A stretch of 64,000 nucleotides of DNA from Escherichia coli (GTDB taxonomy: Bacteria > Pseudomonadota > Gammaproteobacteria > Enterobacterales > Enterobacteriaceae). The translations under genes were made by a program, and so were the position numbers. Positions 1 through 64,000 of this stretch are shown here, piece after piece. The notes under the pieces are model-generated. The model saw only the letters and a program-made list of their open reading frames with translations, ran no database searches and had not been told where the DNA came from. The stretch is from the NCBI RefSeq assembly GCF_041886205.1, contig NZ_CP169029.1; one strand, given 5' to 3'. Numbering within the stretch: position 1 is the first letter of the stretch; every line of letters starts with the position of its first letter.

Positions 1-10798: not shown

Positions 10799-11530
10799 AT
10801 GAAAAAAGTTCTGATTGCCGCGTTAATTGCAGGTTTTAGTCTTTCCGCCACAGCTGCCGAAACCATTCGTTTTGCTACCGAAGCCTCCTATCCTCCGTTT
10901 GAATCGATTGATGCAAACAACCAGATCGTTGGTTTTGACGTCGACCTGGCACAAGCGCTGTGTAAAGAGATTGATGCAACCTGCACTTTCTCTAACCAGG
11001 CGTTTGACAGCCTGATCCCAAGCCTGAAATTCCGTCGCGTAGAAGCAGTGATGGCGGGCATGGATATCACTCCGGAGCGTGAAAAGCAGGTGCTGTTTAC
11101 CACCCCGTACTATGACAACTCTGCCCTGTTTGTGGGTCAGCAAGGCAAATACACCAGTGTTGATCAGCTGAAAGGCAAAAAAGTCGGCGTGCAGAACGGG
11201 ACGACACACCAGAAATTCATTATGGATAAGCACCCGGAAATCACCACCGTTCCGTATGACAGCTACCAGAACGCAAAACTGGATCTGCAAAACGGGCGTA
11301 TCGACGGCGTCTTCGGTGACACCGCAGTGGTCACTGAGTGGCTGAAAGATAACCCGAAACTGGCGGCGGTGGGCGACAAAGTGACCGATAAAGATTACTT
11401 CGGCACTGGCCTCGGCATCGCGGTACGTCAGGGCAACACTGAGCTGCAGCAGAAACTCAACACTGCGCTGGAAAAAGTGAAGAAAGATGGCACTTACGAA
11501 ACCATCTACAACAAATGGTTCCAGAAGTAA
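10799..11530 (+). CDS. artI: Arginine-binding periplasmic protein ArtI
   Basis: 243-aa ORF with signal peptide; paralogous to artJ product in this window. Confidence 0.93.
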   Translation: MKKVLIAALIAGFSLSATAAETIRFATEASYPPFESIDANNQIVGFDVDLAQALCKEIDATCTFSNQAFDSLIPSLKFRRVEAVMAGMDITPEREKQVLFTTPYYDNSALFVGQQGKYTSVDQLKGKKVGVQNGTTHQKFIMDKHPEITTVPYDSYQNAKLDLQNGRIDGVFGDTAVVTEWLKDNPKLAAVGDKVTDKDYFGTGLGIAVRQGNTELQQKLNTALEKVKKDGTYETIYNKWFQK

Positions 11531-11536
11531 TTCCTG

Positions 11537-12253
11537 ATGAATGAATTTTTTCCTTTAGCAAGCGCCGCCGGGATGACCGTCGGCCTTGCCGTTTGTGCAT
11601 TGATTGTCGGGCTGGCGCTGGCGATGTTCTTTGCGGTATGGGAGTCTGCAAAATGGCGTCCTGTCGCGTGGGCAGGTTCAGCGCTGGTAACCATTCTGCG
11701 TGGCCTGCCAGAAATTCTGGTGGTGCTGTTTATCTATTTTGGCTCCTCGCAGCTGCTGCTGACGCTTTCGGATGGCTTCACTATCAATCTTGGGTTCGTG
11801 CAGATCCCGGTGCAGATGCAGATTGAGAACTTCGACGTTAGCCCGTTCCTTTGTGGTGTCATCGCTCTGTCACTGCTGTATGCCGCCTATGCCTCGCAAA
11901 CGCTGCGCGGTGCGCTGAAAGCGGTGCCGGTGGGCCAGTGGGAATCCGGACAGGCGCTGGGGCTGTCGAAATCGGCTATCTTTTTCCGTCTGGTGATGCC
12001 GCAGATGTGGCGTCATGCGCTGCCTGGCCTCGGTAACCAGTGGCTGGTGCTGCTGAAAGATACCGCGCTGGTCAGTTTGATAAGCGTGAATGATTTAATG
12101 CTACAAACCAAAAGCATCGCTACCCGTACCCAGGAACCATTTACCTGGTACATTGTGGCGGCGGCGATTTACCTGGTGATCACCCTGCTCAGTCAGTACA
12201 TTCTCAAACGCATTGACCTGCGCGCGACACGTTTTGAGCGGAGGCCCAGCTAA
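11537..12253 (+). CDS. artQ: Arginine ABC transporter permease ArtQ
   Basis: 238-aa hydrophobic ORF; operon position. Confidence 0.93.
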
Positions 12254-12921
12254 TGTTTGAGTATTTACCCGAACTGATGAAAGGGCTGCACACCAGCCTG
12301 ACGCTAACCGTTGCCTCGCTGATTGTGGCGCTGATTCTGGCATTGATTTTTACCATTATCCTGACGCTGAAAACGCCGGTGCTGGTGTGGCTGGTGCGGG
12401 GCTATATCACGCTGTTTACCGGTACGCCGCTGCTGGTGCAGATCTTCCTGATTTATTACGGGCCGGGCCAGTTCCCGACGTTGCAGGAGTATCCGGCACT
12501 GTGGCATTTGTTGTCAGAACCGTGGTTATGTGCGCTGATTGCGTTATCGCTGAACAGTGCGGCGTATACCACGCAGCTGTTTTACGGTGCAATTCGTGCG
12601 ATCCCAGAAGGTCAGTGGCAGTCCTGTAGCGCCCTGGGAATGAGCAAAAAAGATACGCTGGCGATCCTGCTGCCGTATGCCTTTAAACGCTCGCTCTCTT
12701 CTTATTCCAACGAAGTGGTGCTGGTGTTCAAAAGTACCTCTCTGGCTTACACCATTACGCTGATGGAAGTGATGGGATACAGCCAGTTGTTGTACGGACG
12801 CACCTACGATGTAATGGTGTTCGGTGCGGCAGGGATTATTTACCTGGTCGTCAACGGCCTGCTGACGCTGATGATGCGTCTGATCGAGCGCAAAGCACTG
12901 GCGTTTGAGCGAAGGAATTAA
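12253..12921 (+). CDS. artM: Arginine ABC transporter permease ArtM
   Basis: 222-aa hydrophobic ORF; TAATG stop/start overlap with artQ. Confidence 0.93.
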   Translation: MFEYLPELMKGLHTSLTLTVASLIVALILALIFTIILTLKTPVLVWLVRGYITLFTGTPLLVQIFLIYYGPGQFPTLQEYPALWHLLSEPWLCALIALSLNSAAYTTQLFYGAIRAIPEGQWQSCSALGMSKKDTLAILLPYAFKRSLSSYSNEVVLVFKSTSLAYTITLMEVMGYSQLLYGRTYDVMVFGAAGIIYLVVNGLLTLMMRLIERKALAFERRN

Positions 12922-12927
12922 TGTGGC

Positions 12928-12975
12928 TGCGTGCTGATGCCGGATGCGGCGTGAACGCCTTATCCGGCCTACATA
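12928..12975. repeat. REP (repetitive extragenic palindrome) element downstream of artM
   Basis: Sequence gatgccggatgcggcgtgaacgccttatccggcctaca matches the E. coli REP consensus family. Confidence 0.7.
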
Positions 12976-12995
12976 GTGCATAAATTCTTATAATG

Positions 12996-13032
12996 AAGAC
13001 GGGCAACCCAATAAGTTGTCCGTCTTTTTTTA
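12996..13032 (+). terminator. Rho-independent terminator of artPIQM
   Basis: 12-bp stem (aagacgggcaac / gttgtccgtctt, one mismatch) with 7-nt loop followed by TTTTTTTATTT. Confidence 0.7.
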
Positions 13033-13146
13033 TTTCATTTAAATTATTTAATCATATTTATTGCATATAAATTCACTTGGTGGCATTGTTATCCCATGCC
13101 GCAGACACGGCCAAAAATCATAAGATTGACAGACGGGAGTTCCATC

Positions 13147-13878
13147 ATGAAAAAGTTAGTTCTTGCCGCTTTACTTGCTTCCTTTACTTTCGGTGCTTCT
13201 GCCGCAGAGAAAATCAATTTTGGCGTTTCAGCCACCTATCCACCCTTTGAATCTATAGGTGCTAATAATGAGATTGTCGGCTTTGATATCGATCTGGCAA
13301 AAGCCTTGTGCAAACAAATGCAGGCAGAATGTACTTTTACTAATCACGCGTTCGACAGCCTGATCCCGTCACTGAAATTCAGAAAATATGACGCCGTAAT
13401 CTCCGGTATGGATATCACCCCGGAGCGTAGCAAACAGGTATCGTTTACCACGCCCTACTACGAAAACTCAGCCGTCGTGATTGCCAAAAAAGATACCTAC
13501 AAAACGTTTGCCGATCTGAAAGGCAAACGTATTGGGATGGAAAACGGCACCACGCACCAGAAATATATTCAGGATCAGCACCCCGAAGTGAAAACTGTCT
13601 CCTATGACAGTTATCAGAATGCCTTTATCGATCTGAAAAATGGCCGTATTGATGGGGTATTTGGTGACACAGCGGTGGTTAATGAATGGCTGAAAACCAA
13701 CCCGCAACTGGGCGTTGCGACTGAAAAAGTGACCGATCCGCAATACTTCGGCACCGGCCTGGGTATCGCTGTACGTCCGGATAACAAAGCTCTGCTGGAA
13801 AAACTGAATAACGCGCTGGCAGCAATTAAAGCTGACGGCACGTATCAGAAAATCAATGACCAGTGGTTCCCGCAATAA
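13147..13878 (+). CDS. artJ: Arginine-binding periplasmic protein ArtJ
   Basis: ORF trimmed to ATG at 13147 (243 aa); signal peptide; highly similar to ArtI. Confidence 0.93.
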   Translation: MKKLVLAALLASFTFGASAAEKINFGVSATYPPFESIGANNEIVGFDIDLAKALCKQMQAECTFTNHAFDSLIPSLKFRKYDAVISGMDITPERSKQVSFTTPYYENSAVVIAKKDTYKTFADLKGKRIGMENGTTHQKYIQDQHPEVKTVSYDSYQNAFIDLKNGRIDGVFGDTAVVNEWLKTNPQLGVATEKVTDPQYFGTGLGIAVRPDNKALLEKLNNALAAIKADGTYQKINDQWFPQ

Positions 13879-13888
13879 TTATTCATTT

Positions 13889-13916
13889 GCCGGAGTGGGC
13901 GAACCCCCACTCCGGC
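13889..13916. terminator. GC-rich stem-loop between convergent artJ and sulfatase gene (no U-tract on either strand)
   Basis: gccggagtggg / cccactccggc 11-bp perfect stem; located between two stop codons. Confidence 0.4.
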
Positions 13917-13928
13917 AAAATCACCTCT

Positions 13929-15410
13929 CTACACTAACCCCAGGCGCTGAAACTGCTCTGGCGGCGCATCATTGTCTTTCATCAACTGAATCAGCAACGC
14001 GATCATCCGGGCCTCGATCGCATCATCATGAATCGGATGCAGCTGCTGCGGATCGTTTTGCAGATCAAACAGCAAATGACCAAACTGATTCAGCCCCTTA
14101 TATTTCTCCTGTGCCGGGATGCGTAGCACCTTTAACCCTTTGGTGAAACGAAACGGTGGAGCCAGCGATAAAGCCCGCATCTCATCCACCGGATAGCGGC
14201 TGTTCATTTTGCAAGCCATTAAGGTGTAGTTAGCAATATCATCCTCACGCCCCGGCAGCGCGGCACGCATATACACATAACGCCCATCGGTTACGTTGAC
14301 ATGACCACTGAAGACACCAAATATAACCGCACTGCGTACCGGTTCATCGTGGCTGACCGTTTTCGCCAGCGGTTGCCCCTGCACATCGGGCGGCACCGGC
14401 TGCTGAAAAAAGTCATACAACGTAGGTGCCCAGTCGATCATCTGCACCAGCGCCTGACGCCGTTCGCCTTTTACACCGCTGCGCGGATCCCATATAAACA
14501 GCGGGTTATTCGCCACTTCGTTGTAATAAGGCATCTGGTTTTTCGCCCACCAGCCATGCTCACCAAGTAAAAAACCGTGGTCGGTGCCAACAATCAGCAT
14601 GGTGTCTCGCCACAGATCGTGCTCATCCATCAGGTCGAGAATGCGCCCCAGGTTACGATCGCACATCGATACCAGCGAGCGATATCGGCAGCGGATATGC
14701 TCCACGGCCTCGTCGCTTTCCTGAACCCTGCCACGTGGCCAGTCATAATACGGCCCGCTCCAGTCATCCTCATATAACGAAAGGTACTCTTCCGTTGTGT
14801 AAAACGGCTCGTGCGGATCAAACGTTTCGACCTGCAATAACCAGTTATCTTGCGCGTGGTTTTTGTGGATAAATGCACAACCCGCGTCAAAGACTTTGGT
14901 TTGGGGAAAATCCGCTTCCTGCTGAATATATTCCCGGTTGGCCCAGTCATGACGCCACAGGCCAGAAACACCGCCGCCGGTCTGCTTTTGCGGCTCCCGT
15001 AGCACCTCGGGAATAGGCGGTTGCGCAACGCTCGCCTGCCAGTGATCGCCTTCCTGGCCGCGCACAATCTCCCATGAACTGTAGCGATTATGGTAATTTC
15101 CGCCACCATCTTCCCAGTAATGCAAATGATCGCTTATCAGGTGGGTATAGATCCCCGCCTTTGTAAGCAGCTCCGGCATGGAGTCGTCAAACGGTTCTAA
15201 CGGCCCCCACTCCCGGTGCAGAAAATTGCATCGCCCGGTATGCAGCTCCCGTCGGGCGGGCATGCAGGGCATACTCCCGACGTAGCTGTTTTCAAAGGTG
15301 GCGGCATGTGCCGCCAGGCGTTGGAAGTTCTCTGCTTTTGTCAATAAGTCGCCATACGGGGGTAAATATCTTTTGTTCAGGCTATCGAACAGGAGAATAA
15401 TGGCTTTCAT
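13929..15410 (-). CDS. Cys-type (formylglycine) sulfatase family protein, predicted cytoplasmic (no signal peptide)
   Basis: 493-aa ORF; sulfatase signature C-x-P-x-R (SMPCMPARRELHTGR) at residues ~46-60; N-terminal LLFDSL..YG resembles sulfatase metal-binding start; last gene of PTS operon. Confidence 0.8.
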   Translation of the reverse strand: MKAIILLFDSLNKRYLPPYGDLLTKAENFQRLAAHAATFENSYVGSMPCMPARRELHTGRCNFLHREWGPLEPFDDSMPELLTKAGIYTHLISDHLHYWEDGGGNYHNRYSSWEIVRGQEGDHWQASVAQPPIPEVLREPQKQTGGGVSGLWRHDWANREYIQQEADFPQTKVFDAGCAFIHKNHAQDNWLLQVETFDPHEPFYTTEEYLSLYEDDWSGPYYDWPRGRVQESDEAVEHIRCRYRSLVSMCDRNLGRILDLMDEHDLWRDTMLIVGTDHGFLLGEHGWWAKNQMPYYNEVANNPLFIWDPRSGVKGERRQALVQMIDWAPTLYDFFQQPVPPDVQGQPLAKTVSHDEPVRSAVIFGVFSGHVNVTDGRYVYMRAALPGREDDIANYTLMACKMNSRYPVDEMRALSLAPPFRFTKGLKVLRIPAQEKYKGLNQFGHLLFDLQNDPQQLHPIHDDAIEARMIALLIQLMKDNDAPPEQFQRLGLV

Positions 15411-15422
15411 TGCTCATCCCTT

Positions 15423-15743
15423 TTATTTGTTTATCAGATAAGGGAAATGCTGTTGGACGACTTCATAAATCTGTGCACCAATCGTTTCACCATCCATAAT
15501 ATTTTCAATCGGGATCAGATATTGCCCGTGTTTCGGGTCCAGACTGACTACGTCGAGTAATTTTTTGGAAATAGCAAAAATATCTGCCCAGTCGGTAAAT
15601 CCTCCCACCTCACCTGCGGCAGTATGTTCCATTTCAACTTTGAACTCATATTTCGTCAGTGCTTTTTTAACGACCGTTTGTAACATCACGCTACTACCGA
15701 CACCATAACCACAGACAAACAGAATATTAATTGTATCTTTCAT
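15423..15743 (-). CDS. PTS EIIB component, L-ascorbate (UlaB/SgaB) family
   Basis: 106-aa ORF; N-terminal INILFVCGYGVGSS with phospho-accepting Cys in the position typical of UlaB-type EIIB. Confidence 0.8.
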   Translation of the reverse strand: MKDTINILFVCGYGVGSSVMLQTVVKKALTKYEFKVEMEHTAAGEVGGFTDWADIFAISKKLLDVVSLDPKHGQYLIPIENIMDGETIGAQIYEVVQQHFPYLINK

Positions 15744-15764
15744 TTTTACATCCTTAATAGTGAA

Positions 15765-17108
15765 TTATCCCGCGTAAGGACCAAGGTGGAATGTTGCAGC
15801 GATAAATTTCAGAACTTCACAAATAGCAGGCCATACAGTTGCCCAGTCAAATATTCCTGTCCAGCCGACGCCATTTTCAGCAAGCCCGGTTAACGGAATA
15901 GCCCACACCGTACCGAAGGTCTGAATAATACCCAGCAAGAAGGTACAGATAATTACGGAGCGGTATCCGCCCATGCGGTTTGCTAAAACGCCAATCGGGC
16001 CGCCTGAGAAAAATAACGGTACAAAGCCTGGCAATACCATAATGGGGCTGTGGATCAGTAATAAGATACCCATCGAGAAAATGGTGCCAAAAGTACAGAA
16101 GACAAAACCTAACGTTGCGGCTTTGGGTGAAAAAGGCAACAGCGCGGCGACATCGACGGCGGGAATGGCATTAGGAATAAAGCGATCCTGCCAGCCTTTA
16201 AAAGAACCGTTAATTTCACCGACCATCATGCGCACGCCCTGCAACAGAATGACCATGTACATGGAGAACTGTAAGCCCAGGTTGATAATATAGATGTACC
16301 AGGGTTTACCTTTTGCCATCATCTGAACGTTATCGATGCCCGTGGAGAGCAGGAACCCGCCAACAAACAGCGTCATCACAATGGCGATAGCCGTCACGTT
16401 GTGGTTAAAAATCGCCAGCCAGCCGGGGAGTTTCAGGTTTTCAGCATCGTGCTTTTCCGGGTCGCCAAATTTATGCGCGAATTTGGAGAAAAACCACAAA
16501 CCCAACATCTGGTTATGGGCAATGGTAAAACCGGCATCTTTGGTCACTTTGGCAATGGGTTTAGCAATGAGCGTGGTGGAAAAAGCCCAGAATATACCCG
16601 TTAATACCCCGGCGATAATAATCGATGTAGTCCAGCTAAATCCTAACCAAAAAACGATTAACCATAATACTGCCTGAGAATGTGACACACCGGTATTACC
16701 GGTCAGGAATATTCCTTTGGCACCGGTATAGCGACCAAACAGCACCAGTAAGAGGTTGGTAAAAAACGCCAGAACAAATACATAACCTACGTAACCAAAA
16801 TTATCCCCCAACGCAATTTGCGTTGCGGCTTTCATGGCGTAGGAATCCATTAAATAACCGTGAACGCCATAGGCTTTACTTACCGCTTCTGCCACCGGTT
16901 TAAAGGTTGCGGAAAACTGAAAACCACCAAATAGCACCATCATTAATCCCACCATGGCACTGACCATACCGGTGATTATTTTGATGGGCGATTTTTTATC
17001 GAGGGCATAACCAATGCCCACCAGCAAACCAATTAATATTGCGGGTTCGGTTAAAAACGTTTGAATAACATCTATGAATTTGGCAAACATCGTCGGAACG
17101 CCCTCCAT
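15765..17108 (-). CDS. PTS EIIC permease, L-ascorbate (UlaA/SgaT) family
   Basis: 447-aa polytopic membrane ORF immediately upstream of the EIIB gene; length and hydrophobic profile typical of UlaA-like EIIC; start could be ATG at 17108 or ATG 18 nt downstream. Confidence 0.8.
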   Translation of the reverse strand: MEGVPTMFAKFIDVIQTFLTEPAILIGLLVGIGYALDKKSPIKIITGMVSAMVGLMMVLFGGFQFSATFKPVAEAVSKAYGVHGYLMDSYAMKAATQIALGDNFGYVGYVFVLAFFTNLLLVLFGRYTGAKGIFLTGNTGVSHSQAVLWLIVFWLGFSWTTSIIIAGVLTGIFWAFSTTLIAKPIAKVTKDAGFTIAHNQMLGLWFFSKFAHKFGDPEKHDAENLKLPGWLAIFNHNVTAIAIVMTLFVGGFLLSTGIDNVQMMAKGKPWYIYIINLGLQFSMYMVILLQGVRMMVGEINGSFKGWQDRFIPNAIPAVDVAALLPFSPKAATLGFVFCTFGTIFSMGILLLIHSPIMVLPGFVPLFFSGGPIGVLANRMGGYRSVIICTFLLGIIQTFGTVWAIPLTGLAENGVGWTGIFDWATVWPAICEVLKFIAATFHLGPYAG

Positions 17109-17296
17109 AAGCGTACATTTCCGTTGTCAATGCATGAACCTTCTGCTGACGTTAATAATGCTTCAGGTATTTTTTATTTTTCGCTAAGCGATGCCTCTGC
17201 TAGTATTCGGTAAACGCACTGTAGTAATCAAAACAGTTCATTTAAAGATCTTATTTGATTATTTGTGATTTGATTTGCAAAAATAGCGCAATATAT

Positions 17297-17339
17297 AACC
17301 GTGATCGATCGGTTAATATTAATCGATCGATCACGGTTA
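17297..17339. promoter_or_regulatory. 43-bp near-perfect inverted repeat containing four GATC sites; candidate operator upstream of the PTS-sulfatase operon (or rlmC 3' hairpin)
   Basis: aaccgtgatcgatcggttaatattaatcgatcgatcacggtta is self-complementary with a single mismatched pair; two GATCGATC blocks. Confidence 0.5.
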
Positions 17340-17388
17340 TTATTTGGAATGGATGTATGCCGAAGTGATATTGATTTGAGTGATGTAT

Positions 17389-18516
17389 TTACATTTTTAC
17401 CAGCAGCGTCAGCACTTCATAGTGCGCGGTGTGCGGGAACATATCAAAAAGCTGTACCCGTTCAATACGAAACCCAGGCAGTTCGCGGATATCTTTCGCC
17501 ATAGTTTGGGCGTTACAGCTGGAGTAGATAATAAAACGCGGTGCCATCGTTGAGAGATAATCACACAGCGGTTTACCAATGCCGCGGCGCGGCGGGTTAA
17601 CCAGCACCAGCTCCGGCACCTCCCCCTGAGCGGTGGCAAACTGAGTGGAGTCCAGCGCCTGAAATTGCAAACGCGTTAAGCCCAGTTCAGCGGCTGACTG
17701 CTTTGCACAGGCAATGGCCTCTGGCGCAATTTCGATCCCGGTTAACTGCATGTCAGGCGTCGCGCAGTGTAAACCAAAGCCCCCCACACCGCAGAACAGA
17801 TCCCACATATGTTTAACCGGCAGCTGTCGTACCCAGTCGCGCGCGGTGGCGTACAACTGGCTGGCGACAGCCGGATTAGTCTGGAAGAAACTTTGCGGAC
17901 GGATCCACAGCGGTACGTCATTAAAACGCTCCGCCAGCGACTGTTGTTCGGTCAGGTAGATCTCCGTCTCCCCTTCCATAATCGCCATATGTACCGGCTG
18001 AATATTGACGGTAATAACTTTCAGCTGCGGTAGTTGTTCCTGTAACCACGGCAATGCCTTACGCAGTTGTGCCAGTTTGGTTTCAGAACGCAGTACAAAG
18101 CGCAGCATCATGCCGCCATCGCTCTGGCTTTCAGTCAGCAGAATGTATTTCAGTTCGCCACGCTTACGCGCCACGTTGTAGGGCGTTAACCCCGCTCGGG
18201 CGATAAACGGTTTTAGCGCCGCAAAAACGGGCGCAAATGAGGCAGGATAAAGCGGGCAGTCACAAAGGTCTTCTGGTGTGCCGTCGCGATGCAGCATACC
18301 GAGCAGTGGTTTTTCAACGCTACCACTCACCACCATTTTGGCTTTATTACGAAACCCTTGTTCCGGGCCTGACACCGGCGCGCACCATTCCTCAACCGGA
18401 AAGTCGGCGAGCAGATTTTTAAGATCGGCGGTTTTAGCGGAGAGTTGCTCTGGAATCGGCTGCGTTATCCACTGACAGGAACGACAGCGACCCGCGTCGT
18501 AAAGTGCGCACTGCAT
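17389..18516 (-). CDS. rlmC: 23S rRNA (uracil747-C5)-methyltransferase RlmC
   Basis: 375-aa ORF; N-terminal Cys cluster [14 protein letters not shown] (Fe-S) and SAM-MTase C-terminal half; exact K-12 length. Confidence 0.93.
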
Positions 18517-18556
18517 ACATTGACCTTCACATCATCAGGGGCGACGATTATACACA

Positions 18557-19045
18557 TTATTGCAACTGGAAGAACCGCCGACTGGTCGAGGGAACGAACA
18601 GTAGCATCAGGATGAGCATATCCGGCAATTTCTGCAGCATCAGGCTATGGAAGATTTCACGTTTTGATTCACCGGGAATGCTGAACAGCTCCGGATAACC
18701 ATACCCCAGCGAAGCCGCCCACAAGTAACTTGCGGCCGTGATTTGTGTCAGCAGATACAGCCAGCGCGCCCAGCGACGCCCTTTCACCAGTGAAAACGCA
18801 CACCAGATCTCAATGAAAACCAGCACCAGACTGCTTAAAAAGACCAGCGTTAAACTCCAGGTTTGTACGCTGCGATGAATGAACTCGCCAATACCGCGCA
18901 CGCCCAGCGTATTGAAAATCATCAGCACGTCGAGGCCACGGATCATAATAATGGCGAGCGCCGCCACCTGCACCAGCGCAGGTACATTCAGGCGAGCATG
19001 AGATGAAGATGTTTTCTTAAAAAATCCCAACGTTTCGTCTTCCAT
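18557..19045 (-). CDS. ybjO: Inner membrane protein YbjO
   Basis: 162-aa hydrophobic ORF; synteny between rlmC and potI. Confidence 0.88.
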   Translation of the reverse strand: MEDETLGFFKKTSSSHARLNVPALVQVAALAIIMIRGLDVLMIFNTLGVRGIGEFIHRSVQTWSLTLVFLSSLVLVFIEIWCAFSLVKGRRWARWLYLLTQITAASYLWAASLGYGYPELFSIPGESKREIFHSLMLQKLPDMLILMLLFVPSTSRRFFQLQ

Positions 19046-19104
19046 GAAAACAATGCCGCGACATGCGCGGCATTATGTAGCCAGGTTGGCAAATTTTAGT
19101 GTCT

Positions 19105-19950
19105 TCAGCCACGTCTTGCACGCTGGATATCGCGTATCCGCTGCTTTTCTGCGCGCGCCATCAGATACCAGGCGATAAATCCGACAATTCCGACCGCGCC
19201 GAGGATTAACGTCGCCAGGGCGTTAATTTCCGGATTCACCCCCATCCGCACGCTGGAGAAGACCAGCATCGGTAACGTGGTGGCTCCCGGCCCGGAAACA
19301 AAGCTGGCGATCACCAGATCATCAAGCGACAAAGTAAAAGCAAGCAGCCAGCCAGAAATGATCGCGGGCATGATCATCGGTAGCGTAATGACGAAAAACA
19401 CTTTCAGCGGCGTCGCACCGAGATCCATCGCCGCTTCTTCTATCGAGCGATCCAGTTCCCGCAGACGCGAAGAAATAACGACCGCCACATAAGCCGTACA
19501 GAAAGTGACATGCGCCAGCCAGATGGTGAGCATACCGCGGTCCGCAGGCCAGCCGATGGCGTGTGCAAGCGCGACAAACAGTAGCAGCAACGACAGCCCA
19601 GTGATCACATCCGGCATCACCAGCGGCGCGGTGATCATAAAGGCAAAGCCATTTGATCCGCGAAACCTGCCAAAGCGCACCAGCACCACCGCCGCGATAG
19701 TACCGAGGACAGCCGCCGCCGTCGCCGCACAGGCGGCAATCGTCAGGCTTAAACCCACCGCGCTCATCATCGCGTCATCACGCAATAATTCGCCGTACCA
19801 GCGCGTTGACCAGCCCGCCCATACCGTCACCAGCTTCGAGCTGTTAAACGAATAGATAACCAGCATCAACATTGGCGCATAGAGAAAGGTGAAGCCCAGC
19901 AGCAAAATCACAATCCGCCAGGGCGAACGAACTACCGGTAAATTATTCAT
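19105..19950 (-). CDS. potI: Putrescine ABC transporter permease PotI
   Basis: ORF trimmed to ATG at 19950 (281 aa); start overlaps potH stop. Confidence 0.92.
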   Translation of the reverse strand: MNNLPVVRSPWRIVILLLGFTFLYAPMLMLVIYSFNSSKLVTVWAGWSTRWYGELLRDDAMMSAVGLSLTIAACAATAAAVLGTIAAVVLVRFGRFRGSNGFAFMITAPLVMPDVITGLSLLLLFVALAHAIGWPADRGMLTIWLAHVTFCTAYVAVVISSRLRELDRSIEEAAMDLGATPLKVFFVITLPMIMPAIISGWLLAFTLSLDDLVIASFVSGPGATTLPMLVFSSVRMGVNPEINALATLILGAVGIVGFIAWYLMARAEKQRIRDIQRARRG

Positions 19951-20900
19951 CCGTGTTCTCCCACGCTTTTTTGCTGGTGTTTGTGAAACCACATTATCGG
20001 CACAATTAGCAGCAGCAACATGATGATCGCTACCGCCGAGGCCACCGGCCAGTCGCGGTTGTTAAAGAACTCCTGCCATAGCACGCGCCCGATCATGATG
20101 CTGTCCGGGCCACCGAGCAGTTCCGGGATCACAAACTCGCCCACAGCCGGGATAAACACCAGCATCGATCCGGCAATAATCCCACCTTTAGTCAGCGGCA
20201 CGATCACAGTAAAGAACGTTTTCAGCGGTCGTGCACCGAGATCCAGCGCTGCTTCCACCAGCGAATAATCAATACGAATCAACGCGGTATAAATCGGCAG
20301 TACCATAAACGGCACGTAAGCGTAAACAATGCCGATATAAACGGCCAGATTGGTATGCAGAATGGTCAGCGGTTGATCGATAACCCCCAGCCACAGCAGA
20401 AAATTATTCAGCACACCGTTGTTTTTTAATATTCCCATCCAGGCATAAACGCGGATCAGAAACGAGGTCCACGACGGCAGGATCACCAGTAGTAATAAAA
20501 TATTACGGGTCGAAGGCTTACTGTGCGCCACCGCCCACGCCAGCGGATAGCCGATCAGTAAACAGCAAAATGTCGAAATCGCCGCCACCTGTAACGACTG
20601 GAGATAAGCATCGAAATAGAGCGGATCGTCGGTCAGTTGCAGGAAATTACCGAAATTAAGGGTGATGGACAGTTGCCCGTCAGCCCACTCCATCAGTTCG
20701 GTATAAGGTGGAATAGCGCGCGCCATCTCCGCCAGGCTTATTTTAAAGACAATCAGAAATGGCAATAGAAACAGCAGGATTAGCCAGATATACGGCAACG
20801 CAATGACCAGTTTGCGCCCATGCTTCATTTGCAACTGCGACAACCACAGCTTAAATCCGCCCGGCGGTCTCGACTGGGCAGCAGGTTCAAGTGTACTCAT
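19947..20900 (-). CDS. potH: Putrescine ABC transporter permease PotH
   Basis: 317-aa membrane ORF; operon position. Confidence 0.92.
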   Translation of the reverse strand: MSTLEPAAQSRPPGGFKLWLSQLQMKHGRKLVIALPYIWLILLFLLPFLIVFKISLAEMARAIPPYTELMEWADGQLSITLNFGNFLQLTDDPLYFDAYLQSLQVAAISTFCCLLIGYPLAWAVAHSKPSTRNILLLLVILPSWTSFLIRVYAWMGILKNNGVLNNFLLWLGVIDQPLTILHTNLAVYIGIVYAYVPFMVLPIYTALIRIDYSLVEAALDLGARPLKTFFTVIVPLTKGGIIAGSMLVFIPAVGEFVIPELLGGPDSIMIGRVLWQEFFNNRDWPVASAVAIIMLLLLIVPIMWFHKHQQKSVGEHG

Positions 20901-20909
20901 CTTTGCTCC

Positions 20910-22043
20910 TTAAACCGTCAGCACCACACAGCTGTCCACTTCCCAGCACAAACGTACTTCGTCGCCCCAGGTCGGTAACCCTTTACGATGACGATGGGCG
21001 TTTTGTAGCTGGGCGCTGATCATCTGCCCACTTTTCAGACGAACGTGATACACCGAAAGATCGCCGAGATAGGCAATGTGTATCACCTCCCCCACCGCGA
21101 AGTTACAACCATTGGCGGGCGGCTCTTCGCAAAGCATGATTTTTTCCGGACGCAGCGCTACGTGTACCGGCACGTTATCGACTACTGAAGCATCCGCATC
21201 GACTTTCAGTGGATGCACCAGCCCCGGCGAATAAAGCACCAGACCATCTTCCTGACGCTCTTTGAGTACACCTTCAAAGACATTAACCGAACCGATAAAT
21301 TCAGCGCTATAGCGGGTGGTCGGATGCTCGTAGATCTCTTCTGGTTCGCCAATCTGGACAAATTTCCCACGATTCATAATGGCGATGCGCCCCGCCATGG
21401 TCATCGCCTCTTCCTGATCGTGGGTGACCATCACACAAGTCACACCGACGCGCTCCAGAATATCCACCACTTCAAGCTGCATCCGGTCACGCAGCTTTTT
21501 ATCCAGCGCGCCCATCGGCTCGTCGAGCAGTAATAGTTTCGGGCGCTTCGCAAGGCTTCGGGCCAGGGCCACACGTTGTCGCTGACCACCGGAAAGCTGA
21601 TGCGGTTTGCGTTTGGCGAACTCCTGCATATGCACCAGACCGAGCATCTCATTGACCCGGCTGGCAATTTCCGCTTTCGGTAGTTTGTCCTGTTTCAGGC
21701 CAAAAGCGATGTTCTGTTCCACGGTCATATGCGGAAACAGCGCGTAAGACTGAAACATCATATTGATGGGGCGCAGGTAAGGCGGAACCTGTGACAAATC
21801 GACGCCATCAAGCATTATCTGTCCGGCAGAAGGTTGTTCAAAACCTGCCAGCATACGCAGCAGCGTGGACTTGCCACAGCCGGATGCGCCCAGCAGCGCG
21901 AATATTTCGCCTTTATAGATGGTCAGGCTGACATCATCCACCGCATGTTGACCATCGTAGGATTTAGTCAGATTACGGATTTCTAAAAGCGGCGTCAGCG
22001 CCTTACGGGTTTTCGCCTGCGGGCGAGGGATAGCGTCATTCAC
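20910..22043 (-). CDS. potG: Putrescine ABC transporter ATP-binding protein PotG
   Basis: ORF trimmed to GTG at 22043 (377 aa) preceded by GGAGAG; Walker A GASGCGKST, signature LSGGQRQR. Confidence 0.9.
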   Translation of the reverse strand: MNDAIPRPQAKTRKALTPLLEIRNLTKSYDGQHAVDDVSLTIYKGEIFALLGASGCGKSTLLRMLAGFEQPSAGQIMLDGVDLSQVPPYLRPINMMFQSYALFPHMTVEQNIAFGLKQDKLPKAEIASRVNEMLGLVHMQEFAKRKPHQLSGGQRQRVALARSLAKRPKLLLLDEPMGALDKKLRDRMQLEVVDILERVGVTCVMVTHDQEEAMTMAGRIAIMNRGKFVQIGEPEEIYEHPTTRYSAEFIGSVNVFEGVLKERQEDGLVLYSPGLVHPLKVDADASVVDNVPVHVALRPEKIMLCEEPPANGCNFAVGEVIHIAYLGDLSVYHVRLKSGQMISAQLQNAHRHRKGLPTWGDEVRLCWEVDSCVVLTV

Positions 22044-22137
22044 GGCTGCTCTCCGGCATTGAATGTGTGCAAGCGCACCATGATGGTGCGAATTGCCGGC
22101 GGGTGTGGTGCACCCGTCCAGCATCTACGACTGCGGA

Positions 22138-23250
22138 TTATTTTCCGCTCTTCACTTTGGTCCACGCGCGGGTGCGCACACGGTCGATTTTCGGGTCCTG
22201 CACTTTCAGAGTGAACATCTTCGCACGGACATCCGCAGGCGGATAAATACCCGGGTTATCACGAACTTCCGCACTCACCAGCGGCGTGGCTGCTTTATTG
22301 GCGTTAGCATAGAACACATGGTCAGAGATATGTGCCACCACATCCGGACGCAGCAGGTAATTCAGGAACTGATAGGCTTCGTCTTTATTTTTGGCATCGG
22401 CAGGCATGGCGAATACATCAAAGAACGCCATCGCCCCTTCTTTTGGAATCGAGAACGAGACATTCACGCCATTCTTCGCTTCCTTCGCGCGGTTTGACGC
22501 CTGCCAGACATCACCTGCCCAACCGATAGCGACGCAAATATCGCCGTTTGCCAGGTCGTTAATGTATTGAGATGAATGGAAATAACGAATGTTCGGGCGC
22601 AGCTTTAACAGCAGATCGGTTGCCGGTCCGGTGTAATCATCTGCTTTAGTGCTGTTGGGATCTTTGCCGAGATAATTCAGCACGGTAGCAAAAACTTCTT
22701 CTGGCGCATCGAGGAAAGATACACCGCAGCTTTTCAGTTTTTCCAGATTTTCAGGCTTGAGGATCAAGTCCCAGCTATCGACGGGCGCGTTTTCGCCCAG
22801 CACCGCTTTGACTTTATCGACGTTATAGCCAATCCCGGTCGTCGCCCACATATAGGGCATAGCAAATTTATTGTCGGGATCGTGTTTGGCGACCAACTTC
22901 AGCAGTTCCGGGTCGAGATTCTTCCACTCCGGCAATTTGCTTTTATCCAGCGGCTGGAAAACTCCCGCTGTCAGCTGGCGTTCAAGAAAGCTTGCTGACG
23001 GCACCACCAGGTCAAAGCCGGTGCTCCCGGCCATTAATTTGCCTTCCAGTACTTCGTTAGAGTCGAAAACATCGTAGACGACTTTAATACCGGTTTCTTT
23101 TTCAAAATTGGCCACCGTGTCCGGGGCGATATAATCAGACCAGTTATAAATGTGGAGTGTTTTTTGTTCAGCCGCGAGCGTGCCGACAGAGACGGCCATC
23201 AGAGCACCCGCAACCAGACCCGATAGCCATTTTTTATTTAAGGCGGTCAT
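22138..23250 (-). CDS. potF: Putrescine-binding periplasmic protein PotF
   Basis: ORF trimmed to ATG at 23250 (370 aa); signal peptide MTALNKKWLSGLVAGALMAVSVGTLA. Confidence 0.93.
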   Translation of the reverse strand: MTALNKKWLSGLVAGALMAVSVGTLAAEQKTLHIYNWSDYIAPDTVANFEKETGIKVVYDVFDSNEVLEGKLMAGSTGFDLVVPSASFLERQLTAGVFQPLDKSKLPEWKNLDPELLKLVAKHDPDNKFAMPYMWATTGIGYNVDKVKAVLGENAPVDSWDLILKPENLEKLKSCGVSFLDAPEEVFATVLNYLGKDPNSTKADDYTGPATDLLLKLRPNIRYFHSSQYINDLANGDICVAIGWAGDVWQASNRAKEAKNGVNVSFSIPKEGAMAFFDVFAMPADAKNKDEAYQFLNYLLRPDVVAHISDHVFYANANKAATPLVSAEVRDNPGIYPPADVRAKMFTLKVQDPKIDRVRTRAWTKVKSGK

Positions 23251-23600
23251 ATCTCTTTCCTTCTGAAAGTTCGTTAACAAACGAACAAAAGTTGTCACAC
23301 TGAAAGATATGCAATAAACGTGCATATTTTTTATCGGCGCGGTGTAAGAAAAGAGAACTCTCTCCCGGCCAGCACTGCTCGCTATATAAAAGCATCGCAA
23401 GAATAACTTTAGCCAGGGTTTGAGACTATAGCTCGGATTAAAAAACGGTATTTAACAAATTTTTATGCGTATTTGCTCTATGTGATAAAGCCAAATCGAC
23501 ACAAGAGAAGTGAAATAATCTTTAAGAAAAGGTTAAAAACAGCAGATAATTTTGCAGCGCGCAGTCACTGCGGCAGCGACTGCGTGCTCGAAAGGAGTTA

Positions 23601-24077
23601 TCAGTGGAGAAAATAGTTTTCGGTAACGTTGTTTTGCCCTTCATCGTCAGTCGGTAACAGCAGTTGATGGGCATTAGCTTCAAGAATAACCATCGAAATC
23701 TGCTCTTCGCTCTGACGCACGAACCATGCAAACTGCTCATAGGTTACGCCTTGCATAACGGATAAAGACTGGCAAACCACCAGCTTTGGCAGATTATCAT
23801 CCTGCATATCAAGAAATGCTTTCACGGTCAGCGAACTGGCATTGATGGCAGATAAATCTGCCGCCAGCGGCAATACGGCTGAAGGTCGGACTTCCGCCAT
23901 GGCAGAAAGCAGGATCGTGTTATCGATCAGATCGATTTTGGCATCAAAGACACCGTCGAAATTCTGCATATGGGGCAGATGCAGAGCCTGACAGTTATCA
24001 CATTCAAAAAAACTCATCCCCAGGTCATCGAGCCATTGACGCAACGTATCCAGACCAGGAACGACCAGCGATGTCAT
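23601..24077 (-). CDS. ybjN: Putative sensory transduction regulator YbjN
   Basis: ORF trimmed to ATG at 24077 (158 aa); conserved position upstream of potF. Confidence 0.88.
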   Translation of the reverse strand: MTSLVVPGLDTLRQWLDDLGMSFFECDNCQALHLPHMQNFDGVFDAKIDLIDNTILLSAMAEVRPSAVLPLAADLSAINASSLTVKAFLDMQDDNLPKLVVCQSLSVMQGVTYEQFAWFVRQSEEQISMVILEANAHQLLLPTDDEGQNNVTENYFLH

Positions 24078-24164
24078 AATTTTGTACAACCTCTTCCGAT
24101 AAAAAGACCGGCACAGCTTACGCAAAAAGCGCAGGCAAAACCATGATCAGTAATGTGATTGCGA

Positions 24165-25067
24165 CTAACCACCCGTTTTCAGGCAATATTCTGTCGTAGC
24201 GTGGCGTTCGATCCAGCGGATCATTTTACCCGCGATGTCGATACCGGTGGTTTTTTCTATTCCTTCCAGCCCTGGCGACGCATTCACTTCCATCACCAAC
24301 GGCCCGCGATTAGCACGCAGAATATCCACACCAGCAACGTCCAGCGCCATCGTTCGCGCGGCTTTTATCGCGATTTCACGCTCCTGTGGTGTGATACTGG
24401 CGACGCTTGCCGCGCCGCCACGATGCAAATTGGAACGAAAATCGCCCTCTTTCGCCCGCCGTTCAATCGCAGCGACCACTTCATCGCCAACAACCAGACA
24501 GCGGATATCGCACCCTTGCGCCTCTTTGATATATTCCTGCACCAGAATATGCGCGTTCAGACCGCGAAAAGCGTCAATCACGCTTTCGGCCGCCTGACGC
24601 GTCTCCGCCAGCACGACGCCAATTCCCTGCGTGCCTTCAACCAACTTGACCACCAGCGGCGCACCACCGACCATGTCGATTAAATCGCTGGTATCATCCG
24701 GCGAATGCGCAATGCCCGTGACAGGCAGGTCGATGCCCTGACGCGCCAGCAGTTGCATGGAACGCAATTTGTCACGCGCCCGGGCAATGGCGACCGACTC
24801 ATTGAGCGGATAGCTCCCCAGCATCTCGAACTGGCGCAGTGCCGCCGTCCCATAAAAGGTAATGGCGGTGCCAATACGCGGGATCACTGCGTCAAAATGG
24901 GGTAACTTGCGGCCTTTGTAGTGAATAGAAGACGCCGCAGGATTTATGTTCATGTAGCAAGAAAGCGGATCAAGAATTTCAACCAGGTGACCGCGCTGTA
25001 TAGCGGCTTCACGCAGCCGCTTACACGAATAGAGCGTTCCATCCCGGGACAATATGGCAATTTTCAC
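24165..25067 (-). CDS. rimK: Ribosomal protein S6 L-glutamate ligase RimK (ATP-grasp)
   Basis: 300-aa ORF; ATP-grasp fold sequence; K-12 length. Confidence 0.93.
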
Positions 25068-25127
25068 CCTGCACCTCTCTGTCAGACCTGGTCAAAAGCC
25101 CGCGTATCATACATCGACGTGGCGGTT

Positions 25128-25850
25128 TTAGCGCGTCGCCCAACCCTGTTTGTGCAAATAATCCAGAATAAATGGGCGGCTTTCTTTAATGATTGTTCGG
25201 CGGATATGATCGCTCCAGGTATCCCGGCGATTATTGCTGCCACGGGTGAGGTAATATTCCGCCAGTTGCTCGTCATACTGCGCCAGTGCGCCTTTATCCA
25301 GCGGTTGATAGCTGTTTTCATGCACCAAAATGGAGGCCGGTAAACGCGGCTTAAGATCCGGATTATCCGCAGGCCAGCCAAGGCACAGCCCAAACAGCGG
25401 CAGAACATGCTGCGGTAATTTAAGCAGTTTCGTCACCGCTTCAATATTATTGCGCAGGCCGCCGATATATACCCCGCCCAATCCCAGCGATTCCGCTGCG
25501 GTTAATGCATTCTGCGCCATCATTGCCGTATCAACGACACCGAGCAACAGCTGTTCCGCCAGGCCGAGCTGAGCATCCGGACAGATCTGTAAATGGCGGT
25601 TAAAGTCGGCACAGAACACCCAGAACTCCGCCGCTTGCGCTACGTGTTTTTGCCCGCCGGTCAGCGTCACCAGTTCTTCACGTAACGCTTTGTCAGTAAT
25701 GCGAATAATGCTACTGCACTGCAAAAAACTGGAACTGGACGTCGCACGGGCGCTGTTAATAATCGCCTCACGCTGCGCTTCGGAAATGGGTTCATCAGTG
25801 AAATGGCGAATGGAGCGATGGCCACAAATAAGTTCAATGGTTGGCGTCAT
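25128..25850 (-). CDS. nfsA: Oxygen-insensitive NADPH nitroreductase NfsA
   Basis: 240-aa ORF; nitroreductase family N-terminus (RHSIRHFTDEPI). Confidence 0.93.
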   Translation of the reverse strand: MTPTIELICGHRSIRHFTDEPISEAQREAIINSARATSSSSFLQCSSIIRITDKALREELVTLTGGQKHVAQAAEFWVFCADFNRHLQICPDAQLGLAEQLLLGVVDTAMMAQNALTAAESLGLGGVYIGGLRNNIEAVTKLLKLPQHVLPLFGLCLGWPADNPDLKPRLPASILVHENSYQPLDKGALAQYDEQLAEYYLTRGSNNRRDTWSDHIRRTIIKESRPFILDYLHKQGWATR

Positions 25851-26121
25851 TATCTTTTTCTCTTTCTGAACGTGAATATTGCGTTGGGCGGTTCATCAGC
25901 TGTGGGGCAAGACGTTTTGCCACCTGAAGAATAACCACCACCGCAGCGGGAAGCATGAGCAAAACACCGAGAAAAATCATCAGAATCTGCACTTCTGGCC
26001 GAGAAAATGGCTCAGGCAGCGACAGGGTGTCGCTTACCGACAGCAGCGCCACCGCCAGCGACGTCATTCCGATAAATTCCAGTATCAACACGCTTTTAGG
26101 CAATTTACCGATCGCGCGCAT
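25834..26121 (-). CDS. ybjC: Small membrane protein YbjC
   Basis: 95-aa ORF overlapping nfsA start by 17 nt; ybjC-nfsA arrangement as in K-12. Confidence 0.85.
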   Translation of the reverse strand: MRAIGKLPKSVLILEFIGMTSLAVALLSVSDTLSLPEPFSRPEVQILMIFLGVLLMLPAAVVVILQVAKRLAPQLMNRPTQYSRSEREKDNDANH

Positions 26122-26280
26122 ACGCTTCCCTCTGCAAAGTGAGCCTTCAGTCTAAAACTTTTCACTGTATTGTGTTTAACAGTTATAGCTTTTAGCAATT
26201 AATGCAACAGGTTAAACCTACTTTCAGCGAATACATTTTAGCGTGATCATTACAGGCATAAATCTATGAGGAGAGAAATA

Positions 26281-26538
26281 ATGCAAACCGTTATTTTTGG
26301 TCGTCCGGGTTGCCCTTACTGTGTGCGTGCGAAAGATCTGGCTGAGAAATTGAGCAATGAACGCGATGATTTTCAGTATCAGTATGTTGATATTCGTGCG
26401 GAAGGGATCACTAAAGAAGATCTACAACAAAAGGCAGGTAAACCCGTAGAAACCGTGCCGCAGATTTTTGTCGATCAGCAACATATCGGCGGCTATACCG
26501 ATTTTGCTGCATGGGTGAAAGAAAATCTGGACGCCTGA
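26281..26538 (+). CDS. grxA: Glutaredoxin 1
   Basis: ORF trimmed to ATG at 26281 (85 aa); active-site CPYC motif. Confidence 0.93.
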   Translation: MQTVIFGRPGCPYCVRAKDLAEKLSNERDDFQYQYVDIRAEGITKEDLQQKAGKPVETVPQIFVDQQHIGGYTDFAAWVKENLDA

Positions 26539-26547
26539 TCGTCTGAC

Positions 26548-26582
26548 AAGCCCTCGCGTTGAGGGCTTTACTGATTTTTTTT
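26548..26582 (+). terminator. Putative terminator downstream of grxA
   Basis: aagccctc / gagggctt stem with 4-nt loop followed (after 6 nt) by an 8-T run; also overlaps ybjM stop. Confidence 0.5.
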
Positions 26583-26945
26583 GTGCTGTGGTTTAAACAA
26601 ACTACTGATAAATAAGAAACACAATGCGCCCAGCGCACACCAGAACACCGCGCTTAGTAACCATGCCAGCTCTTGCCAGAATGAGCGGGTCGGTGAAAAA
26701 AACAGCCGCATAATAAGCATTGAACAGGGTGCCGCCAGCATTGCGCCAAATAGAGGTTTCAGGACTTCTCTACGCTGTGAAAAGAAGCTGGCAACTGCTC
26801 CAGGAAGAATGAAAAATAGCAAGCCGATTTCAGGATGCCCGGCAGCCCGAAAAGCGCCTTTCATGTGCGTCGCCAGAAAAAGGCACACCACAATGAAGAG
26901 GACAAAACAGCAGATTGCCCCCGCCCAACGTTGTTTATGTTTCAC
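26568..26945 (-). CDS. ybjM: Inner membrane protein YbjM
   Basis: 125-aa hydrophobic ORF; synteny. Confidence 0.85.
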   Translation of the reverse strand: MKHKQRWAGAICCFVLFIVVCLFLATHMKGAFRAAGHPEIGLLFFILPGAVASFFSQRREVLKPLFGAMLAAPCSMLIMRLFFSPTRSFWQELAWLLSAVFWCALGALCFLFISSLFKPQHKKNQ

Positions 26946-27214
26946 TCGTTCCTCCTGACACTGCGTCTATCGAACACATTTTTCGCCAGTGTGGCGTTCA
27001 GTAAGATAAAGCCGCTTCGCATTCCATGCTAATATAGGCCAACGCAATTCATATAGCCGTTGATACCTAATGTGATTACACTAGTAAAATATATTGTTAC
27101 TTTACTATCGTTTAGGTGCGCTGAATGAATCTGCGCCCTGAATTCTGGTAAAAAACATTATCGTAAATTACCATTTCTTTCAACAGCTTACTAGTAAACA
27201 AGAAGTTAGCCTCC

Positions 27215-28900
27215 GTGAATATAAACGTCGCCGAATTGTTAAATGGGAATTACATTTTGTTATTATTTGTGGTCCTCGCGCTTGGGCTATGTCTCGGAAA
27301 GTTACGACTTGGTTCGATCCAACTGGGTAATTCCATTGGCGTTTTAGTCGTATCGCTGTTATTAGGCCAACAACATTTCAGCATTAACACCGACGCGCTT
27401 AATCTTGGCTTTATGCTGTTTATTTTCTGCGTCGGGGTCGAAGCCGGACCGAACTTTTTTTCCATTTTTTTTCGCGATGGGAAAAATTACCTAATGTTAG
27501 CACTGGTGATGGTTGGCAGTGCGCTGGTGATCGCCTTAGGGTTAGGTAAGCTGTTTGGCTGGGATATTGGCCTGACGGCCGGTATGTTAGCCGGCTCTAT
27601 GACGTCGACACCGGTTCTGGTCGGTGCTGGCGATACACTGCGTCATTCCGGCATGGAAAGCAGGCAGCTCTCACTAGCGCTGGATAATCTGAGCCTCGGC
27701 TATGCCTTAACCTATTTAATCGGTCTGGTGAGTTTGATTGTTGGTGCGCGTTACTTGCCGAAATTGCAGCATCAGGACTTACAGACCAGCGCCCAGCAAA
27801 TCGCCCGCGAACGTGGCCTGGACACTGATGCCAACCGTAAGGTTTATTTACCGGTGATCCGCGCCTATCGCGTCGGCCCGGAGCTGGTGGCCTGGACCGA
27901 CGGCAAAAATCTGCGTGAACTGGGTATTTATCGACAAACCGGCTGCTACATTGAACGTATTCGACGTAACGGGATTCTGGCAAATCCAGACGGTGATGCC
28001 GTGCTACAAATGGGCGATGAAATAGCGTTGGTAGGCTATCCCGACGCCCACGCCCGACTCGATCCCAGCTTCCGTAACGGCAAAGAAGTTTTCGATCGTG
28101 ACCTTCTCGATATGCGTATCGTCACTGAAGAAGTGGTCGTTAAAAACCATAACGCCGTTGGCAAACGTCTCGCACAACTGAAGTTGACCGACCACGGTTG
28201 CTTCCTTAATCGCGTTATTCGTAGCCAGATTGAGATGCCGATAGATGACAACGTCGTGCTTAACAAAGGTGACGTTTTACAAGTCAGCGGCGATGCCCGC
28301 CGGGTAAAAACCATCGCCGATCGCATCGGCTTTATCTCGATTCACAGCCAGGTCACTGACTTGCTGGCATTCTGCGCATTCTTTGTAATTGGGCTGATGA
28401 TCGGGATGATCACCTTCCAGTTCAGCACATTCAGTTTCGGCATGGGGAACGCTGCCGGGTTGTTATTCGCCGGAATTATGCTGGGCTTTATGCGTGCTAA
28501 CCACCCGACCTTCGGTTACATTCCGCAGGGTGCATTAAGCATGGTGAAAGAGTTCGGCTTAATGGTGTTTATGGCAGGCGTTGGTCTGAGCGCCGGTAGC
28601 GGTATTAATAACGGCCTGGGCGCGATTGGCGGTCAAATGTTGATTGCCGGATTGATTGTCAGTCTGGTGCCCGTGGTTATCTGTTTCTTGTTCGGTGCTT
28701 ATGTATTGCGAATGAACCGCGCACTGTTGTTCGGCGCAATGATGGGCGCACGCACCTGCGCGCCGGCAATGGAGATCATCAGTGATACAGCTCGCAGTAA
28801 CATCCCGGCGCTGGGCTATGCGGGCACCTACGCAATCGCCAACGTCCTGCTGACGCTGGCAGGGACAATCATCGTCATGGTATGGCCAGGATTAGGATAA
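27215..28900 (+). CDS. ybjL: Putative transport protein YbjL (AAE-family permease with TrkA-C domains)
   Basis: 561-aa ORF with membrane halves separated by a soluble central region; K-12 length. Confidence 0.9.
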
Positions 28901-28939
28901 AACTGAAGTTGCCCTGAAAATGAAATATTTTTGCACAAC

Positions 28940-28976
28940 CGCAGAACTTTTCCGCAGGGCATCAGTCTTAATTAGT
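28940..28976 (+). promoter_or_regulatory. SigmaE-type promoter of rybB
   Basis: GAACTT (-35-like) and TCTTA (-10-like) with spacing appropriate for sigmaE, immediately upstream of the RybB 5' end. Confidence 0.6.
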
Positions 28977-29055
28977 GCCACTGCTTTTCTTTGATGTCCC
29001 CATTTTGTGGAGCCCATCAACCCCGCCATTTCGGTTCAAGGTTGGTGGGTTTTTT
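28977..29055 (+). ncRNA. rybB: RybB small regulatory RNA (sigmaE-dependent, Hfq-binding)
   Basis: Sequence gccactgcttttctttgatgtccccattttgtggagcccatcaacc...ggttggtgggtttttt matches my recollection of RybB; terminal hairpin plus T-run; located between ybjL and rcdA as in K-12. Confidence 0.85.
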
Positions 29056-29074
29056 GTTGCCTGAAATTTATCTA

Positions 29075-29611
29075 CTACCCTGCAACCCTCTCAACCATCC
29101 TCAAAATCTCCTCGCGCGATAGCGGCTTACGGTCGGTGACAAAATGCAGCGTCATCCCCTCAATAAACGCATCAAGCGCGCGGGCGGTTCCGGGTTCAAA
29201 CCATTGTTCGAGCGTTTGCTGACTGCGCTGCATCCAGTTTTGCATTACCGTTTTTAATAGCGGTTTTCGGCTAGCCAGCGCGTAGAGCTGGTACATCAGC
29301 TCCATGTTATCCGGCGTTGCCACCTGTGAGCTGTAGATCATATCGGTGATAGCCTGGCATGCGCCTTGAGCATCACTAACATCGCTAAAAAATGCCTGAT
29401 ATTGCCAGGACATGATCTCAGTAAAACTGCTGAACGCCTCCAGCAACAACTCATCAATTCCTGAAAAATAGTAGGTCATCGATCCCAACGGTACCCCGGC
29501 AAGGGTAGCAATTTTGCGGTGCGTAACAGCATGTATTCCGTAAAGTTTCACCGCCTCCAGCGTGGCCTGGATAATTTTTTCTCGCCGTTGCGGATCGTTA
29601 GCGCGACGCAT
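29075..29611 (-). CDS. rcdA: TetR-family transcriptional regulator RcdA
   Basis: ORF trimmed to ATG at 29611 (178 aa); N-terminal HTH (TetR-like). Confidence 0.9.
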
Positions 29612-29694
29612 GTCATTTCCTCTGTCTGCAATTGTGTACAAATGTACACAACCTTGCTAATGTTGTCTTCCCTCTTCTTATTTTGACGTGATCT

Positions 29695-30903
29695 ATGACC
29701 GTAAATTCTTCACGTAATGCATTGAAACGCCGAACCTGGGCGCTGTTTATGTTCTTCTTTTTGCCGGGCCTGTTAATGGCGTCCTGGGCAACCCGTACGC
29801 CTGCTATCCGCGATATTCTCTCTGTCTCGATCGCTGAAATGGGCGGTGTTCTCTTTGGTCTGTCGATCGGTTCGATGAGCGGTATTCTCTGCTCGGCGTG
29901 GTTAGTGAAACGCTTTGGGACACGTAATGTCATCCTGTTCACGATGTCCTGCGCATTGGTCGGGATGATGATATTAAGTCTGGCACTCTGGCTGACATCG
30001 CCCCTGCTCTTTGCCGTTGGTCTCGGCGTCTTTGGGGCAAGTTTTGGTTCTGCGGAAGTGGCGATAAACGTTGAAGGTGCCGCCGTTGAGCGAGAAATGA
30101 ATAAAACGGTTTTGCCGATGATGCACGGTTTTTACAGCCTGGGCACGCTGGCAGGCGCTGGTGTCGGGATGGCACTGACGGCCTTTGGCGTTCCGGCAAC
30201 GGTGCACATTTTATTGGCGGCGCTGGTGGGCATCGCGCCTATTTATATCGCCATTCAGGCAATCCCTGACGGTACGGGCAAAAATGCTGCCGATGGCACC
30301 CAGCATGGCGAAAAAGGCGTACCTTTTTATCGCGATATCCAGTTGCTGCTGATTGGTGTTGTGGTGCTGGCGATGGCCTTTGCCGAAGGTTCTGCCAACG
30401 ACTGGTTACCCTTATTAATGGTTGATGGTCACGGTTTTAGCCCCACTTCCGGCTCACTGATTTATGCCGGTTTTACCCTGGGGATGACCGTTGGACGCTT
30501 CACCGGCGGTTGGTTCATCGACCGTTACAGTCGCGTTGCCGTGGTTCGGGCCAGTGCACTAATGGGGGCGTTGGGTATTGGGCTGATTATTTTTGTCGAT
30601 AGCGCCTGGGTCGCAGGAGTGTCTGTTGTACTTTGGGGACTGGGTGCCTCGCTGGGCTTCCCGCTGACTATTTCTGCCGCCAGCGATACCGGCCCCGATG
30701 CACCAACCCGCGTCAGTGTGGTAGCAACGACCGGTTATCTGGCTTTCCTCGTCGGGCCGCCGCTGCTGGGCTATCTCGGCGAACATTATGGATTACGTAG
30801 TGCAATGCTGGTTGTACTGGCGCTGGTTATTCTCGCGGCTATTGTCGCGAAAGCCGTCGCCAAACCCGATACCAAAACGCAGACGGCGATGGAGAATAGT
30901 TGA
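29695..30903 (+). CDS. ybjJ: MFS transporter YbjJ
   Basis: 402-aa 12-TM-like ORF; synteny. Confidence 0.88.
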
Positions 30904-31718
30904 TGAGCATTAAATTAATTGCGGTAGACATGGATGGTACTTTCTTAAGCGATCAAAAAACCTATAACCGTGAGCGGTTTATGGCTCAGTATCAGCAAAT
31001 GAAAGCACAAGGCATTCGCTTTGTGGTCGCCAGCGGGAATCAATATTATCAGTTGATCTCTTTCTTCCCTGAAATTGCTAATGAAATTGCCTTTGTGGCT
31101 GAAAACGGCGGCTGGGTAGTGAGTGAAGGCAAAGATGTTTTTAATGGCGAGCTGTCGAAGGATGCGTTTGCTACTGTCGTGGAACATTTGCTGACGCGCC
31201 CGGAAGTGGAAATTATTGCCTGCGGAAAAAATAGCGCCTATACACTCAAAAAATATGACGATGCCATGAAAACGGTGGCGGAAATGTATTATCACCGTCT
31301 GGAATACGTCGATAACTTTGACAACTTAGAAGATATCTTCTTTAAGTTTGGCCTGAATCTTTCCGATGAACTAATTCCACAAGTACAAAAAGCATTACAT
31401 GAGGCCATCGGCGATATTATGGTGCCGGTCCACACCGGCAACGGCAGTATCGATCTGATTATCCCCGGCGTACATAAAGCCAATGGCCTTCGCCAACTGC
31501 AGAAATTATGGGGAATAGACGACAGCGAAGTGGTGGTCTTTGGCGATGGCGGTAACGATATTGAGATGCTGCGTCAGGCAGGCTTTAGTTTTGCAATGGG
31601 AAATGCCGGTAGCGCGGTCGTCGCAGCGGCAAAATACCGCGCAGGCTCCAATAACCGTGAAGGCGTACTGGATGTGATCGATAAAGTTCTTAAACACGAA
31701 GCGCCATTTGACCAATAA
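30903..31718 (+). CDS. ybjI: HAD-superfamily (Cof-type) phosphatase YbjI
   Basis: 271 aa; HAD motif I DMDGT; paralog of ybiV product in this window. Confidence 0.9.
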   Translation: MSIKLIAVDMDGTFLSDQKTYNRERFMAQYQQMKAQGIRFVVASGNQYYQLISFFPEIANEIAFVAENGGWVVSEGKDVFNGELSKDAFATVVEHLLTRPEVEIIACGKNSAYTLKKYDDAMKTVAEMYYHRLEYVDNFDNLEDIFFKFGLNLSDELIPQVQKALHEAIGDIMVPVHTGNGSIDLIIPGVHKANGLRQLQKLWGIDDSEVVVFGDGGNDIEMLRQAGFSFAMGNAGSAVVAAAKYRAGSNNREGVLDVIDKVLKHEAPFDQ

Positions 31719-31803
31719 AAACGGCAGCACGCCCGGCAACACAATGCCTGAATGAAGGCTGCATAATTCGCGGAAATTAACCCGCTGCATTATTTCAGGC
31801 GAA

Positions 31804-32088
31804 ATGATTATGAAAAATTGTCTACTGTTGGGCGCGCTTTTAATGGGCTTTACTGGTGTGGCGATGGCGCAAAGTGTCACCGTCGATGTGCCGAGTGGAT
31901 ACAAAGTGGTTGTGGTTCCTGATTCAGTCAGCGTTCCACAAGCGGTCAGCGTCGCGACTGTGCCGCAAACCGTCTATGTGGCTCCTGCGCCAGCTCCGGC
32001 TTACCGCCCGCATCCTTATGTTCGCCATCTTGCCAGCGTAGGTGAAGGGATGGTTATCGAACACCAGATTGACGACCATCACCATTAA
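31804..32088 (+). CDS. ybjH: Secreted small protein YbjH
   Basis: 94-aa ORF with signal peptide; synteny. Confidence 0.8.
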   Translation: MIMKNCLLLGALLMGFTGVAMAQSVTVDVPSGYKVVVVPDSVSVPQAVSVATVPQTVYVAPAPAPAYRPHPYVRHLASVGEGMVIEHQIDDHHH

Positions 32089-32094
32089 TTCGAG

Positions 32095-32130
32095 AATGCC
32101 TGATCGCACAAAGCAGTCAGGCATTTTTTT
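32095..32130 (+). terminator. Rho-independent terminator after ybjH (shared with convergent mdfA)
   Basis: aatgcctga / tcaggcatt stem followed by TTTTTTT. Confidence 0.6.
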
Positions 32131-33361
32131 ACCCTTCGTGAGAATTTCCCATCTGTTTATCTTTTAAAAAGATAACCATCAGCGACAGCCACAAAATTCC
32201 GTTGACAAGGTTGAAGAGATTAAACAGTCCGTTGCCCCCGTTCAGCCAGGCATGTTTGCTGATTTCAATACCAACGGTAAAGATCAGCATTTGCAGCATT
32301 CCCATCGCCGCAGAAACCGTACCTTTACTCATATCGCTGGCAAACAGGGTTAATCGCACCAGTCCCGCATTCGCCAGACCAATACCGAAAGCATAAATAC
32401 TTAACCCGGCAGTCATCCATAAATACGCGTGCGATGAGATAACCGTTGCCGCAGCAGCGACCAACAGACCAATCATAATCGGCCAGCCGCCCATAATTAT
32501 CAGCGAACGTACGGTGCGGCGCGAGGTCAGACGCGCTAACAGCAAGTTACCCGCAATTAACGCCCCGAAAATAGGCACTTGCAGCAAGCCATATTCATAG
32601 CTGCTCAACTGCTCGCCGGTAATGATGATAATCGGCGACTGGGCGATCCACGCCAGCAATGGCAGGCTAACGAATCCCAGCGCCAGCGCCCCCGCCACAA
32701 AGCGGCCGTTCTTCAGCACCAGCTTATAGTCACGACCGAGTTCTTTCAGTGACAGTTTCTCGCCTATACGCGTGGCGGTTTCAGGCATAGCTCGTTGCAG
32801 ACCGAAAAAGGAGATCGCTGCCAATGCGGCAAACAAAACAAACATCCCCTCCCAGGGCAGCACATGGATCCACGCCGCGCCCACCAGCGGACCAAGTAGC
32901 GGAGCAATCAGCGCCACGTTCGCCATCAGCGCGGTGATCTTGATACAAACCGCCTCTTCGAAGGATTCCTGAATTGCGGCGTATCCCACAGCGCCAATGA
33001 AACAGAGGCTTATGCCCTGCAAGAAGCGCAACAGAGTGAATTGTTCAATGTTTTGCGCCAGTAATATTGCCAGACAGGTGATGATAAACCACACCACCCC
33101 CGCCAGCATCACCGGACGGCGACCAATACGATCCGACAGCGGCCCCAGGAGCCATTGTAAAAACATCCCGCCCGCCAGATATGCGGTCATTGAAGTAGGA
33201 ACCCAATCAATGCCCGCCTGATATTGTTCCACCACGGCCAACATACCGGGTTGAATCATATCGTTGCCGATATAGGTTGAAAATTCGTAAAGCACCAGAC
33301 AGAGAGGGAAAAGTAACGCCTGACGTCCAAGCCTGGCACCGGAAGCTAATTTATTTTGCAT
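32129..33361 (-). CDS. mdfA: Multidrug efflux MFS transporter MdfA (Cmr)
   Basis: 410-aa 12-TM ORF; K-12 length and position. Confidence 0.93.
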
Positions 33362-33645
33362 GCAATTTCTTCGCCAATAATAATCGCGCAGAGTTTAATA
33401 AAAGCGCAGCTAACGAGAAAGCGAATTTTGTAGCTGAAACCACGGTTAAGCACATTCTTACATTATTGCGAGTATAGCTACGCTTTCTTTAAGTTTTATT
33501 TAACCTATGCCCGTTACAATCACCCACCGTAAACAGGCCGCTTGAGGGAAATAAGACGATGCCGCTTTACCCAGTTTAACCTGCACTTTATTCTCAACGA
33601 CTTGCCTGTATTGGCTCCCTTTTAATCACTTTGCGTCGGGAAGTT

Positions 33646-34242
33646 ATGCTGGAAAATTTGAATCTCTCTCTATTCTCTCTTATTAACGCGACGCCAGACT
33701 CGGCTCCGTGGATGATCTCGTTGGCGATTTTTATTGCTAAAGATTTGATTACCGTGGTGCCGCTGCTGGCCGCGGTACTTTGGTTGTGGGGGCTTACAGC
33801 ACAACGGCAACTGGTGATAAAAATCGCTATCGCGCTGGCGGTCAGCCTGTTTGTGTCCTGGACGATGGGACATCTTTTTCCGCACGACCGCCCCTTTGTC
33901 GAAAATATCGGCTATAACTTCCTGCATCATGCGGCGGATGACTCATTCCCAAGCGACCACGGTACGGTGATTTTCACCTTTGCACTGGCATTTTTATGCT
34001 GGCATCGTCTGTGGTCCGGCTCACTTTTAATGGTGCTGGCCGTCGTCATTGCCTGGTCGCGCGTTTATCTTGGCGTCCACTGGCCGCTGGATATGCTCGG
34101 TGGATTGCTGGCAGGTATGATTGGCTGCCTTAGCGCCCAGATTATCTGGCAAGCGATAGGGCATAAACTCTATCAACGTCTGCAATCGTGGTATCGCTTC
34201 TGTTTTGCATTACCGATCCGCAAAGGCTGGGTGCGTGACTGA
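33646..34242 (+). CDS. ybjG: Undecaprenyl-diphosphate phosphatase YbjG (PAP2 family)
   Basis: ORF trimmed to ATG at 33646 (198 aa); PAP2 motifs (PSDH, SRVYLGVHWPLD). Confidence 0.9.
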   Translation: MLENLNLSLFSLINATPDSAPWMISLAIFIAKDLITVVPLLAAVLWLWGLTAQRQLVIKIAIALAVSLFVSWTMGHLFPHDRPFVENIGYNFLHHAADDSFPSDHGTVIFTFALAFLCWHRLWSGSLLMVLAVVIAWSRVYLGVHWPLDMLGGLLAGMIGCLSAQIIWQAIGHKLYQRLQSWYRFCFALPIRKGWVRD

Positions 34243-34299
34243 TCTCTGCTAAAAAGTGTAGTATTGAGCGGCTCGCTTCAATAACTATTCAGAGGGATT

Positions 34300-35058
34300 A
34301 TGGAAACACGTCGCGAAGAGCGTATCGGGCAGCTGCTGCAAGAATTAAAACGCAGCGATAAGTTACATCTTAAAGACGCCGCCGCCCTGCTTGGGGTTTC
34401 GGAGATGACGATTCGTCGCGATCTGAACAACCACAGTGCGCCCGTCGTTTTGCTCGGCGGCTATATTGTTCTGGAACCGCGCAGTGCCAGCCATTACCTG
34501 TTAAGCGATCAAAAATCCCGCCTGGTGGAAGAAAAACGCCGGGCGGCAAAACTGGCTGCGACACTGGTAGAACCCGATCAGACTCTCTTTTTTGACTGTG
34601 GCACCACCACGCCGTGGATTATTGAAGCGATTGATAATGAAATCCCTTTTACCGCCGTTTGTTATTCGCTAAATACCTTTCTGGCGCTGAAAGAGAAACC
34701 CCATTGCCGCGCATTTCTGTGCGGTGGTGAATTTCACGCCAGCAACGCCATTTTCAAACCCATCGATTTTCAGCAAACGTTGAATAATTTTTGCCCGGAT
34801 ATCGCTTTTTATTCCGCGGCGGGCGTGCATGTCAGTAAAGGCGCTACCTGTTTCAATCTTGAAGAGTTGCCGGTAAAACACTGGGCCATGTCGATGGCGC
34901 AAAAGCATGTGCTGGTTGTCGACCACAGTAAATTTGGCAAGGTGCGTCCGGCGCGCATGGGTGACCTGAAACGCTTTGATATTGTGGTGAGTGATTGTTG
35001 CCCGGAAGATGAGTATGTGAAGTACGCGCAGACGCAGCGTATTAAGTTGATGTATTAA
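34300..35058 (+). CDS. deoR: Deoxyribose operon repressor DeoR
   Basis: 252-aa ORF; N-terminal HTH, DeoR-family C-terminal domain. Confidence 0.93.
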   Translation: METRREERIGQLLQELKRSDKLHLKDAAALLGVSEMTIRRDLNNHSAPVVLLGGYIVLEPRSASHYLLSDQKSRLVEEKRRAAKLAATLVEPDQTLFFDCGTTTPWIIEAIDNEIPFTAVCYSLNTFLALKEKPHCRAFLCGGEFHASNAIFKPIDFQQTLNNFCPDIAFYSAAGVHVSKGATCFNLEELPVKHWAMSMAQKHVLVVDHSKFGKVRPARMGDLKRFDIVVSDCCPEDEYVKYAQTQRIKLMY

Positions 35059-35104
35059 TGACGTATAACCGGATGACGTTTCGCGCCATCCGGTTATCAG
35101 AAGA

Positions 35105-36307
35105 TTAAGAGAACCAGCTGCCGAACCACTGATGGAATTTCATCATCACGAAATCCCACATCCGACCAAAGAATCCGCCCTCTTCCACATTTTCCATCAC
35201 GATCAGCGGACGCTGCTCAATGGATTTACCGTTAAGCTGGAAATCAATGGTCCCGACAACCTGACCTTTTTTCAGCGGTGCGGTAAGCTGCGGTTCCGTT
35301 AACGTGTAGCTCGCCTTCAGGTTTTTCAGCTGCCCACGCGGTATGGTCACGGAGCCCGCTTCGCCTGCCCCGAGATTCACTTCGCTCTTATCACCAAACC
35401 AGACGCGCTGAGTCACAAAGGTGGCATCAGGTTTAATTGGCGTCACAGTTTCAAAGAAGCGGAAACCCCAGGTCAATAATTTCTCAGACTCATTAAAACG
35501 GATACGGTCGGTTTTCGCCCCCAGCACTACGGAGATTAAACGCATATCGCCCTGGGTAGCCGAAGCAACCAGATTATATCCCGCGCCTGCCGTGGTTCCT
35601 GTCTTCATGCCATCAACATTCAGATTGCTGCTCCACAGCAGACGGTTACGGTTAGGCTGACGAATTTTGTTGAAGGTGAACTCTTTCTCTTTATGAATGG
35701 CGTACTCTTCCGGCACATCGTGGATCAATGCTTTGCCCAGCAATGCCATATCGCGCGCGGTACTGAACTGCCCCGGCGCATCCAGACCGTGCACCGTCTG
35801 GAAGGTAGTGTTGGTCAGACCCAGTTTTTTGGCATAACCATTCATCAAACCAATAAATGACTCCTGGCTCCCGGCAACGTAATCGGCCAGCGCAATACAG
35901 GCGTCATTACCGGACTGGATAATCACACCTTTGTTCAAGTCTGCCACCGAAACCTGATCGCCCGGTTTGAGGAACATTACCGATGAACCACGCAGTGCCG
36001 GATTTCCCGTCGCCCAGGCATCTTTACCGACCGTCACCATATCGGTGAGTTTAATCTTATCGGCCTTAAGCGCCTGCCCAACCACATAGCTGGTCATGAT
36101 TTTAGTCAGGCTCGCGGGATCCAGTTTCTCATCCGCGTTGCCTTCTGCCAGCACTTTACCGCTGGCGTAATCCATTAAAATCCATGCACGCGCATCCACG
36201 CTCGGCGCTTCAACGGTTTGTTCCGCCGCGAATGCCGTTGGGGCAAAAAGGAATAAAAATGCAGAACCCGCTGCAAGACCACGAAGGAGAGAGGAGTATT
36301 GCGTCAT
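35105..36307 (-). CDS. dacC: D-alanyl-D-alanine carboxypeptidase DacC (PBP6)
   Basis: ORF trimmed to ATG at 36307 (400 aa); signal peptide; active-site SxxK (ASLTK) motif. Confidence 0.93.
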
Positions 36308-36553
36308 AAATGCCACCCGAGTATCCATTCAAAAAAAATACGTTATATCGCCGTATGATAAGTTCGGTGATTAATAACGCACACACAAACTTAAAGAAAC
36401 CGTAAGTTGGTAAAGTTTTTAAAGTTTATGCAATATCCTGCCGCTTCGCTGCTTCTGGTGTCATTTTTTTGCCAGCTGTTGCTTAAAAGTTAACTTTACT
36501 TCACCATCGGAGTCCTGTTCAGCCTGTGGCTGCCTGTCGGAAAAGGGGTGAGT

Positions 36554-37180
36554 ATGATTACGCTGTGGGGTCGGAATAATTCAACTAACGTAAAAAAAGT
36601 ATTGCTGACGCTCGAAGAACTGGAACTACCTTATGAGCAAATTCTCGCGGGCCGTGAGTTTGGGATAAATCACGATGCTGATTTTCTGGCGATGAACCCT
36701 AACGGGCTGGTGCCGTTGTTGCGTGACGACGAAAGTGATCTCATTCTTTGGGAATCAAACGCCATTGTCCGCTATCTGGCGGCACAGTACGGGCAAAAAC
36801 GCCTGTGGATCGACTCACCGGCACGTCGTGCGGAAGCGGAAAAATGGATGGACTGGGCAAACCAGACGCTCAGTAATGCTCATCGCGGGATCCTGATGGG
36901 ATTAGTCAGAACACCACCGGAAGAGCGCGATCAGGCCGCCATTGATGCCAGTTGCAAAGAGTGCGACGCCCTGTTTGCCCTGCTCGATGCGGAACTGGCA
37001 AAAGTAAAATGGTTCTCTGGCGACGAGTTTGGTGTGGGCGATATCGCTATCGCACCGTTCATCTACAATTTGTTTAACGTTGGCCTGACCTGGACACCGC
37101 GTCCAAATCTGCAACGCTGGTATCAGCAACTCACTGAACGCCCCGCAGTGCGCAAAGTGGTGATGATTCCCGTTAGCTAA
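36554..37180 (+). CDS. gstB: Glutathione S-transferase GstB
   Basis: 208 aa; GST N- and C-terminal domain pattern; synteny. Confidence 0.9.
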
Positions 37181-38292
37181 TTGCGTGGGCTAACTTTAAG
37201 TAATTCCCCACTGGACTCGTCGGTGAGAACGTATAAATAACCGTCGGGTCCAGTGCGAACATCACGAATTCGCTGCCCTCTGTCCGTTAAAATACGGCCA
37301 TCTTCTGTCACTTTGTCGCCGTTGACGCTCATCACAATGACATCTTTATCTTTCAGCGCGCCAATAAATAATTTTTGCTGCCACTGGGGGAATTTATCGC
37401 TGTTATAGAAGGCCATGCCGCTCACAGCGGGCGAATCTTTCCAGTAAAAAACAGGTTGCTCGGTCCCGGCGACGATCTCCCCTTTCGCTTCCGGTATCTT
37501 AAAGCCTGAATAGTTGATTCCCCAGGTTGCCAGCGGCCAGCCGTAGTTTTTGCCTTTTTGCGGGATATTAATTTCATCACCACCGCGCGGGCCATGTTCA
37601 TTCAGCCACAGTGCATTACTCCACGGATTCATCGCCATTCCTTGCGGATTACGAATGCCATAAGACCAGATCTCGGCGCGCGCACCGGATTCCTTTATAA
37701 AAGGATTATCATCCGGGATTTCGCCCTGGTCGGTCAGACGCACCAGTTTGCCCTGTAATTTATCCAGATCCTGCGCCGTCGGGCGCTGATTGTTTTCGCC
37801 CAGAGCAATAAAAAGATAACCTTTACCGTCGAATACCAGCCGCCCGCCAAAATGGTTGCCGGTAGACAGTTTTGGCATCTGGCGAAAGACGGTGCGGAAG
37901 TCGGTCACTTTTGAGAGATCATCACTTAAGCGGCCATAACCCACAGCAGTTCCGGCTTTGCCATCATCGCCAACTTCGGAATAACTTAACCAGATGCGGC
38001 GAGACTGAGCAAAATCAGGCGCTAAAACCACGTCCAGCAGGCCGCCCTGCCCGTGCGCCCAAACGTCCGGCACTCCGGAAAGCGGCGCAGATAATCCTTT
38101 TCCTGCTTGCCAGTGACGCAACTCGCCGCCGCGCAGAGTGATTAACATACCGTGATTATCGGGTAAAAAGGCCAGTGACCAGGGATGGTCGAGTTTGTCT
38201 TGCAGTACTTCGACATTTACCGTTGCAGGAGCCGCCCAGAGAGCGGAAGAAAGACAAATAAGGGGCACAAGGAAAAAGAATGGTCGATGCAT
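37177..38292 (-). CDS. yliI: Soluble aldose sugar dehydrogenase YliI (PQQ-dependent)
   Basis: 371-aa ORF with signal peptide; K-12 length. Confidence 0.9.
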
Positions 38293-38402
38293 AACGCCTC
38301 CGGATTGACTCTGGCTTAAAGCGTAGTCAGTGGAGGAGATAACAAATTCATTTTTACAAAAACTTAAACATGAAGGGGGAGACGCTTTCTCCCCCTTAGT
38401 TT

Positions 38403-38786
38403 TCAGGCCTTCTCAAGCATGGCGTGCTTCTGCAGGCTCTGGATACTCAGCGTTAAGCTCATCAGACAATTTTCAAGCTTATCGGCGTTGACGGTAATAA
38501 CAGTCGGGCAATCATGGTGCCCACTCATCAAACATACTGCGGCTGTCGCTAATGCTTCTTCAGCATGATGAAGAGCACTCCACTCTTCCTGATCCAGATG
38601 AAGATTCAACCGCAGCGATTTATCGTGCAGTTCGCGATTCAGTTTAAAAAAGTTATCTCGTAGATGATTGCTTTCGCTGACGGACATGTATCCTTTTGCC
38701 TTCCTCAGTTGCACGTATGCGGCGAGGTCAACGCGTGCGTCGATCAACCGGTTCAGCAGATCGATTCGCTGTCTGTCAACGAACAT
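38403..38786 (-). CDS. bssR: Biofilm regulator BssR
   Basis: ORF trimmed to ATG at 38786 (127 aa); synteny. Confidence 0.88.
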   Translation of the reverse strand: MFVDRQRIDLLNRLIDARVDLAAYVQLRKAKGYMSVSESNHLRDNFFKLNRELHDKSLRLNLHLDQEEWSALHHAEEALATAAVCLMSGHHDCPTVITVNADKLENCLMSLTLSIQSLQKHAMLEKA

Positions 38787-38998
38787 ACTTCGATCCTCCT
38801 CTTTCCAGCCTTGTTGCAATTAAATAGTATGGCTATTTTTTGAGCAAAATGCTGTCCAGGATCAATTCTTCACGCCGAATTAACAAAATTTACATTTCCT
38901 TCGCCTCCGCCAGCGAATGAGATTGCGATACAAATTTTATCCAGAACTCTGTAGAATCCCTGCCCTGACCTTTCCTGTAACTGAATATTTTTTAAGCT

Positions 38999-40324
38999 AT
39001 GAGCAAAGTAACTCCCCAGCCGAAAATCGGCTTTGTTTCCCTTGGCTGTCCGAAAAACCTTGTTGATTCAGAGCGTATTCTCACCGAACTCCGCACTGAA
39101 GGTTATGACGTGGTACCGAGCTATGACGATGCGGACATGGTGATCGTCAACACCTGCGGCTTTATTGACAGCGCGGTACAAGAATCACTGGAAGCCATTG
39201 GTGAAGCGTTGAATGAAAACGGCAAGGTTATTGTGACCGGTTGTCTGGGGGCAAAAGAAGATCAGATCCGCGAAGTCCACCCGAAAGTGCTGGAAATCAC
39301 CGGGCCTCATAGCTATGAGCAGGTTCTGGAGCACGTTCATCACTACGTGCCGAAACCGAAACACAACCCATTCCTGAGCCTGGTGCCAGAACAAGGTGTG
39401 AAACTGACGCCGCGTCATTATGCCTATCTGAAAATTTCTGAAGGCTGTAATCACCGCTGCACCTTCTGCATTATTCCGTCTATGCGCGGCGACCTGGTGA
39501 GCCGTCCGATTGGCGAAGTGTTAAGTGAAGCGAAACGTCTGGTAGATGCGGGCGTTAAAGAGATTCTGGTGATCTCGCAGGATACTTCCGCCTATGGCGT
39601 TGATGTTAAACATCGTACTGGCTTCCACAACGGCGAGCCGGTAAAAACCAGCATGGTCAGCCTGTGCGAACAGTTATCGAAACTGGGGATCTGGACACGT
39701 CTGCACTACGTTTACCCTTATCCGCATGTGGACGACGTCATCCCACTGATGGCAGAAGGCAAAATCCTGCCGTATCTGGACATTCCGTTGCAGCACGCCA
39801 GCCCGCGCATTCTCAAACTGATGAAGCGTCCGGGTTCTGTAGATCGCCAACTGGCGCGCATCAAACAGTGGCGCGAAATCTGCCCGGAACTGACCCTACG
39901 CTCAACCTTTATTGTCGGCTTCCCTGGCGAGACGGAAGAAGATTTCCAGATGCTACTCGACTTCCTGAAAGAAGCGCGTCTGGATCGCGTTGGCTGCTTT
40001 AAATACAGCCCGGTTGAAGGTGCAGACGCCAATGCCCTGCCTGACCAGGTTCCGGAAGAAGTGAAAGAAGAACGCTGGAACCGTTTCATGCAGCTGCAGC
40101 AGCAGATTTCCGCCGAGCGCCTGCAAGAGAAAGTGGGCCGTAAAATTCTGGTGATTATCGACGAAGTGGACGAAGAAGGCGCAATTGGTCGCAGCATGGC
40201 AGATGCACCGGAAATCGACGGCGCGGTTTATCTCAATGGTGAAACCAACGTTAAGCCGGGTGATATCCTGCGTGTGAAAGTCGAGCACGCCGATGAGTAC
40301 GATTTGTGGGGTAGCCGGGTTTAA
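38999..40324 (+). CDS. rimO: Ribosomal protein S12 methylthiotransferase RimO (radical SAM)
   Basis: 441-aa ORF; radical-[11 protein letters not shown] motif; N-terminal MTTase Cys residues. Confidence 0.95.
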
Positions 40325-40370
40325 TTAATTCAGGCCGGGCAAAATCATTTGTCCGGCCTGCGAATAATGA

Positions 40371-41699
40371 TTACTGCCAGCTAATCTGTGCCCTGCCGTT
40401 TTTCTTACTCTTATACAGCCGCTCATCCGCCAGCATTTTCAAGCGTTCGACGGTAGGACATTCATTTGAATGTGCTACACCGATACTGGTACTTAAATTA
40501 ATGCTTCCCACCTGGAAATGAACGATTTCTTTTAGAATCGATAGCAACTCTTCCAGCGTTCCACCCGTATAAATCACCGCAAATTCGTCACCGCCGAAGC
40601 GGTAGACTTTACCTTTATCTACCGGGATCTGTGATTTAAGGATTTTCACCACTTTCATCAACACTTCATCGCCCAGCAAATGACCGAAGGTGTCGTTAAT
40701 GTTTTTGAATTTATCGACGTCAAACAGGCACAAATAACCGCCTTTTTCCGGCAGCGCTTTTAAATCTTCGTCAAAGGATTTTCTGCCCATTGCTTTGGTC
40801 AGGTCGTCCAGGAACGCCGAGTTATACATACTGTAGAGTTTTTTGACATCGGCAGCCGAAAAGAAAAGCCCGCCATCCAGTACGCGTTCAAAATGGTTAT
40901 TAATGATGGCTTCTTTCTCCACAATACCACGATTAATCACTCTGCGTACCAGATAGAGGCAACTGGCACCCGATATCACTGCCACCAATGCGGCAAAGAA
41001 AATAATCAATGTACAAACCCGCAAATAAACATCTTTTTTATACGCAAATACATACAATCCGGTCGGCAAATAGGCGAAGTGCTCCATCGCTTCCGAAACG
41101 GTGAAGATGGCGTTTTTAGCATTATATTCATCACCGGTCACCGGTTTACCGTTCTTAAATAGAGAGAACATCAGGTTCTCGCTGTCCATCGCCAGCGATT
41201 TTGACAGTAAAGAAAAACGCTCCAGACCAAGCAAAAATATCAGACTACGATTGTGAGTTACCGGATAGAGGTAATAGACGAAGGTTTTACCGTCAAAAGA
41301 GATAAACCCTGTATTTTTGACATGTCGATACTTCACAACCTGCATAATATCTGCACAATAATTTTTCTCGAACTCCTTTACCTGAATACATTCGTCACTG
41401 GAAATCAGATAAGGACCGACATCGTACAAATAAGAGGGGGAAACCGAGTCGGCGTAAGCTGTGCGCAAACCAACCAACAGCTGTTCCTCCGTGGGATTTA
41501 GCGTGTTGATAAGATCAATTGCCACGCTACGCCGATATTCAGCAATATTTGCCACCGCAAAAGCAGTATCAATAACGGACTGTTTCAGGCTATACACCCG
41601 TTCCTTTACCATTTGAGTGTAGATCCCGCAGGCAACTGCTGAAATCATGATAAAAATCAGCAGACTGACTGTAAGTACGAACTTATTGATTCTGGACAT
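40371..41699 (-). CDS. dgcI: Diguanylate cyclase DgcI (YliF)
   Basis: 442-aa ORF; GGDEF motif (RFGGDEFAV) in C-terminal domain; N-terminal membrane/periplasmic region. Confidence 0.9.
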
Positions 41700-41706
41700 A
41701 CGTAAA

Positions 41707-44055
41707 CTACTCTTTTACTAATTTTCCACTTTTATCCCAGGCGGAGAATGGCATGGGTTTCTGGTACAGATACCCCTGAGCCTGAACACATCCTAATTTA
41801 ATTAATTCGCGCGCAACGTCTTCGCTCTCTACGCCTTCCGCAATCACCGGGATCCGGTTATAGCGTGCCAGATCGAAAATAATGCGCACAATTTTTCCCG
41901 CAGTACCGAAAATATCGCCGGTAAATTGCGAGTCCACCTTTATGCTGTCTGGATTAATTTCATAAAAACGTTTCAGGTTTGACAAACCGGTGCCAAAGTC
42001 ATCAATCGATATCCGTACCCCTTGTTTACGCAGTTGTTCAATATTGAGATAAAAATGTTCATTAATTCGCTCGATCACGGTTTCAGTGATCTCAACACAG
42101 AGGCTGTTCGCCTTCAGGCCATTTTCTTTCATGATGGTGGTAAAACACTCATGAAAGTGCGGTTCGTTTAACTGCCAGGGCGAAACATTAATATGCAGTA
42201 AGAAATCATCCTTCAGCGACGCACGCTGACTAAAATGTCTGAATTCACCCATTGCCGTTTTAATAATCTGATAACCCAGCTCATTGATAAACCCGATATC
42301 TTCAGCAATGGTAATGAACTTCAGCGGTGAAATGATCCCCCGCTCCGCAGAAACCCAACGGCACAACGCCTCCGCGCCCAGAATGGCGCGGGTGTTAATA
42401 TCAACGATCGGTTGATAGACGAGGAATAGTTCGCCAATTTCCATTGCATGGCGAATATTACGCGCAATCCAGATATTCTCTTCTATTTCGTTGAGTTTCG
42501 CGTCATCACAGAAAATAAACTCGGAGAACATATGGTCACGGATACTGGAAATCGCCAGTTTCAGTTTTTCTGCGTAACTCCAGGCGTTTTCCCCCTGCAA
42601 AGGTTCACAAATGGCAGACTTATGGATGCGCAGATTGCGGTAGCCAAAGCTGCTGTCAAAATCGTTTACCATCGCTATTTTACGGGTAAATGTCTGTACA
42701 TTTTCCCGACACAGAAGTAAATAGAGATCGGCATTGAATGTCACGATATCGCAGCATTGCGCATATTTCTCGGCAATTCGCTGACACAATTTCCTGACGA
42801 TTTTATTGCGTTCATCAACACCAAACACCGCTTCCACGGCTTCCAGACCACACAGTTTGATGATCCCCACAGCCAGATACTGATTATTGTTGGACTCAAT
42901 AATCGCCATATTTTTAATAAAACCGCTTTCCTGATCGTAAGAGATCAGTGAGAGCAATTTATTTGACCGTTCAATTTCGGCATCTTTCATTTCCGCGATC
43001 GAATTTTTGATGCTGATAATCTCTTTCGCATCGCCTTCGCGAATTTTCAGAGCCTCGATCTGATCCGTTGAGTCGGGCAAAAACGCCAGCGTATTAACCA
43101 GCTCGGTCATTTCAGAAAATTGCCGACGGAACACACGAGTGGTCATGAAATATACCACCAGCAACACGATAATAATGAACGCAAACGGTAGATAAAAAAG
43201 TTTATCTGATGCGTTCAATAAATTACCGCCAGGATAATAAAAATAGATTTCGAACAATGCATTATTTGGCACTGCTGATGTCTTTGCAATATACTCCGTA
43301 TCGACAGAATCAATAATATTATAATTACCTTCGCTATTATAAATAATCAGTTTTTCACGAGCGAGTTGATTCTTGGCAATGATCTCATGACCTTGTTTCA
43401 AAAATAGAACTTCATCATTAGCGCTGATTTGATCAAGATACTCGTTCAGATACCGCCAGTTTAAATCGACATGAATTTTATCTACCGCTAACAAATCGTG
43501 ATCTTTGCCGTTGATACGTAGCGTAAAAGAGATACATTTTTTACCCGGACGATCAAAGCAATTGTTTGCCGGATTCCAGCTGTTGTTAGAGTCATCTGAA
43601 GCCACCGACCACGGTCGTTTCGATGGGTTAAAATCGGCAAAAATAACCCGCCCTGACTCGTCGACAAGCGGTCCATTTACTTGTTCCTGATGATAAACAA
43701 CGATTTTATCATTCGCCCTCCGCGAAAAGAGATAATATTTATTATCATCAAGTACCAGTCCCACCGAGTCTAAAAATGGCATCATTTCCATTTTCAGAAT
43801 CACGGCGCGTTGAATCTCCTCTGTATTTTTTAATAAATACAGTGAGTCCTTTAATGTCAGGGCCGAACGTTCAATATCTTTAAAGAAATAGCCAACGTTT
43901 TTCTGAATAAGTTCAAAGCGGCTATCGGCACGTTTTACCGCGCGTTCCGATACCAGTTGATAGTTAATGATGAAAAAAAGACCAATAAATGACAGTGCTG
44001 CCAATAAAAATAAAATTATCAGCCTTATCTTTATCTTTTCGTATAAACTCAGCAT
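41707..44055 (-). CDS. pdeI: c-di-GMP phosphodiesterase PdeI (YliE), EAL domain
   Basis: ORF trimmed to ATG at 44055 (782 aa); EAL signature (GAEALCRW) in C-terminal domain. Confidence 0.88.
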
Positions 44056-44232
44056 GTTAATACATTTAACAAAATAACTATCTGAACGCTGTGCCGCTGC
44101 AAAAATAGTCCCTTGCTGCGGCTTTTTAACCAAATTACCCGATTCTACAAAATCAGCAGAAAGTTACAACACTTGCTTAGGGCAATAATTTCCTGTGAGG
44201 TGATTACCCTTTTAAGCAATATTCAAACGTAA

Positions 44233-45144
44233 CTATCCTTTAATTTTCGGATCCAGCGCATCGCGTAAACCATCGCCCAACAAATTGAACGCCAGTACGG
44301 TCAGAAAAATAGCCAGGGCCGGAAAAACAGCGACATGCGGCGCGATAACCATATCCGCTCGTGCCTCATTGAGCATTGCTCCCCACTCTGGTGTCGGCGG
44401 CTGCGCACCGAGGCCGAGAAATGACAGGCTGGCGGCAGAGATAATCGAGGTGCCAATGCGCATGGTGAAAAACACCACGATAGACGAGACGGTCCCAGGC
44501 AAGATATGACGCAATAAAATGGTCATATCGCTGGCACCAATACTGCGTGCTGACTCAATAAAGGTTTGCTGTTTCAACACCAGCGTGTTGCCGCGCACCA
44601 GTCGGGCAAACGCGGGGATGGAAAAAATGGCGACTGCGATAATCACGTTAGCAATGCCGCTTCCCAACACCGCAACAACAGCGATCGCCAGTAAAATACC
44701 CGGGAAGGCAAACAGCACATCGCAAATGCGCATGATCAGCCGATCCCACCAGCCTTCATAATATCCAGCCAACAAGCCCAGCAACGTCCCGATCGCCGCA
44801 CCGATAAACACGGCAAACACGCCCGCCGCCAGCGAGATTTGCGCACCAACCAGGACACGGCTGAAAATGTCACGCCCCAGTGAATCGACGCCAAACCAGT
44901 GCTGCAAAGAAGGTCCGTTATTCAGGTTGTCATAATCAAAATAATTTTCGGCGTCATAGGGAGCGATCCAGCGTGCAAAAATGGCCACCACAATCAATAA
45001 AATAACGAATAATGCGGCGGTCATCGCCATATGCTGACGGCGAAATCGTCGCCAGAATTCATGCCACGGTGTACGCACCTGGTCAGGTTTGACCAGTGGC
45101 ATGGCGTTTAACACCGCCTGACGTCGCCAGTTAAATAGTCGCAT
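44233..45144 (-). CDS. gsiD: Glutathione ABC transporter permease GsiD
   Basis: 303-aa membrane ORF; operon order iaaA-gsiABCD. Confidence 0.92.
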
Positions 45145-45146
45145 CC

Positions 45147-46067
45147 TTACTTGTACCTGATAGCCGGGTTAATGGCGGCGTAAAGCACATCCACCACTAA
45201 GTTGATAAGAATAAATTCCAGCGAGAAAAGCAGAATTTCCGCCTGAATCACCGGGTAATCGCGCATTTCTACGGAGTCAACGAGTAAGCGTCCAAGTCCG
45301 GGCCAGTTGAAAACTTTCTCCACCACGATAGATCCACCGAGCAAAAAGCCAAACTGTAAGCCCATCATGGTCACTACCGGGATCATCGCGTTGCGTAGCC
45401 CGTGTTTGAGGACAACCCAGGTTTCGCTCACCCCTTTCGCCCTCGCGGTACGCATATAATCTTCGCTTAAAACGTCGACAAATGACGCACGGGTAAAGCG
45501 CGCCATCACGGCGGCCACTGCCGCGCCGAGCGTCAGGGAGGGTAAAATGTAGTGCTGCCAACTGTCTGCTCCCACGGTCGGCAGCCAGCCCAGTTCAACG
45601 GAGAATACCTGAATTAAAAGCATCCCCAGAGCAAATGCCGGAAACGAGATCCCCGACACCGCAATGGTCATACTCAATCGATCCGGCCAACGATTACGCC
45701 AGACGGCGGCGATAATTCCCGCCGCCATACCAAATATCACCGCCCAGACCATACTGGTTATGGTCAGCCACAGCGTTGGCATAAAGCGGCTGGCAATCTC
45801 ATCGGCAACCGGACGACGCGACACCATCGACAGGCCAAAATCCCCCTGCACAGCATTGCTGATATAGTGCCAGAACTGGTGATACAGCGGCTGATCCAAC
45901 CCCAGCTGCTGACGCACCAGTTCTATAACCTGCGCATCAGCTTCGGGCCCGGCAATCAATCGCGCCGGATCGCCGGGCAGCATATGGACAAATAAAAACA
46001 CCAGCACCGAGACGATAAACAGCGTCGGAATCAACCCCAGCAAGCGTTTGATAACGTAATTAAGCAT
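45147..46067 (-). CDS. gsiC: Glutathione ABC transporter permease GsiC
   Basis: 306-aa membrane ORF. Confidence 0.92.
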
Positions 46068-46084
46068 TCCACTCCCTGCGCTGC

Positions 46085-47623
46085 TTATTGCAAATCCGCG
46101 TCTTCAAAGCTAAAGCCGGTGTCTGGCATGATCCAAAAACCGGTCAGGTTTTTACTGTGTGCCGACACCAGTTTTTCTACCACCAGCGGGATCCACGGCG
46201 ACTCTTGCCAGATGATATCCTGCGCCGCCTTATATAAGCGGGTCTTTTCCGCCGGATCATTAGTTTTCAGTGCCTGAGCCAGGAAGTCATCCACCTGTTT
46301 ATTGCTGTAAAACGCGGTATTAAACAGCGTCGGTGGCCAGTTCTGCGAGGCAAACAGCGGCGATAGTGCCCAGTCCGCTTCGCCGGTTGAAGCCGACCAG
46401 CCAGTGTAGAACATCCGCACGCCGCTCTCTTTTTGCCCTTTACCTTCAACTTCTGCCGCCCGCTGTCCGGCATCCATCGCAGTCACCTGGGCTTTAATCC
46501 CGACCTGCGCTAACTGCTGCTGGGTAAATTGCAGCACTTTCTGCGCGGTGCTGTGGTTATGTGACGACCACAGCGTGGTACTGAAACCGTTGGGATATCC
46601 CGCCTCTTTCAGTAATTCGCGCGCTTTCACTGGATCGTAAGGCCACGGTTTATAACTTTGCGCGTAGGCGATACTTGGCGGTACCACACCAGTAGCTGGC
46701 GTTGCATAGCCCGCAAAGGCAACTTTCACCAGCGCCGGACGGTTAATGGCGTAATTCAGCGCCTCACGGACCTTCGGGTTATCGAACGGCTTTTGCGTCA
46801 CGTTCATACTGATATAACGCTGCATAATTGACGGACTGGCCATCAACTCGATATTTTTGTTTTTCTCCAGCAGTGTGGCCTGCTCGTAAGGAATGGGGAA
46901 AGCAAACTGCGCTTCACCGGTTTGCAGCATTGCCGCGCGGGTGTTGTTATCCGCCACCGGACGCCAGGTTATGCTGTCCAGTTTGGGCAATCCTGGCTGC
47001 CAGTAACCCGCGAATTTTTTCACCTTCACAAAATCTGTCTGATTCCAGGTATCCAGTTCATACGGTCCGGTTCCCACCGGATGAAAACCAATCTCCTTGC
47101 CATATTTTTCCAGCGCTGCCGGTGAAATCATCGCGGTCGCCGGATGGGCAAGAATATTAATAAACGCTGAGAACGGCTGTTTGAGGGTAATCTTTACCGT
47201 TGTCGGATCGATCGCTTCCGTTTTGGCAATATTCTTATACAGGTTGTAGCGTTTAAGATGATTCGCCGGATCGCTGGCCCGGTCCAGATTCGCTTTTACC
47301 GCCGCTGCGTTGAAATCGGTGCCATCCTGGAATTTAATGCCTTCCCGCAATTTCACGGTGTATGTAAGGCCGTCATCGGAAACGGTATAACTCTCCGCCA
47401 GCACGTTTTTCAGTTTCATCTCTTTATCCAGACCAAACAGCCCCTGGTAAAACGATTTCGCTACGGCCTGAGATAACGTGTCATTTGCGTCATACGGATC
47501 GAGCGTGGTGAAGTTCGATCCTACCGCTACCACCACATCTTTGGCAGCGAATGCACAAGATGCCATCAACGCTGTCGCAATGCCCAGCGCCACTAACCCA
47601 CTACGGTGTACAGCTCTTGCCAT
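46085..47623 (-). CDS. gsiB: Glutathione-binding periplasmic protein GsiB
   Basis: ORF trimmed to ATG at 47623 (512 aa); signal peptide after [14 protein letters not shown]. Confidence 0.9.
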
Positions 47624-47642
47624 TTTATTCTCCGCCTGAATG

Positions 47643-49514
47643 TTATCTACGCATGAATGCGTATTCTGATTGTGGTTGTGCGACGTAATGCCCCGGCCCG
47701 ACGCATTGCAACGAGACGGCTGCCACCTCTTCGCCACGCAGATGAATATTGCTGGGAAGATCGTCCGACAGCAGTACACGCTGCGGTCGTTGTCGGGACG
47801 GTTCAGCGACCGGAACTGCCGCCAGTAATTTACGCGTATAAGGATGCTGCGGGTTTTCGAAGACCGCGCGCCGTGGACCAATTTCAACAATTTGCCCGAG
47901 ATACATCACCGCCACACGATGACTAATCCGCTCTACCACGGCCATATCGTGGGAGATAAACAGATACGCAATGCCGAAATCACGCTGGAGATCGAGCAAC
48001 AAGTTGATAATCTGCCCGCGAATAGAAACATCCAGCGCCGAAACGGCTTCGTCGGCAATGATCACTTTTGGATTCAATGCCAACGCGCGAGCAATGCAGA
48101 TGCGCTGGCGCTGACCGCCGGAAAACTCATGCGGGTAACGCCAGGCATGTTCAGGTAACAGGCCCACGCGCTCCAGCAACCACGCAACGCGTGCAGCCGC
48201 GTCTTTACCTGGCAATAAACCGTGTACACGCAGCGGTTCGATAATCGAATCACCGATGGTCTGACGTGGGTCCAGCGAAGCGTAAGGGTCCTGAAAAATA
48301 AACTGAATATCCCGGCGCAATGCCTGAAGTTTGCCGGGTGACAAGGTATCAATTCTCTGACCGTTAAAGATAATTTCGCCGCCCTGCGATTCGACCAGGC
48401 GCAGCAACGCCCGCCCGGTAGTGGATTTACCGCTGCCAGACTCGCCCACCAGCGATAGCGTTTCGCCAGGCCAGAGATCAAAACTGACTTTCTCAACGGC
48501 ATGCACTTCCCGCGTTACGCGATTCAACAAACCGCTGCGCAAAGGGAAACGGGTGACCAGATTACGCACCCGTAAAACAGGTTCGCCATCCACCACCGTT
48601 TTCTGCTCGATGGGGGGGGCCTGTTTCGCTGGATGTTCAAGCGATATCAATGGGAAACGTCGGGGATAATCTAACCCTTTCATCGCACCAAGTTGCGGAA
48701 CAGCAGCTAACAGCGCACGGGTGTAAGGATGTTGCGGTGCATGAAAAATCTGTTCGACGGTACCCGTTTCCACCGCCTCGCCCTGATACATCACCAGTAC
48801 CCGATCGGCAATCTCTGCCACCACGCCCATATCGTGAGTGATAAAGATAACGCCCATCGACATCTCTTTTTGCAATACTTTGATTAATTGCAGGATCTGC
48901 GCCTGAATAGTGACATCCAGCGCGGTGGTTGGCTCATCGGCAATCAGCACCGCCGGGCGGCATGACAGCGCCATCGCAATCATCACTCGCTGGCGCATCC
49001 CGCCAGAGAGTTGATGCGGATAACGTGAAAGAATGGTTTGTGCCTCCGGAATGCGTACCTGATCCAGCATCCGCTTCGCCTCGACCATCGCTTCTTCACG
49101 ACTGGCGTTCTGATGCAGATGAATTGATTCGGCAATCTGTTCACCCACAGAAAATACCGGGTTCAGCGATGTCATCGGCTCCTGAAATATCATCGCCATA
49201 TCCGCACCGCGCACATGACGCATTTGTGCAGCGCTCTGCTCGCTAAGTTCAATCACATCACGACTGCGCCGCCGCAACAGCATTTTATCGCACTGTACTA
49301 AACCGCCCGCCTGTTCCAACAGACGCATCAATGCCAGCGCAGTCACTGACTTACCGGAGCCGGATTCGCCAACAATTGCCAGCGTCTCACCGCGTTGCAG
49401 ACTAAAAGAGAGATTGCGGACCGCAGCTATTTTCTGCTGGTCCTGCATAAAGGCAATATTCAGATTTTCAACCGCCAGCACATTACCGGCATCAAGTTCA
49501 TCACTGTGTGGCAA
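47643..49514 (-). CDS. gsiA: Glutathione ABC transporter ATP-binding protein GsiA (two nucleotide-binding domains)
   Basis: Two Walker A motifs (GESGSGKS twice) and two LSGG signatures; start set at TTG giving 623 aa (K-12 length), start uncertain (six-frame ORF extends to 49622). Confidence 0.85.
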
Positions 49515-50466
49515 CGGTGTCCCCTTTTTCACGGTAGATACCGGTGGTTGGTGTATCGCCTGCGTAGCCCCAGGCGCGATACATTCCTTCGGTGTTAAAC
49601 GGTAGCGCGACGTTACCTTCATGGTCGATAGCGATTAAGCCACCGCTACCGCCAAGCGCAGGGAGTTTTTCCTTTACTACCCGCTCGCAGGCTTCCGCGA
49701 GACTTAATCCGCCGTAATCCATTAACGCGGCGATGTCATATGCCGCCAGCGCGCGGATGAAGACTTCGCCCGTGCCGGTACAAGAAACCGCCACACTGGC
49801 GTTATTGGCGTAGCATCCGGCCCCCACTAAGGGACTATCGCCAACTCGTCCGGGTAATTTATTGGTCATTCCGCCCGTGGACGTGGCTGCCGCCAGATTA
49901 CCGTCTAAATCCAACGCTACGGCCCCCACGGTGCCCATTTTCTGTTTTTCATCCAGTGGCGCACCGCTATGGTCGAGGACGGTTGCCCCTTCCTCGCGCG
50001 CTGCCAGTAGTTGTTCATAACGCAAAGGCGTGGAGAAAATCTCCGGCGAGACGCGCTCCATGCCATGAGCAAACGCAAAATTTTCTGCCCCTTCGCCAAT
50101 CATCATCACATGCGGGCTTTGCTCCATCACCAGCCGGGCGGCAAGAACCGGATTACGCAGATGACTAACGCCCGCCACCGCACCGGCTTTCAGGGTGTTA
50201 CCATCCATCACACAGGCGTCCAGTTCATGGGTTTCATCACGCGTAAAGACAGCGCCAATTCCGGCGTTAAACAGTGGACACTCTTCCAGCAGACGCACCG
50301 CTTCCGTCACCACATCCAGCGCACTTTCGCCCGCTTCCAGCATTTTCTGCCCGGTTTCAACAATGGCAGACAACGCCTCAATGTAGCGTAATTCCTGTTG
50401 CAGACTCATCTGCGCGCGGCTAATTGCACCTGCGCCACCATGAATTGCAATGACTGCTTTGCCCAT
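49501..50466 (-). CDS. iaaA: Isoaspartyl peptidase / L-asparaginase IaaA
   Basis: 321-aa ORF; Ntn-hydrolase autoprocessing region (GTVGAVA); K-12 length. Confidence 0.92.
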
Positions 50467-50669
50467 AGTATTCGTCCATTAAGGGTGGCTCGCCACTTTT
50501 GCTATAAATATCAGAATTTTTATGAATTACTCATTCAATTTTTGAATATAGAAAGATGGATATGGCATGTAAAGGCAGGAGCCAACGCTACGCCCGAGGT
50601 GGCATACAGTCTGTGGCGTTTTTCTGACATAATAGGCAAATTCGATTTTGCCTCCGCAGGAGTGTTTTC

Positions 50670-51905
50670 ATGGAATTTACCACCGGATTGATGTCGCTCG
50701 ACACCGCGCTTAATGAGATGCTTTCTCGCGTCACCCCACTGACCGCCCAGGAAACGCTGCCACTGGTACAGTGTTTTGGTCGTATTCTGGCGAGCGATGT
50801 CGTTTCGCCGCTTGATGTTCCAGGGTTTGATAACTCCGCAATGGACGGCTACGCGGTGCGTTTAGCCGATATTGCCTCCGGGCAACCGCTGCCCGTTGCC
50901 GGTAAATCCTTTGCCGGTCAGCCGTATCATGGTGAATGGCCTGCGGGCACCTGCATTCGTATTATGACCGGTGCGCCGGTGCCGGAAGGCTGCGAAGCGG
51001 TGGTGATGCAGGAGCAGACTGAACAAACGGACAATGGCGTGCGTTTTACTGCTGAAGTGCGTAGCGGGCAAAATATTCGCCGTCGCGGTGAAGATATCTC
51101 TGCAGGTGCGGTTGTTTTCCCGGCGGGAACTCGCCTGACTACCGCAGAGCTGCCAGTAATTGCTTCACTGGGGATTGCCGAAGTTCCGGTGATTCGTAAA
51201 GTGCGTGTAGCGCTTTTTTCTACCGGTGATGAACTCCAGTTGCCCGGTCAGCCGCTGGGCGACGGCCAAATCTACGACACCAACCGTCTCGCCGTACACC
51301 TGATGTTAGAACAGCTGGGTTGCGAGGTAATCAACTTAGGGATTATCCGCGACGATCCCCATGCCCTGCGCGCCGCATTTATTGAAGCCGACAGCCAGGC
51401 GGATGTAGTGATCAGTTCCGGCGGTGTTTCAGTGGGTGAAGCGGATTACACCAAAACGATTCTTGAAGAGCTGGGGGAGATCGCCTTCTGGAAGCTGGCG
51501 ATTAAACCAGGTAAACCGTTCGCGTTCGGTAAACTCAGCAATAGCTGGTTCTGCGGCCTGCCGGGCAACCCGGTTTCAGCGACGCTGACCTTCTATCAAC
51601 TGGTACAGCCTTTGCTGGCAAAACTAAGCGGCAACACCGCCAGCGGCCTGCCCGCGCGCCAGCGCGTACGCACAGCGTCCCGCCTGAAAAAAACGCCAGG
51701 ACGTCTTGATTTCCAGCGCGGCGTGCTGCAACGCAACGCCGATGGCGAACTGGAAGTGACGACCACCGGACATCAGGGTTCACATATATTTAGCTCCTTT
51801 AGCCTCGGCAACTGCTTTATCGTGCTGGAACGCGATCGCGGCAATGTGGAAGTGGGCGAATGGGTGGAAGTAGAACCGTTTAACGCGTTGTTCGGAGGCC
51901 TGTAA
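50670..51905 (+). CDS. moeA: Molybdopterin molybdenumtransferase MoeA
   Basis: 411-aa ORF; K-12 length; TAATG overlap with moeB. Confidence 0.95.
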
Positions 51906-52654
51906 TGGCGGAACTCAGCGATCAGGAGATGCTGCGCTACAACCGGCAAATCATTCTGCGCGGTTTTGATTTTGACGGTCAGGAGGCGCTAAAAGATTCT
52001 CGTGTGCTGGTAGTCGGCCTCGGTGGACTCGGCTGCGCAGCTTCGCAGTATCTGGCAAGCGCCGGTGTCGGCAACCTGACGCTGCTCGACTTCGACACGG
52101 TTTCGCTCTCGAATCTGCAACGCCAGACACTGCACAGTGATGCCACGGTCGGGCAACCGAAGGTGGAATCCGCCCGTGACGCCCTGACGCGGATCAACCC
52201 ACATATCGCGATTACGCCAGTCAATGCACTGCTAGATGACGCAGAACTTGCAGCATTGATTGCTGAACACGATCTGGTGCTCGACTGTACGGATAACGTT
52301 GCGGTACGTAATCAACTTAACGCAGGCTGTTTTGCCGCGAAGGTGCCGCTGGTTTCCGGCGCGGCAATTCGTATGGAAGGGCAAATCACGGTCTTCACTT
52401 ATCAGGACGGCGAACCGTGCTATCGCTGCCTTAGCCGTTTGTTTGGCGAGAACGCATTAACCTGCGTAGAAGCAGGCGTGATGGCACCGTTGATCGGCGT
52501 AATTGGTTCGTTGCAGGCAATGGAAGCGATCAAACTGCTGGCAGGTTATGGCAAACCGGCCAGCGGGAAAATCGTCATGTACGATGCGATGACCTGTCAG
52601 TTTCGTGAAATGAAACTGATGCGCAATCCGGGGTGTGAGGTGTGCGGGCAGTAA
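51905..52654 (+). CDS. moeB: Molybdopterin-synthase adenylyltransferase MoeB
   Basis: 249-aa ORF; ThiF/MoeB GxGxxG (GLGGLG) and C-terminal CxxC pairs. Confidence 0.95.
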   Translation: MAELSDQEMLRYNRQIILRGFDFDGQEALKDSRVLVVGLGGLGCAASQYLASAGVGNLTLLDFDTVSLSNLQRQTLHSDATVGQPKVESARDALTRINPHIAITPVNALLDDAELAALIAEHDLVLDCTDNVAVRNQLNAGCFAAKVPLVSGAAIRMEGQITVFTYQDGEPCYRCLSRLFGENALTCVEAGVMAPLIGVIGSLQAMEAIKLLAGYGKPASGKIVMYDAMTCQFREMKLMRNPGCEVCGQ

Positions 52655-52729
52655 TTGCCACCTTCAGGCCAGATAAGACGCGGCACTCCGCCACGTCATC
52701 AGCAATTTATGAGGATGCAGAACGTCCGG

Positions 52730-53392
52730 TTAAATCGACGTTCTGCCAAACGCTCCCTGCCAGTCCTGCTCAAACTTCGCCACAGCGGCATCAACCGCCG
52801 GATAGCTAATCATCTGTTGTGCCACATCCAGTGGCAGAGTAATTGATTCACATCCTGCCAGTAAGCAGTCCAGCGCCTGACGCGGGGTTTTGAAACTCGC
52901 GGCTAACACTTTTGCCTGCGGCGCATGCATTTTCAGTAACTGGTGTAAGTCGGTCACAGTTTGAATACCACTACCGCCCTGAGCATCAATACGGTTGACG
53001 TAAGGCGCAACATATTCCGCACCTGCCAGCGCCGACAGCAGCCCTTGTGCTGCGCCATATACCGCGGTTCCCAGCGTCGGAATCCCTTCCGCTTTTAACA
53101 TCTTAATCGCTGCCAGCCCCTCGGCGGTCACCGGAACTTTCACCACGATATCCGCAATAATAGAACGCAATTTACGTGCGTCATTCACCATCCCTTCAGC
53201 AGTGATAGCCATTACCTGGGCAAACAGACGCCCCTGACCGCCCATCGCTTCATGAAGTTCCGGAAGCACAACCTCCAGCGGTTTTTTACCTGCGGCGATA
53301 ATGCTTGGGTTAGTGGTCACGCCCGCCAGCGGAAAAATACGTGACAGCGCCTTCACCGCAACAACGTCTGAAGTATCCAGATACAGTTCCAT
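52730..53392 (-). CDS. fsaA: Fructose-6-phosphate aldolase 1
   Basis: ORF trimmed to ATG at 53392 (220 aa); transaldolase-like sequence. Confidence 0.92.
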
Positions 53393-53522
53393 AACCATCC
53401 TCAAAATGTACTTTTTGTCTGAATGTAGACTATCACGGGAAAACTCTCTGAACAGTTGACGCACATCAATCTAACTTTCATTCGAAAGTATTTTAATGTT
53501 TGAACGAAACAGAGAGGCAACT

Positions 53523-54422
53523 ATGATTTTCAATATTCAGCGCTACTCGACCCATGATGGCCCCGGTATCCGCACGGTCGTATTTCTTAAAGGCTGTTCG
53601 CTGGGCTGCCGCTGGTGTCAAAACCCGGAAAGCCGCGCCCGCACGCAGGATCTGTTGTATGACGCACGACTGTGTCTGGAAGGCTGCGAGCTGTGCGCTA
53701 AGGCCGCGCCGGAAGTGATTGAGCGCGCGCTGAATGGTTTGCTTATTCATCGGGAAAAGTTAACCCCGGAGCATCTGACGGCGTTAACCGACTGCTGTCC
53801 GACACAGGCATTAACCGTGTGTGGTGAAGTGAAAAGCGTTGAGGAGATCATGACGACCGTTCTGCGCGATAAACCGTTTTACGATCGCAGCGGCGGCGGT
53901 TTAACGCTTTCGGGTGGTGAGCCCTTTATGCAGCCGGAAATGGCGATGGCGCTACTGCAAGCCAGCCACGAGGCAGGCATTCATACTGCGGTAGAAACCT
54001 GTCTGCATGTGCCGTGGAAATATATCGCCCCTTCTCTGCCCTATATCGATCTGTTTCTTGCCGATTTAAAACACGTTGCCGACGCGCCGTTTAAACAGTG
54101 GACCGACGGTAACGCCGCCAGAGTGCTGGATAACCTGAAAAAACTCGCTGCAGCGGGCAAAAAAATCATTATCCGCGTGCCGCTGATTCAGGGCTTTAAT
54201 GCCGACGAAACCTCTGTAAAAGCCATTACCGATTTTGCCGCCGACGAGCTGCACGTTGGCGAAATTCATTTTCTGCCCTACCACACGCTGGGCATCAACA
54301 AATATCACTTACTTAATCTGCCCTATGACGCCCCGGAAAAACCGCTTGATGCGCCAGAACTGCTCGACTTTGCCCAGCAGTATGCCTGCCAGAAAGGGTT
54401 AACCGCGACCTTACGAGGATAA
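53523..54422 (+). CDS. ybiY: Glycyl-radical enzyme activating protein YbiY (radical SAM)
   Basis: ORF trimmed to ATG at 53523; CxxxCxxC (GCSLGCRWC) near N-terminus plus extra Cys cluster; immediately upstream of glycyl-radical enzyme gene. Confidence 0.88.
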
Positions 54423-54427
54423 CAACC

Positions 54428-56860
54428 ATGACCACACTGAAACTGGACACGCTCAGCGACCGCATTAAAGCGCACAAAAATGCGCTGGTGCATATTGTGA
54501 AACCGCCAGTCTGTACCGAGCGCGCGCAGCACTATACCGAGATGTATCAACAACATCTCGATAAGCCGATCCCGGTACGTCGCGCGCTGGCACTGGCGCA
54601 TCACCTGGCGAATCGCACCATCTGGATCAAACACGATGAGTTGATCATTGGCAACCAGGCAAGCGAAGTTCGCGCCGCGCCGATCTTCCCGGAATATACT
54701 GTCTCGTGGATCGAAAAAGAGATTGATGATCTGGCAGATCGTCCCGGTGCTGGCTTTGCGGTGAGCGAAGAGAACAAACGCGTTCTGCATGAAGTGTGCC
54801 CGTGGTGGCGCGGTCAGACCGTACAGGATCGCTGCTACGGCATGTTTACCGATGAGCAAAAAGGTCTGCTGGCGACCGGAATCATTAAAGCGGAAGGCAA
54901 TATGACCTCCGGCGATGCGCACCTGGCGGTGAATTTCCCGCTGCTGCTGGAAAAAGGGCTTGATGGTCTGCGCGAGAAAGTAGCGGAACGTCGCTCGCGC
55001 ATCAACCTGACGATGCTGGAAGATTTACACGGTGAGCAATTCCTGAAAGCGATTGATATCGTGCTGGTGGCAGTCAGTGAACACATTGAACGTTTCGCTG
55101 CCCTGGCGCGTGAAATGGCCGCGACCGAAACCCGCGAAAGCCGTCGCGATGAACTGCTGGCGATGGCAGAAAACTGCGATCTTATCGCCCACCAGCCGCC
55201 GCAGACTTTCTGGCAGGCGCTGCAACTGTGTTACTTCATCCAGTTGATTTTGCAGATCGAATCTAACGGTCACTCAGTATCGTTTGGTCGTATGGACCAG
55301 TATCTCTACCCGTACTATCGCCGCGACGTTGAACTCAACCAGACACTGGATCGCGAACACGCCATCGAATTGCTGCATAGCTGCTGGCTGAAACTGCTGG
55401 AAGTGAACAAGATCCGCTCCGGCTCGCACTCAAAAGCCTCTGCGGGTAGTCCGCTGTATCAGAACGTCACCATTGGCGGGCAAAATCTGGTTGATGGTCA
55501 ACCAATGGACGCGGTGAATCCACTCTCTTACGCGATCCTCGAATCCTGCGGTCGCCTGCGTTCCACTCAGCCTAACCTCAGCGTGCGTTACCACGCGGGA
55601 ATGAGCAACGATTTCCTCGACGCCTGCGTACAGGTGATCCGCTGCGGCTTCGGGATGCCGGCGTTCAACAACGACGAAATCGTGATCCCGGAATTTATTA
55701 AACTCGGTATTGAACCGCAGGACGCTTACGACTATGCAGCAATTGGCTGTATAGAAACCGCCGTCGGTGGCAAATGGGGCTATCGCTGTACCGGCATGAG
55801 CTTTATCAATTTCGCCCGCGTGATGCTGGCGGCGCTGGAAGGCGGTCGTGATGCAACCAGCGGCAAAGTGTTCCTGCCACAAGAAAAAGCGTTGTCGGCA
55901 GGTAACTTTAACAATTTCGATGAAGTAATGGACGCGTGGGATACGCAAATCCGTTACTACACCCGCAAATCAATCGAAATCGAATATGTCGTCGACACCA
56001 TGCTGGAGGAGAACGTACACGATATTCTCTGCTCGGCGCTGGTGGATGACTGTATTGAGCGAGCAAAAAGTATCAAGCAAGGCGGCGCGAAATATGACTG
56101 GGTATCGGGCCTGCAGGTCGGTATTGCCAACCTCGGCAACAGCCTGGCGGCAGTGAAGAAACTGGTGTTTGAACAGGGCGCGATTGGTCAGCAACAGCTG
56201 GCTGCCGCACTGGCGGATGACTTCGACGGCCTGACGCACGAGCAGCTGCGTCAGCGGCTGATTAACGGTGCGCCGAAGTACGGCAACGACGATGATACTG
56301 TCGATACGCTGCTGGCTCGCGCTTATCAGACCTATATCGACGAACTGAAACAGTACCATAACCCGCGCTACGGTCGTGGTCCGGTTGGCGGCAACTATTA
56401 CGCGGGTACGTCGTCTATCTCCGCTAACGTACCGTTTGGCGCGCAAACTATGGCAACGCCAGACGGACGTAAAGCCCACACCCCGCTGGCAGAAGGCGCA
56501 AGCCCGGCCTCCGGTACTGACCATCTTGGCCCTACTGCGGTCATTGGCTCGGTGGGTAAACTGCCTACGGCAGCGATCCTCGGCGGCGTGTTGCTCAACC
56601 AGAAACTGAATCCGGCAACGCTGGAGAACGAATCTGACAAACAGAAACTGATGATCCTGCTCCGTACCTTCTTCGAGGTGCATAAAGGCTGGCATATTCA
56701 GTACAACATCGTTTCCCGCGAGACGCTGCTGGAGGCGAAAAAACATCCCGATCAGTATCGCGATCTGGTAGTGCGTGTCGCGGGCTATTCCGCCTTCTTC
56801 ACCGCGCTCTCTCCTGACGCACAGGACGATATCATCGCCCGTACTGAACATATGCTGTAA
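54428..56860 (+). CDS. ybiW: Glycyl-radical enzyme (pyruvate formate-lyase-like) YbiW
   Basis: 810-aa ORF; C-terminal glycyl-radical motif RVAGYSAFF. Confidence 0.93.
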   Translation: MTTLKLDTLSDRIKAHKNALVHIVKPPVCTERAQHYTEMYQQHLDKPIPVRRALALAHHLANRTIWIKHDELIIGNQASEVRAAPIFPEYTVSWIEKEIDDLADRPGAGFAVSEENKRVLHEVCPWWRGQTVQDRCYGMFTDEQKGLLATGIIKAEGNMTSGDAHLAVNFPLLLEKGLDGLREKVAERRSRINLTMLEDLHGEQFLKAIDIVLVAVSEHIERFAALAREMAATETRESRRDELLAMAENCDLIAHQPPQTFWQALQLCYFIQLILQIESNGHSVSFGRMDQYLYPYYRRDVELNQTLDREHAIELLHSCWLKLLEVNKIRSGSHSKASAGSPLYQNVTIGGQNLVDGQPMDAVNPLSYAILESCGRLRSTQPNLSVRYHAGMSNDFLDACVQVIRCGFGMPAFNNDEIVIPEFIKLGIEPQDAYDYAAIGCIETAVGGKWGYRCTGMSFINFARVMLAALEGGRDATSGKVFLPQEKALSAGNFNNFDEVMDAWDTQIRYYTRKSIEIEYVVDTMLEENVHDILCSALVDDCIERAKSIKQGGAKYDWVSGLQVGIANLGNSLAAVKKLVFEQGAIGQQQLAAALADDFDGLTHEQLRQRLINGAPKYGNDDDTVDTLLARAYQTYIDELKQYHNPRYGRGPVGGNYYAGTSSISANVPFGAQTMATPDGRKAHTPLAEGASPASGTDHLGPTAVIGSVGKLPTAAILGGVLLNQKLNPATLENESDKQKLMILLRTFFEVHKGWHIQYNIVSRETLLEAKKHPDQYRDLVVRVAGYSAFFTALSPDAQDDIIARTEHML

Positions 56861-56999
56861 CCCCCTCAGCCCGGTAACGGTTGTTGCCGGGCGAAAATAC
56901 TCATCCCATCGATATTATTTTAATCCGAAATAAATTTGTGCTCCGCGTCACATTGTCATTACACTGTGGCGGTTTGCATTCATTGTCAGGAGCACATCT

Positions 57000-64000: not shown

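Follow-up and report, generated by a model that had tools for sequence, protein, structure and literature searches.

We found that the window, that is, the whole stretch of 64,000 nucleotides that was analysed, is E. coli chromosome and that it very probably contains the artPIQM-artJ locus of this species, made up of one operon and of artJ, a separately transcribed paralogue of artI within the Enterobacterales. This identification is based on a 5-kb match of 100% identity to annotated E. coli genomes (strain wlxctx60 is identical over the whole 5 kb) and on the observation that all five products scored above their own NCBIfam equivalog cut-offs. At least 80% of the 5-kb query was present in 5,419 of 5,426 genomes. 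Apart from the survey of pocket signatures reported below, the findings on the locus are already published, including the paralogy of its binding proteins, its division into two transcription units and its ArgR operators; as a discovery the result is of small value, since features of the art locus were described between 1993 and 2019. The K-12 art locus was reportedly treated by Wissenbach et al. in 1993 and 1995 and by Caldara et al. in 2007.

Gene content and comparison with K-12

The genes artP, artI, artQ, artM and artJ follow each other in this order on one strand, and the features of the locus are the following.

9959..9997, + strand: artP operator, a pair of ARG boxes of 18 bp each at 9959-9976 and 9980-9997, 3 bp apart; second-best tandem pair, 6 mismatches
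10053..10781, + strand: artP, ATP-binding subunit (RefSeq annotation of a 100%-identical genome; NCBIfam ArtP equivalog 502.7 bits, cut-off 369)
10799..11530, + strand: artI, in-operon periplasmic binding protein with ancestral-type pocket Glu28/Gln132 (ArtI equivalog 536.9, cut-off 522; Pfam SBP_bac_3)
11537..12253, + strand: artQ, permease (RefSeq annotation; NCBIfam equivalog 467 bits, cut-off 277)
12253..12921, + strand: artM, permease (RefSeq annotation; NCBIfam equivalog 423.6 bits, cut-off 248)
12929..12969, no strand assigned: single REP element (matches naRNA4, an Rfam family derived from REP, below threshold; hairpin in the fold)
12995..13034, + strand: strong intrinsic terminator at the end of artPIQM, with a stem of 13 bp and a T run after it (terminator scan)
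13039..13077, + strand: artJ operator, the best tandem pair of the window, made up of ARG boxes at 13039-13056 and 13060-13077, 3 bp apart
13061..13089, + strand: predicted sigma-70 promoter of artJ
13147..13878, + strand: artJ, arginine-binding protein with derived pocket Ser28/Glu132 (RefSeq annotation; ArtJ equivalog 534.5, cut-off 510)

The stop codon of artQ and the start codon of artM overlap by 1 nt (TAATG). Both artI and artJ are 243-codon open reading frames on the + strand. The mechanical reading frame of artJ opens at 13096, but annotation places the start at the ATG at 13147, which follows a Shine-Dalgarno sequence, GGGAG, at 13135-13139. The preliminary description had named the two binding-protein genes artI and artJ and had placed them on either side of the permease genes. 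Both statements are correct: artQ and artM lie between them, and each product passes solely its own NCBIfam model, the cross-scores (386-398) being below both cut-offs. Minus-strand reading frames over artP, artI, artM and artJ were discarded as mechanical by-products; they are unannotated in all matched genomes.

The corresponding locus of E. coli K-12 (artPIQM-artJ, b0864-b0860; Torres Montaguth et al., 2019, PMC6640053) has the same five genes in the same order. ArtP, ArtI and ArtM are identical to those of K-12, whereas ArtQ and ArtJ are one residue off each (N237S in ArtJ). At the DNA level, artQ, artM and artJ diverge from K-12 by 2.4-3.4% and artP and artI by 0.3-0.4%. The artP operator is identical, and that of artJ has one different base, in the distal box. 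The artM-artJ spacer is 66 bp shorter here; on our reading, the approximately 66 bp of additional spacer in K-12 may represent a second hairpin-forming, REP-like stretch. The chromosomal synteny of K-12 is maintained (ybjP upstream, the rlmC side downstream) with two strain-specific insertions beside the art locus, a sulfatase/PTS cluster 3' of artJ and, upstream of ybjP, a pentapeptide-repeat gene of low GC content.

Control regions of artPIQM and artJ

The fold of the region 12922-13040 gave -45.3 kcal/mol (z = -5.4 with respect to shuffles). The REP element lies within it. The number of places matched by the 5-kb query in an E. coli genome had a median of 35, which also points to a repetitive element. 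An Rfam scan of positions 9000-14500 at a permissive threshold returned the sub-threshold naRNA4 match and chance-level matches to CRISPR-DR53, L20 leader and Cgb105 only; known regulatory RNAs are absent from this interval. The terminator at 12995-13034, followed by the operator and predicted promoter at 13039-13089, fits two predicted transcription units, artPIQM and artJ, as published for K-12 (PMC6640053, PMC2228313). artPIQM would be transcribed as one operon and artJ, downstream of the REP element and the terminator, from a sigma-70 promoter of its own.

The preliminary description had attributed to artJ a control region of its own, with candidate ArgR boxes around 13040-13100, and had regarded this arrangement as known, which it is (PMC6640053). 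When the window was scanned for ARG boxes, the pairs upstream of artJ and artP were the two best tandem pairs in 64 kb (5 and 6 mismatches, respectively, both with a 3-bp spacer), as compared to 7 mismatches for the best pair in 100 Markov-shuffled windows. The artJ boxes read TTAAATTATTTAATCATA ttt ATTGCATATAAATTCACT, with 4 and 1 mismatches to the 18-bp consensus. The boxes are therefore real, although they are confined to 13039-13077; the remaining 13078-13100 more probably contains the -10 element and the transcription start of artJ. Single boxes with up to 3 mismatches were not enriched overall (12 found vs. 9.1 expected); the tandem-pair criterion alone discriminates. The pair upstream of artJ was conserved in 49 of the 50 species with artJ after artM among the loci listed, and the cross-species pairs had 3-8 mismatches as compared to a shuffled mean of 10-13. 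The proximal box of artP, ATTGCATAAnTATTCTGT, is conserved across Enterobacterales.

The putative artP promoter has its -35 element (TTGCAT, 9981-9986) inside this proximal box and its -10 element (TACTAT) at 10004-10009. For artJ we predict a -35 element TTGCAT at 13061-13066 and a -10 element CATTGT at 13084-13089, with a 17-bp spacer carrying TGg. This assignment was made by comparison with the artP promoter and from the published statement that, in the two promoters, the overlap of ARG boxes and -35 element is equally large (PMC6640053). A consensus promoter scan gave results at or below shuffle expectation and did not detect the artJ promoter. Its candidate for artP, TTAACT-18-CATAAT, was rejected because it lies too far upstream with respect to the published overlap of boxes and -35 element.

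Since an ARG-box pair overlaps each promoter, arginine-loaded ArgR hexamers would shut off both artPIQM and artJ. In K-12, binding of ArgR and Lrp to the artP region has been demonstrated (PMC6640053), and for the K-12 operators, that of artJ included, arginine-dependent ArgR binding with repression in vivo is attributed to Caldara 2007 in the same article. ArgR represses both artJ and artPIQM, whereas Lrp acts on artP only (PMC6640053); according to published K-12 work, repression by ArgR is about ninefold weaker for artPIQM than for artJ. The art genes are not named in the GcvB regulon paper.

Ligand pockets of ArtI and ArtJ

That ArtI and ArtJ are paralogous, as had been proposed from comparison of their translations, was confirmed by BLASTP, which gave 156 identical residues out of 241 (65%), 81% positives, no gaps and E = 2e-125. 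The peptides AFDSLIPSLKF and GMDITPER, quoted in support of that proposal, start at residues 68 and 87 in both proteins, and the longest common run is NGRIDGVFGDTAVV (14 aa). PF00497 (SBP_bac_3, the domain of family 3 solute-binding proteins, which bind polar amino acids) covers residues 23-242 with 139.7 bits in ArtI and 145.9 bits in ArtJ. Both N-termini consist of MKK and a hydrophobic stretch, closed before residue 20 by a site of the Ala-x-Ala type (TAA/SAA), and were judged by eye to be signal peptides. The operon is expected to encode the ABC importer ArtQMP2 together with its in-operon substrate-binding protein, ArtI, and both binding proteins would presumably dock on the same ArtQM permease; sharing of ArtQMP2 by the two is called "supposed" in PMC6640053.

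The pockets differ at positions 28 and 132, occupied by Ser and Glu in ArtJ and by Glu and Gln in ArtI. The Ser/Glu signature (positions of LAO D11 and L117; 28 and 132 of ArtJ) was derived in this analysis and is not a curated definition; the roles of the two residues are taken from alignment to HisJ/LAO and from statements about Tv2483 E128. Among the loci listed, Glu28 was found in 91 of 95 in-operon copies and Gln132 in all 95, whereas 45 of the 46 copies located after artM had Ser28/Glu132. The closest solved structure, STM4351 of Salmonella (PDB 2y7i; E = 1e-93 for ArtJ and 2e-82 for ArtI), is that of an arginine-specific periplasmic binding protein and has in common with ArtJ the Ser/Glu pair at the aligned positions; Coxiella 3tql is of the Glu/Gln type, as ArtI. 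STM4351 is a third paralogue, outside the art locus, with a reported Kd for arginine of only 2.9 uM. ArtJ is very probably the high-affinity, arginine-specific receptor.

Because it has Glu28/Gln132, ArtI was not assigned to the ArtJ-type arginine-specific receptors; it may bind arginine in another mode. With its ancestral pocket, ArtI probably recognises a cationic amino acid differently, and its ligand could be arginine/ornithine at lower affinity or some other compound. The alternative of functional redundancy, implied by the title of the preliminary description, in which ArtI and ArtJ would both serve as arginine receptors and differ in regulation only, appears rather unlikely. RefSeq/PGAP names both proteins "arginine ABC transporter substrate-binding protein", the ligands of ArtI are arginine and ornithine according to PMC6640053 and also PMC8050422, and the backbone-binding residues (Arg94, Asp89, Thr135/Thr136 and Asp174) are common to both, all of which would agree with redundancy. 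However, ArtI is a "putative ABC transporter periplasmic binding protein" in the K-12 RefSeq entry and, in PMC2228313, the original assays are summarised as showing no specific binding of arginine by ArtI, whose affinity for arginine was tenfold below that of ArtJ and did not exceed its affinity for other amino acids. Moreover, the 28/132 pair is switched between the two lineages and fixed within each, and the weaker repression of artPIQM by ArgR, together with its control by Lrp, also speaks against redundancy. The label "arginine-binding", which the preliminary description gave to both proteins, exceeds the evidence in the case of ArtI, for which it is based on annotation and on conflicting secondary citations.

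A further reading, likewise rather unlikely, is that ArtI is no second arginine receptor but has a physiological ligand different from L-arginine or a clearly distinct specificity, in which case the lineage-fixed acidic swap at 28/132 would be a post-duplication specificity switch. If this is true, ArtQMP2 of Enterobacterales would carry two substrates under partly different control, with artPIQM controlled by ArgR and Lrp and artJ by ArgR alone. The 28/132 signature splits ArtI-type from ArtJ-type proteins over about 140 sequences among the loci listed and could guide a binding experiment on the contradictory ArtI literature.

Age and origin of the artI and artJ copies

The distribution of artJ was analysed in a comparative sample of at least 120 stretches, biased by the requirement that each locus contain the peptide FDSLIPSLKF; species and orthologue counts refer to the loci listed. 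Among these, the order P-I-Q-M-J was found in Enterobacteriaceae, Pantoea/Mixta, Serratia/Rahnella/Yersinia thracica and Hafnia/Edwardsiella, and P-I-Q-M only in Morganellaceae, Aeromonas, Moritella, Zobellella and Oceanisphaera; some genomes of Erwinia and Rouxiella also lacked artJ. In Budvicia, a gene of the ArtJ type occurs with no artPIQM in its vicinity. In a neighbour-joining tree (about 240 columns, 200 bootstraps; Aeromonas, Moritella and Zobellella as outgroup), the copies after artM formed a single clade in 189/200 bootstraps and the outgroup was split off in 200/200. The same tree recovered monophyly of enterobacterial ArtI in only 5/200 bootstraps, so that it does not tell whether Morganellaceae lost artJ or the gene arose later.

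We conclude that artJ very probably arose within Enterobacterales, by a duplication of artI that postdates their divergence from the lineages of Aeromonas and Moritella. That artJ is instead a xenologue, inserted horizontally downstream of artM, is very improbable. Its GC content, slightly below that of artI (46.0% vs. 50.4%), its absence from Morganellaceae and from the Erwinia and Rouxiella genomes mentioned above, and the isolated gene of Budvicia would fit such an insertion. Nevertheless, ArtJ is closer to enterobacterial ArtI (62-68% identity) than to the outgroup proteins (52-56%), its clade joins enterobacterial ArtI in the tree, and across families artJ has kept both its place and its ARG-box operator.

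The duplication of artI is old and not recent, because identity at third codon positions is only 46% and because the artJ clade spans several families of Enterobacterales. A recent tandem duplication, or homogenisation by gene conversion, which would derive the several identical peptide runs of 7-14 residues and the gapless alignment from recently shared DNA, is extremely improbable, given that nucleotide identity is 68% overall and 44% where sites are four-fold degenerate, no identical stretch of DNA exceeds 14 nt, identity in sliding windows of 60 nt ranges from 52% to 77% without any conversion tract, orthologues of artI and artJ are conserved separately across families, and the identical peptides lie in conserved fold motifs (GMDITPER aligns to HisJ residues 70-77 and NGTTHQK to HisJ 119-123) and are thus explained by purifying selection. 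As to the duplication inferred previously, the copies are indeed paralogous but, with artQ and artM between them, not strictly tandem. Instead of tandem, arginine-binding duplicates, artI and artJ should be described as paralogues that are old and dispersed, the ligand of one of them being unsettled.

A similar arrangement is known in argT-hisJQMP of E. coli and Salmonella, in which, as in art, two paralogous binding proteins with about 70% identity share a single ABC translocator, HisQMP2, and one binding-protein copy has its own promoter and a different regulation (PMC6640053). Unlike in art, the genes of both binding proteins lie side by side, upstream of those for the permease, and argT, unlike artJ, is sigma-54/NtrC dependent and free of ArgR control. 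With the models of HisJ and ArgT, ArtI and ArtJ reached scores of only 157-178 bits.

Gene content and paralogy of ArtI and ArtJ

The 5-kb stretch at 9500-14500 matched the chromosome of E. coli strain wlxctx60 with 100% identity, and at least 80% of it was found in 5,419 of 5,426 complete E. coli genomes. Gene coordinates are those of the RefSeq annotation of the identical record, transferred to the window numbering, and each of the five art products passed its own NCBIfam equivalog cut-off:

9320-9835, + strand, ybjP
10053-10781, + strand, artP
10799-11530, + strand, artI
11537-12253, + strand, artQ
12253-12921, + strand, artM
13147-13878, + strand, artJ

ArtI scored 536.9 bits (cut-off 522) and ArtJ 534.5 bits (cut-off 510), and the cross-scores of 386-398 bits each lay below the other's NCBIfam cut-off. 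ArtP, ArtI and ArtM were identical to the K-12 MG1655 proteins; ArtQ and ArtJ differed by one residue each. The region is the artPIQM-artJ locus as already published, with no departure from known biology. Since artI and artJ bracket artQ and artM, they had been correctly described as flanking the permease genes.

ArtI and ArtJ, both of 243 aa, aligned without gaps, with 156/241 identical residues (65%), 81% positives and E = 2e-125. They are clearly paralogous, as the preliminary description had it, and formal alignment did not give the low identity that would speak against this. The peptides it had quoted, AFDSLIPSLKF and GMDITPER, are common to both proteins at residues 68 and 87, respectively, and the longest identical run is NGRIDGVFGDTAVV. 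The observation is thus confirmed and its interpretation largely right, with three corrections, one of which concerns the term tandem duplication. The amino acid identity bears out a duplication, but a recent tandem event is ruled out by the DNA identity (68%), the third-position identity (46%, as compared to 76% and 82% at positions 1 and 2) and the longest identical DNA run of 14 nt. Four-fold degenerate sites were 44% identical; the duplication is old, with synonymous sites near saturation. A gene conversion tract is ruled out as well, because a sliding comparison of the gene pair revealed no stretch of raised identity.

Tandem ARG boxes and the artM-artJ spacer

artM and artJ are separated by 225 bp, in which a REP element is followed by an intrinsic terminator and then by two ARG boxes. 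A scan of the window found a box pair upstream of artJ and another upstream of artP:

9959-9997, artP ARG-box pair, 6 mismatches
12929-12969, REP element, sub-threshold match to the REP-derived Rfam family naRNA4
12995-13027, intrinsic terminator from a terminator scan, 13-bp stem followed by a T run
13039-13077, artJ ARG boxes, TTAAATTATTTAATCATA ttt ATTGCATATAAATTCACT, 2 x 18 bp with a 3-bp gap, 5 mismatches

These are the two best tandem pairs in all 64 kb, and in 100 Markov-shuffled windows the best pair never had fewer than 7 mismatches. Tandem pairs are therefore discriminating, whereas single boxes are not enriched within the 64-kb window (12 found vs. 9.1 expected). The ArgR boxes previously placed at about 13040..13100 are thus a real pair, but of smaller extent. 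The artP control region equals that of K-12 throughout the boxes; in the artJ region one base differs in the distal box and one just downstream.

Among the matches listed in our survey of other species, 49 of 50 with artJ after artM had a best spacer pair with 3-8 mismatches (10-13 when shuffled), and the artJ pairs lay about 85-170 bp 5' of the start codon. The proximal artJ box, ATTGCATATAAATTCAYT, hardly varies across the range from Escherichia to Yersinia, Hafnia and Pantoea, and the proximal artP box, ATTGCATAAnTATTCTGT, is conserved to a similar degree. At the level of sequence, this conservation is independent support for the predicted artJ boxes.

In K-12, operon structure, ArgR binding, repression and high-affinity arginine binding by ArtJ have been demonstrated. 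ArgR binding at two ARG boxes in both control regions is attributed to Caldara 2007 in PMC6640053. According to the same sources, the boxes overlap the -35 elements, RNA polymerase is sterically excluded at PartJ, repression of artJ is about ninefold stronger than that of artPIQM, and Lrp exerts additional control on artP only. A putative -35 element, TTGCAT, lies within the proximal box of artP and artJ alike, and the candidate -10 elements are TACTAT for artP and TGg + CATTGT for artJ. Most likely, the artPIQM operon encodes the importer, ArtQMP2, together with one receptor for it, and artJ a second, separately expressed receptor that is shut off more tightly by arginine-loaded ArgR. Docking of both receptors on ArtQM is assumed in the literature (PMC6640053); we infer the sharing of the translocator, as well as the ArtI ligand. 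The closest parallel is argT-hisJQMP: its two binding proteins, about 70% identical, work with a single translocator and, as here, one of the two has its own regulation.

The longest artJ ORF begins at an ATG at 13096, 51 nt 5' of the annotated start, and would add MPQTRPKIIRLTDGSSI. This ATG is probably at or before the transcription start. The annotated ATG (13147) follows a Shine-Dalgarno sequence, GGGAG, at a distance of 7 nt and opens a typical signal peptide.

Distribution of artJ and the binding-pocket signature

One genome per species was scanned for a degenerate DNA pattern that encodes FDSLIPSLKF, which yielded at least 120 stretches, or at least 110 loci once adjacent chunks were joined; the choice of pattern biases the sample, and counts hold among the matches listed. 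Among these, the order P-I-Q-M-J was seen throughout the Enterobacteriaceae genera sampled, wherever the locus extended beyond artM, and also in Pantoea, Mixta, Serratia, Rahnella, Yersinia thracica, Hafnia and Edwardsiella. P-I-Q-M only, called with at least 1.3 kb read 3' of artM, was found among the listed matches in Photorhabdus, Xenorhabdus, Proteus, Moellerella, Acerihabitans, Rouxiella and Erwinia endophytica within Enterobacterales, and in Aeromonas, Moritella, Zobellella, Oceanisphaera and Endozoicomonas from other orders.

Neighbour joining of 145 binding proteins from the listed matches placed the after-artM copies in one clade (189/200 bootstraps) and separated off the non-enterobacterial proteins in 200/200. 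The single Aeromonas and Moritella proteins were equidistant from E. coli ArtI and ArtJ (53-56% identity). The simplest reading is that artJ would be a duplicate of the in-operon gene, arisen within Enterobacterales, in agreement with a published survey of gene order, in which artI was present in Pasteurellaceae and artJ was confined to enterobacteria (PMC2228313). For Morganellaceae, the tree is compatible both with loss of artJ and with branching before its origin.

Both proteins had been called arginine-binding; this holds for ArtJ, on the K-12 evidence of high affinity, and is too confident for ArtI, whose record is mixed. PGAP names ArtI an arginine-binding protein, as compared to the curated K-12 name "putative ABC transporter periplasmic binding protein". 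The abstract of Wissenbach's 1995 study reportedly gave its substrate as "not known". ArtI is stated to bind arginine and ornithine in PMC6640053 and PMC8050422, both citing Wissenbach 1993/1995, and, in PMC2228313 citing Wissenbach 1995, to bind arginine with tenfold lower affinity than ArtJ and no better than other amino acids.

The pocket pair is Ser28/Glu132 in ArtJ and Glu28/Gln132 in ArtI, the positions being set by alignment to the ligand-contacting D11 and L117 of HisJ/LAO. D11 is a ligand contact in the LAO structures. L117 is a contact in the literature, where a guanidinium-binding Glu replaces it in the arginine-specific Tv2483. Among the matches listed, in-operon copies, including single-copy outgroups, carried Glu28 in 91/95 and Gln132 in 95/95, and after-artM copies Ser28/Glu132 in 45/46. 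The ArtJ pair recurs in the arginine-specific STM4351 (PDB 2y7i), the ArtI pair in 3tql from Coxiella. In the ArtJ lineage the acidic residue thus changed its place in the pocket, each state being held fixed thereafter, which argues for subfunctionalisation rather than redundancy, whatever the ArtI ligand may be. This signature survey is the only new item, the rest being already known, and represents a modest lead toward settling the ArtI ligand.

Three loci stood apart. In Erwinia mallotivora, the gene after artM encodes a binding protein that has diverged (52% identity to ArtI and to ArtJ), with Thr/Gly instead of Ser/Glu in the pocket and no ARG-box pair upstream (16 mismatches); the paralogue has either been replaced or evolves fast. 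In Budvicia aquatica, a gene of the ArtJ type (68% identity, Ser/Glu signature) stands alone, its 10-kb locus containing neither artP nor artQ nor artM. In a Thermoplasmatales archaeon MAG, the 30-nt pattern matched a locus without an art-like gene, consistent with the 1-2 or so chance matches estimated for a scan of such size.

Differences from K-12 in and around the locus

Differences from K-12 are minor: a shorter spacer, mosaic DNA divergence and strain-specific flanking genes:

6902-8704, - strand, pentapeptide-repeat protein gene (600 aa), between ybjP and ybjQ
13929-15410, - strand, sulfatase gene, between artJ and rlmC
15423-15743, - strand, PTS IIB gene, between artJ and rlmC
15765-17108, - strand, PTS IIC gene, between artJ and rlmC

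The spacer is 66 bp shorter here because a K-12 insert is missing: K-12 (at about 4800-4866 of the sequence compared, against window 12922-12935) has about 66 extra bases between artM and the common REP, which we read as a second hairpin-forming, REP-like stretch. A 65-bp longer allele also occurs in other E. coli genomes, and the length variation is a REP-associated copy-number polymorphism. The REP element is also the reason why the 5-kb query matched a median of 35 places per E. coli genome; together with the terminator, it folds at -45.3 kcal/mol (z = -5.4).

Across 10053-13878, DNA identity to K-12 was 99.6-99.7% for artP and artI and 96.6-97.6% for artQ, artM and artJ, so that divergence rises about tenfold inside the locus. 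Such a rise suggests recombination with a breakpoint close to where artI meets artQ, perhaps connected with the nearby sulfatase/PTS block, a strain-variable insertion just 3' of artJ, since artJ adjoins rlmC in K-12. On the other side, ybjP and ybjQ are adjacent in K-12 with nothing between. The block around the pentapeptide-repeat gene (about 6900-9000) has 30-34% GC, as compared to about 50% for the window, and has the look of an island gained by horizontal transfer; the product of the gene may resemble pentapeptide-repeat type III effectors (EspX/PipB2-like).

Follow-up and report, generated by a model that had tools for sequence, protein, structure and literature searches.

The closest described counterpart of the locus studied here is the L-ascorbate utilization system of Escherichia coli (UlaABC, UlaG, UlaD, UlaE, UlaF, and UlaR), with which it shares a permease family. 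A second counterpart is the E. coli pair yidJ-yidK, which we take to be a putative transporter with a cytoplasmic sulfatase and which presumably follows the same logic of import and then desulfation. That logic also appears in the pneumococcal genes SPH1922-1929, a predicted operon for a lactose-type PTS, a sulfatase, and a maturase (PMC3302838). Independently, the ula regulon of Sebaldella termitidis was noted to have a sulfatase "inserted" in it (PMC3219644). No description of a pathway for sulfated vitamin C, or of the present locus, was found in the literature searched.

The locus lies in the window (the whole 64-kb stretch of E. coli DNA that was analyzed) and comprises three genes:

17108..15765, minus strand: EIIC gene, 447 aa, a PTS EIIC of the ascorbate (L-Asc) family and paralogue of UlaA
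15743..15423, minus strand: EIIB gene, 106 aa, a UlaB-like PTS EIIB
15410..13929, minus strand: sulfatase gene, 493 aa, a leaderless protein predicted to be a cytoplasmic Cys-type (formylglycine) sulfatase of an S1 subfamily without a characterized member

The gaps between the genes measure 21 bases (EIIC-EIIB) and 12 bases (EIIB-sulfatase), and the locus is flanked by rlmC and by artJ, the latter convergent with the sulfatase gene. ORF coordinates confirmed the earlier note's description of three co-directional, tightly packed genes between artJ and rlmC, and family profiles and sequence bore out its assignment of a UlaA-like EIIC, a UlaB-like EIIB, and a leaderless Cys-type sulfatase. E. coli wlxctx60 is 100% identical to the window, and its RefSeq annotation gives the same artJ-rlmC trio. 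In K-12, artJ and rlmC are adjacent, as the earlier note states, with a 198-bp spacer containing only REP elements. Neither an EIIA gene nor a regulator gene was found within the E. coli locus, from ORFs and annotation, in agreement with the earlier note, and no sulfatase maturase gene occurs there. As for an EIIA elsewhere in the genome, a check that the note had proposed, UlaC is encoded in an intact ulaR-ulaG/ulaABCDEF regulon about 1.06 Mb from the locus, with no linkage between the two in E. coli.

The EIIC matched the NCBIfam model NF009550 "PTS sugar transporter subunit IIC" with 959 bits (cut-off 583) and stayed under the cut-offs of the ascorbate EIIC models NF006919 (318 bits, cut-off 380) and NF007094 (353 bits, cut-off 687). 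Its orthologues carry PF03611, it shares 38% identity with E. coli UlaA over the full length, and it can be assigned by homology to the PTS L-ascorbate (L-Asc, UlaA/SgaT) family permeases. The curated scores and the differing contact residues indicate a distinct paralogue, probably without orthology to the ascorbate-specific UlaA. Among the substrate-contact and functional residues of UlaA (PMC6048161), Y87, H194, D314, F362, and R288 are kept, as are G58 and G286. Eight of the 15 functional positions are identical in every cassette EIIC aligned, M410 and I358 are near-conserved, and six are systematically changed (H135N, I136T/S/A, Q139S/A, Q195N, S59G, and T86S, with T86P in one); the EIIC of this strain has H135N, I136T, Q139S, Q195N, S59G, and T86S. 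The pocket substitutions lead mostly to smaller side chains and lie on one side of the pocket, the TM4a side. Translation of the EIIC more likely begins at its second ATG, located at 17090, with GGAGG 9 nt upstream. The EIIB, with weak matches to ascorbate IIB models and PF02302 recorded for its orthologues, has the phospho-cysteine loop VCGYGVGSS and a ribosome-binding site AAGGA 8 nt upstream.

The sulfatase contains the domains PF00884 (E = 9e-27) and SGSH_C and the Cys-type formylglycine signature C49-M-P-A-R53, followed by RELHTGR. The C49-M-P-A-R53 segment is invariant across 45 family members, and the domain and the C/S-x-P-x-R nucleophile motif indicate membership of the S1 formylglycine-dependent sulfatases. 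The predicted metal-ligand aspartate is residue 9, so there is no space for a signal peptide. In alignments with related sulfatases, D9 falls on the N-terminal Asp, D277-H278 on the D-H/D-Q pair, and K290 on the Lys that follows the WAK motif; all four show little or no variation in the family, which also has the specific invariant motifs NFLHREWGP and HYWEDGG. In three independent alignments, the sulfate-binding Lys of GK(x)H aligned with Asp94, so the chemistry could depart from that of a textbook sulfatase. The AlphaFold model has a pLDDT of 90.9, and the solved structures closest to it belong to S1 sulfatases and phosphonate monoester hydrolases (TM 0.6-0.68, 16-19% identity). The best profile matches were the arylsulfatases SpAS1 and SpAS2, and structures of YidJ matched only at E about 1e-7. 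The family is present in >590 species.

The triad of EIIC, EIIB, and sulfatase recurs in Salmonella, Enterobacter, Clostridia, Bacilli, Oscillospiraceae, and Olsenella and is conserved in Firmicutes and Actinobacteria. Among the fetched loci, those with a sulfatase ≥61% identical all had an adjoining EIIC and EIIB, except L018, and none of those ≤59% identical did; partners of the wider sulfatase family (53-59% identity) are ABC sugar transporters and GH3 glycosidases, not ascorbate genes. A DeoR regulator and an ascorbate-type EIIA usually accompany the triads of Firmicutes and Actinobacteria, and the Firmicute EIIA consistently matches the ascorbate EIIA model NF007694 best. In two cases (P0044 and P0086), the sulfatase carries the EIIA as a C-terminal fusion. 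In E. coli, Salmonella, and Enterobacter, the locus encodes IIC and IIB but no IIA or regulator of its own. The coupling of a PTS to an intracellular sulfatase, put forward in the earlier note, is strengthened by this recurrence and by the fusions in some Firmicutes, and the three genes are supported as a functional unit that links an ascorbate-family permease to a cytoplasmic Cys-type sulfatase.

Of 15 non-enteric species, 6 have the triad ≤10 kb from, or inside the operon of, a gene for the L-ascorbate-6-phosphate lactonase UlaG, with UlaD, UlaE, and UlaF homologues alongside. UlaG was called with NF008688 in the five species scored (554-663 bits, cut-off 306), and in locus L012 it was assigned by Pfam family, length, and 83% identity to the L019 and L023 proteins. 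A single operon in Neobacillus niacini has the order EIIA-EIIC-EIIB-sulfatase-UlaG-EIIB-UlaD-UlaE-UlaF, and a Clostridium MAG has UlaG-EIIA-EIIC-EIIB-sulfatase-x-UlaF-UlaE. The triad is likewise linked to UlaG-containing ula genes in Bacillus sp. SD088, Olsenella, and an Oscillospiraceae MAG, and in Bacillus sp. FJAT-50079 (L023) the ula-linked operon holds a gene for a formylglycine-generating enzyme (FGE; PF03781, 300 bits) and an additional set of EIIC, EIIB, and sulfatase genes. In the other nine species, judged at the locus only, the cassette stands alone with a regulator and an EIIA.

The locus was present in 566 of 5,426 complete E. coli genomes, including O157:H7, in answer to the distribution check suggested earlier. 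It occupies the identical rlmC-artJ site in Salmonella (STM0884-0886), where S. enterica subsp. arizonae has it too, and in a cryptic Escherichia clade (Escherichia sp. E1V33). Between alleles and against Salmonella, the dN/dS of the three genes was 0.013-0.054 (EIIC 0.013-0.020, sulfatase 0.033-0.054), as low as, or below, that of flanking housekeeping genes, and these are therefore real genes, not chance ORFs. All three ORFs are intact across alleles 9% apart in DNA and in Salmonella, and these comparisons show the genes to be under apparent maintenance despite lacking their own EIIA. The same site in Salmonella and the strong purifying selection point to an ancestral enteric locus that was lost from K-12. 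The insertion claimed by the earlier note was not borne out, and a recent horizontal island was rejected: the site is shared with Salmonella and the cryptic clade, dS against Salmonella (1.4-2.8) matches that of the flanking genes, and no integrase, IS, mobility genes, or flanking repeats were found at the locus of this strain.

Upstream of the EIIC gene and downstream of the sulfatase gene, the following elements were identified:

17221..17286, minus strand: conserved control block, the only block common to the E. coli, Salmonella, and Enterobacter upstream regions
17254-17270, plus strand: direct repeat TTTGATTattTGTGATT within the control block
17264-17279: CRP-like TGTGA-N6-TTGCA within the control block, a match not significant alone
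17296..17339, minus strand: 44-nt near-perfect GATC-rich palindrome directly after the rlmC stop codon
13886..13919, both strands: 14-bp G+C-rich hairpin (inverted repeat I5) between the convergent artJ and sulfatase genes

The 64-kb window contained a single occurrence of the direct-repeat motif (0.01 expected). A K-12 locus of 49 kb had one exact copy, inside the ulaG-ulaA spacer, and five near-matches, three of them in ula control regions. The 17-nt form TKTGATT-N3-TKTGATT, defined after seeing both, is common to the cassette promoter block and the ulaG-ulaA and ulaR control regions, and it overlaps the CRP-like half-site. The palindrome (RNA fold -30.8 kcal/mol, z = -7.3; no Rfam family match) is kept in Salmonella with compensatory changes, is lacking in Enterobacter, whose cassette is not preceded by rlmC, and among E. 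coli is found only in island-bearing genomes. Its probable role is to terminate or insulate rlmC, and a role as operator of the cassette is less likely. The hairpin folds on both strands (-27 to -31 kcal/mol, z = -4.8 and -8.0) and is a terminator-like element shared by artJ and the sulfatase gene.

The locus is best explained as a reduced "satellite" branch of L-ascorbate (Ula) utilization, dedicated to sulfated vitamin C. We give a probability of roughly 55% to the reading that sulfated L-ascorbate is taken up and phosphorylated, desulfated in the cytoplasm to L-ascorbate-6-phosphate, and passed to the Ula pathway, with UlaC, UlaR, and UlaG/D/E/F supplied in trans. Since the triad lies inside vitamin C breakdown operons elsewhere, import and desulfation of sulfated vitamin C is the most likely role. 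The reading draws further on the conserved triad, the ascorbate-type EIIA, the ula linkage in 6 of 15 species, the sulfatase of S. termitidis, the contact core of the EIIC, the intact ula regulon of the strain, the shared promoter motif, the low dN/dS, and the reported presence of ascorbate sulfates in mammalian fluids and feces. From these comparisons, the most likely substrate would be L-ascorbate-2-sulfate, a mammalian metabolite in plasma, urine, and feces; ascorbate 2- and 3-sulfate have been reported in mammalian plasma, urine, CSF, and feces.

In the proposed route, sulfated ascorbate would be bound by the UlaA-like EIIC, in which the core contacts are kept and the pocket would be wider on the TM4a side. 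The EIIB would phosphorylate the substrate during transport, presumably on C6 by analogy with UlaABC, with an ascorbate-type EIIA as the phosphate donor; in E. coli and Salmonella, this may be UlaC, encoded elsewhere. The cytoplasmic formylglycine sulfatase would then desulfate the sulfo-phospho intermediate to L-ascorbate-6-phosphate, which UlaG, UlaD, UlaE, and UlaF would degrade to D-xylulose-5-phosphate. L-Ascorbate-6-phosphate would also inactivate the repressor UlaR, which may control the cassette promoter as well. We infer the substrate from the gene neighborhood, and the order of steps, the use of UlaC, and the control by UlaR are likewise predictions.

Several observations were counted against a sulfated-ascorbate substrate, namely, the stand-alone cassettes in 9 of 15 species, the 16-19% identity of the sulfatase, Asp94, the ABC transporters and GH3 genes beside the wider family, and the promoter motif, which is post hoc and overlaps the CRP-like site.

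An unlikely alternative, with a mucin- or glycosaminoglycan-derived substrate as the earlier note had suggested, has the PTS import a sulfated hexose, hexosamine, or uronate, whose sugar phosphate enters central metabolism after desulfation. The best solved sequence matches include Bacteroides GlcNAc-6-sulfatases (7p24 and 5g2v), but the structural matches are 16-19% identical, no better than for arylsulfatases or phosphonate monoester hydrolases. Non-PTS relatives of the sulfatase beside ABC sugar transporters, GH3 glycosidases, and ROK proteins suggest sulfated glycosides, and some pneumococci have a predicted operon that pairs a lactose-type PTS with a sulfatase (PMC3302838). However, no glycosidase, deacetylase, deaminase, isomerase, or kinase gene was found next to any PTS-type cassette; the adjoining catabolic genes always belong to the L-ascorbate-6-phosphate pathway (UlaG, UlaD, UlaE, and UlaF), and the EIIC retains the ascorbate-contact core of UlaA. 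Such a substrate is therefore not supported.

Many bacterial sulfatases are induced by sulfate starvation, and the cassette might scavenge sulfate from an aryl or enol sulfate ester under sulfate or cysteine scarcity, the carbon skeleton being secondary. An arylsulfotransferase gene (PF05935) lies divergently beside the Enterobacter cassette, and most Firmicute cassettes are without adjacent carbon-catabolic genes. This is nevertheless quite improbable, as any regulator found with the cassette is a sugar-phosphate regulator of the DeoR or PRD type and not of the CysB/Cbl type, the PTS costs PEP and delivers a phosphorylated carbon skeleton, and the location inside ula operons points to carbon use.

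It is more improbable still that the enzyme is a phosphonate monoester hydrolase or phosphodiesterase of the sulfatase fold, acting on, e.g., ascorbate-2-phosphate or removing a phosphate group. Kinship to phosphatases or phosphonate hydrolases, named in the earlier note as a challenge to the sulfatase assignment, was indeed found (4upk, 2vqr, 2w8s, and 4uph among the best solved relatives), yet arylsulfatases and carbohydrate sulfatases are relatives too, all at 16-19% identity, and the comparison is not decisive. The NCBIfam model PehA (phosphoric/sulfuric ester hydrolase) scored level with arylsulfatase, and the position of the GK(x)H lysine is Asp94, whereas the best profile matches are SpAS1 and SpAS2, the Cys-x-Pro-x-Arg signature is intact, and FGE-like genes adjoin 10 related loci, besides the one in the L023 ula operon, with anSME-like (anaerobic sulfatase maturase) genes in 6. 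This counterevidence also fits phosphonate monoester hydrolases and so only weakens the phosphoesterase assignment.

That the E. coli locus is a nonfunctional relic, its permease unenergized without its own EIIA and regulator and its genes slowly decaying, is scarcely credible. In favor of decay, E. coli, Salmonella, and Enterobacter all do without these two components, the locus is gone from about 90% of E. coli genomes, some strains have truncated sulfatases (323-378 aa), and one genome (H70) has IS1 inside the locus. Against it, the ORFs are intact across 9%-divergent alleles and Salmonella at a dN/dS of 0.013-0.054, UlaC is available as an EIIA in the same genome, and the promoter block is conserved in three genera.

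If the sulfated-ascorbate reading is true, it gives a function to a conserved PTS and sulfatase locus that O157:H7, related EHEC, and Salmonella (STM0884-0886) have and K-12 lacks, and the locus would be a possible niche determinant in the gut or urine, where ascorbate sulfate is excreted. It would provide the first physiological substrate for a widespread, highly conserved cytoplasmic sulfatase subfamily (>590 species), the first PTS shown with a sulfated substrate and obligatory intracellular desulfation, and an accessory module dependent in trans on a core regulon for its EIIA, regulator, and downstream enzymes. We would give even odds that a dedicated, undescribed pathway for sulfated vitamin C exists in bacteria of three or more phyla, O157:H7 and Salmonella among them and K-12 excepted, and that enterics borrow the Ula regulon in trans for it.

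In comparison to E. coli Ula, the cassette has a permease of the same family (38% identity to UlaA) and a UlaB-type EIIB, joined in other taxa by a UlaC-type EIIA, a DeoR-type regulator, and linkage to ulaG/D/E/F. It differs in an EIIC under the ascorbate cut-offs with the pocket substitutions H135N, I136T/A, Q139S/A, and Q195N, in the cytoplasmic sulfatase that is always added, and, in enterics, in lacking its own EIIA, regulator, and catabolic enzymes. With S1 sulfatases and phosphonate monoester hydrolases (SpAS1/SpAS2, 4upi/4upl; choline sulfatase, 6fny; BT4656, 5g2v; RlPMH, 2vqr), the cassette sulfatase shares the fold (TM 0.6-0.68), PF00884, CxPxR, the aligned Asp9, Asp277-His278, and K290, and, in its relatives, FGE/anSME linkage. 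In contrast to the solved S1 enzymes, to which it is 16-19% identical, it is cytoplasmic and PTS-linked, with Asp94 for the GK(x)H Lys and its own motifs NFLHREWGP and HYWEDGG. From yidJ-yidK and SPH1922-1929, which are without a link to ascorbate genes, the cassette differs in transporter family and sulfatase subfamily.

Three genes for a PTS permease (EIIC), its EIIB component and a sulfatase were located between artJ and rlmC in the window, as the earlier note had proposed, and the arrangement was confirmed from the open reading frames and from the RefSeq annotation of E. coli wlxctx60 (Asiatic black bear faeces, Japan), which is 100% identical to the window and carries the same three genes under generic names.

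Features of the cassette and its flanks (window positions)
13147-13878, plus strand: artJ, cassette flank
13886-13919: G+C hairpin of 14 bp lying between artJ and the sulfatase gene, which converge
15410-13929, minus strand: sulfatase, 493 aa, PF00884 and SGSH_C
15743-15423, minus strand: EIIB, 106 aa, weakly UlaB-like
17108-15765, minus strand: EIIC, 447 aa, NF009550
17296-17339: GATC-rich near-perfect palindrome of 44 nt that follows the rlmC stop codon directly and holds four Dam (GATC) sites
18516-17389, minus strand: rlmC, cassette flank

The cassette genes are separated by 21 bases (EIIC/EIIB) and 12 bases (EIIB/sulfatase), with good ribosome-binding sites for EIIB and the sulfatase. EIIC matched the NCBIfam model NF009550, "PTS sugar transporter subunit IIC" (959 bits vs a cut-off of 583), and fell short of the cut-offs set for EIIC models specific to ascorbate. 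Its annotated start at 17108 may be six codons too long; the second ATG at 17090, with GGAGG 9 nt upstream, is probably the true start and gives 441 aa, equal in length to the Enterobacter orthologue. In the sulfatase, C49-M-P-A-R53 forms the Cys-type formylglycine signature, and the position of the first metal-ligand Asp, residue 9, leaves no space for a signal peptide. Elsewhere in the window, a 600-aa open reading frame (6902-8704, minus strand) adjoining ybjP may be another accessory gene; it corresponds to the pentapeptide-repeat protein WP_238092862.1 in the matching genome, and in Salmonella the equivalent position is taken by genes whose products have YbjQ and amidase domains.

Judged by its sequence, the sulfatase family is very conserved, with matches in at least 594 stretches of a collection in which each species is represented by one genome. 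Identity was 86% in Salmonella, about 80% in Enterobacter, Kluyvera and Yokenella, 61-67% in Clostridia, Lachnospiraceae, Bacillaceae, Oscillospiraceae and Olsenella, and 53-60% in Paenibacillus, Chloroflexi, Actinobacteria, Planctomycetes, Rhizobiales and Lokiarchaeota MAGs. The coupling of PTS and sulfatase, also put forward in the earlier note, was borne out: EIIC and EIIB stood alongside in all fetched loci with a sulfatase at least 61% identical except one, and in none of those with a sulfatase at most 59% identical. The exception, a Clostridiaceae MAG (locus L018, 1-7508), is the sole one at its identity (65%) without a PTS alongside; its sulfatase is preceded by a GntR regulator, two unannotated open reading frames, a split transketolase and an IolO-like epimerase. 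In Firmicutes the gene order was DeoR-EIIC-EIIB-sulfatase-EIIA, and two protein clusters had the EIIA domain fused to the sulfatase C-terminus. The ascorbate EIIA model was always the top family match of the cassette EIIAs. The adjacent regulators belong to the generic DeoR family, are not specifically UlaR-like and, so classified, give no pointer to the effector.

UlaG, the lactonase of the L-ascorbate pathway, is specific for L-ascorbate-6-phosphate. The pathway for this compound was found within 10 kb of the PTS-type cassette in 6 of 15 non-enteric species, often in the same operon, which is far beyond chance, since two single-copy genes lie that close in a several-Mb genome with a probability well under 1%. 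Neobacillus niacini showed the order EIIA-EIIC-EIIB-sulfatase-UlaG-EIIB-UlaD-UlaE-UlaF (UlaG 653 bits vs a cut-off of 306, UlaD and UlaE likewise over theirs), a Clostridium MAG a DeoR gene and UlaG-EIIA-EIIC-EIIB-sulfatase-x-UlaF-UlaE, and Bacillus sp. SD088 the genes DeoR-EIIA-UlaG-UlaD-UlaE-UlaF-PtsI divergent to the triad. Bacillus sp. FJAT-50079 carried DeoR-UlaG-UlaD-UlaE-UlaF-EIIC-EIIB-sulfatase(second type)-EIIC-EIIB-sulfatase-EIIA-FGE-DeoR-EIIA, where FGE is a formylglycine-generating enzyme (PF03781, 300 bits). UlaG scored 554 bits in Olsenella sp. An285 and 599 bits in an Oscillospiraceae MAG. A ula regulon of Sebaldella termitidis with a sulfatase "inserted" appears, uncommented, in a 2011 survey of UlaG contexts (PMC3219644).

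The second, different EIIC/EIIB/sulfatase set of FJAT-50079 lies within the ula operon (locus L023, 4692-7908) and encodes a sulfatase of 463 aa. In Bacillus sp. SD088 (locus L012, 10195-11514) a similar second-type sulfatase of 439 aa has an ABC transporter as its neighbour. The substrate of the second set may be a different isomer or derivative of sulfated ascorbate.

The cassette is best read as a satellite of the Ula system that handles sulfated vitamin C, with a probability of roughly 0.55. Ascorbate sulfate would be taken up and phosphorylated by the PTS, desulfation in the cytoplasm would yield L-ascorbate-6-phosphate, and this would enter the standard UlaG/D/E/F route. Mammalian plasma, urine, CSF and faeces are reported to contain ascorbate 2- and 3-sulfate. 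In the literature searched, neither a description of ascorbate sulfate use by bacteria nor a functional study of the locus (artJ/PTS/sulfatase, STM0884-0886) was found, and STM0884 occurred in two gene lists only. That the cassette serves another sulfated sugar is improbable. Family members outside the PTS type do adjoin ABC sugar permeases or binding proteins and GH3 enzymes; no glycosidase, deacetylase, isomerase or sugar kinase was found beside any PTS-type cassette, and the context gave no support to the mucin- or glycosaminoglycan-derived substrate first suggested. Set beside the operons shared with UlaG, a primary role in sulfur scavenging is less probable still.

The AlphaFold model of the sulfatase (pLDDT 90.9, pTM 0.93) had its nearest solved structures all equally distant (TM 0.6-0.68, 16-19% identity), among them carbohydrate sulfatases, arylsulfatases, choline sulfatase and phosphonate monoester hydrolases, and assignment of a substrate by fold or sequence match to solved structures failed for this reason. 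The best matches of the family profile were the arylsulfatases SpAS1 and SpAS2. The nucleophile motif, D9, D277 and H278 are invariant in the family and K290 is nearly so; D9 aligns with the N-terminal Asp and D277 and H278 with the D-H (or D-Q) pair of related sulfatases, and the canonical GK(x)H lysine aligns with Asp94. The enzyme is thus predicted to be an S1-fold member of a new, uncharacterised S1 subfamily. Family members outside the PTS type adjoin FGE-like genes (10 loci) and genes resembling radical-SAM maturases (6 loci), which supports a genuinely formylglycine-dependent family, an association common to sulfatases and phosphonate monoester hydrolases that separates neither. A phosphoesterase acting on a phosphonate or phosphate ester, which the remote hydrolase matches would also accommodate, is an unlikely identity for the enzyme.

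The cassette was found in 566 of 5426 complete E. coli genomes, always chromosomal and single-copy, with alleles at least 99% identical in 6 genomes, 95-99% in 148 and 90-95% in 412, the last class including O157:H7, O55:H7 and O145:H28. K-12 has a 198-bp spacer with a REP element at the equivalent position and no cassette. The same rlmC-artJ site holds the three genes in Salmonella enterica (including subsp. arizonae) and Escherichia sp. E1V33. The Salmonella LT2 EIIC appears to be STM0884, given as "ulaA" with a coordinate near potH (PMC3844500). Cassette dS against Salmonella was 1.4-2.8, on par with the flanking rlmC and artJ, and no flanking direct repeats, IS elements or integrases were found at the cassette. 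The shared site, the flank-like dS and the missing traces of mobility rule out a recent insertion, so that the "inserted" island initially described does not hold; the cassette is ancestral to the enterics, is under purifying selection and has been lost by most E. coli lineages. With dN/dS of 0.013-0.054 in all three genes, a relic is a very remote explanation, and the locus is being inactivated in some lineages, as indicated by an IS1 inside it in E. coli ECNB21-M121 and truncated sulfatase variants of 323-378 aa in some strains (protein clusters P0031, P0036 and P0119).

The cassette alleles within E. coli are unusually deep. Between the window and O157:H7, dS was 0.43-0.82 in the cassette genes and 0.35 in artJ, compared to 0.08 in rlmC, a contrast that indicates either old haplotypes or recombination with Escherichia lineages that have diverged; the deep haplotype runs into artJ and stops near the rlmC side, suggesting an old recombination boundary. 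In Enterobacter the cassette genes lie at another site; in E. hormaechei (loci L010/L011, 3466-4881) a divergent gene for a 471-aa arylsulfotransferase (PF05935/PF17425) adjoins them and may tie the cassette to the metabolism of aryl or enol sulfates.

The lack of an EIIA and a regulator in the cassette, noticed at first reading, was upheld. The window's strain carries intact ulaR, ulaG and ulaABCDEF about 1.06 Mb away, and an ascorbate-type EIIA (UlaC), a repressor responsive to L-ascorbate-6-phosphate and the downstream enzymes are therefore available in trans. The sole block upstream of EIIC conserved across E. coli, Salmonella and Enterobacter (17221-17286) contains TTTGATTattTGTGATT at 17254-17270. 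The pattern TKTGATT-N3-TKTGATT, drawn up after both sequences had been seen and overlapping a CRP-like half-site, had one match in the 64-kb window (0.01 expected) and one exact match in a 49-kb K-12 locus, within the ulaG-ulaA spacer; when up to 2 mismatches are allowed, the K-12 locus has five matches, three of them in the control regions of ulaR, ulaG and ulaA. The shared motif suggests a candidate operator through which UlaR would control the cassette. UlaR footprints are published in PMC355983; two further papers that discuss UlaR list no operator sequence. The CRP-like site was not significant by count (22 matches vs 24 expected). A simple sigma-70 scan of the 17109-17388 spacer gave no promoter, and the hand-picked TTGATT-18-AATACT is weak and not claimed.

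The palindrome folds at -30.8 kcal/mol (z = -7.3), has no Rfam family match and is not a dispersed repeat. It occurs in island-bearing E. coli only, plus Salmonella with compensatory and wobble changes, and is absent in Enterobacter, where rlmC is not upstream of the cassette. Its absence there and changes fitting an RNA hairpin led to its rejection as a cassette operator; it is probably the rlmC terminator, and its dense cluster of Dam sites is unusual.

When the cassette EIICs were aligned to UlaA and compared at the contact residues from UlaA structures (PMC6048161), G58, Y87, H194, G286, R288, D314 and F362 were kept in all, and I358/V and M410 in most. Systematic changes were H135N, I136T/S/A, Q139S/A, Q195N, S59G and T86S (T86P in one), mostly to smaller residues, as would be expected of a pocket for an ascorbate-like ligand with an extra substituent. 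The second EIIC type, beside the second sulfatase of FJAT-50079, has Q139K, as does a 50% identical homologue in fetched locus L020, where no second sulfatase was identified. Compared with the Ula PTS, the cassette would work alike with a permease of the same family, but its EIIC is not the orthologue of UlaA.

Follow-up and report, generated by a model that had tools for sequence, protein, structure and literature searches.

Between rlmC and artJ, the 64-kb window (the whole stretch of Escherichia coli DNA that was analyzed) carries an island of three minus-strand genes arranged as an operon, in which a PTS EIIC and a PTS EIIB are followed by a sulfatase gene as the third and last member (Table 1; RefSeq WP_000644039.1, with ECs_0942 as the ortholog in O157 Sakai). 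The EIIB stop codon precedes the sulfatase ATG by only 12 nt. The intergenic region upstream of the operon contains a block that is conserved in the copies from Escherichia, Salmonella, Leclercia, Silvania, and Yokenella, all of them enterobacterial, and a CRP-like site falls within it, while a simple scan of the intergenic region revealed no convincing consensus sigma-70 promoter and fewer promoter-like sites than in shuffled sequences. The near-perfect palindrome in the same region was flagged as a hairpin, is present in the Escherichia and Salmonella copies and absent from those of Leclercia, Silvania, and Yokenella, and could represent either an operator or the rlmC terminator. At the opposite end lies a GC-rich hairpin that probably delimits the operon on its 3' side; as it has no T-run, it escaped a simple terminator scan. 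As for regulation by UlaR, the best local alignment between the island promoter and the K-12 ulaG-ulaA intergenic region was not significant (109 of 1,000 dinucleotide shuffles reached it), and the two regions showed a mild enrichment in shared 8-mers (12 versus 4.3; 8/500). UlaR control of the island may thus be taken as a lead only, and no published UlaR motif was found in the accessible texts.

Table 1. Features of the sulfatase island and its flanks, in window coordinates
Feature	Position	Strand	Description and basis
GC-rich hairpin	13889..13916	.	GCCGGAGTGGG-loop-CCCACTCCGGC; separates the stops of the sulfatase gene and artJ, which run toward each other
Sulfatase, cytoplasmic Cys-type S1	13929..15410	-	493 aa; ORF and translation, PF00884
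Formylglycine signature, Cys49 to Arg60	15231..15266	-	CMPARRELHTGR, residues 49-60; translation
PTS EIIB, UlaB-like	15423..15743	-	106 aa; phospho-Cys11 in motif ILFVCGYGVGSS; PF02302
PTS EIIC, L-ascorbate (UlaA/SgaT) family	15765..17108	-	447 aa; PF03611, NF009550
Island-specific regulatory region	17109..17388	-	rlmC stop to IIC start; only in the 566 island-bearing genomes
CRP-like site	17264-17279		TGCAAATCAAATCACA; within the conserved block of the regulatory region
Near-perfect palindrome, 23+23 nt	17295..17340	.	ATAACCGTGATCGATCGGTTAAT / ATTAATCGATCGATCACGGTTAT; just downstream of the rlmC stop

The sulfatase matches the Pfam Sulfatase model PF00884 (E=6.8e-27; 95 bits, cutoff 25) as well as SGSH_C (47 bits), and its AlphaFold (AF2) model, with a pLDDT of 95.9, adopts the fold of S1 sulfatases and phosphonate monoester hydrolases (PMHs), that is, an alkaline-phosphatase-like alpha/beta fold with a C-terminal subdomain. 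The top 50 Foldseek matches in the PDB were all S1 sulfatases or PMHs, at a probability of 1.00, and the closest solved clade in a profile search of the PDB was the promiscuous PMH/arylsulfatase group. A likeness to GlcNAc-6-sulfatase, which the first PDB search had picked up mainly in the C-terminal half, was no longer the closest in the profile search. No named sulfatase type could be assigned either, as every NCBIfam sulfatase equivalog scored far under its cutoff, specifically, the arylsulfatase PRK13759 (105.7, cutoff 481), the choline sulfatase TIGR03417 (100.6, cutoff 433), PehA NF045661 (102.7, cutoff 900), and the Mn-arylsulfatase NF052527 (52.8, cutoff 850).

The original prediction for this gene had pointed to an intact C-x-P-x-R formylglycine motif, and would have been refuted by a lack of the conserved metal-binding residues; motif and residues are both present. 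The C/S-x-P/A-x-R signature, together with the auxiliary T58-G59-R60, lies at the nucleophile position of the PF00884 match, and position 49 is occupied by Cys in 51 of the 54 family members, with identities as low as 29%, and by Thr in three distant ones, with P51, R53, and G59 being invariant across the 54-member alignment. This placement and conservation argue that the motif is not a chance C-x-P-x-R. Further, D9, C49, D277, and H278 are all present, and D9, D277, and H278 align with the metal ligands of PMH, SpAS, and choline sulfatase. Across the family, D9, R53, H200, D277, and H278 are invariant, and K290 is retained in 53 of 54 members. The site departs from the norm at two points: the second metal position is Ser/Thr10 instead of Asp/Gln, and an invariant D94-H95-x-H97 stands where the classical Lys-x-His pair would be, within a segment (residues 93-157) that could not be aligned to solved structures, while H200 (in DPHEP) and K290 are in place. 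The predicted catalytic residues are D9, C49, R53, H95, H97, H200, D277, H278, and K290. Together, these features indicate that the gene encodes a Cys-type, formylglycine-class sulfatase, and dependence on formylglycine is well supported because a radical-SAM maturase (anSME) or a true formylglycine-generating enzyme (FGE) adjoins its orthologs in other bacteria.

The enzyme lacks the Sec/Tat signal peptide of exported sulfatases, in agreement with the earlier reading of this gene. Its ATG, at position 15410, is the first start codon past an in-frame upstream stop, which leaves no room for an N-terminal extension, and the first beta-strand of the model already spans residues 2-9, ending on the metal ligand D9. 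The earlier reading had treated the missing export signal as odd; it is instead a defining trait of the whole family, as the N-termini of all 54 aligned members begin at beta-1. An export-related explanation of the enzyme was ruled out by the start codon and these family N-termini. The trait is accounted for by a partnership that had been overlooked, since the operon partner is a PTS importer. Judged from its sequence, the PTS-linked sulfatase works inside the cell.

The two PTS partners resemble, and are separable from, those of the E. coli ascorbate system. EIIC shares 38% identity with UlaA over its full length and scores 318 bits against the UlaA model NF006919, under the cutoff of 380, whereas it reaches 959 bits against NF009550 (cutoff 583), a distinct NCBIfam equivalog group that travels with the PTS-linked sulfatase. 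Measured against the ascorbate-binding residues of UlaA (PMC6048161), the pocket retains Y87, H194, D314, F362, and R288, and in 32 of 32 sulfatase-linked IICs, H135, Q139, and Q195 are replaced by smaller residues and TM4a carries an insertion. EIIB is 29% identical to UlaB, with the phospho-Cys aligned. The IIA, IIB, and IIC components of the module are each closest to ascorbate PTS components; no EIIA is encoded in the 64-kb window.

The island occupies its site in 566 of 5,426 complete E. coli genomes, leaving about 90% without it, and Salmonella carries it at the same insertion site; across Escherichia, Salmonella, Leclercia, Silvania, and Yokenella, the three genes are kept together at one site. 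The locus is carried by the O157:H7, O55:H7, and O145:H28 lineages of E. coli, by most of Salmonella enterica, and by numerous gut Firmicutes. With intact ORFs and a dN/dS of ~0.05 within Escherichia (0.03-0.07 versus Salmonella and Leclercia), the sulfatase is, by these substitution ratios, under strong purifying selection, its function being retained, although shortened versions occur in some E. coli (378, 355, and 323 aa). Literature searches on the island locus tags (ECs0940-0942) and on STM0886, which we take to be its Salmonella locus tag, returned nothing functional, and we found no report of a bacterial ascorbate-sulfate sulfatase and no biochemical data for any family member.

Outside E. 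coli, the module is often richer in genes. Among close orthologs (at least 60% identity; n=37, including 29 non-enterobacterial loci), 34 of the 37 directly follow the same IIC-IIB pair, the IIC lying ~1.7 kb and the IIB ~0.3 kb upstream of the sulfatase in the same orientation. The Firmicute module runs DeoR-IIC-IIB-sulfatase-IIA, EIIA is fused to the sulfatase in two family members, and the module is self-contained in many genomes. An anSME above the TIGR03942 cutoff adjoins the sulfatase in six loci, and an FGE (PF03781, 269 bits) does so in an aerobic Neobacillus, where a 23%-identity "anSME" match was discounted as an unrelated radical-SAM gene, leaving the FGE as the maturase candidate. 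A TauE anion exporter lies immediately downstream in six loci. None of these accessory genes (IIA, DeoR, anSME, FGE, TauE) was found in the 64-kb window or in the eight other enterobacterial loci, save for an anSME that Leclercia carries at a distance of 5.5 kb. Relatives at 41-53% identity have ABC or Tct importers as neighbors and, for one of them, hexuronate genes, so that the family as a whole handles more than one substrate.

The catabolic neighbors of the close orthologs point to ascorbate. Among the panel genes tested, the only catabolic ones found beside orthologs of at least 60% identity are those of the L-ascorbate-6-phosphate pathway, in three independent arrangements, and they lie within 9 kb of the module in 6 of the 29 non-enterobacterial loci. 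In Neobacillus, a single operon reads IIA-IIC-IIB-sulfatase-UlaG-UlaD-UlaE-UlaF, with all components above their cutoffs (UlaG at 653, cutoff 306); Ula genes also adjoin the module in three further loci, and in another two they are adjacent (UlaG at 540, cutoff 306) together with a TctA importer. No Ula genes lie within 9 kb of any enterobacterial copy, including that in the window; the ula regulon, found in 5,425 of the 5,426 E. coli genomes, is encoded elsewhere in the genome. As the sulfatase operon coexists with this genuine ula regulon, it presumably serves a different substrate. Ascorbate 2-sulfate is the known natural sulfate ester of the ascorbate scaffold. Published work describes it as a metabolite that is regularly detected in mammals.

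That no maturase is encoded beside the gene, as originally stated, is borne out by tblastn searches with AslB, YdeM, a Firmicute anSME, and a bacterial FGE, which gave nothing at E<=1e-3 in the whole 64-kb window. Maturation must depend, as was also anticipated, on a factor encoded elsewhere, and aslB is present in 5,425 and ydeM in 5,346 of the 5,426 complete E. coli genomes. The accompanying claim that E. coli uses maturases of the AslB/YdeM class goes beyond the literature. According to Benjdia 2007, as relayed in PMC6189696 and PMC8379841, E. coli modifies only Cys-type sulfatases, by a machinery termed "elusive," and a third system was deduced from aslB/ydeM deletion mutants; PMC6189696 further places the maturation of Cys-type sulfatases in the E. 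coli cytoplasm.

Building on the operon structure, fold, catalytic residues, cytoplasmic location, module conservation, purifying selection, and links to maturases, TauE, and Ula genes observed or computed here, we consider it somewhat probable that a sulfated ascorbate (most probably the 2-sulfate of L-ascorbate) is imported by the PTS and phosphorylated in the process, and that the sulfatase then frees L-ascorbate-6-phosphate for the Ula pathway, both the substrate and the order of reactions being deduced from this context. Specifically, the EIIC/EIIB pair would import the sulfated sugar acid, and a free hydroxyl would be phosphorylated during uptake, presumably O6, as UlaABC does with ascorbate. 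With C49 converted to formylglycine and D9, D277, and H278 coordinating a divalent metal, the sulfatase would cleave off the sulfate in the cytoplasm, yielding L-ascorbate-6-phosphate, which the UlaG lactonase, UlaD, UlaE, and UlaF would convert to D-xylulose-5-phosphate. The freed sulfate could be assimilated or, in relatives with TauE, exported. Because the enterobacterial copy is without the EIIA, DeoR regulator, and maturase of the Firmicute copies, it would have to borrow host counterparts: an EIIA, for which UlaC is the obvious candidate; regulation by CRP and possibly UlaR; and a formylglycine-forming activity, whether AslB, YdeM, or the third E. coli system for Cys-type sulfatases. More tentatively, the module may constitute a new pathway for the host metabolite L-ascorbate 2-sulfate, which E. 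coli and Salmonella would carry as a minimal add-on that draws on UlaC, host regulation, and the Cys-type formylglycine activity of E. coli.

The same pairing of a PTS with a cytoplasmic formylglycine sulfatase could act on another substrate, be it a sulfated sugar acid, ketoaldonate, or polyol, for example, a hexuronate or gulonate from host or algal glycans. We regard this as unlikely, and as similarly doubtful that the product enters another pathway, with the Ula neighborhoods representing a related but distinct route. It would fit the 23 of 29 non-enterobacterial ortholog loci that are without Ula genes, the self-contained nature of many modules, and a 44%-identity relative that adjoins UxuA, UxaC, a KDPG-aldolase-type gene, and GH2/GH3 genes, and the subthreshold UlaA score and three altered polar pocket positions of IIC also speak for it. 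However, the only catabolic genes found near the close orthologs with the panel tested belong to the Ula pathway, with UlaG above its equivalog cutoff, and the affinity of all three PTS components to those for ascorbate, together with the standing of ascorbate 2-sulfate as the natural sulfate ester of that scaffold, favors sulfated ascorbate.

A larger departure would be an enzyme that is not a sulfatase in vivo and hydrolyzes a phosphate, phosphonate, or phosphodiester in the manner of a PMH, for example, the phosphate of the PTS product or ascorbate 2-phosphate. The original prediction had left room for a hydrolase of another ester class, which the pairing of relatives with sulfatase maturases and TauE-type exporters disfavors. 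Although the best PDB profile matches are PMHs and promiscuous arylsulfatases, weak matches to the phosphodiesterase family PF01663 exist, the Lys of the K-x-H pair is missing, three distant members carry Thr for Cys as do phosphoryl-transfer enzymes of the superfamily, and a PTS-delivered substrate bears a phosphate, we find this improbable: TauE anion exporters follow directly in six loci, removal of the PTS phosphate would reverse the step by which UlaG obtains its 6-phosphate substrate, and dedicated anSME or FGE genes are typical of sulfatase operons, even if PMHs also use formylglycine. More improbable still is that the E. coli island is a decaying remnant, its sulfatase left inactive without an EIIA, regulator, and maturase of its own and its motif a fossil. 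The missing accessory genes, the shortened sulfatases, and the patchy occurrence in E. coli would all be expected of such decay, but low dN/dS and intact ORFs, and the retention of the three genes and the promoter block at one site in five enterobacterial genera, run counter to it. The functions it lacks also appear to be at hand, given that UlaC and other EIIA proteins are available in E. coli and that, according to PMC6189696, its cytoplasm matures Cys-type sulfatases.

If import and desulfation of sulfated ascorbate are indeed the role of the operon, a function would be assigned to a conserved accessory locus of the O157:H7, O55:H7, and O145:H28 lineages, S. enterica, and gut Firmicutes, and sulfated vitamin C would join the niche-defining substrates as a host-derived nutrient. 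A PTS-coupled sulfatase would further act on a substrate bearing a phosphate as well as a sulfate, a class that is unexplored for S1 sulfatases, and would do so with a D-H-x-H variant of the active site. Finally, it has been a question since 2007 how E. coli, which has no FGE, forms formylglycine in its Cys-type sulfatases with neither AslB nor YdeM required. The island enzyme is native to E. coli, cytoplasmic, and of the Cys type, and its growth phenotype can be predicted; it would thereby allow the missing maturase to be sought by a genetic screen and, if our proposal is correct, would be the first native cytoplasmic reporter substrate for this third maturation system.

These findings place the PTS-linked sulfatase beside, and apart from, several known systems. 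With the solved S1 enzymes compared here, namely, SpAS1 and SpAS2 of Silicibacter pomeroyi (4UPI, 4UPL), the PMHs of Rhizobium and Burkholderia (2VQR, 2W8S), the choline sulfatase BetC (6FNY), and Bacteroides S1_11 and S1_46 enzymes (7P24, 5G2V, 7OZ8), it shares the fold with its C-terminal subdomain, the C-x-P-x-R signature, the Asp/Asp-His metal site, and a His and a Lys predicted to bind the ester. It differs in its distance from any solved structure (identity of at most 19%, TM ~0.65), the unaligned residues 93-157, the exchange of K-x-H for D94-H95-x-H97, a Ser/Thr as the second metal-site residue, and its setting in a PTS operon. A leaderless, cytoplasmic sulfatase has precedents in BetC and in AtsA of Pseudomonas aeruginosa. 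Within the same species, AslA and YdeN of K-12 are sulfatases of the same Pfam family, and AslB and YdeM are candidate maturases for the island enzyme. The products of aslA and ydeN are exported and each gene adjoins its own anSME gene, whereas the PTS-linked sulfatase is cytoplasmic and has no adjacent maturase.

The E. coli Ula system offers a parallel for uptake, as its EIIC belongs to the same family (PF03611), the EIIB of the sulfatase operon keeps the phospho-Cys, and the Firmicute copies of the module add a UlaC-like IIA and a DeoR-type regulator. The sulfatase operon is set apart from it by a separate EIIC equivalog, the three smaller pocket residues, the TM4a insertion, and the added sulfatase. 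A further counterpart is the SPH1922-1929 region of Streptococcus pneumoniae (PMC3302838), described and uncharacterized, which combines a lactose-type PTS with a sulfatase, a sulfatase-modifying enzyme, and TauE. Its PTS is of the lactose/cellobiose type, in contrast to the ascorbate type of the island, and the likeness is one of operon make-up, with a PTS importer joined to a sulfatase and, as in some relatives of the island, to a maturase and TauE, consistent with a common logic in which a PTS substrate would be desulfated in the cytoplasm.

Our results indicate that the sulfatase closes a minus-strand operon in which it is preceded by EIIC and EIIB, the UlaA-like and UlaB-like components of a phosphotransferase system (PTS). 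The protein matches the Pfam Sulfatase family (E=6.8e-27), together with an SGSH_C subdomain, and its formylglycine (FGly) signature bears out the original prediction of a C-x-P-x-R motif near residue 50. It scores far below every curated cutoff of the named NCBIfam sulfatase equivalogs, and its RefSeq label is just "sulfatase". The ATG at 15410 is the earliest start codon past an in-frame stop and lies 12 nt beyond the stop of the upstream gene, making an N-terminal leader impossible, in line with the earlier reading that export signals are lacking. Further, in a family alignment of 54 sequences, reaching down to 29% identity, every N-terminus opens straight at strand beta-1 (MKxIxxLxDS), so leaders are absent from the family as a whole.

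Features of the sulfatase operon, its upstream region, and another variable site of the window
Feature	Position	Strand	Details
EIIC	15765-17108	minus	PF03611; NF009550 959 bits vs cutoff 583; 38% identical to UlaA
EIIB	15423-15743	minus	PF02302; phospho-Cys11
Sulfatase ORF	13929-15410	minus	493 aa
Formylglycine signature, residues 49-60	15231-15266	minus	CMPARRELHTGR (translation)
Conserved promoter block	17205-17285	minus	TGCAAAT..TCACAAAnAATCA ... TTTGATTAnTACAGTG; all enterobacterial copies
CRP-like half-palindrome	17264-17279	minus	TGCAAATCAAATCACA; inside conserved block; candidate site
Near-perfect palindrome	17295-17340		23+23 nt; directly 3' of rlmC stop, 5' of island IIC
Pentapeptide-repeat protein gene	6902-8671	minus	589 aa; between ybjQ and ybjP; 13903-15672 in locus L001

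The metal ligands D9, D277, and H278 are invariant in the alignment, as are P51, R53, D94, R117, H200, and D251, while K290 is kept in 53 and Cys49 in 51 of the 54 members. Their presence counters the finding that would have refuted the original prediction, loss of the metal ligands, and makes the protein a genuine formylglycine-class enzyme. An AlphaFold2 model of very high confidence (pLDDT 95.9, pTM 0.94) has no solved-structure neighbors other than S1 sulfatases and phosphonate monoester hydrolases (PMHs) (TM ~0.65, identity at most 19%), and a profile search matched D9, C49, R53, and the H200, D277-H278, and K290 regions to residues that act in catalysis in SpAS1/2, PMHs, and choline sulfatase, leaving residues 93-157 unaligned to solved structures. 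Within the S1 class, the sulfatase is divergent. Its whole family deviates from classical sulfatases in having Ser/Thr, rather than Asp/Gln, at the second metal position and D94-H95-x-H97 where Lys-x-His is usual. Three distant members (P0176, P0194, and P0243; TMPAR, TIPCR) have Thr at position 49, and exactly these three replace H95 with Asn or Thr, which suggests a sub-lineage that has given up formylglycine chemistry, possibly in favor of phosphoryl transfer.

Together with a 280-bp upstream region, the three genes make up an accessory island located between rlmC and artJ. Of 5426 complete E. coli genomes, 566 carry it (O157:H7, O55:H7, and O145:H28 lineages among them; Sakai ECs_0940-0942), as a single chromosomal copy in every case, and Salmonella has it at the identical site. 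The sulfatase is under strong purifying selection: dN/dS is 0.05 in comparisons with O157 and E. whittamii and 0.03-0.07 in those with Salmonella and Leclercia. The island (13929-17388) of this strain shares only ~90.8% nucleotide identity with those O157-type lineages (sulfatase dS ~0.43), and its copies sort into three identity bands (at least 99%, ~95.5%, and ~90.8%), suggesting old polymorphism or multiple acquisitions at the same site. Some E. coli assemblies contain N-terminally truncated sulfatases (clusters P0031, 378 aa; P0036, 355 aa; P0119, 323 aa; P0082, 319 aa), one named as an EHEC hypothetical protein, that would be devoid of the Cys49 motif and represent either pseudogenization in some lineages or gene-calling or assembly artifacts. 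The window also varies at the ybjQ-ybjP position, its second such spot, since O157 Sakai has different hypothetical genes there (ECs_0949 and ECs_0950).

A scan of species-representative genomes yielded 62 loci, and each was searched by tblastn for a panel of potential partners. Among orthologs of at least 60% identity, 34 of 37 have a same-strand IIC ~1.7 kb and IIB ~0.3 kb upstream of the sulfatase; the full Firmicute module typically runs DeoR, IIC, IIB, sulfatase, IIA, and in two clusters (P0044 and P0086) an EIIA_2 domain is fused to the sulfatase C-terminus. An anaerobic sulfatase maturase (anSME) above the curated TIGR03942 cutoff adjoins the sulfatase at loci L026, L030, L046, and L070, and, at L014, a relative of 53% identity that relies on an ABC importer, while aerobic Neobacillus niacini (L034) has a true aerobic formylglycine-generating enzyme (FGE) instead (PF03781 269 bits, C-terminal RGGSYLCHDSYCNRYR). 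At L041, L042, L044, L046, L077, and L014, the next gene after the sulfatase encodes an anion exporter of the TauE family. These maturase and exporter associations argue that the family would be FGly-dependent and release sulfate in the cytoplasm. Relatives farther removed (41-44% identity) are encoded alongside ABC or TctABC importers, and one alongside hexuronate genes, which points to a broader family of sulfatases that act in the cytoplasm on small sulfate esters taken up by the cell. We consider it likely that the general mechanism is that of a PTS-coupled cytoplasmic FGly sulfatase. Homologs also occur, all without PTS, in two Candidatus Lokiarchaeota MAG contigs (54% identity; L054, L076) and in many MAGs of marine SAR86 and other Gammaproteobacteria (47-49%; L064-L074, L078), which indicates wide horizontal spread or, for the archaeal ones, binning contamination.

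The original prediction that no maturase lies beside the gene extends to the whole 64-kb window, which contains no anSME, FGE, TauE, EIIA, or Ula homolog. Among the loci screened, the only enterobacterial one with a curated-model anSME near the island is that of Leclercia sp. 29361 (L022; 3533-4546, minus strand, TIGR03942 449 bits), ~5.5 kb upstream and on the opposite strand. Of 5426 E. coli genomes, 5425 carry aslB and 5346 carry ydeM. According to two papers (PMC6189696, PMC8379841, citing Benjdia 2007), E. coli modifies Cys-type sulfatases only, by machinery called elusive, and a third maturation system was inferred from aslB/ydeM mutants. Hence, it is no paradox for this species to have a cytoplasmic Cys-type sulfatase whose gene lacks a maturase neighbor, and the protein would be a natural substrate of that elusive activity.

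As for the substrate, the only catabolic genes near orthologs of at least 60% identity, among the panel genes tested, belong to the L-ascorbate-6-phosphate (Ula) pathway. In N. niacini, a single operon comprises IIA, IIC, IIB, sulfatase, UlaG, a second small IIB (11628-11927), UlaD, UlaE, and UlaF, with scores above the curated cutoffs for IIC (NF009550, 751 > 583), UlaG (653 > 306), UlaD (327 > 250), UlaE (442 > 200), and UlaF (362 > 257); its upstream regulator contains PRD/EIIA, where Clostridia have DeoR. Bacillus sp. SD088, Olsenella, and an Oscillospiraceae MAG likewise have Ula genes flanking the module, and two Clostridium genomes place the sulfatase within a TctA-UlaG-epimerase-transketolase cluster (UlaG 540 > 306). 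A 2011 paper on the UlaG family mentioned, without interpretation, that the ula regulon of Sebaldella has a sulfatase "inserted" in it (PMC3219644). Compared with the ascorbate-binding residues of UlaA (PMC6048161), EIIC retains Y87, H194, D314, F362, and R288, but all 32 sulfatase-linked EIICs change H135 to Asn, Q139 to Ser/Ala, and Q195 to Asn and gain a TM4a insertion. Judged from these residues, the pocket would fit an ascorbate-like ligand bearing an extra group.

Among mammalian metabolites, L-ascorbate 2-sulfate is one that is commonly measured, and its O6 remains available for phosphorylation by a PTS; on both grounds we propose it as the substrate. The PTS would take it up as ascorbate-2-sulfate-6-P, which the sulfatase would cleave to L-ascorbate-6-P and sulfate, the former then entering the Ula pathway. 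The ula regulon belongs to the E. coli core genome (5425/5426 genomes) and could thus provide UlaC in place of the absent EIIA, with UlaG/D/E/F acting downstream. We lean, with modest confidence, toward an explanation that includes the ascorbate link as most probable, while the specific pathway (PTS 6-phosphorylation, cytoplasmic desulfation, and Ula entry, with UlaC, regulation, and maturation borrowed) is offered tentatively, at a little under an even chance.

The region upstream of IIC is confined to the island, and its promoter block is conserved in Escherichia, Salmonella, Leclercia, Silvania, and Yokenella. The AATCA/TGATT repeats in this block occur in the K-12 ulaA and ulaG promoters too; similarity between the island promoter and the ula operator region is not significant. 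The island-specific palindrome, kept in Escherichia and Salmonella copies and missing from Leclercia, Silvania, and Yokenella, could be an operator, an rlmC terminator, or an insertion scar. Regulatory inferences for the island are weak.

In a literature search of incomplete coverage, we found no functional study of the sulfatase or its Salmonella/O157 orthologs, nor any of a bacterial ascorbate-sulfate sulfatase. Our results place an established enzyme class in an uncommon cytoplasmic setting that is coupled to a PTS and well conserved, and they yield a substrate hypothesis that is specific and testable. In S. pneumoniae, a comparable operon, likewise uncharacterized, unites a PTS, sulfatase, maturase, and TauE (PMC3302838).

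Follow-up and report, generated by a model that had tools for sequence, protein, structure and literature searches.

A near-perfect palindrome carrying four GATC sites lies upstream of a PTS-sulfatase operon in Escherichia coli, and it raises the question of whether the element acts on the DNA, as a methylation-sensitive switch or as an operator of the operon, or in RNA, as a 3' hairpin of the preceding gene rlmC. These three candidates had been named in an earlier note on this DNA, with the Dam switch as its headline. The question was addressed with the window, i.e., the whole stretch of 64,000 nucleotides that was analysed, and with the corresponding loci in other genomes. The palindrome and the genes around it are located as follows.

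17295–17340, minus strand: palindrome, 46 bp with four GATC sites; predicted sense-strand RNA hairpin with a stem of 17–22 bp in the rlmC 3' UTR
17303–17310, promoter-proximal arm: GATCGATC block with two Dam sites, present in Escherichia and Salmonella IIIa/IIIb and not in Salmonella I/II
17325–17332, rlmC-proximal arm: GATCGATC block with two Dam sites; some E. coli have a 4-bp ATCG slippage deletion here
17389–18516, minus strand: rlmC, 23S rRNA m5U747 methyltransferase, the upstream co-directional gene
15765–17108, minus strand: PTS EIIC of the ascorbate (UlaA/SgaT) family (NF009550, 959 bits), first gene of the operon
15423–15743, minus strand: PTS EIIB, gene of the operon
13929–15410, minus strand: sulfatase of the Cys type (CMPAR motif), last gene of the operon

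The EIIC start is at 17108 and the rlmC stop at 17389, both on the minus strand, which agrees with the gap of about 280 bp in which the palindrome had been placed earlier. On the same strand, 49 nt separate the rlmC stop from the palindrome and 187 nt separate the palindrome from the EIIC ATG; any rlmC transcript must therefore include the palindrome or end there. The artJ gene is convergent with the minus-strand genes, from the left side.

An inverted-repeat search resolved the element into two arms of 24 nt each (17295–17318 and 17317–17340) that are 96% complementary and overlap at the centre, with G17312 opposite T17323 (plus strand) as the sole mismatched pair. The earlier description as a 43-bp palindrome was correct as to the self-complementarity and the one mismatch, and fell slightly short of the length of 46 bp; the four GATC sites in two GATCGATC blocks are as it had claimed. 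With at most one mismatch allowed, the palindrome arm is 23 nt, the runner-up in the 64-kb window has an arm of 11 nt, and the longest arms in shuffled windows were 9–12 nt (n = 20 shuffles). The palindrome is the longest in the 64 kb, and it is real and statistically exceptional. A scan of positions 16800–17700 against Rfam 15 gave sub-threshold matches to generic hairpins only (≤23 bits, against gathering thresholds of 70–180). A mechanically called ORF of 67 aa with a GTG start (17301–17504, plus strand) begins within the palindrome, antisense to rlmC, and has no sign of being a gene.

Of 5,426 complete E. coli genomes, 566 (~10%), including O157:H7, carry the three-gene block together with the whole 280-bp gap and its palindrome. 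A 66-nt palindrome element matched exactly two BLAST places in each of the 566 genomes, and we infer that these are the two strands of one self-complementary locus, which makes the palindrome single-copy per genome as seen with a query of a length that could miss short half-site copies elsewhere in the genome. In the window, the half-site (≤3 mismatches) was found at the palindrome locus only, with 0 expected. The motif search that the earlier note had suggested as a route to a regulon, run with the half-site in the window and with the 66-nt element in the 5,426 E. coli genomes, recovered no copy beyond the locus itself, so that a regulon is not supported. An identity as a REP/BIME or other dispersed palindromic repeat is not supported either, with a single locus in all 566 island-bearing E. 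coli genomes.

The K-12 strain is without the three-gene block, and rlmC is followed there by a different short hairpin and REP elements, the junction being within the last rlmC codons (the last two codons differ). The K-12 hairpin and REP elements in the rlmC-artJ gap are similar to the palindrome in occupying the slot immediately 3' of rlmC and in having a T-tract opposite the rlmC strand. They are different in that the sequences are unrelated, the REP elements are multi-copy whereas the palindrome is single-copy, and the K-12 stem is 7–8 bp.

Only in Escherichia and Salmonella does the operon directly follow rlmC, and these loci include those of Escherichia whittamii, two further Escherichia species, and Salmonella enterica I, II (salamae), IIIa and IIIb. 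The palindrome was found in every Escherichia or Salmonella locus with rlmC directly upstream of the operon, and is confined to these loci. As the site between artJ and rlmC is the same in Salmonella I, II, IIIa and IIIb, the three-gene block is probably ancestral and was lost from most E. coli. In Silvania, Leclercia and Yokenella the operon is elsewhere, without the palindrome but with a 67-nt promoter box that is also found in E. coli. The upstream co-directional gene in Yokenella, which encodes a histidine kinase, ends in its own 9-bp GC hairpin at the equivalent place, and the upstream neighbour in Silvania and Leclercia is a large divergent ORF without a hairpin. No NCBIfam family was matched by this divergent ORF, which we presume to be an arylsulfotransferase, as is found beside the operon in two other loci (L011 and L012). 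Other short palindromes, TGCGTAGCGCTACGCA and TGTGGTGAACGCCACA, were seen in Silvania (L015, ~2108–2127) and Leclercia (L016, ~2098–2115); they are about 200 bp upstream of the box and a few tens of bases away from where the divergent ORF starts, and are unrelated in sequence to the palindrome of E. coli.

The region upstream of EIIC was compared in the rlmC-adjacent loci and in 21 metagenome contigs, which gave 12 distinct versions of the palindrome; three further loci (P0038, P0002 and P0029) held known variants again or a partial locus, and nothing new. All 12 versions are at the same position and have a length of 45–46 nt, except for two 42-nt alleles with a 4-bp slippage deletion. The GATC-type stem (...CCGTG/CCATG-ATCGATCGAT...) is common to Escherichia and Salmonella IIIa/IIIb, and the stem of Salmonella I and II (AAATACAATCAATTGATTA / TAATTCAATTGGTTGTATTT) has 18 bp and zero GATC. 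Three GATC are present in S. diarizonae and in the E. coli deletion alleles. The deletion of ATCG, by slippage in a GATCGATCG run at the equivalent of 17322–17325, was observed in O55:H7 TB182A (L007) and ESDR8 (L005); it leaves a shorter stem with one GATC fewer, and is carried by about 6 of the 566 genomes, in the band of 80–90% identity.

Covariation was analysed in an alignment of 10 distinct variants with an 18-pair stem. In this alignment 95% of the stem cells are paired, and the value drops to 15–43% when the partners are slid by 1–3 columns. Seven of the 18 stem pairs are changed on both sides, a covariation score that was reached by none of 500 shuffles, and RNAalifold independently predicts the same helix with 7 covarying pairs. 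For example, pair 12-49 is C-G, U.G or U-A within Escherichia and is fully compensated in E. whittamii, and at pair 14-47 Escherichia has G-C, a common E. coli allele has G.U, and all Salmonella have A-U. A single branch, the one leading to Salmonella I and II, accounts for six of the seven double-sided changes, and the others are independent. Invariance of sequence is instead a property of the two flanks, AAUAAUAA and UUAUAUAUU, and not of the stem.

17337–17345, minus strand: A-rich 5' flank, AAAUAAUAA in the sense, partly the stem base; a T-tract, TTATTATTT, on the plus strand
17290–17298, minus strand: U/A tract UUAUAUAUU at or after the 3' stem base; alignment columns 50–57 invariant and column 58 nearly so (10 variants)
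17341–17388, minus strand: spacer from the rlmC stop to the hairpin (rlmC 3' UTR), hypervariable, with two haplotypes within E. coli

The A-rich flank is invariant over alignment columns 4–11 (AAUAAUAA). Across Escherichia and Salmonella, the aligned variants thus show a palindrome whose pairing appears to have been kept by evolution, rather than its sequence or its GATC sites.

This bears directly on the reading put first by the earlier note, in which the palindrome would be a Dam/SeqA-sensitive epigenetic element and the methylation of clustered GATC would set the operon ON or OFF, as in pap, agn43 and opvAB. The four sites span 30 bp and form the densest cluster in the window (four GATC within 40 bp occur in the 64 kb only at the palindrome), a promoter adjoins them, and the GATCGATCGAT cores are nearly constant in Escherichia and Salmonella IIIa/IIIb, in contrast to a variable outer stem. 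Clustered GATC in a regulatory intergenic region is what the locus shares with the known Dam switches (pap with Lrp; agn43, gtr and opvAB with OxyR), and the number of at least two sites expected in the regulatory region of a phase-variable operon is reached. However, the sites are not conserved in the orthologous loci that keep the element: the hairpin of Salmonella I and II is intact with 0 GATC, and the changes on the branch to Salmonella I and II are spread evenly over the GATC and non-GATC positions of the stem. In addition, the palindrome has no match to the OxyR consensus, and its GATC sites are in a hairpin 3' of a gene, outside the conserved promoter box. Since the symmetry of the palindrome duplicates the sites, the four GATC amount to one GATCGATC event rather than four, and two more GATCGATC blocks exist in the window outside the palindrome. 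The locus was not mentioned in the methylome literature searched for unmethylated GATC at this place, and no report of stable under-methylation or bimodal expression turned up in that literature. The Dam switch is weakened by the loss of GATC in Salmonella I/II with the hairpin kept and by the lack of an OxyR-like site, and we consider it very unlikely; the four GATC sites are probably a lineage-specific feature of the stem and not a conserved functional one. A version in which the hairpin of the GATC-bearing lineages doubles as a methylation-sensitive DNA element atop a terminator role, with that layer lost in Salmonella I/II, has an equally slim chance. If it were true, the hemimethylated sites could recruit SeqA or alter cruciform or protein occupancy, and replication-coupled or heterogeneous expression of the PTS-sulfatase genes could follow. 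The locus is in any case a clean example for checking a striking GATC cluster against its orthologues before a Dam switch is invoked.

The comparison of Salmonella I with IIIa adds a second pattern. The identity between the two is 58.7% in the palindrome and ~58% in the 50-nt spacer, and it is 98.6% from the UUAUAUAUU tract to the EIIC ATG. There is a sharp mosaic (recombination) boundary in Salmonella at the promoter-proximal edge of the hairpin: the spacer and the hairpin look to travel with the 3' end of rlmC as two deep haplotypes, and the promoter and operon look recently homogenised. Because of this boundary, the hairpin of Salmonella I/II may represent a segmental replacement and not six compensatory substitutions. 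In both cases a hairpin was kept at this position, in keeping with a function linked to the rlmC end.

The same boundary is among the points for a neutral, DNA-level palindrome, whose symmetry would come from arm-to-arm correction (template switching or quasipalindrome correction) and which would have no function in transcription. The element sits exactly at the mosaic boundary between the hypervariable spacer and the highly conserved promoter, its covariation and fold energies have no strand preference, and the 4-bp slippage alleles indicate that it is mutationally active. Against neutrality, the position, the length of 45–46 nt and the constant flanks persist from Escherichia to four subspecies of Salmonella, and the palindrome is missing wherever rlmC is not the upstream neighbour, in keeping with a role linked to rlmC. 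E. coli populations commonly and stably carry the asymmetric U.G and G.U intermediates, which indicates that there is no rapid correction and also counts against this explanation. In general, we regard a neutral palindrome as unlikely.

As an operator, the palindrome would bind a dimeric or tetrameric regulator encoded elsewhere and control the PTS-sulfatase promoter from upstream. In favour of this, the inverted repeat is of the perfect type, the promoter box follows it at a distance of 11 bp, and the two GATCGATC cores have a spacing of 22 bp, close to two turns of the helix. The centre of the palindrome, TCGATTAATA, resembles tCG(t/a)T(a/t)AATT, the high-affinity motif of H-NS, and this was counted in favour of an operator. 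Compared by eye with the consensus sequences of LacI/GalR, Cra, Fur, ArcA, ArgR, GlpR, FNR and IHF and with the integron attC site, the palindrome appeared to fit none of them. A bound half-site would be expected to persist, but 7 of the 18 positions are symmetrically replaced, and the identity of 58.7% between Salmonella I and IIIa stands against the 98.6% of the promoter. There is no regulator gene in the three-gene island and no second copy of the element in the window or the 566 genomes, and three genera keep the operon and the promoter box without the palindrome. The conserved regulatory module of the operon is instead the adjoining box, and the palindrome is not needed as an operator.

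17217–17283, minus strand: putative promoter/operator box of the PTS-sulfatase operon, 67 nt, found in five genera, including the T-rich repeats
17264–17279, plus strand: CRP-like site TGTGA-N6-TTGCA inside the box; half-sites invariant, spacer variable across genera

The box has the consensus TTTTGCAwATnnAnTCACAAAnArTCA...rATCTT...rTGA...TTTGAT..TTA.rGTG. The T-rich repeats that had been noticed earlier at ~17250–17280 are present in it, and are more conserved than the palindrome. We aligned the box with the ulaA promoter region of K-12 (L068, 2858–2925), and the alignment is gapless over 68 columns with 41 of 65 identical. The local score of 18 is reached by 2 of 1000 shuffles, whose scores are 10.8 ± 1.5. 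All of the box columns that are invariant in the five genera are also matched in ulaA. The match to the CRP-like site (2 mismatches) is, taken alone, no better than chance, with 22 found and 24 expected. A sigma-70 scan gave nothing convincing for the operon promoter, and the -10 and -35 elements and the start were not placeable by eye.

The K-12 ulaG-ulaA control region (UlaR, CRP, IHF) is a close parallel to the box, which aligns with the ulaA promoter and precedes an EIIC that is UlaA-like. Control of ula by CRP and IHF was reportedly described by Campos et al. in 2004. The two arrangements differ in that the ula region has no counterpart of the palindrome, and in the upstream neighbour: ulaG is transcribed divergently from the ula promoter, rlmC in the same direction as the operon. 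The alignment with ulaA, together with an island that has neither a regulator nor an EIIA, suggests that the box and not the palindrome is the probable operator and promoter of the operon, and the island may use UlaR, CRP and UlaC of the ula regulon in trans. In SELEX, the gap between ulaG and ulaA is the only target of UlaR, a repressor of the DeoR type (PMC5934670). With varying half-sites, no regulator in the island and an adjoining box that matches the ulaA promoter, the operator proposal of the earlier note has lost ground, and we rate it as quite improbable. The box is the most useful by-product of the analysis: it suggests that an orphan UlaA-like PTS with a Cys-type sulfatase borrows control elements of ula, a testable lead to the substrate and the regulation of an operon carried by ~10% of complete E. 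coli genomes, O157:H7 included, and by Salmonella.

The 3' hairpin of rlmC, the third candidate of the earlier note, is favoured by the rlmC-linked presence of the palindrome, the covariation and the invariant flanks, and the Dam switch and the operator are weakened. The specific form that we propose is a terminator-like, possibly bidirectional RNA hairpin in the rlmC 3' UTR that would insulate the ulaA-like promoter, which from the comparisons of these loci we judge to have slightly better than an even chance of being right. An RNA polymerase leaving rlmC meets the palindrome 49 nt past the stop codon, and the transcribed palindrome is predicted to fold into a hairpin of 17–22 bp between the A-rich run and the UUAUAUAUU run. 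In this model, the hairpin would end and/or stabilise the ybjO-rlmC message, with termination being the presumed outcome, and constitutive read-through into the EIIC-EIIB-sulfatase operon would thereby be stopped. The operon's own ulaA-like promoter, probably controlled by UlaR and CRP, would start 11 nt beyond the hairpin. Because the better T-tract is on the plus strand, antisense transcripts that start in the AT-rich promoter region and run back into rlmC may be stopped by the hairpin as well, and such a two-way block would make it a bidirectional insulator.

The predicted folds are consistent with a structured RNA. The sense fold has -29 kcal/mol and z = -7.6, the antisense fold has z = -8.2, and the folds of all 12 variants range from -15 to -32 kcal/mol. 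As in intrinsic terminators, a stable stem-loop comes soon after the stop codon and its stem has compensatory changes, and invariant flanks around a variable stem are the pattern expected of a terminator. The resemblance to intrinsic and bidirectional terminators extends to the constant flanks, A-rich on the 5' side and U-rich on the 3' side, and to the one strand that was flagged: in the window, a terminator consensus scan flagged the plus strand alone, and the Salmonella loci gave no hit. The G+C-rich stem of ~5–12 bp with a short loop that is typical of intrinsic terminators was not found. The stem of 17–22 bp is 2–3 times the usual length, its GC content is modest (8 of 20 pairs are G-C in the E. 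coli stem by the count of the scan, and 3 of 18 in Salmonella I, where the loop is 9–11 nt), and the sense-strand U-tract is the interrupted UUAUAUAUU, invariant in all variants. With this stem length and U-tract, the hairpin is not a canonical intrinsic terminator. Compared with bidirectional terminators, it differs in having its better T-tract opposite the rlmC strand and in lying between co-directional rather than convergent genes. A literature search for an rlmC terminator found nothing relevant.

The sense strand is not favoured by the fold energies or by the counts of wobble pairs versus A.C mismatches, for which the results were mixed among the 12 variants. Without such a strand preference, the covariation does not prove an RNA structure over a DNA structure; the symmetry may have arisen at the DNA level, or the role may be in RNA processing. 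The latter would be a hairpin for processing or stability, with a perfect stem of ~20 bp serving as an RNase III site or as a block to 3' exonucleases; it would split a read-through rlmC-PTS transcript in two or protect the rlmC mRNA. It draws on the same covariation as the terminator-like hairpin and on the imperfect U-tract. A stem of 17–22 bp, about two helical turns, is also better suited to RNase III than to a typical terminator, which was counted in its favour. Processing is computationally indistinguishable from termination, but RNase III does not require the invariant U/A tract that follows the stem, and we hold this alternative to be distinctly unlikely. On the preferred reading, a terminator-like hairpin behind rlmC, the palindrome is previously undescribed yet an ordinary kind of element, and the stakes of the element itself are small, i.e., one more gene-end hairpin, standing between a constitutive housekeeping gene and the regulated accessory operon that it would shield.

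The operon that would be shielded encodes a sulfatase whose CMPAR motif is the Cys-type formylglycine signature, C-x-P-x-R. The N-terminus of this protein (MKAIILLFDSL) has no evident signal peptide by eye, and the sulfatase is therefore presumably cytoplasmic, which is consistent with action on a substrate imported by the PTS. A speculative candidate for the substrate is a sulfated sugar acid similar to ascorbate, e.g., ascorbate-2-sulfate. Literature searches for STM0884-0886 and for ascorbate-2-sulfate with the PTS returned nothing relevant. In LT2, STM0884 is named ulaA and has an intragenic sigma-54 site.

At the far end of the operon, a 14-bp GC-rich hairpin (TTTGCCGGAGTGGG-CGAAC-CCCACTCCGGCAAA, 13886–13918) fills the 50-bp gap between the convergent stops of artJ and the sulfatase gene. 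It is without a T run and for that reason was not flagged by the terminator scan. With this hairpin and the palindrome, the operon is bracketed by hairpins at both ends. In E. coli ET201 (NZ_CP100994.1), the annotation line of the BLAST match places an IS1 element in the EIIC gene, which it interrupts.

Follow-up and report, generated by a model that had tools for sequence, protein, structure and literature searches.

The ybjL-rcdA spacer of an Escherichia coli chromosome carries a full-length rybB sRNA gene with a sigma-E-type promoter and an unoccupied P2-like prophage attachment site

RybB of E. coli K-12 and Salmonella is a sigma-E-dependent and Hfq-dependent small RNA with outer-membrane-protein (OMP) targets, according to the studies of Johansen (2006), Papenfort (2006, 2010) and Thompson (2007) as they are cited in PMC4102768 and PMC6694218. 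A sigma-E promoter, dependence on Hfq and repression of abundant envelope proteins are features that it shares with MicA and MicL of E. coli and with MicV and VrrA of Vibrio cholerae (PMC6694218, PMC4102768). These four RNAs are encoded by other genes at other loci and have scaffolds unrelated to that of RybB, whereas a seed core, CRCUGCUUUU, is common to MicV, VrrA and RybB (PMC6694218). The 16-nt RybB seed has been used as a module (PMC9486967). Upstream of such genes, GGAACTT has been described as the -35 motif recognized by sigma-E, and a contribution of UP-elements has been reported for sigma-E promoters, that of rybB among them (PMC3326320). The gene is also known from phage biology: prophages of the Felsduovirus type integrate at rybB (PMC10121019), and P2-type prophages termed "Rybb*" are described for E. 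coli W, B and Crooks (PMC3032704).

We analysed a 64-kb stretch of an E. coli chromosome (hereafter the window), in which positions 28977-29055 of the plus strand read GCCACTGCTTTTCTTTGATGTCCCCATTTTGTGGAGCCCATCAACCCCGCCATTTCGGTTCAAGGTTGGTGGGTTTTTT (79 nt). The first-pass annotation, which was made from the sequence alone, had assigned these positions to a 79-nt RybB sRNA, and both a Rfam/Infernal scan and a comparison to K-12 rybB agreed with it. In a cmscan search of all 4227 Rfam families against the whole window, the RybB family (RF00110) matched at 28980-29058 with 104.1 bits (gathering score 40, E 2.5e-20), and the match spanned model positions 1-79 of 79 with no truncation. The model is slightly offset relative to the RNA; it starts 3 nt inside the 5′ end and terminates 3 nt beyond the 3′ end. 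RybB was the sole family above threshold within the window, and for MicA, MicL, MicV and VrrA no Rfam match was obtained at the rybB locus or elsewhere in the 64 kb.

The curated K-12 MG1655 ncRNA gene rybB (b4417; 887979-888057, minus strand, 79 nt) was compared with the window by aligning the two ybjL-rcdA spacers, 174 bp each. It fell exactly on 28977-29055, with the same ends and 78 of 79 positions identical, so that the coordinates first proposed for the sRNA are those of the curated gene. The two genes also agree in flanking genes, orientation and 5′ seed. The RNA would thus start at the G at 28977 and have its 3′ end in the T-run at 29055. A match of at least 98.7% to the 79-mer is present in 5418 of 5426 complete E. 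coli genomes, with a median copy number of one. The exact 79-mer of the window is a minority allele, found in 738 of 5420 E. coli records (~14%), and nearly all of the others are one base off. Within the window itself, the 16-nt 5′ end of RybB occurs once against 0.05 occurrences expected by chance, even when two mismatches are allowed. Taken with the promoter and terminator described below, these comparisons make it nearly certain that 28977-29055 (+) is chromosomal rybB, an independent 79-nt unit with its own sigma-E-type promoter and terminator, whose regulatory function would be that of K-12 and Salmonella RybB.

The genomic setting is likewise that of K-12. Upstream and on the same strand lies ybjL (27215-28900, plus strand), a 561-aa open reading frame of the aspartate:alanine antiporter family, and downstream lies the convergent rcdA (ybjK; 29075-29611, minus strand), an open reading frame for a TetR-family regulator. 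Both genes are annotated in E. coli strain LHM10-1 as well as in K-12, and the order and relative orientation of ybjL, rybB and rcdA are as in K-12. The location between these two genes, as first proposed, is thus borne out by the annotated genes and by synteny. The ybjL-rcdA spacer measures 174 bp both in the window and in prophage-free K-12. Strain LHM10-1 is 100% identical to the window over 28850-29150, and a 301-bp query around rybB was found in 5422 of 5426 complete E. coli genomes, at 100% identity in several of them. In most RefSeq E. coli records rybB is unannotated: PGAP-annotated records have no feature under it and show only ybjL and rcdA, and the curated MG1655 record marks it. 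The remark in the first-pass annotation that the region would otherwise look like empty intergenic space is an accurate description of the PGAP-annotated records.

Outside this locus the window is near-identical to strain LHM10-1, apart from a few segments. A 3.5-kb accessory segment between artJ and rlmC (13885-17396) contains three minus-strand genes, for a sulfatase (13929-15410), a PTS IIB component (15423-15743) and a PTS IIC component (15765-17108); LHM10-1 lacks it, only 566 of the 5426 complete E. coli genomes have it whole, and the copy in strain wlxctx60 (NZ_AP045833.1) is 100% identical. Between ybjQ and ybjP, a 600-aa open reading frame (6902-8704, minus strand) is annotated elsewhere as a pentapeptide-repeat-containing protein, and the 2.6-kb ybjQ-ybjP segment is considered accessory because it is complete in only ~1122 of the 5426 genomes. 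An ordinary REP/BIME-type repeat, built of inverted GCCGGATGCGGCG... / ...GCCTGATGCGCTACGC units, occupies 57836-57979 between ybiV and ybiT, and a copy with 85% similarity to it sits in the artJ-rlmC spacer of LHM10-1, where the window has the sulfatase/PTS segment. At the nfsA/ybjC junction the window has ~90 bp more than LHM10-1 (25798-25890), and both genes are annotated as partial in that strain. At 43462-43470 the window is without the IS1 that interrupts a phosphodiesterase gene (pdeI in the annotation of strain D2) in LHM10-1.

Upstream of the RNA start we found the elements of a sigma-E-type promoter. The -35 element GAACTTT occupies 28944-28950 (-33 to -27) and the -10 element AGTCTTAA occupies 28964-28971, with GTC at -12 to -10 and A at -7; both are identical to those of K-12. 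Read from the start of the -35 hexamer, the arrangement is GAACTT (28944-28949), a 16-nt spacer, TCTTA (28966-28970) and then 6 nt to the G at 28977. With GTCTTA at -12 to -7, this agrees with the sigma-E consensus of GGAACTT, a spacer of ~16 nt and TCNNA, with the proper spacing to the transcription start. The whole promoter region, from -76 to -1, is identical to that of K-12 except for one A/T difference at -50.

Taken by itself the motif is not significant. A search for GAACTT-N15-17-TCNNA gave one match in the window against 1.3 expected by chance, and the stricter GTCNNA form with one mismatch allowed gave four matches against 2.8 expected. We therefore placed weight on the position of the elements and on their conservation across genera. 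For this, one representative genome per species was scanned for the first 20 nt of RybB, which gave 116 distinct loci from Escherichia, Salmonella, Citrobacter, Enterobacter, Klebsiella, Kluyvera, Serratia, Yersinia, Hafnia, Xenorhabdus, Proteus, Providencia and other genera. As the RNA 5′ end was the only criterion for choosing these loci, conservation of the promoter is independent evidence. Across the 116 loci the -35 element is conserved at 98-100% per column, and G-12, T-11, C-10, A-7 and T-1 are conserved at 100%, with A-13 at 93%. Most upstream columns, including those of the promoter spacer, are near random. A second conserved block was observed further upstream, where columns -54 to -45 are kept as AAAATTTTTT (58-90% per column) between flanking columns that are near random; in the window it corresponds to the A/T tract AAATATTTTT (28923-28932), which is likely an UP-element. 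The upstream conservation is the footprint of a sigma-E promoter together with an UP-like element, with constant spacing to the start of the RNA. Both the placement of the elements and their invariance across genera thus speak for the GAACTT...TCTTA promoter first noticed here. A generic promoter scan limited to sigma-70 promoters did not find the rybB promoter. Sigma-E dependence and induction of rybB by envelope stress would be expected in this strain too, from a promoter that is identical or near-identical to those of K-12 and Salmonella.

At its 3′ end the gene has a Rho-independent terminator (29011-29055), made of a 12-bp stem (29011-29022 paired with 29040-29051), an inner 3-bp helix and a U-tail encoded by six T at 29050-29055. 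MFE and centroid folds of the 79-mer agree on the 12-bp stem and the small inner helix, and the terminator alone folds with -20.5 kcal/mol (z = -4.2). The same 12 stem pairs are carried by the RF00110 consensus. In an alignment of 62 distinct RybB sequences, 97.5% of the stem cells form standard pairs and compensatory double changes occur at six of the 12 stem pairs; the covariation score of the stem was reached by none of 500 column shuffles, and pairing fell to 11-54% in controls with a slid 3′ partner. The intrinsic terminator proposed at the outset thus has the support of covariation in addition to its 12-bp stem and six U. The hairpin was missed by a generic terminator scan because its 17-nt loop is over the 8-nt limit of that scan, and the miss is no evidence against it. 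Terminator and U-tail together are the expected Hfq-binding 3′ module of the RNA.

The sole substitution between K-12 and window RybB lies in this stem, where A is replaced by G at 29045 (RNA position 69) and a U-A pair becomes U-G. The wobble costs 0.6 kcal/mol and leaves the fold unchanged; the pair is kept, and no functional change is expected. A Salmonella diarizonae locus differs from the window RNA only at this same stem position, and RybB of Salmonella enterica and other Enterobacterales has the seed, promoter elements and terminator architecture seen in the window. In Yersinia, Serratia, Xenorhabdus, Proteus and Providencia the stem is altered by compensatory substitutions and the loop is changed, and GAGG stands in place of GUGG at RNA positions 31-34.

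As the same-strand gene ybjL stops 76 nt before rybB, at 28900, and nothing else resembling a terminator lies between it and the rybB hairpin, this hairpin and its U-tail could also be regarded as merely the transcription terminator or 3′ UTR of ybjL, with no independent sRNA gene. We judge this very improbable, because the invariant -35 and -10 elements keep a constant spacing to the start of the RNA in many genera, and because conservation of the first 25 nt of RybB goes far beyond what a 3′ UTR requires. Both Rfam and the curated K-12 annotation, moreover, define a primary 79-nt RNA, and a primary RybB 5′ end is reported for K-12 and Salmonella in the literature as cited above. With no terminator-like site in between, read-through from ybjL most likely stops at the rybB hairpin, and the terminator of an independent rybB may serve the ybjL transcript too; the two roles are compatible.

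That the region encodes a small protein has next to no chance in our view. The six-frame list does contain overlapping open reading frames, of 45 aa on the minus strand (28892-29029) and of 43 aa (TTG start, 28991-29122) and 71 aa (GTG start, 29007-29222) on the plus strand. Against a coding role, the homologous loci differ by indels of 1, 2 and 4 nt (alignment columns 26-27, 49, 56 and 68) that shift the frame, and variation in the stem tracks base-pairing and not codon structure. The plus-strand frames also run into the convergent rcdA, and no CDS is annotated at the site in K-12 or in the RefSeq E. coli records compared.

The target-recognition domain of the RNA is its 16-nt 5′ seed, GCCACUGCUUUUCUUU (28977-28992), which lies at the very 5′ end and is identical to that of K-12. 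It includes the conserved core CACUGCUUUU (28979-28988), an instance of the CRCUGCUUUU core common to sigma-E-dependent sRNAs (PMC6694218). The omp genes of this genome lie outside the window, and pairing was calculated in silico with K-12 leaders. RybB nt 1-9 pair perfectly with the ompC 5′ UTR at -49 to -42 (-17.4 kcal/mol), a value equalled by 10 of 1000 shuffled seeds, and the seed pairs with ompW at +5 to +21 (-15.5 kcal/mol), equalled by 25 of 1000. The calculated duplexes are consistent with repression of omp mRNAs in this strain by seed pairing with the help of Hfq.

In the MFE fold of the 79-mer, seed nt 2-5 are paired with nt 31-34 in a 4-bp helix that would mask the seed. As a conserved structure this helix was rejected; the 62 aligned sequences show no covariation in it, and 19 of them break its A-U pair. 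No conserved intramolecular partner of the seed was found among the 62 RybB sequences. For lack of covariation in the masking helix and because of its broken pair, we took the seed to be single-stranded, in line with the literature.

Because the seed is identical, and the promoter identical or near-identical, to those of the RybB studied in K-12 and Salmonella, the mechanism described there can be carried over to this locus. Under envelope stress, unfolded OMPs would lead to proteolysis of RseA and to the release of sigma-E, and sigma-E RNA polymerase would then transcribe rybB from a promoter that ranks among the strongest in the regulon. Through its terminator and U-tail the RNA would bind Hfq, and through its 5′ seed it would base-pair with many omp mRNAs (ompC, ompW, ompA and others), so that translation would be blocked, RNase E decay promoted, or both. 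Fewer new porins would enter the stressed envelope, which would relieve the folding load and feed back on sigma-E activity.

The 3′ end of rybB coincides with a phage attachment site. Positions 29046-29071, TGGGTTTTTTGTTGCCTGAAATTTAT, correspond to the unoccupied attachment-site core of P2-like (Felsduovirus-type) prophages; the core overlaps the last 10 nt of rybB and is present in a single copy in the window. Strain D2 has a P2-like prophage inserted in its rybB-rcdA spacer; ogr, gpD and tail genes lie at one end of it, and the integrase lies at the other, beside rcdA. Direct repeats of the 26-nt core, TGGGTTTTTTGTTGyCTrAAAyTTAT, bound the prophage and differ from the core of the window at three positions. 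The record of a Klebsiella P2-like phage annotates the att-core sequence as attR. Collinearity with the window is lost 16 nt after rybB in ~1200 of 5422 complete E. coli genomes, and about 22% of complete E. coli genomes carry a prophage between rybB and rcdA.

That the copy in the window is a non-functional rybB remnant or partial duplicate, of the kind left at prophage junctions, is scarcely credible: the 3′ end of the gene is indeed such an attachment site, and lysogens hold a second copy of its last ~10 nt and the downstream core, but rybB in the window is full length, its promoter, seed and terminator are all intact, seed and att core each occur once in the 64 kb, and the spacer has no flanking phage genes and the length found in prophage-free K-12.

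The block that follows the chromosomal rybB, 29056-29071, also showed conservation of its own. The ~13-16 nt past the RybB U-tail (xTTGCCTGAAATT) are conserved across genera and coincide with the att core. K-12 and the window have five differences in the 16 nt just 3′ of rybB, and the form of the window is the one widespread in other genera. As GCCTGAAATTTAT in this position (K-12: ATCTAAAACTTAT) equals the attL core of D2, we considered it as a scar of phage integration; this was rejected, as it is the majority form in other genera, and for the same reason the K-12 downstream sequence is taken as the derived form. We see a small chance that one of three further readings applies. The block may be functional for RybB, through a longer U-rich 3′ end (UUUUUUGUU) required for efficient termination or Hfq loading or through a longer isoform, with phages adopting a host-constrained sequence; conversely, recurrent phage integration and excision may homogenise the site; or, as a lesser variant, the U-G allele may measurably change the termination or stability of RybB.

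The rybB gene described here is confirmed as already known biology, and its value is that of annotation: RybB is a strong and well-studied arm of the sigma-E envelope-stress response, and the relevance of this copy is limited to marking it in this genome. Marking 29046-29071 as an empty P2-like att site explains why about one fifth of E. coli genomes diverge exactly there. With a rybB label on 28977-29055, the region between ybjL and rcdA is taken neither for empty sequence nor, wrongly, for a small open reading frame.

Follow-up and report, generated by a model that had tools for sequence, protein, structure and literature searches.

The pdeI-dgcI locus

The stretch of DNA analysed here, referred to as the window, comprises 64,000 nucleotides of the Escherichia coli contig NZ_CP169029.1 (assembly GCF_041886205.1). 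Within it, two genes of c-di-GMP signalling, pdeI and dgcI, lie side by side at the junction between rimO and gsiD, and the features discussed are collected in Table 1. The segment 40371-44055, delimited earlier in a sequence-only reading of this DNA, corresponds exactly to annotated dgcI plus pdeI, and several complete genomes in which the two genes carry these names match the region with 100% identity over 3763 bp. The genes, their domains, their homologues on plasmids, and their restriction to Escherichia are already published.

Table 1. Positions of genes, domains, and intergenic features at the pdeI-dgcI locus of the window.
Feature	Position	Strand	Basis or remark
rimO	38999..40324	+	Conserved flank, one side of insertion site
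GC-rich hairpin AGGCCGGGCAAA-ATCA-TTTGTCCGGCCT	40332..40359	.	In the 46-bp convergent rimO-dgcI gap; rimO-side insertion edge
dgcI (yliF)	40371..41699	-	442 aa; RefSeq annotation; Pfam GAPES2 476 bits, GGDEF 88 bits
DgcI GGDEF domain, aa 295-437	40389..40817	-	Pfam, motif read
DgcI GAPES2 sensor, aa 26-229	41013..41624	-	Pfam and structure model
Spacer of 7 nt, pdeI stop to dgcI start	41700..41706	-	Read from sequence
pdeI (yliE)	41707..44055	-	782 aa; RefSeq annotation; Pfam CHASE9 210 bits, EAL 231 bits
PdeI EAL domain, aa 532-782	41710..42462	-	Pfam, motifs read in sequence
PdeI degenerate GGDEF, ~aa 377-531, includes G412	42463..42927	-	Alignment to GepA/DosP GGDEF part
PdeI periplasmic sensor, ~aa 33-288	43192..43959	-	AlphaFold model and double-Cache matches
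gsiD-pdeI spacer, GC 0.367	44056..44232	-	In inserted block; pdeI promoter region; sequence and reporter (PMC11651652)
Promoter-like site in gsiD-pdeI spacer	44169-44142	-	Sequence
gsiD	44233..45144	-	Conserved flank, other side of insertion site

Domains and catalytic motifs of the two proteins

In PdeI, a TM segment is followed by a periplasmic CHASE9/double-Cache sensor, a second TM segment, a HAMP region, a degenerate GGDEF domain, and an EAL domain. The annotated start at 44055 fits the length of all homologues (777-783 aa), and the open reading frame could reach upstream to a TTG at 44133. Both CHASE9 (PF17153, 210.3 bits, gathering threshold 27) and EAL (PF00563, 231.4 bits, cut-off 31.3) pass their thresholds, and the invariant residues of the sensor are W160, C166, C174, and S176. 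The catalytic and Mg-binding set of the EAL domain is intact (EALCR, N, EITE, DDFGTG, KVD, EGVES, and QGY), and EALCR or ELLAR, together with DDFG.G and EGVE, are found in the EAL domains of all the cassette lineages considered below. Judged by these motifs, the domain would be an active-type phosphodiesterase, and its consensus residues have been listed in a published residue table (PMC3484386). The degenerate GGDEF region at aa 377-531 gave no Pfam GGDEF match, and no match to K-12 paralogue proteins by blastp; it can be aligned with the GGDEF portion of GepA and DosP, two families with tandem GGDEF-EAL domains, and is conserved among the cassette lineages.

Previous work has described PdeI as a membrane protein, has reported a phenotype for the G412S variant, and has demonstrated that a 250-bp fragment upstream of pdeI drives expression and so contains an active promoter (PMC11651652). 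Overexpression of PdeI blocks phage N4, as does that of other PDEs (PMC7553319), and has been found to raise c-di-GMP 11-fold (PMC11651652). This rise is at odds with a simple phosphodiesterase role.

DgcI likewise has two TM segments, which enclose a periplasmic GAPES2 sensor and precede a GGDEF diguanylate cyclase domain. The match to GAPES2 (PF17156) reaches 475.9 bits and passes the gathering threshold of 27, that to GGDEF (PF00990, aa 295-437) reaches 87.9 bits and passes the cut-off of 23.8, and TIGR00254 scores 90.8 bits against a cut-off of 37.4. Invariant residues of the sensor are E54, R56, R57, C104, and C115. The RFGGDEF active site and the metal- and substrate-binding residues are intact, and all six cassette sequences retain the GGDEF motif. 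An RxxD allosteric site is common in GGDEF diguanylate cyclases, though not defining for them, and none was read in the sequence upstream of the DgcI motif. The GGDEF domain is predicted to be of the active type and to operate without the inhibitory site. The residue table of an earlier study gives the consensus as KNDHDRGGDEF and the I-site as 'GE', and in that study the adherence phenotype of a delta-yliF (dgcI) strain was complemented by the cyclase WspR (PMC3484386). Expression of both pdeI and dgcI is higher at 37 C than at 23 C (PMC12890032).

Predicted folds of the periplasmic sensors

AlphaFold models of the two sensors, predicted from alignments of six sequences, had pLDDT values of 81 for PdeI and 82 for DgcI, with a pTM of 0.69. 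Compared with double-Cache domains, both gave a Foldseek probability of ~1.0, with TM scores that are moderate. The best PDB matches of both sensors are all dCache domains. The PdeI sensor matches 7k5n (E 2e-8) and KinD (target-normalised TM 0.73), among others, and the DgcI sensor matches KinD, CqsR, and Tlp3 with E = 1e-4 and TM up to 0.60. Both sensors are predicted to adopt a double-Cache (tandem PDC) fold held between two TM helices. At the level of sequence, neither chromosomal PdeI nor DgcI has a Pfam Cache-family match at E <= 0.01, and the PdeI of one plasmid lineage (type 1) reaches 18 bits with MCP-like_PDC_1, which is below the cut-off of 27. The earlier expectation that novelty would reside in the N-terminal sensor regions is borne out in part: the sensors are orphans in sequence, but the fold predicted for both is a common one. 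The idea that the PdeI and DgcI sensors are duplicates of each other was rejected, with an hhalign probability of 0.8%.

Base composition of the region

The region 40371-44055 has a GC content of 0.424, compared with 0.505 for the whole window. In 500-bp windows, values are 0.51-0.55 in rimO, drop to 0.37-0.45 over the two genes, and return to 0.51-0.57 in gsiDCBA, and the region is the second-lowest in GC of its length in the window, the lowest being an accessory island at ~6.3-9.3 kb. Measured against the 49 other genes in the window (0.526 +/- 0.028), GC is reduced in both dgcI (0.435, z = -3.3) and pdeI (0.418, z = -3.9). All three codon positions contribute to the deficit, with values for dgcI and pdeI of 0.485 and 0.489 at GC1 (0.597 in other window genes), 0.323 and 0.309 at GC2 (0.403), and 0.497 and 0.455 at GC3 (0.578). 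The claim of the sequence-only reading that the pair is AT-rich relative to its rimO and gsi neighbours is therefore borne out, both by sliding GC and by the scores of the individual genes. The 177-bp spacer between pdeI and gsiD is likewise part of the AT-rich block, whose most AT-rich coding part is that for aa 1-300 of PdeI (GC 0.377, GC3 0.383). A GC content of 0.37-0.39 is maintained across ~43000-44232; this and the higher expression at 37 C are prerequisites for H-NS silencing, and a statement from H-NS ChIP or hns mutants on yliE/pdeI was not found in the literature searched.

The way in which this deficit is distributed affects how it can be interpreted. Amino-acid composition explains 72-76% of it (z = -3.1 for dgcI and -3.4 for pdeI), the two proteins being rich in FYMINK and poor in GARP residues. 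The synonymous component of GC is unremarkable (z = -1.2 for dgcI and -1.75 for pdeI), and so is the distance in codon usage that separates each gene from the pooled genes of the window (0.264 and 0.235, respectively, against 0.254 +/- 0.039). Of the two compositional signals that might mark foreign DNA, GC is lowered but synonymous codon usage is not atypical. Since the deficit lies mostly in amino-acid composition, it could mirror protein constraints. In addition, the 12 other GGDEF/EAL genes of K-12 have a mean GC of 0.468 (range 0.385-0.527), a spread within which the pair falls, and both cdgI and dgcT are lower. Base composition alone is weak support for horizontal acquisition, because codon usage is normal and many c-di-GMP genes of E. 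coli are AT-rich.

These same properties speak for a rival reading, in which the pair was inherited vertically, became AT-rich through weak expression and the composition of its membrane and periplasmic sensor proteins, rich in Ile, Asn, Lys, Phe, and Tyr, and was lost in other genera. The lack of mobile-element scars at the pair, and its place in the E. coli core, can be read in the same way. It is the distribution of the pair, and of its relatives, that weighs on the other side.

Proposed insertion site, taxonomic range, and conservation

In E. coli, E. albertii, and E. fergusonii the pair sits at the gsiD|rimO junction, and its low GC is kept in all three species. The pair is absent from this junction in four genomes of other enterobacteria (Citrobacter werkmanii, Enterobacter sp. 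Bisph1, Enterobacter sp. BIGb0383, and Mangrovibacter), whose rimO and gsiD genes lie 44-107 bp apart; in C. werkmanii, this gap is filled by a hairpin comparable to that on the rimO side of the pair. The synteny sample was small, with neither Salmonella nor Klebsiella among the RimO-anchored matches listed, and absence from these two genera is taken from an exhaustive search with the GAPES2 sensor of DgcI. Among 1.84 billion protein representatives, this search returned 35 matches, and those for which cluster members were checked all carry E. coli labels, save one short fragment labelled Klebsiella. Three distant representatives lie on contigs of 1.4-1.7 kb, and gene context was read from cluster members. 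On this search, the DgcI sensor hardly occurs outside Escherichia. In searches with the PdeI sensor, as a sequence and as a six-sequence profile, up to 8000 candidates were considered; E. coli fragments took up this number, with the plasmid lineages missing among the matches listed, and these searches say nothing on CHASE9 outside Escherichia.

The phylogenetic distribution, to which the sequence-only reading had pointed as a check on its proposal of acquisition, is that of an Escherichia-restricted pair with an empty site in relatives. Against this background, vertical descent would need many independent and complete losses, as the 1.84 billion representatives include, one fragment apart, no GAPES2 protein of another genus. 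The clean abutment of rimO and gsiD and the occurrence of homologous cassettes on plasmids also argue against it, and we consider it very improbable.

Within E. coli, 5425 of 5426 complete genomes carry the pair, essentially always on the chromosome. Values of dN/dS of 0.049 and 0.056 indicate purifying selection, and identity between E. coli and E. fergusonii is 69-78%. In E. fergusonii, the gsi-to-deoR block has diverged to an unusual degree, and dS to this species is saturated, which complicates dating; a quantitative amelioration date was dropped on account of this saturation and the anomalous history of the block. Neither mobility genes nor a tRNA or direct repeats were found at the borders of the pair, where short matches at chance level were all that a search for direct or inverted repeats turned up. 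Two database records were set aside. One, a 55-kb circular record that would place the chromosomal pair on a 'plasmid', consists of chromosomal DNA from iaaA to mdfA and does not reflect mobility; the other, a DgcI fragment of 66% identity, belongs to a frameshift-ridden assembly of the pdeI-dgcI locus.

The low-GC boundaries of the pair are sharp, and rimO|gsiD is a recurrent insertion spot: other genes occur at this junction in Superficieibacter, and E. albertii has an additional HEAT-like ORF there. Such features might suggest a recent or still-mobile genomic island, similar to the strain-variable AT-rich islands in the window. We find this scarcely credible for a pair that is missing from one complete E. 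coli genome, occupies the same site in three species, evolves at a dN/dS of ~0.05, and has normal codon usage. The pentapeptide-repeat island at 6747-9301, with a GC content of 0.32 and present in 1128 of 5426 genomes, illustrates the contrast with a truly strain-variable element.

Related cassettes on plasmids

Three lineages in which a CHASE9-EAL gene is followed by a GAPES2-GGDEF gene occur on E. coli plasmids, with 30-40% identity to the chromosomal pair, and 103 of 104 cassette-carrying plasmids are from Escherichia. These YliE/YliF homologues and their restriction to Escherichia have been described previously (bioRxiv 10.1101/2025.05.09.653004). The distance between the two genes in the plasmid cassettes is 2, 25, or -11 bp. 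For types 1 and 2, the sensors score 77 and 23 bits with CHASE9 and 85 and 59 bits with GAPES2, respectively, and for PdeI and DgcI alike, type 3 comes nearest to the chromosomal pair. In their catalytic domains, the cassette lineages are most closely related to one another, with 45-53% identity, compared with 26-34% to K-12 paralogues. In types 1 and 3, the cassette adjoins bcsA (GT2 + PilZ) and bcsB, i.e. bcsAB(C). The GC content of the plasmid cassettes is 0.30-0.35 and their GC3 is 0.25-0.31, in surrounding plasmid DNA of around 0.44-0.55. At their level of identity, the plasmid cassettes that we compared are far too divergent to be the direct source of the chromosomal pair.

The opposite direction of transfer was raised in the same 2025 preprint (bioRxiv 10.1101/2025.05.09.653004): the chromosomal pair could be the original, from which plasmid cassettes were mobilised and then diversified fast within Escherichia, and the AT-richness would be mute on the donor. 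That the known members are all in Escherichia, and that plasmid type 3 is comparatively close to the chromosomal pair, are compatible with this. However, the plasmid lineages are as distant from each other as from the pair, which is far deeper than the split between E. coli and E. fergusonii, and no Escherichia background comes near their low GC and GC3. If the chromosomal pair is original, its insertion at rimO|gsiD also stays unexplained, and we regard mobilisation from the chromosome as unlikely.

A model for the origin and role of the pair

The explanation that we favour, and consider likely, is that pdeI-dgcI is a cassette that was inserted once, before the Escherichia radiation, from an AT-rich and probably plasmid-borne pool, and that it then became a core operon. 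The horizontal acquisition proposed in the sequence-only reading is supported by the empty site, the restriction of the sensor, and the plasmid cassettes. Its description of the event as old agrees with the near-universal presence of the pair in E. coli, its shared site in three species, its low dN/dS, and its equilibrated synonymous usage. The cassette would have entered the convergent gsiD-rimO junction, and vertical inheritance under purifying selection would have followed. Synonymous sites may have been largely equilibrated to the host, with the AT-rich signature surviving mainly in the protein sequence, the promoter, and the 5' sensor-coding part of pdeI. Transcription of the operon would start from the AT-rich gsiD-pdeI spacer, and the short gap between the genes points to an operon and makes translational coupling possible. 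Periplasmic signals would set the breakdown and synthesis of c-di-GMP in opposition, and the c-di-GMP-dependent (PilZ) cellulose synthase genes beside two of the three plasmid lineages suggest that the cassette exerts local control over an exopolysaccharide synthase.

A more speculative proposal, which we put forward as doubtful, is that the pde-dgc pair forms an obligate two-protein membrane sensor unit and not two enzymes that act independently. PdeI would control DgcI via its degenerate GGDEF domain, in which G412S lies, and the invariant cysteine pairs of the two sensors would serve in redox or disulfide-state sensing. The cassette would derive from an unsampled AT-rich reservoir and serve PilZ-dependent exopolysaccharide synthases as a portable 'local c-di-GMP controller'. 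If true, control of DgcI by PdeI would reconcile reports of PdeI lowering and raising c-di-GMP.

More generally, an ancient insertion into a core region of E. coli can stay visible as a compositional dip even once codon usage is equilibrated. The call of insertion is decided here by empty-site synteny, taxonomic restriction, and mobile relatives, with composition alone insufficient. The conservation of pdeI and dgcI as a two-gene unit over four deeply diverged lineages warrants their joint study. These findings make no major change to current understanding.

Comparison with known systems

The locus examined is that of K-12 PdeI (YliE, b0833) and DgcI (YliF, b0834), to which this analysis adds quantified composition, empty-site synteny, and evolutionary rates. 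In predicted fold, the two sensors resemble the double-Cache domains of Bacillus subtilis KinD, Vibrio cholerae CqsR and Mlp24/37, Campylobacter jejuni Tlp3, and a dCache diguanylate cyclase of Aeromonas caviae (7k5n), but sequence identity to these is just 7-15%. Each of the two sensors has an invariant Cys pair, which is not known to be general to dCache domains.

The YliE/YliF homologues found on E. coli plasmids beside bcsA2-4 have the same gene order and domains as the chromosomal pair, with intact GGDEF and EAL motifs, and differ from it in GC content (0.30-0.35, compared with 0.42-0.44). The plasmid cassettes are flanked by IS elements; one plasmid is typed as IncHI1B, and another locus encodes a Rep3-family replication protein. 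No exopolysaccharide genes lie beside the chromosomal pair, in contrast to plasmid types 1 and 3. With the classical horizontally acquired islands of E. coli, the pair has in common low GC, sharp edges, a junction between conserved genes, an empty site, and a narrow range. It differs from them in being part of the core, in lacking an integrase, tRNA, or direct repeats, and in combining host-like codon usage with purifying selection.

Base composition of the pdeI-dgcI pair

The window is a chromosomal segment of E. coli running from poxB to mntR, in which the c-di-GMP genes pdeI and dgcI lie between rimO and gsiD. The 7-nt gap between the two genes, together with the single AT-rich spacer upstream of them, indicates one operon. 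GC content per 500-bp window falls from 0.51–0.55 in rimO to 0.37–0.45 across the pair and rises to 0.51–0.57 in gsiDCBA; it is 0.424 in the pdeI-dgcI region against 0.505 in the whole window, and the 177-bp gsiD-pdeI spacer (0.367) is part of the AT-rich block. Compared with the 49 other genes of the window (0.526 ± 0.028), dgcI (0.435, z = −3.3) and pdeI (0.418, z = −3.9) are both clearly low, which bears out the sequence-only reading that the pair is more AT-rich than its neighbours.

Locations of the features discussed. L-numbers denote genome or plasmid loci compared with the window.
Feature	Location	Strand	Remarks
rimO	window 38999-40324	+	one flank, convergent with the pair
dgcI (yliF)	window 40371-41699	−	RefSeq gene, exact coordinate match
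pdeI (yliE)	window 41707-44055	−	RefSeq gene, exact coordinate match
gsiD	window 44233-45144	−	other flank, upstream of the pair, co-directional
Pentapeptide repeat-containing protein insertion	window 6747-9301		between ybjQ and ybjP
Accessory block	window 13886-17395		between artJ and rlmC; sulfatase, PTS IIC subunit, PTS IIB subunit
ybiU/ybiV deletion	window 57794-57979		relative to strain EC5
HEAT-repeat-like ORF, 237 aa	L004 2016-2729 (E. albertii)		just downstream of rimO, between rimO and dgcI
HEAT-repeat-like ORF, 229 aa	L005 12652-13341 (Superficieibacter electus)		just downstream of rimO
gsiA-to-deoR block	L085, CU928158.2 997071-1015419 (E. fergusonii)		
Type 2 PdeI-like protein	L093 7636-9975 (plasmid CP034746.1)		
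ltrA insertion	L090 19121-20466; L097 12351-13697		

The shortfall is about equal at codon positions 1, 2 and 3. It was decomposed into the GC that each protein's amino-acid composition would give if codons were chosen as in the other genes pooled, and a remainder. The amino-acid level accounts for −0.073 of the total deficit of −0.096 in dgcI (z = −3.1) and for −0.082 of −0.114 in pdeI (z = −3.4). The synonymous component (z = −1.2 and −1.75, respectively) and the codon-usage distance to the pooled genes (0.264 for dgcI and 0.235 for pdeI, against 0.254 ± 0.039 among genes of more than 300 aa) are close to the values of other genes, and the synonymous side of the pair is thus ordinary. Of the two measures by which the sequence-only reading proposed to judge itself, GC content deviates and codon usage does not. 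Both proteins are rich in FYMINK residues (0.33 and 0.35, against 0.236 ± 0.033) and poor in GARP residues (0.19, against 0.271), and within the coding sequence AT-richness peaks in the PdeI sensor (aa 1-300, GC 0.377). As a within-genome control, 12 other K-12 GGDEF/EAL genes have a mean GC of 0.468 (range 0.385–0.527), with cdgI and dgcT below the pair; AT-richness is common among such genes.

Other parts of the window vary between strains. No more than 1128 of the 5426 complete E. coli genomes carry the pentapeptide repeat-containing protein insertion (GC ∼0.32); unlike the pdeI-dgcI pair, it is truly strain-variable and much more AT-rich. The accessory block between artJ and rlmC occurs in 566 of the 5426. 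Compared with strain EC5, the window lacks ybiU and the 3′ end of ybiV, ∼1.5 kb being replaced by ∼42 bp; the adjoining 144 bp match the EC5 artJ-rlmC spacer in inverted orientation (86% identity), which suggests a dispersed repeat at the edge of the deletion.

The rimO-gsiD junction

A RimO-anchored scan of species-representative genomes, followed by tblastn of the neighbouring proteins, gave examples of the junction without the pair. Among the matches listed, the convergent rimO and gsiD lie just 44–107 bp apart in Citrobacter werkmanii, Enterobacter sp. Bisph1, Enterobacter sp. BIGb0383 and Mangrovibacter, and this short gap holds essentially one hairpin. The same junction is occupied by pdeI-dgcI in E. 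albertii and E. fergusonii, and the pair is carried by 5425 of 5426 complete E. coli genomes. In Superficieibacter it contains 3 kb of unrelated genes, one ORF of which is homologous to an extra HEAT-like ORF at the E. albertii junction, so that rimO-gsiD is a site of repeated insertion. At the borders of the pair there are neither repeats nor a tRNA nor mobility genes.

Distribution and plasmid relatives

Among the matches listed in word-indexed searches with the sensor halves, only Escherichia is represented (E. coli/Shigella, E. albertii, E. marmotae and E. fergusonii). An exhaustive HMMER search with the DgcI sensor returned 35 proteins among 1.84 billion cluster representatives, most of them Escherichia fragments and two of them full-length relatives with ∼25% identity. 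Cluster members were inspected for both of these and for six of the more divergent short matches: E. coli names occur in the clusters of both full-length relatives and of two short matches, a further short fragment is labelled Klebsiella quasipneumoniae and three short matches are nameless. The Klebsiella-labelled protein (P0070, on a 91-kb contig) is the only GAPES2-like match with a non-Escherichia label; it is a fragment of 118 aa that looks frameshifted and in places is almost the same as E. coli DgcI, and it may be a remnant, a contaminant or plasmid-borne. Several clusters of truncated DgcI or PdeI are large (P0004, P0039, P0040, P0043 and P0025: 399 aa with 1305 members, 445 aa with 667, 674 aa with 2052, 523 aa with 1708, and a partial Shigella flexneri sequence) and may represent contig-end fragments or lineage-specific pseudogenes.

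Both full-length relatives are the second gene of a pde-dgc cassette in E. coli plasmid-type contexts, in which a CHASE9-EAL gene (∼780 aa) is directly followed by a GAPES2-GGDEF gene (∼440 aa). Three plasmid lineages (types 1-3) and the chromosomal pair make four, with pairwise identities of 30–37% for Pde and 32–40% for Dgc, and intergenic gaps of 7, 2, 25 and −11 bp. The type 1 loci, bordered by IS elements and fimbrial genes, include a gene for a Rep3-family replication protein, and type 3 comes from an IncHI1B plasmid. Escherichia is the host of 103 of 104 cassette-bearing plasmids in PLSDB. The plasmid cassettes have a GC of 0.30–0.35 (GC3 0.25–0.31) within plasmid DNA of 0.44–0.55. Catalytic domains of the four lineages are closest to one another (GGDEF 50–53%, EAL 45–51%, against 26–34% identity to K-12 paralogues), so that the cassette is a monophyletic unit and did not arise by domain shuffling. 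Type 1 and type 3 cassettes adjoin bcsA (GT2 and PilZ) and bcsB, and type 3 has bcsC as well. Inserted between bcsB and bcsC of the adjoining plasmid cluster is ltrA, which encodes a group II intron reverse transcriptase/maturase, and the type 2 PdeI-like protein has ∼10 tandem ‘INS’ tripeptide repeats within its periplasmic sensor.

Encoded proteins and the activity of PdeI

In DgcI, GAPES2 (Pfam, 476 bits) lies between two TM helices, and the GGDEF domain that follows has an intact RFGGDEF active site; an RxxD inhibitory site is absent from its sequence. In PdeI, the two TM helices enclose a larger periplasmic module that includes CHASE9 (210 bits); a HAMP region, a degenerate GGDEF and an EAL domain follow, the last with the full set of catalytic motifs. 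A Pfam search gives no match for the degenerate GGDEF (about aa 377-531), which does align with the corresponding domain of tandem GGDEF-EAL proteins. AlphaFold models of the sensors, from six-sequence alignments (pLDDT 81–82, pTM 0.69), both match double-Cache ligand-binding domains. The best match for PdeI is PDB 7k5n (E = 2e-8), a dCache domain from a diguanylate cyclase of Aeromonas, with a target-normalised TM of up to 0.73 to KinD; the DgcI model matches KinD and CqsR (E ∼1e-4, TM up to 0.60). Homology between the two sensors is not detectable, and each has a cysteine pair invariant over all four lineages (PdeI C166/C174, DgcI C104/C115).

Published reports on PdeI conflict. Its overexpression blocks phage N4, as with other phosphodiesterases (PMC7553319), yet membrane-bound PdeI, described as a marker of a biofilm subpopulation, raised c-di-GMP 11-fold when overexpressed, and G412S in the degenerate GGDEF abolished the rise (PMC11651652). 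The latter study does not mention DgcI or consider the co-transcribed dgcI. Since the degenerate GGDEF lacks the catalytic motif, a rise through co-encoded DgcI would be a plausible alternative.

Evolutionary state and origin

Relative to E. albertii, dgcI and pdeI have dN/dS values of 0.049 and 0.056, in the same range as the flanking genes (0.003–0.08). Across E. coli, E. albertii and E. fergusonii, GC is 0.436, 0.418 and 0.391 for dgcI and 0.418, 0.399 and 0.402 for pdeI, with GC1 (∼0.48) and GC2 (∼0.31) unchanged. The simplest reading is an old insertion, after which synonymous sites would have equilibrated with the host and the AT-rich protein composition would have been kept by purifying selection. 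The plasmid relatives may then show the AT-richness of the family when it is not resident in a chromosome; this step we infer, since the plasmid lineages have diverged too far to have been the donors themselves. Support for the proposed old horizontal acquisition comes from synteny, from the restricted taxonomic range and from the mobile relatives, and not from codon usage.

The whole E. fergusonii gsiA-to-deoR block is about as far from E. coli as the Citrobacter block (dS 1.1–2.1; amino-acid identity 87% for GsiD and 82% for GsiA). The adjoining moeA and moeB are close to E. coli (dS 0.25 and 0.42), and iaaA is missing at this boundary. This suggests that the block, with pdeI-dgcI in it, either is an old diverged haplotype or was brought in by recombination.

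Comparison with published work

Catalytic residues of both proteins have been listed as consensus, and ΔyliF has an adherence phenotype complemented by a heterologous cyclase (PMC3484386). Expression of both genes is higher at 37°C than at 23°C (PMC12890032). In a 2025 preprint (10.1101/2025.05.09.653004), YliE/YliF homologues (28–41% identity), given the same domain architectures, are the commonest c-di-GMP proteins beside plasmid-borne bcsA2-4 clusters, and their proposed origin is either diversification on plasmids or an unidentified distant source. The locus, domains, plasmid relatives and genus restriction are already in the literature, to which this analysis adds a quantified compositional signal, empty-site evidence and rate estimates.
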